Shown here: in pieces, positions 1-64,000 of the stretch
Numbering within the stretch: position 1 is the stretch's first letter
Layout: each line of letters begins with the position of its first letter
Notes under the pieces: generated by a model
Database searches by the model: none
Told to the model about the DNA's origin: nothing
The model's input: only the letters and a program-made list of their open reading frames with translations
DNA from: Paramecium tetraurelia
Lineage: Eukaryota
Length of the DNA: 64,000 bases
Direction: 5' to 3'
Assembly (NCBI GenBank): GCA_000165425.1
Contig: CT868001.1
Span: forward strand, 186,001-250,000
Translations under genes and position numbers: made by a program

Positions 1-3000
1 ATACAACCAGCCAAGGTTGAACTGAGGGTGCAATTAGGTGCAAAATCACTGCAACGTTCATGAGTGGTAAATGTTTATGGTGCTTTACTGCACAATCTCG
101 TATAACAAGCTGAATTAATACTATCCCATTTACATTCCTAACCTGTTGAACTGTATCTGCATTAATCTTCGATTTTATACTCTTCACAATCAGCTCTATT
201 TTTGCATCCATAAGCCGAAAGGACTCCTGGTGCTATTTCAGTGACACCCACAGTACATTTGTCTTAAACTTAGGTGTATTTATTTAACGGAAGTTCTGAA
301 CAAGCCTTATGTGTTTAATATTTATTTGGATCAGCTGATTCGCATGAAAGGGTTTCACAGAATTCATTTTCAGGGTTATCGGTGTTCCAATGGCAATATA
401 AACCAGATGAATCAATAACACACTGCTCTTTGTGATGGTAATCCTTGCATGCTTATAAATTCATGCATCCACTTGGATATGATATTGATTAATCATTAGG
501 ATCTACAACAAAATTGACAGTGCATCTTTCAAATTTATTTTATTTTTTGGGATCCTAAATATTGTTTAACTCATAACATTCGTCGTGAGAATCATATTTT
601 TCAGTTTTTTCTATCGTTTTGCATTCAAAAAGAGCACATTTTTTCAAAGTTGGATTCCAGAAGCAGAGTCGATTTTAATTATCAACAACGCATTGTAACT
701 CTGATACGTAAGAATCACAAGAGTTTCTAGATATACAGCCTCCCGCTTAAGCTACAGTGCATGTTGACATATATGATTCACATTAGGCATCGCTTGTTAA
801 AGTATCATCAGAAGAGTAGCAAGTTTTCTTTATGCAGATATTTTATTTCACATCCAACATACATGGCCCTTCGATAAGTGATCTTAAACATTAGTTGGAA
901 GGATAATTTAAACAATTGCTCTTCATTTCTACACATCCATTGTTTGAAGCATTCACAGTGCATGCATTCTTCCATTTTACACATGTTTCATGTGTAAATG
1001 GTCCAACTGCATTCTAACAAGTTTTGAGAGTACAACCTGAAGTTCCTTAATTTGTACATGCCTCATTGATTTTACTGCACTTGTCAAAAGTATAAACTGT
1101 ATCTTTTCCAAGAAAAATCTATTCACAGGTCACTCCTTTAGAGGATTAACATTTAGCATCTGCATCATTTTAAGCAGACTGGATACATAATTCATTCTCA
1201 CTTCTATAGCAATCAGAAACTCTAGTCTCATATCCTCCACATTACTTTCTAGCCACACATTCAGTTCCTGCTCGATTAACACTACAAAAAGTGCTAAAGC
1301 CTTAGCAATCTTCATAGGTTAATCCTGTTCCTTTTTTGTATGAGCAATTCTTGTCTGCTTCTATTAAGGTTGTAATACCAACACACTCACTTGTAGTGCC
1401 AACTTACCAAATGCAATTACTCTATTCTGACTTTACACATAAGTTCTCCTCCTTGTAAGTACCACAACTAGTTTAAATTAAGATACATTTTGTCTTATCC
1501 TTGCTCACAGTACATGTTTCATCAAATTAATGACAAATTTGCTCTGTAAGGTTTACACCCGTCTTTTCATCACAAGATTTATTGACACACGGCACTTTAC
1601 CAACTCCACCTAGGGGATATTTGCAAAACTCTCTATTTTTCTTACAATCTGCATCATTTTCATTTGACCAATTGCTACAGGGTGTAAATTACTTATAGCA
1701 CGATAACCCATTTGTGGCACAAGAACGGTCTGTGCTAGCATTATAGCAATCCTGTACTGAATATTAAGGACAACGATCTTTTTCGGGAACACAACCAGTC
1801 AACGCATTGTTAACTGAGCAACTAAGTTTATTAGCTTTTAATTTTTAGCAATGGGTTAATGAAGATATCGGTGGTCCTCCAGTTTTTCCAGTTTAAGTGA
1901 TATAATCGTAACATGTTTTCAAAATACATCCTGTTTTACCATCATTAGCCTTGCAATAGAAAGCGACATCTTCACAAGTTTAAGTTGAATAATTTATCAA
2001 CACTATTCTTGAACAATCAACTTTATCCTAATCCCAACACCTTTTACCGTTCCATACACACATTGACCCATCCAGATTCTTAAAACATTATTCAGGGAAA
2101 AGATAGTTGTAACAATTCTGCTGTTTATCTATGCAACCTTTTCCACTTACCCTTGCAATTACCGTGCATGTTTCACTGTATTCCTGACAAGCAGCAAATG
2201 AATTATACTAAATAGAAGCCACATCCCCACACTTCTTCAGATCACAACTATATATTCCAGTTGTTTAATTTTACCTTATAACACATTCATTGCCATTAGA
2301 GTCAATATTACACTGTTCAGCTGGCACATATTATGAACAGCTTGATTTAAATGAAATGCAAGCAGTTCCATCTTCATTAACTGTACAAGAGTTATATGAT
2401 GTCTGATAGCAATTTTAATGATTGTAATTTAAAGAGTATATCTTTAAATTTAATGCGCTGCATGACTTTAATACGCATGCATCTCCCGTCCATAAACAAT
2501 CCCCATCTGAATAGAGACTCTTCTCTCTACAATTATCCTTTGTTTTCAGTTGGGAACAAGTATCAGGTTTCTTCATACATCCCAACCCTAGATCATTCAA
2601 GGTACAGCAACCTATGCCATCTGGCTTAGGACAATTCGATGAATTCAACCTGTATTGGTTGCAACTTTATGCTGTCTTATAATTGGCTCTATCAATACTA
2701 AACAGAGTGGAAACACAATTCCTTACTAAGCACTTGGAGTTGCCTTCATCCCAAACACAATCAAAACTATTTTGAATTTCGCAAGTTTCCTAAAGAGCTC
2801 TTTGGCTGCACTCTGGCAAAACCCAACATCCTCTTTTTTCATTGTTTACATAACAGCCTTTCATGTAATCCTGGCAGGCTATATTTGAGTCCCTGGTTAT
2901 AGGTGCAGTATAGCAAGACTTATCTTAACATTTATTATTTTTCCAAGCACACTCTTTTGTATTTTTGCCAGTAGAATTTAGACCTATAGATTGCCTTAAT

Positions 3001-4763
3001 CTACACCCTTCCTCCAACTCTATCATTTCACATTTCAAGGGAAGTGACATACAACCTTTACCAGTTTTCGACAACGTACAACTACTTAAATAAGCATTGC
3101 AATCTTCATGTGTTTTGATCTCTTATGATGCACTCTGGCAAGTTTTTGGTATGCATTTATTTCTCCATGAGCAAGTTCTACCATAAAAATCCAGTTGTCC
3201 TTTGCATGTATCTTATTGGTAGAAATTCTCACAAATTCTGTCTTCACATCCAGTGCCTGATTAATTCACTTTGCATTTTGACCAAAAACTCTAACATAAT
3301 TCTTAAGTATTGATTGTCGTTGGTGCTTTATTACATTACTTAGTAATGCATTTATCAGTTTGCTCATACCATTAGCAATCTGATCCATTAATATCCTTCA
3401 CGCAAGCAATTGCTATACTGACTTTAGAGCAAGAATCATTTTGAATGCAACCACCTCCACTTCTAGTAATACAATGATTATCAGGAAGATATCTCTCACA
3501 ATCTTCATTTGTTTTCAATGTGTCTGGAGCGTTTTTACAAGTTTTAGTTTGACATCCGTATCCATAGTCAGTGGTGCATTAGAACAGGAATTTCTCACAC
3601 TATTCATGTGTAGTCAACTTAGTTGATGCATTTTCACAGACCTTTTCAACACAAGAATCTTCCCACATACAATCCTTGCCTTCTGCACTCTTAGTTGTGT
3701 TACATTCTTATTGTGTTGCAATGGCACTGCATCCAGTATTCAATTTACATCCAATTCCTTCATTAGTTACACACTCACTTTTGAAGGATTAACATTACTT
3801 ATCTGTCTGATAATCTAATGGAGCCTAACTGCACTCATGAATTACACATTGACTAAAGGTGCTTACCCAGAAACAAGACTTTCCATTTGTATCTTCCTTG
3901 TTTTGACAGTCACTTTGGTTTTTTAAATCTGTGCAATATATGATTTTTTGGCATCCTCCACCACTTTTTGCTGTGCAGCTCTACATGAATTATCTACATC
4001 CATTGTAATCATAACTTAGTGGAGCATCTTCACAAGAAACTTCTCTGCATATGTTATTTGACCATGCGCATTTAACTTAGGATGACGTCAGTTTACATTA
4101 ATCTTCAAAGGTATAATCTCCACATTCTGCTGACAAATCTACACACTGAGAGTTATTATTCACAGTGCACTTAGCCAACTAACTATTACAAGCATCATGA
4201 CTTGTAGATTATAGCTTAGAAATTTCTGAGCAGCTGGCGAGTTCCTTACATCCCAATTAAGGATCCCATGTACATTATTGGGCGCGAATGTTTTTTTGCT
4301 TGCAAGCATCAACAGTATTATATTCAGTGCATTCCCCAATCTAAATACACTAAGTTAGATCTGATGTGCACATTGATGATATTGCATTGCATTCTGCATG
4401 TGATTTGGACACATACGCAGAGCACCCAGTAAAGAACTAGCACTACGAGCCCTCCCATACACAAGGATATTATTTTAAACACCCATCGCACATTTGCTAC
4501 TTGTTCTAACAGTTTGTACAAATGAAGGCTTTTTAACAATCTTGTATTGAAGCGTATTGAGAGCAAAAAGGCTTACCCTCTATAACGGGATTCTATGTGG
4601 TTTAAGTTGAAATCACACAGGTATTATTCTTCCATTCACAGTATTGGAGGGGAAATTTAGAGCAGTCTTGCTCTGATTTTAAGTTGACACACTAGCATGT
4701 CCCTTCATCACCATGAACAACAAGTAAAATTGTTAACAATATGAACACATGTAAATTGTTCAT
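1..4763 (-). CDS. Paramecium surface-antigen-like cysteine-periodic protein; 3' end runs out of the window
   Basis: Code 6 gives MNNLHVFILLTILLVVHGDEGTCQC (signal peptide) then ~70-aa Cys-periodic repeats (C.W....C....C..AP....TH..C......CT....GC). The start codon and the codons at the window edge are in the same frame. Confidence 0.9.
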
Positions 4764-5744
4764 CGTATATAAATTTATGTCTTACGAAAAAAAAGATTTG
4801 GAATTTATATAAAATTATTCTATATTAGGAATACCAATAATTTAGAGTTTGTTTATCAATTTTTGTTTCTAATAAATATGTTCGATATCTATTATACACA
4901 CTTGATTTAAAGAGCTTAACTGAATAATTATTTATTCTTATAATTATTTTTGCTCTTTTATAATTTGTACACGCTTTACATGCTTGTATATATTACAAAT
5001 ATATATCTATTCACTCAAATAATACAATCATAGTAGAAACTCTGACCTTAAATATAATTAAGAAAGTAATAGAAATCAAATAAATATTATTAAAAAATAT
5101 TCTGTTTCACAATATTACGATTAATAATTAAAAAAAGGCTATAAACGTATGCTTATAAGCTAATTCATCTCAATTTACCTTTGGATGCTGAAGGGATCTC
5201 AATTTAAACAGTCGAAGAAATGACACCATTCATAGTAATTATTTAATTATAAACAAATATAATAAATTTTATTATCAAACTTTTTAATTACGATTCGGAT
5301 AAAAAAAATTCATTTAAATTTCTACTTGACTTTTTTATTATAGATCTCCATTCACTTATTTAATCATAGTATATCAAAAAGTTAACTTCTATAACTAATA
5401 AAGCAATAATACTAAGAAGAACAACTCAGTAAGTTTTGAATTATAACGATAACATCCATATAATTTAGACGTTTCTGATAATAACGATAGAAACACTTAA
5501 ATAATCAAGCTTATCCCAAAAAAGAAATAAATATTTTAAATACTAATTTATACAATTACCGAAATTTATATTAAATTAATTATATACTTATATGATTTTT
5601 TGATTTTCTTATTCCAGAAAGTCTTCAATTCCTTTAAGTGATGTCAAAGCGTATGAATTATAAATTCTTAATTAATTAAAGTGTTATACTCTCCTTTTTA
5701 TATACTTATGCTTCGTCTTTATTATAATTAAGATTTTAATTAAC

Positions 5745-7012
5745 ATGAGTGATTCGATAACTGAGTCAAACTCCTTTGAAAGAAATGCGAATGCTGTAGT
5801 TTTAGATCATAAATATTTTCTCGTGCGTTTAATTTACAAGGGCCGAAGTCATAACTTGTATTTAGGTAATTAGTTAGATCTAATAGGAAGTGTAGCTTTA
5901 AATAAGGATGATCCGAATATCTACTATTTAGTAGAAATGAAAAGGTATAATGATTTACAATATAAAATAGTTAGGAGCAATACAATTCCTTTGTTTGTGA
6001 CGAAAGAATCATTAAAAAAATGCATGACTGTACTAATTATAAAAATAGTCTTTAAGTGCAAATCATTCCAAAGTCAATACAATAGGGAATATACAAATTC
6101 AAGAATATGGAATATCGATACAATATAAAGGAAAGATGTGGACCTTCTCTTAAACTTTGTTTTCAACATCAAAATCGAAAGTTTGCTGATTAAGTGTTTG
6201 CTACTCTGGCAATTGAAGCGGTAATATTGAGTACTTATTTTCAGATATCTGTGTTGGAGAAAATGCATTCAGCATCGATGGTTCATTGCTATTTAAAACC
6301 GAAGAAATTTGTGACTATGCACAGGGGAGTTTAATTGCTTTTAACTGACCTAAAGTTTGCCCAAAAATACAAGTTGAGACAGTTATTAAACTAGAATACG
6401 AAAAACAAATTTCAATACGCTTTAGCATTAAATAAATATTCAAGTCTAAATCTGCACCTAGGGATAAGTAATGCAATAAGTTAAATAAAGAACCTTGTCC
6501 CAGAGATGATCTGGAATCCCTGGCATATATTCTAATTAACTTTTACGTTGGAGGTCGACTATTTAAAACAAAGCAGAAGAAAACTAAGAGCGATAAAATT
6601 AAAGAGGTGGAATTATAGAAGATGAATCTGATAATTGAGAAGGCATTCCCATCTCTGCCAAAAGAAATAATTTAATTCTATTATCATGTAAAATTGTCCA
6701 ATATTGATTAATACAAAGTGATCAACTATGATGAACTTAAGGCATATTTTTATAAAATGATGCAAAAAAACAACAATACAACCAACTTAAAATCTTATCC
6801 ATGGGTAATGCTATTTAAATATCAATATGAAGAATCAAGAGATGATTGAACCTCCAAAGCAGAACTCTCTTAGTAGTTTAACTTCGGTGGTTGAAGATGA
6901 CGAAAACGAATCCGATGATTCATTAATCGAAGAACAGTCAATTCTGAGTGTTATAGAGTAGTTGAAACAAATTACTAAAACTAAAAAACTACTCTCTGAT
7001 TTGGATAATTGA
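5745..7012 (+). CDS. Casein kinase 1-like protein, probable pseudokinase
   Basis: CK1-like segments GPSL and CPRDDLESLAYIL are present. Catalytic loop reads VHCYLKPKKF and DFG reads DLK. Several micro-introns; TGA at 7010-7012. Confidence 0.75.
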
Positions 7013-7172
7013 TTCATAATTTTTTTATTTAAATTCTTAATTACCTGAGATACTTCTTCTGTTAAGACTTGGAAGTGTTCTAAAATTAAATGAATAGATA
7101 TTGGTTACATTAATATCTAAACTTTAGCTATTTAAATAGTTGTTAAGCAATTTATTTTTTGTTTATTTTTTA

Positions 7173-7758
7173 ATGAAATAAATAATCATTTTAGCTTTAC
7201 TCCTAATCTTGGTTCTTGGAGATTAACATTAGAACAAACACAACCATTATAAGCATAAAAAAGGACATGGTAAATAAATTAATTATCCTAGCATTTAAGT
7301 GGGTTCTCATTTCAATCTTTGCTGTCGGAGCATTTTTTGTAATCAGAAGAATAGTGAGAAGAAGAAGACACTTAAAGAAAATGAAAAAATAAAGAATGAA
7401 CAACCTATCAGAAACTGTTGTCTATGGAGAACCAATGAATGATAATGTTCAACAGCCTCAGTTTTATGCTGTTCCAATTGAACAATACAAATAATTTAAA
7501 AATTGGTTGAACTAATAACAATAACAACAATAATAAGAGGCTTTACTTTAATAATAATAATAGTAATAGCAGATCCAACAATAAATATTGTTATAATAAT
7601 AACAGTCGGCCCAAAGAGCTTAAATCCCTTAACAACCTGTTACTGGGTATCCAATATATTAGCAATATCCTTAATAAGTACCTTCAATAGTTTACCCATA
7701 GCTCTTGAACAAGAGTAATGTAGAGATTCAACTACCCGAAGTTAGGGTTCCATAATGA
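7173..7758 (+). CDS. Small single-pass membrane protein with Gln/Pro/Tyr-rich tail (187 aa)
   Basis: Signal peptide MKQIIILALLLILVLG, His-rich stretch, 22-nt intron 7270-7291, TM segment FKWVLISIFAVGAFFVI followed by RRIVRRRR. Spliced length 564 nt. Confidence 0.75.
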
Positions 7759-8146
7759 ACTATTCATTATTAAAATATACATAACATCATTATATCACAA
7801 TTCTATAAATTAAAATATTTATGCTTTTTGTTTATTACCTTACTTAAATTGAGCAATGAAGAAAGTAAAAATTGAATAAATTATTTACTTCTGAAATTAA
7901 GTGGGTATACCTTATAATATTTGAAAGTACAGGTAAGTTCATTAATATCTACTTCCTGTAGATGATATTGTTTAATATTGCACTGCAATAAGAAGGGGTG
8001 AAAAAAGAAGGAATATAAAGGTTAAGGGCAGATGGCCCCATGGAAAGTTTTGAATAAGATATTGATATTAAGATTAGTGGAATACTGAAATTTTCGTATT
8101 TATAGAAATAAGTGGATATAAATGATATTAAATAAAATAAAATTAA

Positions 8147-9146
8147 ATGGGGCCATATCTAAGCTAACCAAAAAGAGATAAAACAACAACAACGGGATAA
8201 GGAAAGTCTGTTATATTTGCTGCCTCAGAAATGCAAGGTATGGTGTATATGGAATAATTTAGGCTGGAGGAACACGATGGAGGATGCTCATATTCATAGA
8301 CCTGATATTATACAAGATGTCTCTGTTTTTGGTGTTTTTGATGGACATGGAGGTAGAGAGGTTGCCTAATTTGTGGAGAAGCACTTTGTGGATGAGTTAT
8401 TGAAAAATAAAAACTTTAAGGAACAAAAATTCGAAGAAGCACTTAAAGAAACATTTTTAAAGATGGATGAATTGTTGTTGACTCCAGAAGGGCAAAAGGA
8501 ATTAAATTAATACAAAGCAACTGATACTGATGGTAAATTCTTATTAGATTTTTAGAATCTTATGCCGGATGCACTGCCAATGTAGCCTTGATTTATAAGA
8601 ATACTCTGTATGTTGCCAATGCTGGTGATTCAAGATCAGTTTTATGCAGAAATAATACTAATCACGACATGAGCGTTGATCATAAGCCAGATAATCCCGA
8701 AGAGAAATCCAGAATTGAGAGAGCAGGTGGTTTCGTTAGTGATGGTCGAGTGAATGGTATTTATTTATCAAAGAATGATAGGTAACTTGAATTTATCGAG
8801 AGCCTTGGGAGATTTGGAATATAAACGGGACAACAAGTTAAGATCTAATGAATAATTGATTATCGCCCTTCCAGATGTTAAGAAAACGGAATTGACTCCA
8901 TAAGACAAGTATAAATTAAACTAAAAATTTAGATTTATTTTAATGGGTTGCGATGGTGTCTTTGAAACTTTGAATCATTAAGAGTTGTTGAAGCAAGTCA
9001 ACTCAACTATTGGTTAAGCCCAAGTGACTGAGGAATTGTTGAAAAAGGCTGCTGAAGATTTATTAGATTAATTATTAGCTCCAGACACAAGTCAAGGAAC
9101 TGGCTGTGACAACATGACAACCATCCTAGTATATTTGAGGAGATGA
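8147..9146 (+). CDS. PP2C: Protein phosphatase 2C
   Basis: MGPYLSQP N-terminus, MQGWRNTMEDAH, FGVFDGHGG, VANAGDSRSVL, DHKP, NLSRALGD, GCDGVF, GCDNMT; four micro-introns. Confidence 0.97.
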
Positions 9147-9180
9147 AAAAGAATATAAAAACAACATTTATGTAATATTA

Positions 9181-10909
9181 TCAGATATTGTTAATTGCTG
9201 CGTCAATGAACGAATTCCATTCAATAACGTTATACCTCTGTATTTCAATCGATAATAATTTGATCTTCTGCATTATCCTATCTATTTACTAAGTTTCCAC
9301 TTCAGAAATATCATTTTAATTTATTCCTAGCAATTTCTTCTCTAAAATGTTATAATATTCGTATTGTTTGGTGTGTTGATTTCTAAAGTTTAGGAAATTT
9401 TCCTTCAATTGCTGAAATTACATATAAATTTTGGAAGACTCATCATTTAGCATCGGCAGAAAATACTTACAAATGTTCTTGTCCTCATTCTCTAAATGCT
9501 TTAAAACAATCAAACAGGGAATAGTGACAAAAATATCACTATCTCTACACTCCAGTTGCTCAGCAAATTAAACATATTTTTCAGCTGTTGTCTCTATAAT
9601 ATGAGAAAATAACATCAATTGTGTGTATTTTTTAGGCTCCAATAAGTAGGATAATCCCTTCTCCCACTATGTTTCATACTCAAACAATAAGTCAACTAAT
9701 TCTTAATTATTTTTTAATTAAGGATCCACCATTTCAATATTACTCTCATATTTTCTCATCTGCTCTCGAAATTTTTAAAAACTGATATTTTGTCATAACA
9801 ATACTTTGTTTTTATACTATCAGCCAAAGTTCTTACAGCTTTTGATTATTCCTTCGTAACCCTCCTGGTTATACCCTCTGCCTCTAATAAAATATTAACT
9901 CCTAAATCGTCCATGCCCTTTCCTTCCACATTTGCCACTGAGTTTATTTTTGCTATCACTTTGCAGAACTACATTAGTTATTTTTCATCATATTACTTGA
10001 GTCTTTAATTAGATGTAATGATCACTAGTAACCAAAATCTTTCCTCTTAATTTTTCTCTAATCTCTATCGATTACATATCCTTATCTATTGCAATTGCTT
10101 GAAAAATAAACCTACGAGCCCTTGCTTCAATTTCCATCAGTTCCTTCACATACAGCTACATTAGATAATGTATCTTTTTACTTTTTCGAAATTGACCCAC
10201 GTTTCGTCAAACGTCTCCAAGAGATACTTGATCTCTTTCTTTATTTTAGAGATGCTAAAATCTGGACTTTCCTATAAAGTACTAGTATACAAATGTCTTA
10301 GGAAATGTTGCACTCTATAAAACCCTTCAACTAGTTTACTGCCAGCCTCCAACACTTCTTATGTGAATGAGTATTTCTCTGAATTCACCCACAGATAAGG
10401 AAAACCTATTGAAAATGGTCAAATGGATTAACCTTCTTAAGCACTATCGAGAATTTCTGTCAAATAGCATAATTTATCCTCAGTGTAAAGTATTTTGTAT
10501 GCCTTTGAAAATTGATTCCTATATTCACGAGATTCAGCCTTAATATTATATGTCTATTTAATGAAACTGATATTTTTACTTCACACATTATTTCGAGATT
10601 TTATAAAAATTTTTTGCAGCCCTTCTATCCTTCAGGGTTGTCTAAATCGTATTTATGAAATTCTCTCTAAACAAGCCGACTTGATAATCTTTGAGCTTTC
10701 TCTAAACGCTAATACTCACTCGATCTAATTGGAATAGAAGATTAACCAGAGAATGTACCTCTTAAATTCTTCTAATTCTGTCAAAGGTCTTGGAGGAGCT
10801 GTCATACATCGCTTCAAAGGAGAGTCATCTTAGGAAGTATTATCAGAGACTGCAAGTTATTATAAATTTTATTACTATCATCCTCTATGTCTTAATCGTA
10901 TTATTGCAT
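9181..10909 (-). CDS. Conserved hypothetical helical protein (possible LST2/ZFYVE28 N-terminal-like domain)
   Basis: Open in code 6 with several micro-introns. Contains LETFDETWVNFEKLYVKELMEIE and DIFVTIPCLIVL; ends IQRYNVIEWNSFIDAAINNI*. Confidence 0.7.
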
Positions 10910-10937
10910 TTAATAATTATTATTTGCATCGTAAAAT

Positions 10938-12229
10938 ATGCAGCAAAATTCAACCAATCATGAAGATGGTTAGCCAAATAATATCATTGATAACTTGGAA
11001 TTCTAATCTGTTCTTGACAGTATTGTTACTTTAAGTATTTTTAAGTTTAAAATCTAAATGATGATCAATTTGAAGAAGAAATGCCAGAATAAAATAACCA
11101 CATTTAGGAGAGAAATAAAGAATAATAAAGCAATTCAATCCCACCTCATTAAGAAATACACAGAAATGGTGATTAAAGGCAGTAACCAATATTGGAGGGT
11201 GAATTTTACAAAGTTAGTCCTCATTTTTTGGAAACGAATTCTGTAAATTTTATCTTCAACTTATTCAGACATATTATTGCACTTTATCTTAAAGAAGATT
11301 TACATATTACAACATCAAAAATAGGGAAAAACCATTAGGAATTTTGGACTTTGACTATTAAAAATACATATTCTATGTGAAATCAAAAGATGACACTTAC
11401 ATTCAGAGTTTCATGTATACATTTAAATATAAAAGATTATAGCCAGAAGGCTGTGAGAAGAAATTCGAATTTATAGTGCCTACTAGAACCAGGGAATAAT
11501 CTAAATAGTGGGTTTCATTAATTCATTACTACCTCTAGTAATCCAATGGATATTTAAATAATATTATGAGCTTGTCAAAATATCATAGGTTCTGGAGACA
11601 TGAAAGAATTTTGGATCCTCAAATATTAGCACAAGCTCAAACAGGTGATTTGCTTATCTTTCGCACCAGAGGAAAACTACAAAACTTATAAAGATCTATC
11701 ACCAGAAGCGATTACGATCACATTGTTATGTTTCTCAAAAACCCTTTGGAAGACCCAATGCTCTTTGAGTCTAGCAATTAATATGGAGTCATCTCCTTTA
11801 GTTATAGTATAATTTTGTCATTTCCCTTTAGAACGCTTTGTAAAAGCCAAGTCGTTCAAAAATTATGAAAAGTAATTATTATTTAGAATTCAAGGATTCT
11901 CTATAAGCCGTTACTGAATGTTTCTGAAAATGATCGTATCCTCATGTATGCTTATGCTGAAGCCCAATTTGGAAAAGGTTACTCTTTGAGCATGATGAAA
12001 TTCTTTAAGAAAAGCACAAGGCAAAACTTTTTTTGCTCTGAATTGATTGCTTACATCTATTAGCTAATGGGATTTATACCTGAATCAGAAAAATGTTGTT
12101 CCTTTTTACCAGGTTTCTTTTCTATCCTTAAAAATAGGCAATTTTACTGATGAAGATAAACGAATGGATTTACTTAAATCTGCTTAGCTAGGACCTGATT
12201 ATATTGTGGATTTTTATTATCTATAATGA
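10938..12229 (+). CDS. PH-domain + permuted papain-like NlpC/P60 (YaeF/YiiX-type) protein
   Basis: PH-like region (LEGEFYK...YCTLSQRRFTYY...PLGILDF...SKQWVSLI) followed by TGDLLIFR, SDYDHIVM, GKGYSL and FFCSELIAYIYQLMG (His before Cys = permuted order). Confidence 0.85.
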
Positions 12230-12252
12230 TTAAGTTAAATATGTTATATGAA

Positions 12253-13039
12253 TCAATTTAGAGTTGAAAATATAAAATCCGCTAAAACTTTTTATATTTC
12301 AAATAGAAACGCATCAAATTTTTTCTCAGTCTTAACAGCCTTTTAAATTTGCCTCTCTAAATTTTAGAATCCTTTGAGATTCTGTATTTTAATAACGTGA
12401 GTTCTAGAATTCATTTGAATTTCGCCTTCTTTGAATATGAGATCTATCATTTCTGAGAATGCATCATAAATTTGTGATTTATATCGATGTTGCATTCTTG
12501 CTTTTAACCAATCCGAATTTTTTGTTTTAGTTTAATCAAGCTGGTACTTCTGATTTGAATTTTAGAATATCTGCGTATAACATTAACAATTACCCAATAT
12601 TTTTGATTAAAATATCTTTCTACCAACATGCAATCAATTTCACACATTTTTTTGCATCCATAAGTAGTTTAATTTAATTTGAATTCATTTTAAACAATGC
12701 TCTACTTTTAAATCATACTCGCCAAGCTATTTTACATGCCATGCTTAATGAATTGGTTTGCTGTTTCTACAAACTCATTTTTTGGTTCTCCTTCATAATT
12801 TCAATATAAAAAACCTAAGATGGGAAATATAGGAGTTGATTGAAAGTATGGAAATTGTTGAATTGGATATTGGAGATCACCCTATTTATGCTCAAACGAA
12901 TTTGATTCGCTCTTATGATGACACTCATTCAAAGGATTTCTATATCTTTAAAAGGAACTTTCAGCCTCTAATTTAATTAAAATGGTTAATAGTTACATCT
13001 TAACGTAGGAATTTTTGTGTTAGTATTATTAAAATCCAT
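12253..13039 (-). CDS. Hypothetical protein
   Basis: MDFNNTNTKIPTLR...; stays open to TGA at 12253 if three GT-AG micro-introns are removed; no recognisable domain. Confidence 0.55.
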
Positions 13040-15390
13040 AATATTAATATATATAAATAGAGTATTTACATAATATTTCTCAATATAATGCAATTATAAA
13101 TAAATATATTTCTATATTTACCTAGATATTTGGTAACTAAATTAATATTTATTTAAAATGTTTGTAAATGCTATTATAATTCAATTTCTCTTATTAATTA
13201 ATAGATATTCTTGGTTATTCAATAATAATTAATGATCATAAAATAAAATTTAATAATGCTCTTTAATATAGAATGCAATTGATTAATAATTAAATCCAAT
13301 CGGCCATTTTCTTGTTGTTTCTCTTAAATTCATCTTTGCATGTTAAGCTCCTCCTTCTAATTAGCTTCCCTTTCCCTACTCCTAATAAATCTTAGAATAT
13401 TTGCATGTAATTAATTAACGAAATAACCCAGTAACTTAAACAGTTTCAGCCTCGAGGATATAAGTCAAATGCAGAAAATAATCTTCTTTGAAGAGAGACC
13501 ATTCTCAATTGCGTAATTAATTAGCTTTGGCCTTCAATTGGAAAACTCAAAATTTATTGGATTATGGAGATATTATATTCAAAATATACAAACTCTATAA
13601 CTCACAATCCTCTATAGAATAACGAGAAATCGATATTTCAGTGCAATTTAATTTTCCTATCTGACGAATGCTTCTTAAATTAAAATCTTTACTTTCCCTA
13701 CTATATAATAAGTTCAAATTCAACGTACGAACCTAGAACCAGAAATACAGATATAATATGTTATTTTAGAGTAATTTGTATATAAGAATCAATAATTTTG
13801 ATGCACATCTCACTATCTTTTGTATTCTAATTAAGTTGATGGTCCCAAATTTTAGGTTTAAGAATATGGAACACATTGTTTGTTCTCCTGAAGGAATATT
13901 TGACAAAATGATTATTATTGCTGAAGATGTTCTTTACCCTCCTTAACTTCCTTCCCTTTGTTATATTTCAATAGCTTTTCGAAATCGATCTCTATATGTT
14001 TCTAAGCAACACTTCTCTGAAGCTTTCCGGAGCTTTTCCCACTAGCGCAAGTTCCCATTACTATTAATTATTTTGGATTATTAGATAATTAATAAAAATT
14101 GTTTTAAAATTGAGAAGGCTATAAATGAAAAAATTAAATCACAAGGATTAATTTACCTTATATATTTAATAAGTGGTTTAATATCTTTTTTATTTTGAGG
14201 AACAGGATATATTTGTAAAACTACATTCTAATCATTCTATAAATCACCAATGCTACTATGATAACCAGTTATATTTTATTTTTGTTTTAGCTAGTAATTT
14301 TGATTGCTAGACTGCTAAAATTAATTTTTTAAACCTTAAACAACTTTTTATTCTTTGATTCATCCCCTGGAAAATTAAATTTGCTAACACTGATAAACGA
14401 CAAAAGCTTTTATTTAAATTACGACCAAACATCACCTACGGCCATCTATCGATGTCCCATGGAAATAAAAGAGTAACGCTTTTAATAGTGGGTGAAAACT
14501 ATGGAAAATCTAATATATTCTTAAATTGTCAAACTTGAAATTTATTGATTTACTTACGAATTGTTACATAATCTTGATTAAATTATTTACCAATTAGGAT
14601 AATCACCTATATAAGCAAGGTTGTATCTAGAGGCTTATTTGAAGAGTCTCAAAGTTGACTCTAAATAACATAAGGTCTATCATTTAGAGTCGTGAATTGA
14701 TAGTGACAATATAGGGAATATTGGTAAAAAAAGAATGTTGGTTAGGTATTCGTTAATAATTTATTTGTAATCCAATAGCTTTTTTTTATTTGAATTCGAA
14801 TTTTCGATTATATTAAAATTTTAATTTGATATCAACTGTTAAGGAAAATGTGATCTAATTTCAACTTAAATTTCATAGCTGTTTTAGTTGGGTTTGATGC
14901 AAAAATTATTTTAAATCTCCTTGGTTGGAAATTTAATGAAAATTTAAATCTTATTTTATAATTCAATATTTATTATATAAAACGATAATAATAATAATGA
15001 ATCAAAAAAGAAATTTTGAAATTTTATCATTAAATAATAATTAGCATATAAATTATTAATCTTTTTATTAATGAAAGGATTAATGTTAAATGGAAGTGAA
15101 CTAGATTGAGATGAAAACATTAGAACAATTGCAAATAAAATTATGATAGAAATATGTTTCGATATCAGTAATATAATTTTTTCATAAAATTATTATACCA
15201 GGAGAAGGAATAACACAATTTTTCTATTTCTTATTAGCTATACTTTATGAGTTAGGGTTAGTGTATATTAATTTTCTTTAGTTTTAATCATCCTATTATT
15301 TTACCAATAATATTGATGAATGATAAAAAATATAAGTGAAAAAATATTTTAAATATTTAAGTTCTACTAAATGAACATGAACTTAATAAA

Positions 15391-16708
15391 TCATTTCTTC
15401 TTTAATTCCTTCTTTTCAACAACCTTGATGACACCGACGGCAACGGTTTATTTCATATCTCTGACGGCGAATCTACCGAGTGGGGGATATTCAGAGAAGA
15501 TTTCAACGCACATTGGTTTGGTTGGGATTAATTTGACCATAGCAGCATCTCCTGATTTGACGAATTTTGGTTCTTCTTCAATGACTTTGCCTGTTCTTCT
15601 GTCATTCTTTGAAAGAATTTCTTAGAATTTGCAAGCAATGTGGGCTGTGTGGCAATCCAATACTGGGCAATATCCGTTTTGGATTTATCCTGGATGGTTG
15701 ATGATGATGACTTAAGCGTTGAATGATTGGCATTCTCTTGCTGGGTCACTCTTTGAGTCTGAGCAGACGAATCCTCTCTTCAAATCTTTGACGGCGATGT
15801 TCTTGACGTTGAATCCGACGTTATCTCCTGGGACGGCTTCTGGGAGGGCTTCATGATGCATTTCAACTGACTTGACTTCAGTTGTGATGGCTGATGGGGC
15901 GAATTAGACGACCATACCTGGTTTCAAGACACCAGTTTCAACTCTTCCGACTGGGACTGTACCAATACCTCCGATCTTGTAGACGTCTTGTAATGGTAAT
16001 CTGAGTGGTTTTTCAGTTGGTCTCTTTGGTGGGGTGACTGCATCCAAAGCTTCAAGGAGGTGTTGGTCCCTTGTACCATCCGAAAGTTGGCAGATTTTTC
16101 CAACATATTGTCTCCGACCCAATCCTGAGATTGGGAAGGAAGGGAACGTTGTCTGGGTTATATCCGACCTTCTTTAAGTAATCTCTCATTTCCTTGACGA
16201 TTTCGTCATATCTGCCTTGAGCATAGTTGACGGTCTTTTCGTCCATCTTGTTGGTGGCACAGATCATTTATTTGACTCCCAAAGTGTAAGCCAAGAGAAC
16301 GTGTTCTCTGGTTTATCCTTCCTTTGAAATACCAGCTTCGAATTCTCCTGCTGGTGATGCAATCATCAACAAAGCGACATCGGCTTATGATGTTCCTGTA
16401 ATCATATTCTTGATGAAATCTCTGTGTCCTGGGGCATCAATGACGGTGTAGTAATACTTGTTGGTTTCGAATTTCCAGAGGGAAATATCGATGGTGATAC
16501 CTCTTTCTCTTTCAGCCTTGAGGTTATCCAACACCCAAGCATATTTGAAGGATCCCTTACCTAATTTGTTGGCTTCATCTTCGAACTTCTTGATTGTTCT
16601 TTCGTCGATACCTCCGAGCTTGTAGATCAAGTGACCGGTGGTGGTTGATTTTCCTGAATCGACGTGTCCAATAACGACGAGATTTACGTGAAGTTTATCT
16701 TTTGGCAT
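15391..16708 (-). CDS. EF1A: Translation elongation factor 1-alpha (apparent frameshifts at ~16055-16140)
   Basis: [65 protein letters not shown]. Intronless; 1318 nt = 438 codons plus 4 extra bases. Confidence 0.97.
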
Positions 16709-17319
16709 TTATAAGAAATTATTCTTTACTTTTTATTTTGTTCCAAACTTTTCTTATAAAGTCTTATTCAAAATTTAATGACTATTCTTAAATAGTTCTA
16801 ATTAAATTAAACTTTATTTTTAAATAATTCAAAAATTTATATTGCATTCATATCCTATCTTTTTGCTTCCATTTTAAATATTCATCCCTCTCATAAATTG
16901 AAATTCTCGAGTTCCTTTCAATTCACTAAAATCTCGAACATTATTTTTTGAAATCCCAATTGATCTTCCTCCTCTCTTAGGTCCAGAGATGAAGACTCGA
17001 ACATTATATACAAATGACTTTATTAGAATACCTAAAACTAAAACTCAATTATTTTGAAAACTAAATAAATTTTCATTAAGCTTTTTTTAATTAAATAAGA
17101 CTATTTAAGACTATTTAACACTTTATAAATAAATAAAATTTTATTTAAACTATTAATGAATTCTGACTATTAAAACGATATTTACTAAATGAATTTTAAG
17201 GAATTTTAATTCAATTCTCTAGAGAGTACAGACTTCTCTGATGGCAAGTTTTCGAAGTTATCCATAAACAAGGAAGTTAAAATATATATATGATAATGAA
17301 TATAAATTTCTCTATTTAA

Positions 17320-18454
17320 TCACCATTCTAAGAAGGGATCGTCTGCGGGTTTAAGAGCGGGACTTTGTGTATCTGATTCGGGGTAGGATGAAAAATTAGA
17401 AGTGTCATTTGGTGCTCTATTAGGGTGTTATATAGAAGTCATACTTGACTACTGGTTTGTAAGGAACAGGCAACTTCTTTTGAGTAAGTAGATTCCAGTC
17501 TAGATTACCAAACCAACGGTGATTTTTTACATCAGCAGCGCCTGTGAATGATAGGGAGATAAATATACCATTTTTTAAATTTCCATATCTTTTCGAAAGA
17601 TCGGCAACAAGCAAGTGCTTTACCAAAGATTTAGCGTTTCTTGGATAGGAAATGAAAATTGTACTTGTCAAAGCTCTTGGGGAATTTGACCTTGCCCTTC
17701 AATATTTTTTGATAAATGGCCATGGGATCTTCATCAGAGAAAGGGTCGATTCCTGCATTCATCTCATAAATTAAAATTCCCAAAGTCCACCAGTCAACAG
17801 CTTTGCCATGTCCCTTATTCAATAGGATCTCGGGAGCCAAATACTCAGGAGTACCACACAGAGTGTAGGTTCTTCCCTCGACGACTTTTGCAAAACCGAA
17901 ATCTGTTAACTTGAGATATCCATCATCTGCAATCAATAGGTTTTCTGGCTTGAGATCTCTATAGATGATGTTCTTGGAATGGAGATACTCAAATATAGAG
18001 GCCACTTGAGCACCATAAAACCTATAATAAACTCGAATCATTGCAATACGCAGCATGTTGTGTATCGAGTCTTCCGATGCTTCTTAAGTAGGTGAACAAT
18101 TCTCCGCCAGAAACAAATTCTAAGACCAAATAGAGATATCTTGGGTCTTGGCAGAAGCCTTCGAAGGTCACCTAATGTGATGAGATTAGTTCTTACAACG
18201 AATGGATGTTGCAAATTTCCCAATATGGTGTTTTCATTAATCACGTGATCAACTTGCTTAAGTCTAATGATCTCAGCCTTCTTTAAACTTTTCAAAGCAA
18301 CATATTTATTTGTTTGTTTATTCCTTGCCAGTTTCACTCTACCGAAAGAGCCTAAAGTTCAGCATTACACCAATACAATACCAGTACCCAAGGTCTAAAA
18401 CACTTCATAATCTGTGAGTTTCAGCTTTTTTGGTTTAGCAAGTCCTGTACTCAT
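17320..18454 (-). CDS. PKA-C: cAMP-dependent protein kinase catalytic subunit
   Basis: [55 protein letters not shown]-terminal DPFLEW*; several micro-introns. Confidence 0.96.
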
Positions 18455-18650
18455 CAATTTAAAGATTTAAAATAAATTATTTTAAGCAAATTATCTACTT
18501 CTGAAATACTCAGCATTTGCAATTATTATTTTATATCAAACACTCTTTTGAATGTGATAGTTGTGTATGAAAACACATCAAATAACTAATAGTTATTGAA
18601 TTCAAATAACTAAATTATTTATCATTAATCAGAATTAAAATTCTTTAAAC

Positions 18651-18911
18651 ATGAGCGACAAATCCAAAACCTACTAAAATGCCTTCCAAATATTCAAGGA
18701 AAGGTATTCCAAAAAGTTAAAGAAAGATAAAACATTAACTCTAAACGACATCGATGATTTAGTCCTCCAAAAATGGAAATTCCTACCAGATGATCAAAGA
18801 GAACCATACAAAAAGCGATTTGAAAAAACTAAAGTCAAATTAACTGAACAGGAAGAATAAGCAAATAATTCAGACGAGGAAAAGCAACCATTAAAAAAAG
18901 TTAAACAATGA
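18651..18911 (+). CDS. Small HMG-box protein (86 aa)
   Basis: NAFQIFKERYSKKLK...LVLQKWKFLPDDQREPYKKRF fits the HMG-box pattern; intronless, ends TGA. Confidence 0.8.
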
Positions 18912-18988
18912 AATTCCCATTTTACAATTACATTTCTGTTTATATAAAAAATTGGTATTTAACTTATATTTGTTACAAACTGAATATA

Positions 18989-21386
18989 TCATAACTTAGC
19001 CAATCCGTATCCTTGAGCATTATTCAGATCATTAAACAGGTGATTACCATATGCGAATCTGGCAATTTATCGTAAATGAACTTCACAAGGTCCATCCATA
19101 AATCTAATTGCTCTTGCGAATCGGAATGAAATAGCTAAAGGTTAATCTTCAGTGACTCCCTCAGCACCAAAAGCTTAGATGCATTAATCTATCATCTTTT
19201 GACATGCTTTAGGAATATGTGCCTTACATTAACTTACAGCCATGAATGTATGAAGGTGTTTGGATCCTGCTGAATCCAACAACAACCCAGCATTTAGACT
19301 TAGTAATCTGCAATTTTAAAAGGCGATCTCCACTTGTCCTAATCTCTCCTAGAATGCAGCATTATCTTTCAATTTTTACTTAAACATAACTCTCTATTCT
19401 GCTCTACTCATCATCAAATCCAAGCATCTTCTCGTCAATCCAATCTATCTAACGCAATGATGCAGTCTTCCTCCTAATAACCTACCCTATGCCATTTTAA
19501 ATGCCCCGCCTAATTAACCTAGTAAGTTCTCTTTAGGCACGAAAACATTATCGAATTCCACTTCAGCATAACTGTGCGGAACATCATAGTAACTAAAGAC
19601 TCCCACTTATCTCAATATCTTAATCTTAGGATTTGGCATATCTACTATTATCATAGACTATGATTCCATTGGATTTGACATATCTTAAGAAGATTTGCCC
19701 ATTATTATTCCAAATTTCACCCTTTCATCAGGGGCACTTGAAACAAACCACTTACCTCCATTAATTACATAGCCTCCTTCGGTTGGAGTAATAGTGAATT
19801 TAAAATTATTGGGATCTGATGAAGATACATTTTTCTCAGTCATAGCAAAGAAGGACTTACATTCACCTTCCATTAATGGTTTCAAGTACTTTTCTCTCTG
19901 ATATGGTGTACCATATCCAATCAAGAGTTTAATGTTACCAGTCTCTGGAGCAAAACAGTTAAAGATTTCATGAGCCAAATAGCTGAGTCCCATCAATTCT
20001 GATAAGAATACATACTCTAGATTTGTGAGACCTTTCCCATACATCGGGTCAGAAATAAATAAATTCCACAATCCAAGCGATTTAGCTTTCCTCTACAAAG
20101 CTTCTATTTCTGGGAATCCTTTATTCTAAGTAGTATTTGGCATTACACGTGACTTATCTAAAATGAACTTTTCGATAGGGAACACCTCTTCCTTCAAAAA
20201 ATCCTTTATTCTATAATAATAACTTTTGCATCTATCTGTTACTGGCCACTTAGACCATAATGAACTATCATTGGCTGCTCTCATCTTGATACCATATGGA
20301 TCTCCATCGGTTAGATCTAATACAATTTAGTATCCAGCTTTGGATAAGAATTCTGAATTGGATTGATGCTTGATGTCTTTTGTTTGTTTAAATCGAATTT
20401 ATTCTTCAATAGACTTTCTCAAAATTGCCAATATAATCTGATATCGAATGTCTGGGATTGTTTGAGTTGATCTAGCTGTAAAGTATGATTTAGCAACTTC
20501 TTATAAATTGGGAGCACCAATCAATCTTTCCACTCCTGCCCATCCATCTATAGTATATTTTCCATTGGAATATGGGATGTAATATGGAGTCAAAAAGCTG
20601 GCGAGATCAGTAAATGCATTTCCTAATTGTGCTGTCTGCCAATCTAGAATAGCTAGAATTCGTGGTTCTGTGGGATGAAATAGAACCTTAGACAATGAGA
20701 AATCTCCATGCACTAAGCAAAGATTATCTAATTCAGATTTCTCTGGTAAATTCAATGGCAACCAATATAATATATCTTCTATATTAGTTGAAATCTTGGT
20801 CTCATTTAATTTATAATGATTATACAATTTCTAATTAATGATTTAATAGTGGCTAGTTTCTGATTCCAATTATCCGAGTCCCAAGTAATTTAAGCTAATT
20901 GAATGTAAATGAGCTAGGGCTTTTGCTACTTCTTGGTATATCACTCTTTTTTCTTCTGCTGACATCCCCATCAAATTTTGATCTGAAAAGAGTCTTCCCT
21001 CTATGTATTCTGTTGCATAAAAGGGAACACCCAATATTGTCTGATCAGCGCAGTAAAACAAAGCTCTAGTGACTGGGAAATTCACAGCGGACAATTTTTA
21101 TGCTATCACAAATTCCTTTTCTATTGAATGTCCCTATTATATATTAACTTATTATGTACAGCTACTAGGTTGTCTTTAGATTTAGTATGAAGCACGATCT
21201 TTTTATTAGTATTTCTAAAAAATAATGATGACCAACTTACTTAAAGGAAACTTGATAAATAAATTGAGCTAGTTATTGGACTTAATCTATCTAAGCTTCT
21301 TTGAGTCCAAGGAAAACAAGTAATGAAGATTAAGAATTCAAATAGCCTCCCAATAAATGAGATTTTTCAACTTCCGATATTGACAT
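18989..21386 (-). CDS. ACAD10/ACAD11/IBR3-like protein: phosphotransferase (APH)-like domain + acyl-CoA dehydrogenase, peroxisomal
   Basis: LVHGDF and AILDWQ in the N-terminal half; FNCFAPETGN, FAMTE..VSSSD, NGGKWF, QGRLLGGRLHHC, RFMDGPCEVH in the C-terminal half; ends AKL* (PTS1-type). Confidence 0.93.
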
Positions 21387-21892
21387 TAGTAAAAATAGAT
21401 GATGTATTTTTTAAATCAGATAAGAAATACAGCGACTTTGATACTCAATTAATGGAATATTTAATAATATGTAATCCTGCAATTATGATGTCATATAAAT
21501 ATAAATGATTTAAAAACTTTTATTTTTTGTTTACAACATTCTGTTGAATCTGATATGCAAGCTATTGTAGTGATATCAACAAAAATAATGAATTTTAAAA
21601 GAATTTTACATGTTCAAACTTAGAAAAGATCGTGTATTTCAAAGTATTATTACTTAATGATTATCTTAATATTAAGAATATTACAAATGAAATTTTAATT
21701 ATATAATTTAATTTACCTTTAATCTAAAATCAGAATTATAAGCGAAAAACCATATAATGTTGATTGAATATACCAATCGATTATTGTGTTAATTTACCTT
21801 TTATAATAAGACTAAGAATGTATTTGATATATTAAAGAAGCATTGAGAGAGTATTATGAATAAATAAATTAAGTTTTTAATTTAATTAGTTT

Positions 21893-23776
<1,884 letters not shown>

Positions 23777-23815
23777 GGAGATAAACATTTCATTAAAATA
23801 AATATATATTTATTT

Positions 23816-25619
23816 ATGTTCCCAAATATTTCGGTCTTAAATGAAGAGTTTGATGAAGATTAACATCGCTAGATTGTTGCATCGTATTCTGACATTAAGA
23901 AGCTGCTTTCTCCTCCTACAGCAAAGATCTAATCTGATATTATTTTTGACAGACATAAGGCCAAATCACACACGCATGGATTAATTGAATCAAAAGGAGC
24001 TGAATAATACCTGATTAAAGTCATACAGAACAACGATTTGTCTGAAATTTAAAATCTATTGGATGAAGCTGAAAGCATCAACATTTACACTATTACTGAT
24101 CATAAGAAATACACACTCCTACATTTAGCCGCGTACAACAACAACTTGGATACTGTTAGGTATTTATTTAATATCATATGTAACCAAGGTTGTTGATAAA
24201 TCATGTCAAAAAGTAACACAAACACAAATGCGCTTCAATTCTCACAGAATGGGTTAATCAATAAACGGAGGATGGATTTGTGGCCTTTCATTTCGCAGCC
24301 TACAGAGGAAACATAGAGATGATATTGGAATTTGAAAAATGTGGAGCTAATCTATATATTAGAAATGCTTAAGGAATGAATGGGTTACATCTGGCAGCTC
24401 AAGGAGATCAGCCAAAATCAGTTGTCTACTTCAAGAAAATTGGTTTTGATTTTGCTCTCAAGGATTCTAAAGGAGGGACAGCGTTGCATTGGGCAGCCTA
24501 CTATGGATGCGAATTGGCAGTCAATTATATACTATCTTTTACGGATCAACTCTTAGACGTTAGGGATGCAGAAGGTTTGACTGCACTGCATCTAGCAACT
24601 ATGAGTGGAAATAATAGAATAGTTAAGAAATTATTGTTATCCGGAGCCAATAGAAGCATTAAAAATAATGAAGGCTAAACTGCTGCTGACATTGCTTAGG
24701 CTAATTCGTTTACCTAAGTTTACAAAATGTTGACTGAATCCTAAAACTTTTTGGTCACTTATTTCAGCATCAGCCAAGGATTCTAGAAGGTAAATAGAAG
24801 TAAGGATAAAATGTTTAAATTTATTGCTATGTTAATTTACTGCTAAGGAATTACCATTTATTATTAGATCCATTCAGATGAATCAAATCAATATATTATT
24901 TACTATGGAGTTTTTCAATTACTAATTTGGTTTTTCTTTGTCCTTGTTTGGCTCAGCGATCCTGGCAAGCAAGTCAAGTAGTAAGACAGACTTGAATAGG
25001 AACTTCTAAAAAGTCTGTATGAGATATTATAAAAGTCTGATGCAAAAGACATCTGTCCTGAGTGTGTGTGTGTTAAGGCTTCGAGAGCTAAGCATTGTGA
25101 TATTTGCAAATCTTGTGTATTAGTATATGATCATCATTGTCCTTGGGTTGATAATTGTGTAATAATTAATACTATTATAAGATAGGATAAAACAACCTTT
25201 TATAGTTTTATATATTTGTGTGGCTCCTTTGTTTGGATATCACTTTCACTTTAGCACTCTAGTTTTATTTTATGATTCAATAATTTCAAGATGATGGCAT
25301 AGAAGTATTCATAATCCTTTTCATACTTTCTCTATTTTCCATCCTTATAATGCTTTTGTTTCTTTTCCCTCTTTGGTTTCTATTGTACATTCAAACACTA
25401 AATTTATTAACAGGACAAACGACATATGAAAAGTAAACTTTATCATTTATGATTATCAGGTATTCTTAGTCATTGAAGAACTCCAAGGGTTAGTCCACTG
25501 CTGCTGTATCTTGCAATAATTGCTTGGACATGTGTTGCTATAATAAAATAAACAGTTCAAAGAAAAAGAAATAAAATCTGTAGTCTATGTAGTTGTTTGA
25601 CTCAAATTAAAAATAATGA
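23816..25619 (+). CDS. Ankyrin-repeat DHHC palmitoyltransferase (Akr1/ZDHHC17-like)
   Basis: Ankyrin repeats ([27 protein letters not shown]), TM segments and CPEC...[25 protein letters not shown] at ~25050-25160. Confidence 0.95.
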
Positions 25620-26049
25620 CTTTTAATTAATTAATTTAGAAACAATATATTACATTATTTCTTAGTAATTTATCTTACTGCCCAATTTATTATTTGAATA
25701 TCCTTCCCATTTCATAAGGTGCAATTAGGATATAACAGTATAAAATTTTGACATATTTACGTTTAATAAATAGTAATCTGAGACAATCAAGTTGGGTCGA
25801 AAGTTTGAGGAGTATAAAAAACTTATAATTATAAAACAATTATGAACATAATATTTAATTAATTAATAAATGTTGTCATAAAAACAGCTAATTTGATAAC
25901 TTTTGTAAAAAACAGAATATTATGTCATAATGAGTGAATAAAAGTTTATGAACTTTTTGATAATTAAATTTCCTTTAAGATTTGAAATTATTTAATTTAT
26001 CAGACTCCAAACTTAGTGATCAAAGTGATATTTTAAATAAATTTAATTA

Positions 26050-26813
26050 ATGCAGTCATCATGTTAAATGAGTCCAAAATCTACCCCCAATAATAAATAA
26101 CAATTCTAAACCTGTTTTGAATAATATGACTCAGCGTTTTTAAGTCCTTAGACGCAAACTATTCAATAACCCAAATATAAAGTTAGAACCTTGAAACCTA
26201 AAACATTTCTCGAGGGTGATCTTGCTAAAGTCAGTAAATCAAGAAATATACTCTCTATGAACACTTAAGAATGCATCAAATGCAAAAACGAGAAATAGAG
26301 TATAGCCCTGAAGTTATGCCAATGTCTAGATATTTATTACCATATCGCTTGTATCTCAGAATATGCTAATCTTCATCCTAAGTTAGGACTTAATTTGTTT
26401 CGATGCTAATTTTGTAATGATTACTTCCCCGTTTAAATCAATGAAAAGTATAATATTTATAAACTATCAGACTGAGCATGTAGAATTTAAGCAAAAAATA
26501 AATGTTCGTGTTCTTAATGAGTCTGTCCATGGTGTTCTGCTTGGTTACGCTAGAAATTGTGGCTCTTGCTCTACTAGAACTAGATCAGATATATCTAATT
26601 TTATTAATAATACTAATAGTTATTGAATTATTAGTATTATTAATAATTTTCAGTAAATTTTACCATTTATGTTACTTAATCGAATATGATATCAAAGAAT
26701 ATAAGCTAGGACAAGAATATAATTAATCTTAATTGGAATCCTCCACTCTCAAAATAGTTAAACAACTCCAATATAAAAGAGCCAAGAGAGTAATTTTTGA
26801 TTAATTGAAATGA
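26050..26813 (+). CDS. RING-CH (RINGv/MARCH-like) domain protein with two TM helices
   Basis: CIKC...LCQC...YYHIAC...RCQFC (C4HC3) followed by two hydrophobic helices. Confidence 0.75.
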
Positions 26814-26925
26814 TGACTCTTGTGTTATTTATTATACTACTTGGAGAATTTTATAGTCTCATCGAATTTCCAAATAATCGTTTATTTATTATATTATAAT
26901 TGCTAAATAAGCTTAGCTTTACAGA

Positions 26926-27321
26926 ATGAAAACTATGAATATTGGTCCGAAAGTCTTGCTCTAATAGAATTAAGTTAGACAACAAGATGATGAAGATGAT
27001 GTGCCTGATGAACCCTCTCCTGTTTTAATTAAATAAAAAATAATCTAAGTCATCAAGCATAATCAACCCAGATTTGATGTCAAAGGTAGGCAAATATTTA
27101 AAGGCACTGGATATGGAATAGCTTTCGATAATTTTGTCACCGTCTGTGTGTTTAATCCTGATGAGGAAGTGCTGTCAATTAAAGACACAATTTCTCAATG
27201 CACAAATATTCAAGAATAGGAGAAGTTTCACATCAAATCTAGCACCAATAAAAAAATAGAGGATTTCCAAAAAGAAATAATCCTAAAATCAATTCTTAAA
27301 TAAACTAAACCACATCATTGA
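26926..27321 (+). CDS. Hypothetical protein (131 aa)
   Basis: Intronless code-6 ORF containing RFDVKGRQIFKGTGYGIAFDNFVTV and ending KSILKQTKPHH*. Confidence 0.65.
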
Positions 27322-28414
27322 AAAATAGTTTGAATTAAATTCTTTATTTAATGTTTTGTTATCGAAACAATTCTTATAATTTTTTATGAATATTAAACAA
27401 CAAATAATCATTCATTTTTTCCCTTCTACCATTCCCTGAAAAATTCCCTAAGCCAAAGGACCTTACGTCCTTTTAGCTCCACAAATGAAGATTTCAATAA
27501 TTATTATATCACCATATTCAATTCCAATTCTAAAATCATCATGATTATTAGAATATGACCTCTGAGTTCATAACAAAAAAATAAAAAATTTAGTAATTTA
27601 TTTAAAATTGATCTAGAAAATTACGATCAAAAAAATTATCTGAATTATAATGAATAATTTTATTAATAGACTTCCCTTTATGATATGAAATCATAAGAAT
27701 TTGTTGTAAATTAGACCTATGAGAGTAAGCATCCTAAATATAAAAGAAATTTTAATAATCACAAATTGATATAAATTTATAATTTATGTCTAATTAACTT
27801 TCTTAATGACAGTCATTTTCCATCATTTATAAGCCTTTTCCTTTCAAGTTATCATCTACAGCACCTTGTTCTAGTAGATAAAGTTCAAATTCTGACCTTT
27901 TGGAAGAATGTATTTCAAAATAAGAAACGTCATTCTTATATTCCCGAAGTCAATTTAAAGTTGTATTTCGTAGTGATTATACACTTGGAGACTTGCAAAA
28001 TTTGATTAGGTAAACAATTAAGTCCTGAAAATGTCTAGAAATGAGAAATTTAAGGAACTTTAAAACTCATTCTGATTTTAATCATATGTTATAGGTATCG
28101 AGCCATTTAATTGAACGAACACCCCTTTGGTATGCGATTAAAGAATTTATAATCAAGTATATAAATACTCCAATAAAGAATTACATTACAACTCATTACA
28201 TATACATCAATTAAATATCATAAAAGATAATTCTTTTTCAGCTATTTGAGAATTTAAAAAAAATAATTGTTTCAGACTCTAGATTTTGATTTTTAATTCT
28301 ACCTTTTAGACAAGTGCATGAAGTTTAAAATTATGTTAAAGGATACTTTCAATCAGAATAATTTAGAATTATTGATGAGTATATATAAATTAAATCTTAT
28401 AACAATAAAATATT

Positions 28415-31400
28415 TCAATCTTGAGATTCTTCATCTATATGCTCTTCTACAGTTTTAATGCAATGAGAGTCAAACATATTTTGTACTTTGACTCCTGCTT
28501 ACAGTTTCTACCATTTCAATTTGAGAATTTATCTGTTTCTTTCTAGGAGTTCCTATTCATTTTTTTCAAGTGTGGAAAAACTACATTTCCAATTATAATA
28601 TTTTTATTTTAGCTCCTCAAAATGATCAGCTTGAAGATTCCCATTCATTATTTCTTTTAGTAAATTTGTGGAGTTATTTAGAATCAAATTCACAAATTAA
28701 AGATCAGCTCCTCTTAACATTTTTTATCTCAATTTCAACAGCTCCCTAAAATTAAATAATAAAAATACTCTTAAAAATTATATATCTTCACTATATGACT
28801 TTAGTGTTCAATAGCCTTTTTTTATGATTACATATCCCTTAATTAAAGCTTATGGAATTAATAAAATCGTATTACGAAGGGTGATAATTTATTTTTGAAT
28901 ACATTCATATTATTTTAGTGATTAGATTTAAATTATCTCCATTTCTTTAATAAATTTATTCCGTTCTTTTCTATTTACTATGCTTCTACAAAGTAGCCTT
29001 CCCATTTATTTAAACAATCTTAGTAAACTTTTTAAGAGTTTAAGTTGTGAGTACTTTATTTAATTTAAATTGTAATAAGCTATTCTTCAAAATAACCTTT
29101 TATTATTAAGACATTCATTTTATCGATCAATTCTTATTATAAATTAGGATTCTTCTAATTTAAACATTGATGTAACCTTTTATAATATTGATATATAGTA
29201 TTGTTACTGAAAATTTCCATTAGTCTTTCTTTAATTTAATCATGTAGGTTCTGCAAATTTACCATAAAAACTATTAAAAGCAAATTGCATAGATGTTCAT
29301 AATGCTCTGAGTTACATGCTTCTATATAATACAAAAGTTATTCTATGAATTCTAATACTATTTCAGGTCTAGATATCTTAAAAAGGGGTTAATCAATATG
29401 TTATTGATACGATATAATATCTTAATATTTTTAAGGAATTAAAACTTTTGATATTCCTTGTTGAGCCAAAAGTAATTTTATGCCAATTCGAGTCAAGTGA
29501 TTCATCCATTCATCTAGGTACATTTTTTGTTCAAAATACTAACTATATTCCAGAAAGCATTCAAATGAATCTTCAATAATATCAAAATTTTAGCACTCTA
29601 AAAATTCTAAATATTTTAAATAATATTATTAATCTTATTTATTTTTCAAGTTCTATATTGTAAATATTGCAAATGGTAAATTATCTTATAGGTGTAATAA
29701 GTTTAATGCTAAAATGATATAACCATGTTTCTAATCTTAATTTTTTAAGCCTTGTTCGAATAATATTATACTTTCATTATTTAAATAATATTTAAGTTGT
29801 TTATTCATTTTATTGATTCTGCAATTCTATTATAATAGCCATTTGTGAGCTGTTCTCATTTCATCAGACTTGATAAAATTCAAAATTGAAGTCTTATGAT
29901 CATCAATTGAATTTGCGATACTCTTCTATCTACTGCCATACGCGATTTTTGAATAATAATCGATTTGATCATTAATTGGAAAAGTTAGACGCAGAAGAAT
30001 ATTCTCATATTAATACTGAAGCCTTTATTTTAAAAATTTTAATATGTGTTTCGTTTCTTATTAACCTTATTAATTATCTAATGCTTAAGTTAATGTGACA
30101 ACTGGTTTTAAATTACACAAGTATGTTTTAATAATTTTACCTAATGCTTCAAAAGGGATTGCAATGTACTCATAAGCTATATCAATAAAAATCATTTATT
30201 CATTAACATTTTTTAGTAATTTTGAAGTTATGTGAATAATACAATATTAAGAAAAATCCATCATTAAACCTCCAGTGGGAAAAGAGAATTTGAATAAGAA
30301 TTAGAGTGCTTCATTAATGTTTTGGTTTTTATTAACAAAGGCCAATTGATTTAAGCAATATTATTATTGCTCTATTAAATCAATAATTAGGCTACATTAT
30401 TAATCTATTTCAAATTTGATCACACCCATACTACAGAGCATACATAATATAATTGATTCCAATTGTTTGAGTTTCTCTTCATAAGTCAGATTTTCTACAC
30501 GTAATTTAGAGTTTTTCACTAATTGAACAATATTGTCTTTAGTTAATATTCTTTTGGAGGAGCACTAAATGGTAATTTCAAATGATTAATCAATGTCGAT
30601 CTTATTAGATTAATTCGATATGAAATATTATTCTACTTAAATGAAATAGTTGTATCTAATCAATTAATGCTTTTCTTCGTCTGTCAGCTATTTGTTTTAT
30701 CTTTCATCTTTAACTTTTTCAATTAAGATTACCAAATCCTGATAATTATTAAATGATTAACACAATTGAACTGCATTCTCATAATTCAACTAATGGATTA
30801 TTGTTCTCCAATAGCCTAAGCCTATTAATGATTTATAACATTCTAATCCAAAACTGTTGAAAGAGTGAAGTTGCTCTTCGTATTTAAATTTTAAATAAAT
30901 TGGATTAATTGATTCTAAAATATTATTGAAAGCCATTTAAGCTAGCATTGCTTAATCTAATAAACGTTTTCTTTTCAGATTGTTGCCAACAATCCAATTT
31001 TCTAATTTGAAATTGTTTTTGGTCATAGGTGTGTATTAGGATGCCAAAGATACTAAGTATCTTCCTAGATGGGAGGATAATTTGAACTGATTACAAACAT
31101 AAATACAGAGTTTATAACTTTTAAACTGTTCCAAAACATCTAAAACAAAGTATACAGCTTCTATATCAAAATTCTCTAATTCATACAAAAAGTTAATCAT
31201 ATGATCTAATTCCTTTTCATCTTAATTTCTAAATGAGAGTAATGCACACTAGCTTTTTTGATTTTCTAAGAGAATTTTGAATTCATCCTTAAACTACTAA
31301 AATCTTTCAGCTAATTTCAACATTACATTGTTTTTCATGAAAATATTCAGTCTTGATTTCAGAAGTGGAGTAATTGAAGGTTAATTCATCAATAAAACAT

Positions 31401-34400
31401 TTGAAAATTATGATTCTATACTCGAGGATGCAATTGATTTAATTAGAGACTTATTCTCTGGTTTTATCCATTCATCATCTGGATCAAAAATCGATAAATG
31501 ATCTAGGGAGTCATCCTTTACAACTTAAAAAGATTAAGAATCTTCAAGAACGTTAATTTCATCTTTTTATGTCATCTAGCTTTGATTAAGAAGCGAAGCA
31601 TCAACTTCAAAGCTATCAGTTTCATCATGAGGATTATTTATTTATTCTTTTTGTTATTCCAACATTTCTTCTTTTTCAATATCCTCAGTTATTTTTTTCA
31701 AATATTTTGGAACAATAATATTTAAGAACATTAGTTTCTCCTGAGAAGTCAATTAATTCCCATTTAATTGATCTAGGGAAACATCCCAAAGCTATTCTTT
31801 ATTAAAGCATTCAATTGATCTTCTGACTTCTCCTAGTTCTGAAAATATTTGACCCGCAATTTAATATTGCCCAGAAAAATATGCGGATTCAGCCATTTCA
31901 TCTTTGCAACCTATTGATTAATATATTTTGAAGGCTTTCTCATAGTTTTTCCCTGAAAAGTAACAAGATGCTGCTCTCTTTGGTAGGTTGATTTCTTCAA
32001 AGATCTAAGCTGCTTCAATGAATAATACTGAATTATTTGAATTAAGAGTAGCTTAAGTTGCTAAATTATAAGCCAAAGATTTTTTTGCTAACTCATTTTC
32101 ATTAGCAAACATAAAACACTTTTAAGCCTATTCATAATTATTCTATCTTAACATCCTATAACCTTACTTTTTCCAATTAGTTTTATTATCAATTTAAAAG
32201 GATAATTTAAATTTGAACTCTTGGATTTATTATTCATGAACTATTTGCACAAGTTCTAACTCTTCCCAAATCTATTAAATATAATATCTATTTTATTAAG
32301 ATTAATCAAAAATTATTAATCTTTATTTTGGACGTGTTACAGCGACATATAGTTATTTTAATTCATGTTATAGTGTTAGATTAACGTTTTTCGAATTGAA
32401 AAGATTTTTATTTTACTTGCTATTTTTTTGGTTATATTATCTAAGTTCTAACTTTGTCAACTCAACTTCATTTTTGCTAATATTTTTTTGCATTAAAACT
32501 GTCTATAATTATTCTAAAAATTTATATATTTAAATATACTTGCAGAATTCCACTAACGCTGGTCCTTTCTGATTTTGACGATTTCTAATGTTTGAAATAA
32601 ACTCCATGCATTTTCATCCACACAGGCATCGGCAAAAAAGTTAAATAGAATTACATCATCAAATTCTAAGCCTTTTGCTTCATAAATTGTCAAAATGATT
32701 AAATTTTGTAATTCAATTGGAATTTTTAATTTAGATTCTTGATCTTTAACAATAATTACTGAATTAGAACCAAATTCAACATTGCTTTACTTATTTTAAT
32801 ATTCTTTGAATAGATAATTCAACAGATCTTGAGTCTAGATACTTTAAATTACTATGGGTTTTGGCCCTTATTTATTGGATTTTTCTTTTTACAAGAAGTC
32901 AAGGTATTTTGGAAAGAACAATTCAAGTGCATTTACAATAGTATTACCCAATTATAATATTTAATTGGTAGATCTGAAATTATATGATAATTGGATTAGC
33001 GAGGTTTGGGGTAAATTAATAGATGATTTTAATGAAATCTCCTTTTCTAGACAATTGACAATGTCTTAGAATTTAATTCCAACTCCTTTAACAATATTTT
33101 AAGCATTGTCACCAGCCAAAAATAATTAAACTTAAGTCATTCTATTAAGTAATATTAATAAGGCTTTGGGGACATCTTAAAGTTCATCAAGTATAATATA
33201 ATGCATATATTCAATATTATCATGGCAATACACCTACTAGAAATTAATATGATTAATCAGATCCAGTATATCATAATAGCCATATTTAGATTTTAATTTT
33301 TCATATATCAAAAATGCATTAAATACTTTTTAACGGTTCCCATCTTAATCACATCTTAGTCTAAGATAATAATTCTAATAGTCCTCTCTAATAAGATGAA
33401 AATTTGGATTTTTAAATGAATTTTCCTGTCCTTTGATGATATTAATGATATCTGACCAAATTAATGTAGGATCTAACTTAGTAAAGTATTATCTATCAGC
33501 TGTTCCAATATCTTGAATAATTTTAGGCCAAAAAAAGTCTTTAAAGCATTCCAAAGTAACCTCTTTTAAATTGTTATTATGATAAATGACTTCCTTAGAG
33601 TCGAGATCATTGACCTCAGAATTTAATTACTCTTAGAAATTATTATTAGTAACACTTTAATTCAAAGAGAGCACTCCGAAATACTCATTATGCCATTAAG
33701 CTGATCTATGAATCTGCTCTTTGTTTTTAAAGAATGGATTATTTAATTGTGAATCAATTAGAAATAATAATTTTCTAATTGTAAGGAATGCTGGAAATTA
33801 TTTGATATCAGACAAAGTTTAAAATTGCCCCATCTCTTTTTCATATTAATCAATGTCTTCTTCATTTTCCTCTTCATCTTCAATTTGAAATTAACTTGCG
33901 TTCTCTTCTTCCTCTTCTAATACATCTAGAATCTGAACAGTACTTTCATCTAGGTTTTCTTTTAGCTATTCTGAAAACTTTTATACTTTATTCTTTTCCC
34001 TTAAAGTCTATTGAACATTTTTGACTAGATTATCATACTTTTATTTAATTTATTAAGCTAACAAAGGGCTGGATGTTAAAAATAAAGTTTTCAATTAAAT
34101 TCCAGTTGACAATTAGTCAGTGTATTACAAGTTAATTTTAGAATTAGATTCTTAGACAAGATCAAGATTCTATCTCAACATGAAAATTGCATCAGTAATA
34201 AATAATTTCAACAATGAGATAGTAGTTTTACCGGTTCCACTTCTACCAATTAAAATTGTATCACCTTATTTGGCTATGGCTTCAAATTATTCCATATTTG
34301 TTGTAAAATTTTCACTCTTAATATTCTTTAGTAAATTCCTATATTATTAAAAATTTGGAGTAAAAAGGTATTTTTTCAATTAAAAGTAAGATCCTTTTAA

Positions 34401-35241
34401 ATCATTCTATGTTTATTTTCTTTTTTTATAATCATTGTAATTTTATTTTTTCACCCATCTCTGATAATTTTGGTTGAATACATATTTATCTGCCTAAAAA
34501 TTTGGAATCCTGTAGCTTTTAGGATTATTAAAATCTTGGAAAGTGAAAGAATCCTGTTCTTTAGACTAACTTTACATTTTAGGCTTTTTGATTTCTTATA
34601 TTAAACTAAGTTCTTCTAACAGAAAAGGATCTTCTTCTTAATGAATTTCATATTTTCTAAGGGGCTTGTCATAATCATATTTTCCTAAACATATAAAGAC
34701 CATTTATTGAACATACTCAAGGGTTTGAAGTTGATTTTATGAATTTAAAGTAAATTTTTATTTTGGAATTATTTACACAATGACTGAGTCTTTTCGATTA
34801 TTTTTGCAATCAAATATAAGATAAAATTCTACATTTGGTAAAGTTTATTAAGATAAATTGATTTTCGAAGGTTACTTTTTAAAATTTCCTTATAAAATAG
34901 AGTGCATTGTAAACAGCACATTAGTTTCGAACTTAAATTGTTCTAAAAAGGTTTCTTTTGGATTAATATTGATAAGTACCTGTCATTGTAAATTCCCATT
35001 TTCTTTATGGAAATAAGAGATTTATATCGAAATTATTAAATATATATCGCAATGGGCTGTTTGTAAGGGAATTTACAGGTATTAGTTGTGCACACTTATC
35101 TCTCATTTAAGATTTAACATAAAATTCTAAAAATTTTGGAATAAACCCAGATTTAAAGTTTGTAGGTTGTTCAGGGCAAAATTATTTCCCCAAATTTACA
35201 AATCTTTCTTCTTCTTTTTGGAAAATTTCTTCTTAATTCAT
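28415..35241 (-). CDS. TRANK1/LBA1-like superfamily-1 (UvrD-type) helicase with TPR-like C-terminal region, ~2250 aa
   Basis: Walker A LIGRSGTGKTT (~34221-34250), YIILDELQD (~33174-33200), LAGDNAQNI, LSYNFRS, LTIYEAKGLEFDDV, ELKQLYVAVTR; then WKKQGY...YEQAQKCF and AAQIFEEINLPKRAASCYF helical repeats. Confidence 0.9.
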
Positions 35242-35919
35242 CTATATCCAAGATAATATAATAATTCTTTAATATTAATTGAGAATCAATAATGTAATTT
35301 TTTATGACACCGTAATTCTGATAAAATATATCAAACAACAACATTTCAACATTTTTAAAAGAATTAATAATCTAGGATGAGTAGCTAAGAATATTGACAG
35401 CAAAGAATAGCTTTAATGCATTAAAATCATTTATTGAAATCTCAATGTATATATCTTAAATTAATTGAAATTATATATATATTTTATTGCAATTACTTTT
35501 TAATCTATTCAAGAGAAGAACTCTACCTTTTTGATAAAATAAAATTTAATGTTATTTTTCCACAATGAATAAGATTTAATATTTTAAGAATCGAAAGATT
35601 TGGCATATACATGCTACAATCAATTAATTTTGTTTAATTAATTCCTATTTCTGGCTGATAATTAAGTTGTCATAAATCGAATATATAAGAAGTAATATTT
35701 AATTAAATGACAGATATATACCACCTTTTTAACTGATTACATTGGATAATTATAGATCAAAGTAGTGATCCTACATTTATGAAACACCAACAACAATTAA
35801 TTTATTAGATAAGTAAACAAATCAAACGAGTTTAGAATCAAAAATTCTTTAAAAATATTGATACTAAAATTTTTATATTAAATATAACTTATATATATTT
35901 AAAATAAATTTCTTTTATA

Positions 35920-36498
35920 ATGGGACTTTTGAAAATTATCAAAAAAACCAAAGAGAGAGAAAAGGAGATGAGGCTATTGATTTTGGGATTAGATAATGCA
36001 GGAAAGACTACGATACTAAAAAAATTCAATGGGGAGGACATTTCTTAAATATCTCCTACTTTGGGTTTCAATATCAAAACTCTTAGTTATAATGGATATA
36101 AATTGAATTGTTGGGGTAACATGTTTAAAATAATGATAGATGTTGGTGGTTAATAGACAATAAGATCATATTGGAAGAATTATTTTGAATAGACGGATGG
36201 GTTAATTTGGGTGGTAGATTCGACTGATAAGGCTCGTTTAGATGATTGCAAAAAGGAATTATAAAATTTGTTGAAATAAGAGAAGTTGATTGGGGCAACT
36301 CTATTGATTTTTTGTAATAAGCAAGATGTTCCAAAATCATTGAGTTTACAATAAATTAGAGAGTATTTGGAACTGGATTTGATACAGACAAGACATTGGG
36401 GCATCATTGCCTGCTCAGCAGTGACTGGAGATGGGTTGTTGGAAGGCATTGATTGGATAGTCACTGACATTTCAAGCAGAATTTTTATGATGAGTTGA
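35920..36498 (+). CDS. ARL2: ADP-ribosylation factor-like GTPase 2
   Basis: [41 protein letters not shown]...[36 protein letters not shown]; ends [10 protein letters not shown]. Confidence 0.95.
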
Positions 36499-36511
36499 TA
36501 AAATAATTATT

Positions 36512-37353
36512 ATGATTATTGTATTGCTATTATTACTTTTTGATGTTAATGCAGATTGGTTTCATAGCACATTGGCATTTACATTGGCGGCAAACAATTA
36601 TCAATAGCATTTGGGTCAGGACAAGCATGTAAGTATTAAACGAAACAGGTTGTTTTAGATTTCTTTACCCCGTGGTGCGTGTATTGTTAACATATGGCAG
36701 GAGAGTTCAATCAGGTGTTTGAACACTACTAGGAAACCAGGCCAGATATCTTGATTGCTAAGATGAATTGTGACGAGTCACAAAACCAACATATATGTCA
36801 CCATTACGGAGTGCATTCGTTTCCGACCATCTTGTACTTCCCTCCTGGATAGGATAGACCGACTTCATAGTTTCAGAATCACAGGAGGTTCGATTTCTTT
36901 GTTTAATGGATTGATTCTTTGGCATAGATGTCTGAATCGGCTAAGTAGGAGGTGCAACAATAGAAGATGGAGAAGATTCTGAAGGAATAGGAAGAATAGG
37001 AGTAGAGATTGAGGGAGATGATGGAATTGGAGAAGTAGAAACAAATCGAATTGGAAGAGCAGGAGAAGTAGAAGGAAGAAGAGTTGAGGATCTCATAATC
37101 AATTTAATAATAGATTACAGAGGCGAATACATTCATAGACACAATCAAAGGGATGGAGAAGGAGGTGTACACTTTACAGTAACAAATCGCAGAGCTAAAC
37201 AGCAAAATGAGTTAAATTAAGAAGATGCCAAAAGTGAATGTAAATCATGCTTTGGTGTTTGCAATTATTGGATTCTTTATTGGAGTAGCAATGACTTCTT
37301 TGGTGTGTCTATTTCAAAAATCAAGTAGTGCAAATGTAGAGAAAGGGATGTGA
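36512..37353 (+). CDS. Membrane-anchored thioredoxin/PDI-like protein
   Basis: Signal peptide, DFFTPWCVYC, YGVHSFPTILYF, Glu/Gln/Lys coiled coil, C-terminal TM ALVFAIIGFFIGVAMTSLVCLF. Confidence 0.88.
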
Positions 37354-37448
37354 GATTATTTCATCATTTATTAAAATCAATATTTTCTCATGTGTTAGAA
37401 TTGGGTTAATTAAAATATTTATATTGATTAAAAAATATATTTTTTGTC

Positions 37449-38531
37449 TCATTAAATCAAAATAACTAGAAGAATAGCCATAGCAACTGTCTGAGCAAAT
37501 GATGCTTCTAGATTTTGTATTTCAGTTACACCTGAGGTGATTGCAGTCTAATGATATTTATCAAATATAAATTACTCCTTTCAATATCTTTCTACCATTC
37601 AAGTGTTAGATGGGCCTATTGTTGTGTTTGATCGGGAAAAGGGTGGAGTCAGCAAGGTAATCCTAAAATTGCTTAAGCTAGGCTGTGCTTATTGGCAATG
37701 GTTGTTGGAATACTACCCAATTTACAGTTTGTGAACATGGAAGTGTGGTTAAACTTCCATTATAATGATAATATGTAGCATCTGACAATTTGGAGAAAAA
37801 ATCACTATAGGTTTTGTTGAAAATGAGTACTTCAAATCGAAAGATTCCACTTCTCCGGTAGTATTGGAATCAAACCACGGCTTAAAAGCATCATAGTCGG
37901 TGGCACTTGAAGATTCTTAGAACATTAATCCAAAAACGGTAAGTTTGTTTTTCACTGTGTTACAGTCTTATTCACTATCTTGGATGGCCTAAAATGACGA
38001 TATAATTACTTGATGGACAAAATGGATTTCCAGATCATAATATTTTCCATCGATTGTATGTTCAGATGGAGTGTGGATGTGGAATTGTTTGGCATAATAG
38101 CGGATAACTGATCCAGAGGCATCTGTAACTTCGATTTCTGAATACTCTCCTTCATATTCTTTGGTGTATGGCTCTAAAAATAGATAATCAAATATTTTAC
38201 TGTTTGCTTCTTCATATCCCACACTAGCATCCTTGCTTCTATAGTGAATTTGAGGCTAGACAGGTTCTTAGGTACTTCCAGTCGTTACTATGTCGATGGG
38301 TGATTGGAAACTGCCACCACATGTTACAACCAAATCTAATATTATTAATAGCCATATACCTGCCCAGTTAGCGACGTTAGCATAATTCCATCCAGTAGCT
38401 CCAAAATCTGCAGCAGAGACTCCGTCTGCATAGATTGCATCAGGAAGAGAACAATAATCTCTGGTTACTTCATTAGTTGTGGTTTCTGCTGAAATCAAAG
38501 TCGGTATCAAAGCAAAGAATCCAAAAATCAT
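37449..38531 (-). CDS. Alpha-carbonic anhydrase, secreted or GPI-anchored
   Basis: Signal peptide, [36 protein letters not shown] (three Zn-binding His), [24 protein letters not shown]; hydrophobic C-terminus. Confidence 0.93.
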
Positions 38532-39367
38532 GATTTAAAATTAATGAAATATGTAATCAATTTTTCTAGTATATGAATTTAAACATTAAGAAAGAACCTG
38601 AATTTTAAAACTTATAATGCTTTCATCATCTTATTCTCTCCTTCTCTAACACATCAACTGTGTGAATTCTCCTTTTCTTTTCAAATAGATGTTGATGACT
38701 TTTAGGCTTAACTAACATTATATATTTTGACTAAACTATATTTATTAAATTATAAGAGAAATTTGAGATTATGATCTCGCCAAATTTCTTTTTTGATTTA
38801 TAGTGCATTTTAGCACTCCCCTACCACTCATAAACACTTCACTATCCAAAATAACTCATTAGATTTTGATCTTCACCTTGATTATTCAACTCTTTTCCAA
38901 TGACATCTGAATTCTACTTGTTTTTTCAATTGATCCCATAAGCTAATCCGAATAGATCAAATTTAGTTTAATCTATACAACATTGATATCGAAATTCTCT
39001 TCTCCATTTTTTTAATCCTCCTTTTTACTTCTCTAAATGTTCTTCATCTATATTTAAGTCATTTAACCTCACCTAATGTTTTAGACTGAAACCCTACTAA
39101 CAAATAGTAATTATACATCCACTAATAATTCCTAATTTGAGGAAATATATACTTTTCCAAAAATAGTCCTTAATATGGCAACAAGGTTTGCAGTTCTGCT
39201 TCGATGCATAAAGTCAAGAAGGAGATTCTACATCTTGCTTTCATGTCTATTAGTAGTTGATTAAAATATAATTTTTATAAAGATCATCCATAAAATTTTA
39301 CAAATTAATATTAATATGCTTCATATATTTAATTTGTAAAAATAACTATTATTTATATTAATATACA

Positions 39368-41247
39368 TCAAATTTACTATTCATGAATAATCTTTCCTTG
39401 CTTTAATTTGTTTAAATTTACGTTAATAATAATTACCTTACCAATAGCAACTATGTTAAACTTCTCCCTCAGAATTATTCGACTTAATTATTCTAAATTT
39501 GAATGTGTTTCTACACAAACTTAATCATCACACTCAAGTTCAACTTCAGCAAACTCATTAGAAACTATAGCTCTAGGAAATTTCTTTTTAATTGTTTGAG
39601 CATCCTCGTTGTAAGTATGATTTAGTTTCTTCACTACAACGCCGATCTAGATAGAAATATCCTAGTACCTTTTAAGCACCCAAATGCATCAAATACTGAG
39701 ATCCCTTTATGATTGGAGTTTGAAGTTCTAATGTACTTAACTAACAAATCAATCTATTGGCAACTGGCACATGATGTTCAATCTGACTCAACACTGACCC
39801 AATATGTATATTTTAGAATTCTGAGTCAACAAGTGTTTTAATCTTAACTTCCACAATATCCCCTTCCACACTCTATCTTTCGACCTCCTTCACTTCACAG
39901 AAGATTCCTTATGGTAGAATAACATAATTTATATTCTTCTCCAATTACCCAGAATGCAATTTTCCTAATAAACATGTTCCTCTTAACTTTCCTTCATTCT
40001 AATGGAATCTATTCAAAATAGTGAATCTGAGTGGCTAACACAATATCTATATAAAAACATACCTTATCATTTGCTCTTAAGAGAGGAGGCAAATTAAGTA
40101 TTTCTTGAACCAAAGTCTCTCCTTAATACCAATTGATGTTGTGTTTATTTTGTATATTTAAACCTTGAAATGCAGAGATTGGTATGAATTTAATTTGTTT
40201 TTGATTGTACCCTAGTTTGGCTGCTGAAACCTTAATGTAATCTTTGGCTACATCAAACTGCTTTTAATCCCAATCAATCTGATCCATTTTGTTCAATGCC
40301 ACCACTATTTCTTTAATAAGCATAGCACTTATCAACTACAACTTTTCCCTTAACATGCCACTCTTGATACTATTCTCAAAGGCATTTTTAGTAGTATCTA
40401 CTACCAATATGGCATAATCTGCCTATGCTGCTCCTGCTATTAAATATGGAGCAAAGTCTTGATGTCCGGGAGAATCTAACAGATTGTATTGTCTTCCTCC
40501 AATCACTACGGTTTTATAAGCCATATCCATGGTTACTCCTTTTTCCTTCTCCTCTTTGGTCATATCAGTGGCGTAGGCAAGAGCTGAGGATTCCTTACCC
40601 AAATTCTTAGCATCTTTTTGATTCTTCCTTAATTCTTTATCATCCAATGCTTTAAACACTTGGAGCAGTCTTCCTGTCAGCGTGCTTTTGCCTGTGTCAA
40701 CGTGGCCTAAAATAACAATGCTGGTTGAGGGGTTGCTTTAGACAACATTCTTATATTTGATGCTGGGATAAGGGGAGTTAAATTCATCAACATTGTATTC
40801 AATGTGAAATTGATTCTTAGATTTGTCAGTACTATTTTGTTACTTTACTAATTAGGGCAATTATTAAGGTTACTCCTCCACCTTAACTGCCTGTATAAGC
40901 TACTGTTATTTCTTAGTTGGCTATGATTTCTGAGGCTATTATTATTTTTGTGTCTTTTTTATCTTATTACTCAAGTATTCGAATGCAGCATCATGATCTC
41001 CATCTGTCTCGTATAATGCATCAATGATCTGCTTACGAGTAAAATCAAGTTGGAATATCTCACACAAATTATTGATGACTTCTAATTCACCTTTAAAATA
41101 TTTAAATGAATGATTACTCAAGGAGAAATTGTGATCCCCGTATTAATCGTCATCTTCTTATTAGTTATAGTCATCGGCATCCTCATAATCGTCATCATTA
41201 TAATCGCCATGCCTAAGCATATTGTACACTCCTTAATGTCTTGACAT
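39368..41247 (-). CDS. HBS1: HBS1-like translational GTPase
   Basis: MSRH + acidic DY-rich N-terminus, GHVDTGKSTLTG, GKESSALAYATD, EKEKGVTMD, DSPGHQDF, NKMD; exact 3' end slightly uncertain. Confidence 0.9.
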
Positions 41248-41271
41248 AAATATTTATTTATTTTAATAGAA

Positions 41272-42728
41272 TCAAACAGATTGTTGAACTTCGCCTTATT
41301 CAAAATAATTGGTTTCCTCGCTCTTAGTTTCCACCTCTGGTTGAGTTGTAGTCTCGACTGTCTCCTGAGTGGTTACCTCTTCAGTAGCACTCTCTTCTGT
41401 TCCTTGAGTAACAGTCTCCTCCACATCTTCAGTAGTTTCAGCCTCTTCGCCCTCTGACTCACTTCCTGACTCGCTTCCACCAACAAAAACACTTTATGGT
41501 TCTGGAACTTCTTCAACTTCTGGGACTTCAACTGGAGTAGCAACACCACTCACTAAATCATCGACGTATTATTCGAAATTGTTCTCCTTGTCACCATAGA
41601 GGTCAGTTAATGATCTACAATATGTATAACCAATTGATACCTTTTATCAAAATCAACAGTCTTGTCAAATACTCCATCTTCAACATAATCATCGATTCTA
41701 ATTTTGTAGGTCTCTCCAATTTTATTGAAGGCATTTTAATATTCAACAATCAATTAAGCAACTAAGTCCTTTTACTCTAAGAAACGAGCCTATCTGGATT
41801 CATTATGAATGATTTATTCACTCACGTGATTTCTGAATTCTTTAGCTTCTTCAATTTTGGCATTGATTCCACTTTCACATGTGTCCAATTCCTTTTATCT
41901 TTGTTTTACTGTTTCTTCTGGTGAATCTCCCCAAGCCTCCATTAAGTTTGGCAACTTCATTCTCATACCAAGCGATTTCTTATTTGAGCTAATGTAAATA
42001 ATCAGCAATTCTTGATGTTGACAGAATCTACATAAGATTGATTAATTACTTCGTCAGTTTAACTTGTATTGATCTTGGCCTTGATGGATTCTTCAATCTA
42101 ATCAAGCAATTATAGTAATTCCTATCTAACTGGAGTAATTGCTCTTGATTTACTAACTGCTTAGAGAGAGTTCAATAATTCATTATCATCAACTTCTCTG
42201 CTGAGTGTCTCCAACATCACTGAGAAGTTTTAGATTTCAGCGAATGATCCATAATTTTAAATGGCTCTTCTTAAAAAACTCAATCAAATTAAGAATGTAT
42301 TTGCTTGATTTGATGAAATTCAACCAATTCTTGCTTTATTAGCAACGAAGCTCTTCAAGTACTTCAATTCTACGATTGTCTTTTATGATTTCATTTCTGA
42401 AGTATGCGGTGTCATCTCCATGTAATTCAATTTATTATTTGAGCAAGGCCAAGTCGTCAGACATCACCATACAAGTGTTTTAAAGATCGTAAAGTTATTA
42501 CTCCTTTGATGCCACTTAATCTTTTAATTGTTGCTATTCAGCTTCATTCTCTTGGATGACTTGCTCATATTACTATTCTGTTGTAGCAAGAAGTTGTTCC
42601 AATAGATCAACGCCATCGTCTATCACATTTTCTGTTCTGGACTACAACTCCACCAATAGTTAAGGCGATGTTATGCTTGTACTCAAAGCCAAGCTTAGCA
42701 TTAATGCTAATACGACTAGCTATTTCAT
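41272..42728 (-). CDS. Trichocyst matrix / granule lattice-like secretory protein with acidic C-terminal extension
   Basis: Signal peptide MKQLVVLALMLSLALS, heptad coiled-coil repeats with paired Cys (NTC...ELRCQ), SFAEI linker, second repeat starting ELLQLLDQIEE, E/T/V-rich tail. Confidence 0.7.
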
Positions 42729-43050
42729 CTAAAAATTAATTAATGAGTATCCGTTTTAAGCCATGCAAATTATAATTTATTATTCATCATATAAATACAT
42801 TTACAAACTAACTACAAATAACAAGTTGCTCCTCAATAATATATATTAGATCTCTAAATAGATTAAATCAATATTATAATCTAATAATCAATCATTATTG
42901 TCCTCATTCATAAACAATATCTGTTAAATTGATTTATATCATTATAAAATAAATATTAAACGAATAAAATGGCTCTATAGTAAAGGAACAATCAATATAA
43001 TTGATTTTAAATTCCTTTTAAAGAACCATCCTCTTAATTTAATTATAATA

Positions 43051-43894
43051 TCATTCTTGAATGATCTCCTCATTCAAAGACTTGCTTTCCAAATTTTTCA
43101 AGTTAGACTTGGCTAACTGAATTTCTTTATTCACCGTGTCGATTTCATCTCTGTACTGCTTTATCTTCTACTCTTGCTAATAATAACATAGACTATTGTT
43201 TTACCATCAACAAATCATCAACAAGATGGTTAATTCTTTTTGCATGCTCATGAGTTTTATATACTATTTCAATTATGTCAAATATTTTCACTAGTACATG
43301 CTGAAGCTCTTCAGGCTTACTATTTTGTTCGACGATTGCCTTTTTTAAAGTCAGCAAGTATTTGGTTTTCTCCCCTTCAAGTGGGGTTATATGAATAACA
43401 CTCTGATACCCCAAACGATTACGAAAGTCTGAGCCGCCATTCTTCTCAAGGACTTATTTCTACATTCATATAGGTTATTACTTTAAACTCTGACCAATTA
43501 TACATATCAGGATTCTCCTTGTAAAGGATGAGCATGCACCATCTAAAGAGACTGTGTACAGGATTATTGTTGTCCTTAGCTGAGATTTTCAACTTTACTA
43601 ATTTATGAAAAGTATTATCGTACATAAGTCTGTTATCTTCAGAGAATCGGCTACTCCTCTCCTGATGAGGGTTTGCACCTTAATGTTCTACTTTTCATCC
43701 TCAATCTCTTGTTTGATCTGAAATTCAGGATTTTCTAAAGTCAACTGTTTTCTCTTCTTTCGTCCCACCTCGATGCTTTTGTTAAGATCCTCCTTCAAAC
43801 TATTTGTATCTAAATTGTCAAGTGATTAAGAGAAAGCTTAAGAATTGGCTTCTGTTTTAGCTCTTTATTCAGAATACTCAATTGGAACATTCAT
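43051..43894 (-). CDS. Hypothetical coiled-coil protein
   Basis: MNVPIEYSEQ...; open in code 6 with micro-introns; ends EEIIQE*. Confidence 0.65.
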
Positions 43895-44380
43895 TTCTCA
43901 AAAATAATTTTATTAAATTATAAATACAGTTAGCTTTAAAAATTATTCACATTAAGGAATACGCAACATCTTCAGTGATAAAGACTTATAACTAATCAAA
44001 TTTCATATGATCTATGATATATCTACAAGAACGAATTAGTCATATCTCCTTTTTTAATATTTAATCTTAAACCAATTTGATACATAAAAAATATGGAAAG
44101 TAAATTTTCGCAATTAAGAAACCAAATACGAGGGGGGTCGATTTTATGTAAATCTAATTTAATTACCTCAAATTACTTAAATCTATAATCAAATAAAATA
44201 TTTGATATTTAAAAGTAGTCCTGCTAACCATTTTAATTTATAATAGAACATAATTTAATTATGCAAAATTTTAAATTGAATTCTCATAAACATAAATACT
44301 ACATAAACATATGAGATTTCATATTAAAATAATAGTTTTATTTCATAAAATGGTTATGATATTTTTATTATGCAATTATA

Positions 44381-44910
44381 TCATGCCTCCAAGTATTCCT
44401 CATCCCCTTGAGCTTGCGACTATTGATGTTTTGAGAATCTCTTCAGGATGTATGAAATAAAGGCAAGACCCAAAATGATGAAAATGATCCCATTAACCTG
44501 ATTCATAAAGATTTCATACCAACATAAACACCTCCAAAAAGAAGTAGAGCGCAGGAGCCTCAACTGCACAGTCATTTTAAGATGAATATAGTTTGTATCC
44601 ATAGATTAGCAAAAAGGATATGTAAACTGCAAAACAGATATCCAAGAAATTGAAGAACAAGTTAATTGCAGGATTTTTGTACCTATCTAAGTAGATTAAC
44701 GAACCTTGGTATTAAAGTAATCAGAATATAGGTTCCCCAAATAATTAATCCATAGAAAACCAAATGTGTAAACAAGGCTAAATTCTAATTGCATTTCTGA
44801 TCAATAAACTATGTCTCTATGATGCCTGAAGCGCTTAGGAAGATCAGAGTGTAAAAGAAGTGGGCTCCTTCACTTGCTTTCAATTGTTTTTTGGCTTCAA
44901 TTTCCTGCAT
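44381..44910 (-). CDS. Small four-TM membrane protein
   Basis: MQEIEAKKQLKASEGAHFFYTLIFL...; four hydrophobic helices with one Cys in each of two loops; two micro-introns; ends EEYLEA*. Confidence 0.8.
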
Positions 44911-44938
44911 TAATGATTAATGATTAATGATTAATGAT
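44911..44938. repeat. Tandem 7-mer (TAATGAT)x4
   Basis: taatgat taatgat taatgat taatgat directly abuts the start codon of the 4-TM gene. Confidence 0.9.
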
Positions 44939-45042
44939 AAATTAAATTATTATCTAAACCATCGAATGAGGACAGAAGAAGTGGTTTTAAAGAGTGAATT
45001 ATCCAATATAATTATTTATATTTAAGGGGTTGACCTAACAAA

Positions 45043-45609
45043 TCATTTCTTTTCCTTTTCCTCCTTTTTAGTCGTGTTTCTGAAGTCTGCATTGAAAATT
45101 GGGAAGGACTACTTGACTCCATATCCCCAATTCACATTGTCGATGGGTTCTCTCCATCCGATTTCAGCAGAGCTAGCAAATTACAAAATGGTCTCACCTG
45201 ACTATTGGAAATTGGAATTGATCCTTGACGGTGTTGTGAGTGTCCTTCTTGTGTGGACAGAATCCCTTGTCCTTCTTGCATTTCTAACAGTACTCATTCT
45301 CCACGATGCCCAATCTATCCAATGGATGCTAACAGTTACGATTAAATGTTACAGAATACGCCACAGCTGTACTATTGTCTTGTCTTTCCTGCATCCTTCT
45401 TGAACATTCCAACATAGTTATTATTTTGAGTGAAGTATGGTTCTAATTTTTCTAAATCTAATTTGGTTTTAGGTCCCAGAATTTTCTTTTCTTTCTATCA
45501 TATAGGTTTCAATATTTACAGCGTCCTACTGTCTATATGTCTCAGTTTGTTCGGTTGTTTCATATTTGGATCTTGCACCTTTTTGTTACCCTTTCGTTTC
45601 TTTTGGCAT
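45043..45609 (-). CDS. Small hypothetical protein with CxxC...CPH and P.xSS.EIGW motifs
   Basis: MPKETKGQQKG...YCQKCKKDKGFCPH...FPIVSSAEIGWREPIDNVNWGYG; three micro-introns. Confidence 0.75.
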
Positions 45610-45785
45610 TTAAATAAAATAATTAATACTCAACAATATCCCTAAGTAGTGCATAAATTGCAGAAATTCAAGCGAGCAACTCATCAAATCATGAGAAGGG
45701 ACACATTGTCTCAACCAATTTATACTCTATATTTTATATAGGTAATTCTGAGTAATTGAAATAAAAATAATAAATGTAAAAGTAA

Positions 45786-46791
45786 ATGCCTGGGGGTAAT
45801 GGACATCTGAATGACGATCTTAAATTAAACGAAATTGTTTACTTGGGTGCTCACAATTGTGCCATGTCCAAAAGTTATGGGTGGATTTATGCATAATAAA
45901 ATGTCACAATTACTGAGCAATTTGAGAAATACGGTGCTCGACACTTCAAGGTACCTCTACATTGGTACTCAAACAATAATGATCCTGAAGTACATCTATA
46001 CAATATTTTCGAGATAGTAGTTGCTCACGAATCAGATGGGAAATCCAATTGCCAATTGACTCTGATGCAGAGAGCCTTAAAAAAGCCAGAGTCAGCTCAT
46101 TCGCGATTAAAAGAAATTGTGGATCTCTCTTTTCAATACCCTGATGAAATTATCATTTTAAAGATAGAAAGCAAACTATTGTGTAATAGTCAAAAAAATG
46201 GAACTGAGCATTTTGATCCTTCGTTATCTAGCATTATCTTGCACAGTTTACTGGTTGATCTCAAAGCAGATCAAAGGGCTATCATACTTAAAAATGACAC
46301 TGAGATTCCAACTTTAGGTTGGTGTCGAAAAAATAAACAGACTTTATTAATTACTATAGAGCCAAAGGAGTAAAGAGTAGGAGACCTATCCAAATATACA
46401 TACTATTCATATTCCATAAGTGCTTAGGTGGATTGGGAGGCAGATCCTTTGAAGGATGTGTAAAGTGGAGATGTGGCAAGGGGGAAAGTCAATAAATAAA
46501 CTGGTGAAATATTGTCACCTTTTCTAGAAATTCATTTTTGTCCTTAAAATTCATTAAAGTATAGTAATACCTAAATAGAACAGACTCGATTCTTCATATA
46601 GGGATAAGTACAACTCGTATAATCATGTGAGATAGAGATTCTTGTAATACTTTTTTAATTGCATAAAAATGCCAAATTTTTTGGTTGCTGATTTTATAGA
46701 TTAGGGGAAATTATCAAATATTGTTGATGATGTGAATTTAATTGTGAATTCTAATGGTATATTCTTGCCTGAATTGTTTGAAGTATTGTGA
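45786..46791 (+). CDS. PI-PLC X-domain (PLC-like phosphodiesterase TIM-barrel) protein
   Basis: LNEIVYLGAHN, YAQQNVTITEQFEKYGARHF, IVVAHE, LKEIVDLSFQYPDEIIILKIE, PTLGWCR, PNFLVADFIDQG. Confidence 0.85.
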
Positions 46792-47015
46792 TTATAATAT
46801 TTTATTAATTAATAACATTATTATCTGAGAATTATGAGAAAGTAAAGTAAAGGAACAGATTGTTAATTTTGTCTATAATTATTATTATTATTATTTTTCA
46901 AATTAGTTTATTCTTTTTTATAGATTATTATAGAGAAAGGAAAAGCACTTCGAATATATAATAGATTAATATAAAAACTTAACAAACTTTATTAAAAGTT
47001 AGAGCTCATATCATA

Positions 47016-50000
47016 TCATATCAGCTAATTTCCGTTTTTGGCATCATCCTTTGATTTTTCTTAAGAGTGTTAAGCGACCCCTTTGGATTAAAATAATTCA
47101 TATTAAGAATCAAATTCTTGATGGATTTGATTAATTTTGTTGTTGTATTCACTTGCAGGTTCATCTTCACTAAAAATGTAGATTGAAAACATTACTAAAT
47201 AGCGAAAACTAGAGGCTTAGATTTATCCTATCTCCAATTGATTATGCTTCGATTCACGATTTTACTCAACTATTACCACATTATTCTGGCCTTTTGATTC
47301 AGTTTGGTACGGTTTTAAAGAAGAGGTCCAATATGGGGATTTTATTGGAGATGAGGATACTTCTCTTTGATTTTGTCTCTAACTTAATCTAAAGATTGTG
47401 CAAATTCTTAGAACTTCTCCTCAAAAAGATTGTAAAAGAGCAGCAATAAGAAGATTGCATTCAATATGGCAATTACTACATACCCAGCATAGGTTAAGCC
47501 AAAGAAATTGATTTGTATGGTTCTATAAAGGAAGACGCCTACAACTAGGGAGAGAGACAAAACTACTGTAGAGAGTTGATCCAAGTAGTTTAGTTTCCTT
47601 AGATCGTAAGGATTGAAATGAATTGTCAATCCATAATAGCCATAAATTACAATGAATGAGAGGATTCCCTAAAAGAATATAAATAATGACAAGTACTTTA
47701 ACTATGATTTCCTCTTGGAAATAGCAGATCAAGACACTAATAAGAGAGCGGTAGAATATCTTCAAGAACTCCCAGTAGTATCGTTTTCTGCTGTATTCGT
47801 AATAAAAGAATCCCCAGGATTAACGGAAGATAATGGAATTCAACTTCATCTATTATGCCCCTTAATAGCAAATGTACCAGAAGATAACTGGTAAGACGAT
47901 TAACCATAAGATCAATCCAGGAACTCCAAAGGCTGCAATCCATTGATCATGTTTGAAAGTGTCATATCGATATGAAACATTTGCCATAATATACATGTTC
48001 CCAGATATTACACGACTGGAAATCAGAGTCATAAATTCCATGACGTAATTGGGTTGTAAGAGTAGGAACAAGTAAATGGCCATAGTTTATACCTGTTGAA
48101 TCTTGAATTCCACCCCATACCTTATAAACATGATAATCAGCATGGCTACTATGTAAAATCCTTACATAATGAACGACCAAATGATACGAAAGTAGATTAA
48201 GTCAATACCCCAAGTGTCATCGGCTAAGAAGCAATCTAAGGCATTTCCTACTGTTTTTGCTGGCATACTGACGGTATTGACTGAATCCACTGCTCCCGTT
48301 GGTATCTCAATCTGAAAACCACTTAGAATAGACAAGATTTAAGTATGATTATTGAAGATCTTTAAGAGGACAGCGGCATTTGCTCCTGCATTTTGTGATG
48401 AAGCCCATCCCAACTTAGTGAAAATTTCGTAAAGAATGATGCTTCTCATTTTCTCTTTGTTTGCATCCACTGTAGTAACTGTAGAATATAAGGTGAAGAT
48501 TGATAAGAACAGAATCATAATGATGTTTCGAGTGTTGTCTTGACAAGTACCACATTCATATTTGGCAGAGTTACTGTATTTGGAACCCCAAAATGTGCCA
48601 TGAATATCGCATTCCTCACATAAGGCTCCTATGGTTCCTTCTACGCACACATCATTTCCAACGTTGAATCCTCCGATACAATTGATTACTTTATTTTTGC
48701 AATTCTCAGCTTGATCATTCAGATGATCGGGTCTCCAATAATGATATTTTAAACTAATCTTATTTCTGACTGTGTAGTTCATCGATCCCTCATCTATTTA
48801 TTTGCAAATTCCCTTGTACACCAACACATATTAACCAATGGGACAGGGATTGCATGAACCCTATTGAGGATTGTAAGCTTCCCCACGATCACATTCAACA
48901 GATCTCACTCTGGCTAACAGTGTGTATCCCGTGTCGAATCCCATCAATTGATATGGATATTCAGTATAATAACGAGGGATATTGACTAAAGAGCTGTTCA
49001 AAATAATGTCCAATGTAACATTCTGATAAGGGTCGAATAAAATTTGGAGGTTCGAGTAAACGAATCCTTGCTGATTCAAATTGAAGATTCTCAGAGACTC
49101 CCCTTAAATGGAGGTAGTAATATTAGACTGCATAATTGCTTAGGCATCAAATTGATACTTCATAATTTCTTCATTCTGATTCAGGAATACCAATAACACA
49201 GTCTGATTCTCAAAGTCTTACATCAACTAACCACTCTTGATGACAAGTGGGTAATGCAACCATCCAGTGTTTTTATTGAGATTGCTTGAGTTCTGCAATT
49301 ATCCATTTATAAGTATTCCTAGATGAGTAGGATATTCAGCCACGTCATCTCCATACAGAGTAGCATAATTCTACAACATAGTATTTCCAGTCTTGTTCCA
49401 CAAATTAATACCACTCTCTTTCACTCTAATAGCTCCACCAATACTTGCATTATTCTTGAAGAACACACTCTTAGCCAAATTCAACCTCTGATAGACAACT
49501 CCATCCCTCTTGGGCTAAGCCTCATAATAAACACACCCTCCCTATCCACTTACTATGGCTTGGGTGCAATATGTATTGGTGATATTGGCTGTCAATCCAT
49601 AAATTGAGAGACCACCCCCATGAACGGCCTAAACATCTTGGATATTCATCGAATCTACCACCACATGAGCCAGATAAGTTGGAGATGGAATTGCATAATT
49701 GAAATCTGAAGGCAAGATCTCATCAGATAGCAATCTTCTTCTTCTTCTACTTCTCAACCCTGTCTTCTTTAAAATGTTATTTAAAGTAAGTGCCGATGTA
49801 AAATTGATATTTATTCTGTTGTCTTCAGTCGTTAAGATTGTCTAATATTAGGCTGATGATGCCATGTAACACCCATAATATCCAGCCGAGGACTTGGAAC
49901 ATCGACACATACTCATTTGGACTAAGGATCTAAGATCACTATTAGACACTCTCATGACCTAGACCAATCCTCCATAACATTCTTTACATTCTACTCGATT

Positions 50001-53000
50001 TATAAACAAATTCCTCAATAACAATGGAGTATTTTTTGTGATCTGATCTATCAACATCATTGCTGGATTAATCACATACTCTGGGAAGTCAACCCTAGAT
50101 TGCAGTATCTTGCAATAGGCATTCTACTCATTTGTGAGTTTACTATTACTACAACTCACACTGACATTCATTGATGAAATGTTACGAAACTGAATCGAAT
50201 CTACGACTACAGGATTTACCAAAGGTTCTAAGATTTCTATATATGGTCTGTATGATAATATGCCATGTTATGACTCTATCGTATTTATTCTCACTAAATT
50301 AGGATTGACTAGTGATATCAAACCATAAAAATAGAGTCCCTCACTATACAGGTTTTGAAGATCGAATTAACCATTATCCTACTCGAATGCAGCTAATCGC
50401 TTAATAAATAGAAACTCCTCTATGATCTGAAAGTTGCTCAAATTGCTAAAGAAATCAAGAGCATTTGTATAATTACCAGATATTTTTATATCTTACAATC
50501 TGCTCTTCTAAACCTATTAGGTTCTATCATCAAATTTGACTTTTACTGATGTTCCACTCAGTCCGTAACAATTCGATATTATTGAGTCTTTGAGGGTGAA
50601 TAATTGTTATCTATCTGAAGCAATCATATAGATTCCCCCTCCATCTGCCCTTGCAATACAGTTGCTCAAGTCCATATTCTCTAGTAATAAATTCAATGAG
50701 GACGATGTGGAATCAATATAGATGCACCCACCTCTAGAAACTACTGCTCCGTTGATAGGAGTGAAGGCATTCTTAATGATCGTGTTATTGATATAGCCTT
50801 GCCCTTCCTTTAATGTTTTCAAATAGACAGCTCCTCCCACTTTGGCAGTAGAATTAGTAAATTAGGAATTTAACAATTTGACGTTGTATCCAGCCATGTA
50901 GACATGTCCACCCTCGGCCACTTGATTTATATCGTATGTAAACGGATCTTGATTTTACAATAAAGTTGGATCATAATTACTATTGATCATTGTGATATTG
51001 TTGATAATTTGAATTCCACACTCCAAATACAGGACTGCTCCGAATCCACTCACGTAATTGTTTTTCCAAAAGGAGTTCTATAAATTCAAAGTTCCTACAA
51101 CACTCCTGATTAAAAATGTAGGATTGCTGGGTCTTAAAGTGCCTTTCAAATAGGATGCAGAAAAATGTCTATTCTTTTCGAAGTAAAGGCCTGATATCGA
51201 TACTGTTTATTCTTAGGTCGAATCAATCAAGATTGCACCAGATGGGACAGCCAAGACTGTTGTTGTTATCGTACATTATTACACCATCACATTTTGAATG
51301 GTGATCTGTTCGTGAAATGCTTCGCCACTCGTGTTATAAACAAGATTGCTCCAAGAAGATATCCCTATGAAGGAGTTGTCGATACCATTCAAATTTAAGA
51401 GGTCAATATTGAGTAGTTTAACTATCCTGTAAAAGTTATTAATGAAAACGCAGTAGTTATTACGTATGTTAATGCCTTCATTCTAAGAGCATATCAAATT
51501 GATAAATGTAATTTCCTGGATTTAATCTGTGTAAAATATAGTTAGATTAGGATTCTAAATACTTTGGAAGTTTTCAACTTGCAATGTGTATGACTTCTAG
51601 ATTTGAATGGCAGCACTGGTTGCAGCCTCCAAAATTGTCTCATTGAACCCATAGGTCTTGATCTATTAAATGATAATGTTCTTCATGCTAATATTCAAAG
51701 GCAATTCATAATCATTTTTAATTGATGTTAATAACATTATACAAGCAGGATAGAGACAATTGATTTCAATGAATTCCATATCCTAAAATTTAAGTTTAAT
51801 ACCAGAATATTCAGGATCGGTGGGTCTGATTGTCATAATATCAAACTAAGTCTCAAATACTTTGCCAAAGTATGTAAACGTAGTATTGTAAACATAAACA
51901 CCACTGATATCAATAGTGGTGATGTAGAAAAGGGATGTATAATTAACTCTGCTGTTGGTCATCTCAAAGCCAGATATAGATACTTTTTACATGGTTTGAA
52001 AGTTCATAATACCTCTTGAATTATTGTATTCGATATTATTCAGATTTAAGTTTTCAACTAAGATCATTCCTGTTGGGGTTTTTGTGACCTATGTACTCAA
52101 GAAAGCACCATCATTTATGAAATAAGCATCATTAAAGATTACTTTTTTGAGGAAGATCTTACTGTTCCATTCTGATTGAGTTATCAGAGTAATATCTTAT
52201 AATTCAAAGACAGCTTGGCTTTCAACAGAGAAATCTTAGAATCTTACATTCTCCAAATTAATAGTAAAGTAAGGCAATTTAGCATCTTCATTGTATGTGA
52301 GACCAAAAGGTTTAACTTAGAAAGCTGCTTCACTTCCCAGTAGATAATTTTGCGAAGTTATCAACACATTATTTAATTAGATATCATAGGTATTAAGTAG
52401 GACTGTGTAAAAAGGTTTATATTTTTTAAGATTTTGAGACATCTCACTATAAGGAGTGGTATACAATAATGATTGATAATGATCTTATGCTTGTCCATTG
52501 CCAATTTTGACATTCTCCAAGATCAACTTAGAGCCATCATTTTTGGTTAATTCAAACCCAAATGGTTTTTCAAACTTCTATACATTAGAGAACATATTTA
52601 TAGGGTCTAAATCAGTAGCAGGTAAAATCTCAATCTGAGTCAACTTTACTGTTGTAAAATACTCAAAATAAATAGTGTTTTGCACATACCATTGCATTTT
52701 CTCTGCTTCAGTTGCACCTACAACTGATATTTCAAGCTCAACTTCTGATAAAGAAAATACATTTCTCCTAAAATTGGTTGTGAAATATGTGTTTTTTTAG
52801 AAATAACATTTATTATTTTTGGAATCAGTATCATAATGAAATTTTAATTTAATGGTTAATTTACTAACAACTTTTTCATTGTAGTCCAAATATAATTGAT
52901 TTCTTAGGGCGATATCTAATTTATCTTCTAGATTGATTATAGTGGTTTTCTTTGTGATATCTCCAAATTAAGAATTGACCTTCCATTTATTAGCAACATC

Positions 53001-55281
53001 ATCTTCATATTGAGTACAATCAGCTTCTATTTCAATTATATCAGAACGCACACATTCCTCCAAACCATCTTTTTTTTCAACGCATCTACCCAAGTGAGTA
53101 TCCAAGTAATATGAAGAACTAGAATCACAAATAAACGCCAATCGTGAATATTCTTCATATTACTGGTTTATGGGATTAAAGAATTTATTAACCAAATTAA
53201 TTTCTTCAGCTGTTCTGATTCTGCACCCAATAGTAAATTAAGGACATTCGATACAATCAGCGTCATCAAGTGAAGCTGATCTTGTTATTGAACTCGTCAA
53301 CTTAGCATAGTCACATTTATCACAATAGCCTTGACTTCCTTTGGCAGAAAAACTAAAGCAAGCCTCTCCTCCCTTCTCACAATATCTGAGATCTTCATTC
53401 AAAAAGGGCCCTTTCTCATTGTCCCCTGCAGTACAAGTATAACAATATGGACCATAGACATCTCTATCACCATCATCTGCATATAAATAGTATTCAGTTC
53501 TGTGAATACTCAGAAGTGAGTATCTGTAGCATTCTTTACAGAACCCGTTAGCCGAACAAGGAAGACATTTGCCACTTACATTATCAACATAGAAGCCATC
53601 TAAACAATATAGACATCTGTATTTATCATCAATATACAAACAAGATTAACAGAGATAATCTTACAAGTTTTCTTAGCATGTTCTCTCGCATTCCCATAAT
53701 CCTGTAACTTCTGAAAGGAATAGAGTATATGTAACATCACACTTTTTGCATTATTATTTATTATTCGAATCATTTTGATATGTCAAGCATCCAGCAGGAA
53801 AAGGAATTGCCGGAATTATATCAGTTCCATCAATTTGTGGAGTGCAAGTTTTGCCATCATTCGATAGGATTAGGTTATCTTAACATAATAAACATAACTA
53901 AATTGCAAATTCTTCCTTTTCTAATGGTACAAAGTCTGGATTTAAAGTCGAAAATGATTTATCTGCTCCAGCATCAGGATTACCAGCCATATGACAAAGT
54001 TTACAATTTGAAATTGTACAAGCAGCACATCCAGTTCCTGTTGCTTAGAATGTATAAAAGTAATTATCACATTCTCTACATCTCAATACATACTGACTTA
54101 ATGTTGTGTCTGTAATAGTAATCACAGTGTTCTTATTTCTCGTGGGACTATAATATAATTAAATTAAACTTACTATTTATTTGTTGTTAAGGTATACGAA
54201 ACGTATTCACAATTATTACAATTAGTACCGCATCTAACACATGTTAATTTATCCAATGAAGGTATATAAGTGTTTTGTGATGTGCTTACACATTCAGAAC
54301 ATCTCTAATATATCCCAAGAGTTCTTAATTTGTCATACGCAGCACTGGTTGGTTGAGTGTTAGCTGCTATGAATAGTTCATTATAGTTGTTGTATGTATC
54401 CCATGGTTCAGTGTTCAAATTGACTTCATCATTACCAAAGAAGCATTCACTGCATCCAGTAAAGCATGGGATGCATTGACTATAAGTTTAAGCACTATTT
54501 AGACTAAGCCTTGTGGTCATCAAACTAAATCCTTTATTGCATATTAAACAATCTTTTTTTGTATTTACTGTGACTTTTCCATCGCTATCTGTTGTTCTTA
54601 TGTTGTTGATTTCGCAGGACTGGCAGTTTTCAGGACAAGAATCACATCCGCTGGTGATTTCGTTGTAGGCGAACCCTTAATTTTAATTTTTGAAATACCT
54701 TCTGCACATGCAATAAAAAGATTGTTTACATCATACTAATATTATAAAGAAACAGGGAAACATGATGAGCTCTTGGAGGTACAAAAATTTGCACAACCCT
54801 CACACATCGTAGTCGTGAACTTCATATGAAATTAATCAATACTTCTTTAGTACCAGATTCAATTACATAAAACAACTGTTTTGCACTTCTATCCACCTTG
54901 TGAAATACAGAAGTGTCCAACATCGTTCGTGCCTTATAATCGTAAGTGCATAATCGAGACTAATCCCAAGTCTAACTGTTATCTAGACAATCTCCACAAT
55001 ACAAATTGCTTTTATCATGGAACCCTTTGTATGGACTATTCGATACATCAAAACTGCAATTACCATTATACGCATATTTTTGTGCCCTTTTTCAAGCCCA
55101 TTTCCAAATTATCCTGTGGTAATTTGAACAAAAATGTCTGGGTCTCACACAATTTGCAATTTCCGTTTTCATATTAAAGACACTTCTCAAAAATGTCATT
55201 TTTTTCTAAGGGAGTCTCTTCTATTGCTTATTTTGTCAACTAAGTTAAGTAGCTAAGAATAACAAAGTTTAAATAAATCAT
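47016..55281 (-). CDS. Giant surface membrane protein: furin-like Cys repeats, pectin-lyase-like beta-helix (GGA[I/V] repeats), multi-pass TM C-terminus
   Basis: Hydrophobic N-terminus, CxxC repeats at ~53000-55200, VGGAVYL/RGGCIYI/DGGGIYM/IGGAI motifs, CIGG...CVEGTIGALCEECD, several TM helices, FYEYSRKRYYWEFLKI. Confidence 0.85.
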
Positions 55282-56442
55282 TTTTTAGTGTATTGTATTA
55301 AAATTACTGATTAATAAATATTGGGATCTGAATTTAAAATCCTTACAATGTTGTAAGACATAATTTAAAATATGTATTTCGCTATCAAGTCTTTCTTTGA
55401 ATAAACTCTAAATTAATGCGAAGTTAAAAAATAAACTAAAAAAAAATCATAATATTTTAATATTATTTTTTAAATAATCATTTTAAAATCACTAAACAAT
55501 TTGTAGAAATAATAATCTTCCAAACCCTATCTTCCAAATAAGTAAGATATAAGTCCTTAGAATTCACCTTCTATTCTCCCTCCTTATACGAACATCATTA
55601 ATTTAATGTGTTTTTAATTTTTATATTTCATTTAAATTATATATATTATAAATGTTGATCTCAAAATCATGAAATTTACATGAAAAAAACAGTAATAATA
55701 AATTCATTACTACCATGTTAATAAATTTATTCATGTATTCATCAGAATAAATAAATCAAAATCTTAACTAAACTGTGATTAAAATTTCGATTCTTAGATG
55801 AAGAACGAATTCCATAATGGTAAAATTATTGAATTACGGGAAGTACTAAATTGAATTTTCTTTAGATTAAAACTTTTTTTTATTGACTGCTTTTTCTATT
55901 ACATTCAGTAGAAGAATGTGAATCTCTATGATAAATAACATATTTTAAGAGTTTTAATATTACCATTTCAAAATTTTTGAAATTAAGCAAAATTTTTTTT
56001 ATTATTTGATTGGCTTTTTTATTTCTCATTATGATTTCTCTCTTATTCTTTACTATCCACAATTAAAATTTTAGTTTTTGTTGAAATAAAGTACTTTAGA
56101 CTGAATTCAAGAATTTAGGAAAAGTAATATTAATAAGTTTAAATAATTAATATTGATTACAGATATAATTCTTGTTGATTAATATTGAAGCGAACTTAAA
56201 AATTTATAATATGCATCAGTATTTATATATACACTATAGAATCAAGAAGGAATATCAAAAATGAAAACCACTAATTTGGCTGAGAATTAATTTATTTAGG
56301 AAGAAGTTTTATTAAAATAAAACTATATATTAATAATTTTATTAATAAAAGCATCATACTTAGTTATTTGAATTAGATTGGGTTGGATAAGTTTGATTAA
56401 ATCAAAATTAATTTGCAAGAAATAATTTATTAAATTTGACAT

Positions 56443-57963
56443 ATGAAGAATCGGAAAACCAAAAAACATTAAACTCACTTATAAACAAATAGCCATGCTC
56501 TTCTTCATTCAGGAACTATAATAGCTGATAAGTTTATATTATTGGAGAAAGTTGGATAAGGCAGCTTTGGATATATTTTTAAAACAGAGAACATCGAAAC
56601 GAAAGAGGTAGTAGCTACAAAATTTGAGAAGAGAGAGAATAAAAGTACTAGTACAGGGAGCATGTTGGTTAGAGAAATCAAAGTGTTGTTGGAACTAAGT
56701 GGAGTGGAAGGTATTATAAATAGTATAATTATAAAGGTTTCCCATAAATTCAATATTATGGAAGAGACGAAAATTATAATTATTGCATGATCACTTATCT
56801 GGGTCATAATTTAGAATACCTGCTAAGGAAAAGCAAAGGGTTTTCTTAACTGTCCTGCCTTAAATTATCTCTTCAATTAATTGAAAGATTGGAATCTCTA
56901 CATAACAAAAATATTATTCATCGAGATTTAAAACCTGAAAATTTAGTGATTGGTTATATTGACACCCACAATGTCTATCTGATTGATTTTGGATTAGCTA
57001 AGTATTTTAAGGATAGCAATGGATAACATATACCTTTATCAGATAAAAAGGGAATCATCGGAACTGCTCGATACGCTAGTATAGCAGCTCATTAAGGATT
57101 GGAATAATCTCGAAAAGATGATCTAGAGAGCTTAGGTTATGTTTTAATTTATTTGAACTTTGGAAAGCTTCCTTGGATGAATCTTTAAATTGCTGACAAA
57201 CATGAAAAGTATAAAACTATATATGAATTGAAGAAAAATATAAAATTAGAATTATTAACTGAAGGGCTTTCTTAGGTAATCTGAAACAATATTTAGTGCT
57301 ATTTACTCTTACTATAACATGCGAAGTCAAGAGAATTTTAAGAATCACCTAATTATGCATTTCTTAAAGATTAATTTAAAAAAGCAATCTCTGAAAAAGA
57401 GTGTGAGGAATCATTTTATATGTTTGATTGGGAAAAACTTGCAGAAGTGAAAAACAAAAAACAGATACATTAAAGCAAAATTGAGAATCCTCCTGTAATA
57501 CGAAGTACAATCAAAAGATCATCTGCGGCTATTGTAGATCATCCTAAAAAATAACTTTCTACTAATTTAGTTCTTCCAGAACCAGAAAATATCGAGAATA
57601 GGAGTCGTAACGTAAATTATCAAATAATTAAATTAGGGAGTAAGTATGCATACATTAGGAACCTCTAAAATGATAAATTATCAAGTAAGTCAAAAAAATA
57701 TTGTTGAAGTTGATAAATATAGAAGAATTATGGAAAAATAATTGCCAAGAGGCCAAAGGAAAAGTCAAACAGTAGTATAACAGTAGTAATAAGCCTTCTG
57801 CAAGGAAACTAGTAAGCATTTTCAGGAAAGGGTCAAAACTATCGAATAAGTAGAATAAGAGTTTGAATAATTCAATGATTTAGACCTATTAGCTAAGGAT
57901 GATGCGAACTTACACTTCAATAACATTAAAGCTTTCTATTTCAAAAATTAATTGTATCATTGA
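56443..57963 (+). CDS. Casein kinase 1 family kinase
   Basis: [58 protein letters not shown]. Confidence 0.93.
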
Positions 57964-58047
57964 TTTACTTGATTTAACCATTTTTCTAGTTATTTTATAT
58001 TTTTATTTTATTTATCATATCGAACTTAATTATACATGAAAATTCAA

Positions 58048-59025
58048 TCATTATTTTTTATATTAATTCAAACTATTCTTCATTTCTCGTAGTAGTTCTT
58101 TGTTCCAATCCAGAGAATATGATTTGAACGAGAACTTCAAAAATATTTCTAATTTCTCATTCAATTTAAAATACTTAAGCATTCTTAAAAAATAAAATTT
58201 CATCTTCTTTTCATTATGCTCTAATCTAGAACGAAACTACGTATTTATTAATATTGTATTATTACCTTAAACATGTCAAAATCGTCTACCAAAAATTTAT
58301 TCAATTTGTTAATTTCCTCTTCACAACCTTAATAATAATGATATCTCAAAAAATATTAGCAAAATATCTACTAAGAAAGTTAATGTTGATGAAGAGTCTT
58401 TAAATTTATAATGGTATTATTTTTCAACATTCTCCTCCATTTCTAATAGTCTATGAATTCCTAATTTTTAAACAAAATTGAATCAAGATTGTCCTCTCCA
58501 ACCGACTAGTTGATAATTGATGAAGATTTAGTCAACTCCTCAATTTGCTTTTAATCTATTAATTCAAATATATTTAAGGCTTATAGTACTTGCTTATAAA
58601 ATACTCTCAATAATTTCAAAAAAATACCTTTATGGAACAAAATAACTTAATAAGCTTATGTGAATGTTATATGTGTAATTGGGACTTGCAAGATATTTAA
58701 AAATTTATTCTAAACCGTTCCTTTTTTCATACATGGTCTTGGATCTATAAACCGCTTAATCAGAATATGCAGACAGAATCAATATTAGATTGCAATCATA
58801 TAATTCTTGTTTTTTGTATTCGCTGCATAAGTATTTAGGTTTGATGCAATTTGATGATATTCCATTCGCCACTGATAATCCGAAAAGAGGCATCAACATA
58901 TATTTGTCGAATATCAAATCAGTTTCATTTTACAGTTAATAATGAGTAGTCATAAACAACTTATTCATTCTATTTGGATTATAAACTTTTTGTAAAATAT
59001 GAGCACTTTCAGATATTTATTTCAT
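58048..59025 (-). CDS. Hypothetical protein (~308 aa)
   Basis: MKQISESAHILQKVYNPNRM...NSLNQYKKQ*; removing introns of 22 and 29 nt leaves 927 nt in frame. Confidence 0.75.
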
Positions 59026-59290
59026 TATATTTAAATTATTTAATAATATTGAGGTTTTGCATTTTACAAGTTAACAAACATCCAATACTCTATTTTTGAA
59101 AATAAGTTACTCAGTTAATTCAATTGCTTGCACCAATATCTTTGATGATTTATATAAAAAAATAAATGATAAATTATGAAACCATATTTCCTTTTTATGC
59201 ATACATAGGAAAGATTTTTGTATTTAAGCAAATTATTGAATTAGTGTAAGTTTCACAGTTCATTTAATAATAATTTTAAAAAAATTGAAA

Positions 59291-60082
59291 ATGATGAATA
59301 CAAGAAATTATAAAAAAGATGTATCAGATTAAGGCTCTATCAAAGGATAAACAAATTAAAACTTTGGATATTCACAACCTCAATAATTTTAAGATGGAAT
59401 TTCGAGAATTCAAGAAGAGATGATGGATCCTCGAAACATTTAGCCTGATTCTATGTTTGTGAATTTTAGCGGAGTTCTAGAATGTGGTGAAGTAAAAGAG
59501 CTATTTAATAAATTAGTGTGAAGATGAAGAATCGTTAAGAATAGAATATGCAGTAAAATATGGAGGAGAAGATTGGACATATTTGAAAACTAGTGTATGA
59601 TTTCAAATAAAATTAGAATAATGCTGATGATGCAGAACCAAGTGGAATATCTTAATTGAGCACTTCACGAAATTTACACTCGAGAAATATTGTTTGGAAT
59701 TTCCCTTTTGAATGCAACTTTCAAACTAAAAACATATTCGGATGGCCCCAGGTTGTAGTCAGACTTTCAGGTCCTGATTTCATGGGAAGAAGTGTGGCTA
59801 AAGGGTATGGATCCGTTCATGTTCCAACTTAACCAGGATAGTATGAATTCTGAATAGTCTTCTAGTCATGAAAGAGTAATTAGAATATTCAAACCTCTAC
59901 CAATTTCTGGATTCACAGGATTTTTAGGTTATTTGTTAGGGAACACTGCTGAACTCAAAAACTTCGATAAAGTTATTTCCTCAGGTGAAGGAAGAGAAGT
60001 TACTCGAGTAAAATCGGTGGGATATGTAAAAGTTAAGTTTCACGTAACATTAGTAAATTTTGATAAATTTGGTTATTTATGA
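59291..60082 (+). CDS. B9D1: B9 domain-containing protein 1 (transition-zone MKS module)
   Basis: GEDWT, SGISQ, VWNFPFE, NIFGWPQVVV, GPDFMGR, KGYGSVHVP..PG, VISSGEGREVTRVKSVG, FDKFGYL*. Confidence 0.93.
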
Positions 60083-60458
60083 TATTGCATAAATAAATTA
60101 ATTAATTTTATTTTTATTGATCTTAATCTCTGATATAATAGGTACTCGCTAATTTAGATACATATCTTAAAGTAATAATTACTCTTATTTTTTTAAATTA
60201 CAGGTGAGACAACACAAAGATAACAAATGTAATTTGAAGTTTTTATTGAAATAAAGTAACATTCCATTTGTATTTTCAAAGAATAACAATAATATTTTGA
60301 AACATGTGATTCAATTTTTAAAAAAACATTAATACAATTGAATGCTAAATTTACAAAAAATGAACAAATAACAGCTTTATTATTTTTTGAAATCTTTCCT
60401 TCTGTCAAATAAAGTATGAGTTTTGATATAAAATGAAATCTATAATTATTATTAAAAT

Positions 60459-61480
60459 ATGAACTCATAAAACGACCAAGAAAAGTAGGGCTAAGATGAA
60501 CAAGGATTGGGAGAAGTGTTTGTACCAGCTCAGGTTGTGAATAACTTTAATCAAATGGTTGCTGATCCTCAACCTGTATTTCCTCTATTGATAATAATTA
60601 TAGTTCCCATCTGATAGGTCAGCTAAGCCTACTTAAGAGAATAACCTTCAGAATTAAGCTCCTTTGGTATGTAGATGGATATATGTAGTTAACTGATAAG
60701 TAGCAAGCGTAACCATTAATCAAGAAGCTTGATCCTGGTTCTGAAGAAATAAAAAAGATTCCCAAAGCAAGAAATGGATCTGCTCATCATAGTTAAGATG
60801 ATGTCTCAGTTAAAAGTTCAGGAGGAGCCAAATCTCCTCATTAATGTACCATTTTGCTATAATTAATCAGAAGCCCAATAGAAACGCATTAAAAGAATGA
60901 ACAGCAGAGTCAAGAGTCGACATTCTCAATAAAAACAACAATCAGATTTCTCAAAAAGTATAATGAAAATCACAGAAAACACAATCTTCTCAATAATCAT
61001 GGCAATCGTCACTATTTATGCTTTATTTGGAGATGATATTCGAATTTTATCAGTAGATAAGTAGGGAGATGATGTATTCTTTATCCTAACCGTGATATGC
61101 ATGATTGCATTTATTATCGAAATTACACTTACAAGTATCGCTAAACCAGACTACATTCTGAATGTAAATATAAAACAAATTTTAGTTTTATTTTATCTTA
61201 GATTTAATATCAACCTTAACGATGATATTAGATTTAGGTTGGATAACAGATACTTGGTATTCTGGAGATTTAACAAGTGCATCTTAAATTAAATCTATTG
61301 GTACTGCATCCAGAGCAGCAAGAAAAGCAGCAAGAGTTATTAGAGTTATAAGACTTGTGAGATTGGTTAAACTATACAAACATGCTCGCTAGTAAATGGA
61401 AAGAGAGTAGTAAAGAAAATTACTTTAAGATTTATTAAGATAAGCATAATAAAGTAAGAGTTCAGATTAATAATAATAAC

Positions 61481-61524
<44 letters not shown>

Positions 61525-63684
61525 TAATAACAATAACAATAACAATAATAGTAAAATTCATAAATATAATAAATTATACCTTAAAATGATGAATCCAGAA
61601 ATAATTCTCAAAATGAAATTGAAGTTGCCAAGACACCAGATAGAAGCTCTACTTCTTAAATAAGAACCTCTTAAACTTCATCTTAACCAGAAAACCAAAT
61701 AAAGGAATCTATTGTAGGAGCTTAATTATCAGATCTTGTTATGAGAAGAGTTATTACTATTATTTTAGCCATTCTAATAAGTATTCCTGTTCTTTCCTTA
61801 GATACTTATTAAGAAACAATTAGCAGTTATGATTCCGGAATTTACAGAATCTATTAATTTAAAGATAATCCCGAAATAATGAAATCTCTTTTGTATTAAT
61901 ATGCTCAATTCCATGTAGGAGAAATTTACCCAATTTATAGTGTTGATGTTAATTTAAAAGGAAATGGCAGTACCGATCTTGATGAATGGAATTACAATAC
62001 TAATCCAGAAATCTTTGAAGTTCCTGCATATGAAACTAAAGACTAATATAGATTTTCTGATTTACAATATTATGTTAAATCTGAAGGATCAGATCTACAG
62101 ACATATGCTGCAGCTGATTTGGTTACCTATAATCAAACTAATGCTATTTTGTCAATATTTTAAACCGTCTTTGTATGCATTGTCTTAGCTGTTTCAGCTT
62201 TGATGTTCAATAAAGATGTATCTGATTTAGTGATAGATCCAATAGAAGCAATGATGTAGAAAATAGAAATGATAGCAGCAAATCCACTTGAAGCAGTAAA
62301 TATAGAAGAATAAGAAGATTTAATAATGGAAGAGTTGGAGAAATCTCAGGATGTGGAAAAATTAAAATAGAAAGAGATAGAGAAGCATATGGAAACCTAT
62401 GTCCTCTAAAGATTAATAATGAAAGTAGGTGCTTTGTTAGCTGTTGGATTTGGTGAAGCAGGTTCTGAAATTATAGCTGAAAACATTAAAAAGGGTGGCA
62501 GTGTAGATCCCATGATTCCTGGTAAGAAGATTTTGGCAATCTTTGGATTTTGCGATATTAGAAATTTCACTGATGTAATATAAACTATTAACAATATAGG
62601 CAACTGAAGTATTATAATAAGGAGTAATGGTTTTTGTAAATGAAATTGCTGAGATTGTTCATTCAACAGTTGATTCTATGAGTGGATCTGCTAATAAAAA
62701 TATTGGTGATGCTTTCTTGCTCGTTTGGAAGTATTCACCCAATGATTATCATCCTGATCCTGACAATCCTAGAAACCTGAAATTAAAAACAGAAAAATAC
62801 ATTAAGTAAAAGGGAGACATGGCTGTGATGGCATTTCTCAAGATTATAACAGCAATCTCTATCTCCAAAAAGTTGGAGAAGTATAAGAAACATGAGGGAC
62901 TTAATGCTAGAATGAAAGACTATTCTGTGAAAATGGGTTTTGGTTTACACATGGGCTGGGGAATTGAAGGAGCTATTGGTTCTGGATTTAAAATTGATGC
63001 TTCATATCTTAGTCCAAATGTTAATATGGCATCAAGATTAGAGGCAGCAACAAAGCAATTTGGAGCTCTTATTCTCGTTAGTGGTATTCTAAAGTAATAT
63101 TTGACTGATGAATGTTAAAAACAGATGAGAATGATTGATATTGTTACTGTGAAAGGAAGTATTGTTCCTTTAGGTATTATATCATATTATTTTAAGAACT
63201 GCATACAGTGGATATGTCTATTAAAAATTTGCAAGCTAAAATCAAGTCTCTAAGGGATAAATTTGATGTTTCCTCGATGACTTAAAAAGAATCAAAGAAA
63301 TTTAGAGTCGTGAATAGATTTAAGAGAGATTAACAGATGAAATAGGTGATGAACAATTAAACTAATATTACTGATCTCTTTGAAAAGGATGACGAATTGT
63401 CAGCTGCTAGAGAACCATACACTTAAGTACAATATTCATTATGATTTTATTATAGTAATTTTATGAGACTTGGAAATAGGGATTTGATTAATACATTAAA
63501 GGAAATTGGGGAGAAGCATAATCAATATTCTAGAAAACCTTAGTAAATCAAATAATTAATAGTTTAGATTATGATACCTGAACATAAGGATGGGCCGTCA
63601 AATACTCTTTTAGAGGTTATTCATTCTTGTGGTGGAAAAGCTCCCAAAGATTGGAAAGGTTTTAGAGAGCTTACAGAAAAATGA
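60459..63684 (+). CDS. Adenylyl cyclase with N-terminal voltage-gated-channel-like TM domain
   Basis: TIYALFGDDIRI, S4-like RAARKAARVIRVIRLVRLVKLYK (61311-61380), LAVGFGEAG, GFCDIRNFTD, NKNIGDAFL, GFGLHMGWGIEGAIGSGFKIDASYLSPNVNMASRLE; ends WKGFRELTEK*. Confidence 0.96.
61468..61554 (+). repeat. (TAA/CAA)n microsatellite encoding Gln29 within the adenylyl cyclase
   Basis: 29 consecutive in-frame codons: 23 TAA, 5 CAA, 1 TAG. Confidence 0.92.
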
Positions 63685-63742
63685 TCAACAAATCTTTATT
63701 TGTCTTCAAAATTTATTAATTTAATTAAATAAAAATAATATC

Positions 63743-63749
63743 AAAAAAA
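63743..63749 (-). terminator. RNA polymerase III terminator (T7)
   Basis: Seven T on the minus strand immediately 3' of the tRNA discriminator base. Confidence 0.8.
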
Positions 63750-63821
63750 GCGGACCGAAAGGGGTCGAACCTTCACTTCCAAATTAGGAGCTTGGCGTAT
63801 TACCAGCAATACTGCAGTCCG
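63750..63821 (-). tRNA. tRNA-like gene, anticodon CCT (nominally Arg) with a non-canonical body
   Basis: CGGACTG-CA-GTAT-TGCTGGTA-ATAC-G-CCAAG-CTCCTAA-TTTGG-AAGT-GAAGG-TTCGACC-CCTTT-CGGTCCG-C. All four stems pair (some G-U); B-box GGTTCGA intact. Confidence 0.85.
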
Positions 63822-64000
63822 TATTTAGAAATATTAAAGGCAGAGATGATTGTATACTAAATGATGATGCAAAATTAAATATCAATTTATGTGATAAAAG
63901 GACATTTGATATATTTCAACTTCATCATCAGATCCAATTAATATGAATTGTTTGAAAGAAAGCTGCATGTTAGACATAAAAAATCTGGAGCCATTCAATT

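Follow-up and report, generated by a model that had tools for sequence, protein, structure and literature searches.

A tRNA-Arg(CCU) Gene in Paramecium with an Intact Cloverleaf and without Either Base of the U8-A14 Pair

Introduction

Few bases of tRNAs are conserved as strongly as U8 and A14, whose tertiary pair is regarded as an invariable element of the core except in mitochondria, tRNA-Sec, and tRNA-Pyl. A genomic C8 is familiar from one archaeon, Methanopyrus kandleri, whose tRNA genes with C8 keep A14, and in which C8 is edited to U8 by CDAT8. Two further systems work without the pair. In the crystal structures of mouse and human tRNA-Sec, the D stem has 6 bp closed by a 4-nt loop and there is no U8-A14 (PMC3101227); the contacts between the D arm and the variable arm are likewise absent (PMC3101227; review PMC7609411). 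The tRNA-Pyl of Desulfitobacterium hafniense is a working tRNA with G8, in which U8-A14 is abolished and other contacts compensate (PMC7609411).

Here, we describe a tRNA gene with anticodon CCU, hereafter the CCU gene, found in a window of Paramecium DNA, by which we mean the whole 64-kb stretch that was analyzed. Our literature searches, which included searches with stretches of the sequence, returned nothing on a Paramecium tRNA-Arg(CCU), on its copy number or on an unusual core; a study of tRNA genes and codon usage in Paramecium (Salim et al. 2008) lay outside their scope. The portions of PMC10553269, PMC3341644, and PMC10384029 that were available contain nothing on this gene. The gene is probably present in existing annotations, and its altered core seems not to be in print within the literature searched.

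Results

The CCU Gene and Its Sequence Elements

The window is ciliate nuclear DNA, with a GC content of 0.25-0.36 per 4 kb and with long frames that stay open only under a code in which TAA and TAG mean Gln. On its minus strand, at 63750-63821, the sequence contains a tRNA gene of 72 nt with the anticodon CCU. ARAGORN, run on the 64-kb window, reported a single tRNA, Arg (cct), at exactly these positions, and the only Rfam match in the window at the gathering score was RF00005 (46.9 bits against a cut-off of 29 bits, E 7.2e-07), which spans model positions 1-71 of 71. The features of the locus, in positions of the window and with the evidence for each in brackets, are as follows.

63750..63821, minus strand: tRNA gene of 72 nt, 7/4/5/5 cloverleaf, 4-nt variable loop, C73 at 63750 (ARAGORN, Rfam, base numbering, pair count)
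63743..63749, minus strand: run of seven T directly past the discriminator, interpreted as a terminator for RNA polymerase III (sequence; rarity of T7 runs)
63786..63788, minus strand: anticodon C34 C35 U36 in the loop CUCCUAA (ARAGORN, Rfam, base numbering)
63814..63814, minus strand: C8, where nearly all tRNAs have U8 (base numbering; T in 17/17 comparator Arg(CCU) genes)
63808..63808, minus strand: U14, where nearly all tRNAs have A14, able to pair with A21 (base numbering; A in 17/17 comparators)
63797..63812, minus strand: D arm, positions 10-25, which can be drawn with a 4-bp stem and an 8-nt loop, or with 5-6 bp by way of U14-A21 and G15-U20 (energy model)
63803..63814, minus strand: A-box region, positions 8-19, off the presumed consensus at 8, 11, and 14, with G10, G15, G18, and G19 kept (sequence)
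63761..63771, minus strand: B-box, positions 52-62, GGTTCGACCCC, close to the presumed consensus (sequence, Rfam, base numbering)
63687..63880, no strand: 194-nt spacer that carries the tRNA; a second contig has 153 other letters there (contig alignment)

The A-box and B-box sequences used to judge 63803-63814 and 63761-63771 are those that we take to be the consensus. Each of the 21 helix pairs is a standard one, three being G-U, and no non-standard pair was flagged by Rfam cmscan. In tRNA numbering, the gene starts with the pair C1-G72, followed by C8, A9, a D stem of G10-U13 with A22-C25, a D loop of U14, G15, C16, U17, G18, G19, U20, and A21, and then G26. Its 3' half holds a 4-nt variable loop, AAGU, that puts U48 at its end, a T-loop of UUCGACC, and the discriminator C73. 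The original prediction, made from the same DNA, had stated that all stems pair, that the B-box and a T7 terminator are intact, and that the gene carries C8, U14, G15, U48, C1-G72, and C73; every one of these statements was confirmed, the T7 run lying directly past C73. Runs of seven or more T number 44 over both strands of the window, or about 1 per 2.9 kb per strand, and the run at position 74 is therefore taken to be a terminator and not a chance occurrence. A shift of register that would regain U8 was rejected, as the base before C1 is an A that faces C73 and no alternative acceptor stem is available. The locus is thus a real tRNA-Arg(CCU) gene that has an intact cloverleaf and lacks both bases of the U8-A14 pair.

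The D Arm and the Tertiary Core

We compared the gene with about 24 positions that we take to be conserved or semi-conserved in tRNAs (U8, R9, G10, Y11, A14, R15, G18, G19, A21, R24, Y25, R26, Y32, U33, R37, Y48, G53, U54, U55, C56, R57, A58, Y60, and C61), the bases of the gene itself being read from the sequence. Only positions 8 and 14 deviate, and these are the two partners of one tertiary pair. The bases of the D-loop and T-loop that lock the elbow (G18, G19, U54, U55, C56, and A58) are all present, and the anticodon loop CUCCUAA has C32, U33, A37, and A38 in place. Moreover, the U14 of the gene is newly able to form a Watson-Crick pair with A21. Hits from random decay should be scattered, whereas here both fall in a single tertiary pair, and the loss of U8-A14 looks coordinated.

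The 6-bp D arm with a 4-nt loop that had been proposed originally can indeed be drawn, as G10-C25, U11-A24, A12-U23, U13-A22, U14-A21, and G15-U20 around the loop CUGG. In an energy model of the whole cloverleaf, the form with a 6-bp D stem reaches -16.3 kcal/mol and that with a 4-bp stem -14.6 kcal/mol, a difference of 1.7 kcal/mol in favor of the longer stem. When the bare sequence is folded to minimum free energy, a cloverleaf is not obtained (-19.9 kcal/mol); we gave this result no weight, since non-cloverleaf folds of minimum energy are common for unmodified tRNA sequences.

Like the D. hafniense tRNA-Pyl, the CCU gene has a base other than U at position 8 and therefore no U8-A14; that tRNA, in contrast, is bacterial and served by a dedicated synthetase, has only one linker base, and is without G18, G19, and the T-loop motif (PMC7609411). 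The likeness of the CCU gene to tRNA-Sec (RF01852) consists of a D arm able to form 6 bp with a 4-nt loop and of the missing U8-A14. The earlier comparison with tRNA-Sec thus stands for the D arm and fails for the rest of the molecule: tRNA-Sec has acceptor and T stems of 9/4 or 8/5 bp, a long variable arm, and the anticodon UCA, whereas the CCU gene has 7/5 bp, a 4-nt variable loop, and CCU. Membership in tRNA-Sec was accordingly rejected, the 13-bp acceptor and T domain, the long variable arm, and UCA all being absent and the Rfam assignment being to the general tRNA family. With the tRNA genes of M. kandleri, the CCU gene shares a genomic C8 in an otherwise intact gene. In M. kandleri, however, A14 is kept and editing restores the pair, while the U14 of the CCU gene would not pair with an edited U8.

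Comparison with Other Arg(CCU) Genes

Comparators were collected with the pattern TGGTAA-N9-CTCCTAA-N12/13-GGTTCGA, which the CCU gene itself fits. The pattern yielded 1 locus in viral contigs and 37 in metagenome contigs, and its CTYCTAA version yielded 7 loci in GTDB genomes. No relative of the CCU gene was found among these viral, metagenome, and GTDB loci, which is weak evidence because ciliate DNA is probably rare in such collections. The best identity to any retrieved tRNA was 50/72 bases, 20 of them imposed by the pattern. Among the metagenome contigs, 17 distinct eukaryote-type Arg(CCU) genes followed by a T-run were used for comparison; for none of them is a ciliate origin established.

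The CCU gene and 17/17 comparators have the anticodon loop CUCCUAA in common, in agreement with its original description as a normal Arg(CCU) loop. With eukaryotic cytosolic tRNA-Arg(CCU), the gene also shares the 7/5/5 arms with a 4-bp D stem, G18, G19, U20, and A21, GGTTCGA at the start of the T-loop, a T-run on the 3' side, and a minority Arg codon. In other positions the gene departs from the comparators. By alignment, all 17 have G1, T8, and A14, where the CCU gene has C1-G72 and C8/U14, and their discriminator is G in 12, A in 4, T in 1, and C in none, against the non-purine C73 of the CCU gene. The D loop of the CCU gene has 8 nt and its variable loop 4 nt, where the comparators have 7 and 5. 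U20, which had been counted among the oddities, is present as stated and was struck from the list, because 17 high-scoring eukaryote-type Arg(CCU) genes carry it; the pattern required U20, and the comparators therefore show only that this base is compatible with good Arg(CCU) genes.

The scores of the gene are low as well. The 13 of the 17 comparators with Rfam scores range from 58.4 to 74 bits, all above the 46.9 bits of the CCU gene. Under a covariance model built from the 17 genes, a training set not shown to be ciliate, the training genes score 86.1-97.6 bits and the CCU gene 31.2 bits, so that an isotype-type score of the sort suggested in the original prediction is not high for Arg. In the same search, 18 tRNAs outside the training set, including bacterial and phage Arg tRNAs and tRNA-Met, exceed the 31.2 bits of the CCU gene. 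By these alignments and scores, only the anticodon loop groups the CCU gene with Arg(CCU), and its body is an outlier.

Several of the retrieved loci deserve mention in their own right. L002 (at 385-457) and L012, on metagenome contigs of 72.7 and 35.5 kb with 25% GC, hold a tRNA resembling Arg(CCU) whose anticodon loop has 8 nt and for which ARAGORN gives the four-base anticodon 'ccta'; the Rfam score is 43.6 bits for L002, and the same gene occurs in two metagenomes. On a 2.5-kb metagenome contig (L037), a GOLLD RNA on the minus strand at 62-521 (195.6 bits) overlaps a tRNA-Arg(CCU) at 386-456. About 370 nt of a 1-kb metagenome contig (L028, 86-457) hold three tRNAs, one of which is a tRNA-Sec (74.2 bits) and another a tRNA-Arg(CCU) of the eukaryote type.

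The Meaning of AGG

A crude count over all frames of at least 200 codons in the window gave 418 AGA and 135 AGG, AGG thus making up about one quarter of AGR; this ratio is rough, as many of the counted frames are non-genic. Fifteen AGG codons were listed in five open reading frames supported by Pfam, and 7 of these lie inside alignments to solved homologues. Three of the 7 stand at an invariant Arg: in KFKT-R-SG of an arginyl-tRNA synthetase (ArgRS; against human ArgRS), in AQG-R-L of an ACAD11-like protein, and in T/L-R-E of an EF1A-like GTPase. The remaining codons fall at Lys (two), at Ala (one), and in a gap (one). The alignment thereby upholds the original observation that AGG encodes the conserved Arg of the ArgRS motif KTRSG, and the three invariant positions together sustain the claim that there is no wholesale reassignment.

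By these alignments, AGG is Arg in this nucleus. Reassignment is therefore disfavored, and charging of the CCU tRNA with another amino acid, one of the alternatives listed in the original prediction, becomes unlikely, since such a tRNA would be harmful. ArgRS recognizes its tRNAs mainly by C35 and U36, and, given that the CCU gene has both bases, ArgRS is the most likely synthetase for it. As in yeast, tRNA-Arg(UCU) may also read AGG, so the CCU gene may be dispensable.

The ArgRS exon that supplied one of the AGG codons lies in the window at 22138-23649 on the plus strand; it is of the cytoplasmic type, covers the catalytic and DALR domains, and matches human ArgRS with E 1.4e-138. Its occurrence in the same 64 kb as an odd tRNA-Arg gene is probably a coincidence.

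Locus, Neighbors, and Sequencing Runs

The tRNA sits in its 194-nt spacer past the stop codon of an ion-channel-type cyclase gene, whose cyclase domain occupies 62516-63277. A second contig of the same organism, found in the runs X2 and X15, matches the window at 63603-63686 and 63881-64000 and carries, between these two stretches, 153 letters unrelated to the 194-nt spacer. It differs from the window at 2 of 84 nt at the end of the cyclase gene and at 12 of 120 nt in the downstream block, and its depth is below that of the main contig (21 and 100, respectively, in one run, 58 and 81 in the other). We read the second contig as a paralogous locus without the CCU tRNA.

All runs were available as contigs, in which tRNA ends, CCA, and editing are invisible, and none came from a library of tRNA or small RNA. 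X19 (biofilm RNA) and X20 (RNA of organism B), both with small shares, have contigs that match the downstream block, AT-rich spacer or the conserved exon of the cyclase gene but not the tRNA, and they are uninformative on expression and on relatives alike. X15, which we guessed to be an RNA run, shows flat cover like that of DNA and hence gives no evidence of transcription.

Two other regions of the window may be recorded here. The cyclase gene belongs to a region at 61162-63684 (plus strand) that begins with an ion-channel-like part with a long poly-Gln tract and continues with a class III cyclase domain, and its last exon is matched, at 18-24 differences, by at least 4 more contigs from this organism, which makes it a member of a multigene family. 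At 3-5027 (minus strand), a large cysteine-rich frame of 1675 residues with 13 Paramecium_SA repeats (E 6.6e-132), of the surface-antigen type, runs off the start of the window; these repeats mark the organism as a Paramecium.

Copy Number and Constraint

In both same-organism runs, the depth over the tRNA adds up to no more than that of one contig (100.4 in X2 and 81 in X15). No second copy at least 80% alike was placed on the tRNA in the contigs of X2 and X15; contigs cannot prove absence, and the sensitivity of the aligner was such that 36-nt pieces with 5-6 differences were placed. These observations weakly suggest that the genome has no other copy of the sequence. An extant parent less than 80% alike would imply at least 15 substitutions between it and the CCU gene.

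In simulations of 20000 trials each, all 21 pairs survived 15 random substitutions in 27 trials and 20 substitutions in 5-8 trials, and all helices survived 4 substitutions in 2522 trials. The gene has a GC content of 0.53, and the parts of the spacer that flank it have 0.11 and 0.22. None of the usual marks of a pseudogene (broken helices, truncation, a lost terminator or a lost B-box) was seen. An old neutral pseudogene was therefore rejected on the substitution simulation and the GC contrast with the flanks, and long neutral decay is unlikely when it is also considered that a single contig per run covers the gene and that only 2 of about 24 positions, forming one pair, are off. The original argument that stems so well kept speak against random decay is thus supported; a young lesion is possible, given the outcome with 4 substitutions.

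Discussion

What has to be explained is a tRNA gene with an intact cloverleaf and terminator, whose body is an outlier among the Arg(CCU) genes compared, in a nucleus in which AGG means Arg. It is more likely that the gene works than that it is dead. We favor the reading that the gene, a nuclear one in single copy, works and encodes a tRNA-Arg(CCU) of unusual structure that reads AGG, and we hold the chances of this reading to be about even. RNA polymerase III would transcribe the gene from the internal B-box and a weakened A-box and would stop at the T7 run, and the transcript would then be trimmed and given CCA. ArgRS would charge it mainly by way of C35 and U36, and the charged tRNA would read the minority Arg codon AGG. 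Within the fold, U14-A21 and G15-U20 may lengthen the D stem to 5-6 bp and thereby replace the lost contact between positions 8 and 14, as in tRNA-Sec. The more specific proposal, that of a cytosolic elongator tRNA-Arg for AGG that lacks U8-A14, rests its core on a D stem of 5-6 bp, and is charged by ArgRS in spite of C1-G72 and C73, is put forward tentatively and is perhaps rather doubtful in its entirety. Several points count against a working gene: none of the 17 comparators is without U8 or A14 and none has C73, the scores of 46.9 and 31.2 bits are low, the A-box is degraded at three positions, and the paralogous locus is without this tRNA.

The same points can be read as the traces of recent damage. 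The gene might be the sole Arg(CCU) gene, with a body that was already unusual, which became dispensable through tRNA-Arg(UCU) and is now a young pseudogene or poorly functional, recent changes of U8 to C and of A14 to U having destabilized the fold. The deviating bases are indeed those likeliest to disable a tRNA, the Rfam score lies 12-27 bits under those of the comparators, and the A-box is weak at 8, 11, and 14; the paralogous locus has already lost this tRNA or never had it, and a young pseudogene can look perfect, as the 2522 of 20000 trials with 4 substitutions indicate. However, a double change within one tertiary pair by which U14 gains A21 looks coordinated, and the T-loop, G18, G19, U33, A37, the terminator, and all helices have escaped damage. 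C1-G72, C73, the 4-nt variable loop, and the divergent stems are moreover left unexplained by recent damage; they must predate it and must have been functional. We consider a freshly crippled singleton unlikely, though it is the foremost alternative to a working gene.

A function other than the decoding of Arg codons in the cytosol, such as import into mitochondria, use by another synthetase, a regulatory or mimic RNA or a TFIIIC-binding site, would be in keeping with C1-G72 with C73 and an altered core unlike those of the 17 comparator Arg tRNAs, and with a body that bacterial Arg tRNAs surpass in likeness to eukaryote-type Arg(CCU); a non-translational role is compatible with a structure that is kept while its core is not canonical. 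Against such a function stands an anticodon loop that matches CUCCUAA of Arg(CCU) exactly, and with AGG being Arg at invariant positions another amino acid would do harm. The gene lacks G3-U70, a long variable arm, and G-1, and we know of no identity set of another synthetase that fits it; for a TFIIIC site, a B-box alone would suffice and 21 intact pairs would be unneeded. These roles together appear improbable. Still more so, to the point of being very improbable, is an edited tRNA, in which the genomic C8 would be deaminated to U8 after transcription and the canonical core restored in part. A genomic C8 in an otherwise well-kept tRNA invites this idea, but U14 still cannot form the canonical pair with U8, so that editing alone would leave the core unrestored, and to our knowledge no enzyme for C8-to-U8 editing has been described in eukaryotes.

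If the CCU gene works, it would be a natural experiment on what the ribosome, EF1A, RNase P and Z, the CCA enzyme, and ArgRS require of the tRNA core. It would raise the questions of whether a lengthened D stem can stand in for the lost pair and of how far a eukaryotic ArgRS tolerates C73, and it would advise caution in annotation, as such genes may be filtered out as pseudogenes. If it is instead a dying singleton, it would show the loss of a rare-codon tRNA under the cover of a wobble-reading isoacceptor, an ordinary event that would nevertheless be useful for models of codon use in Paramecium.
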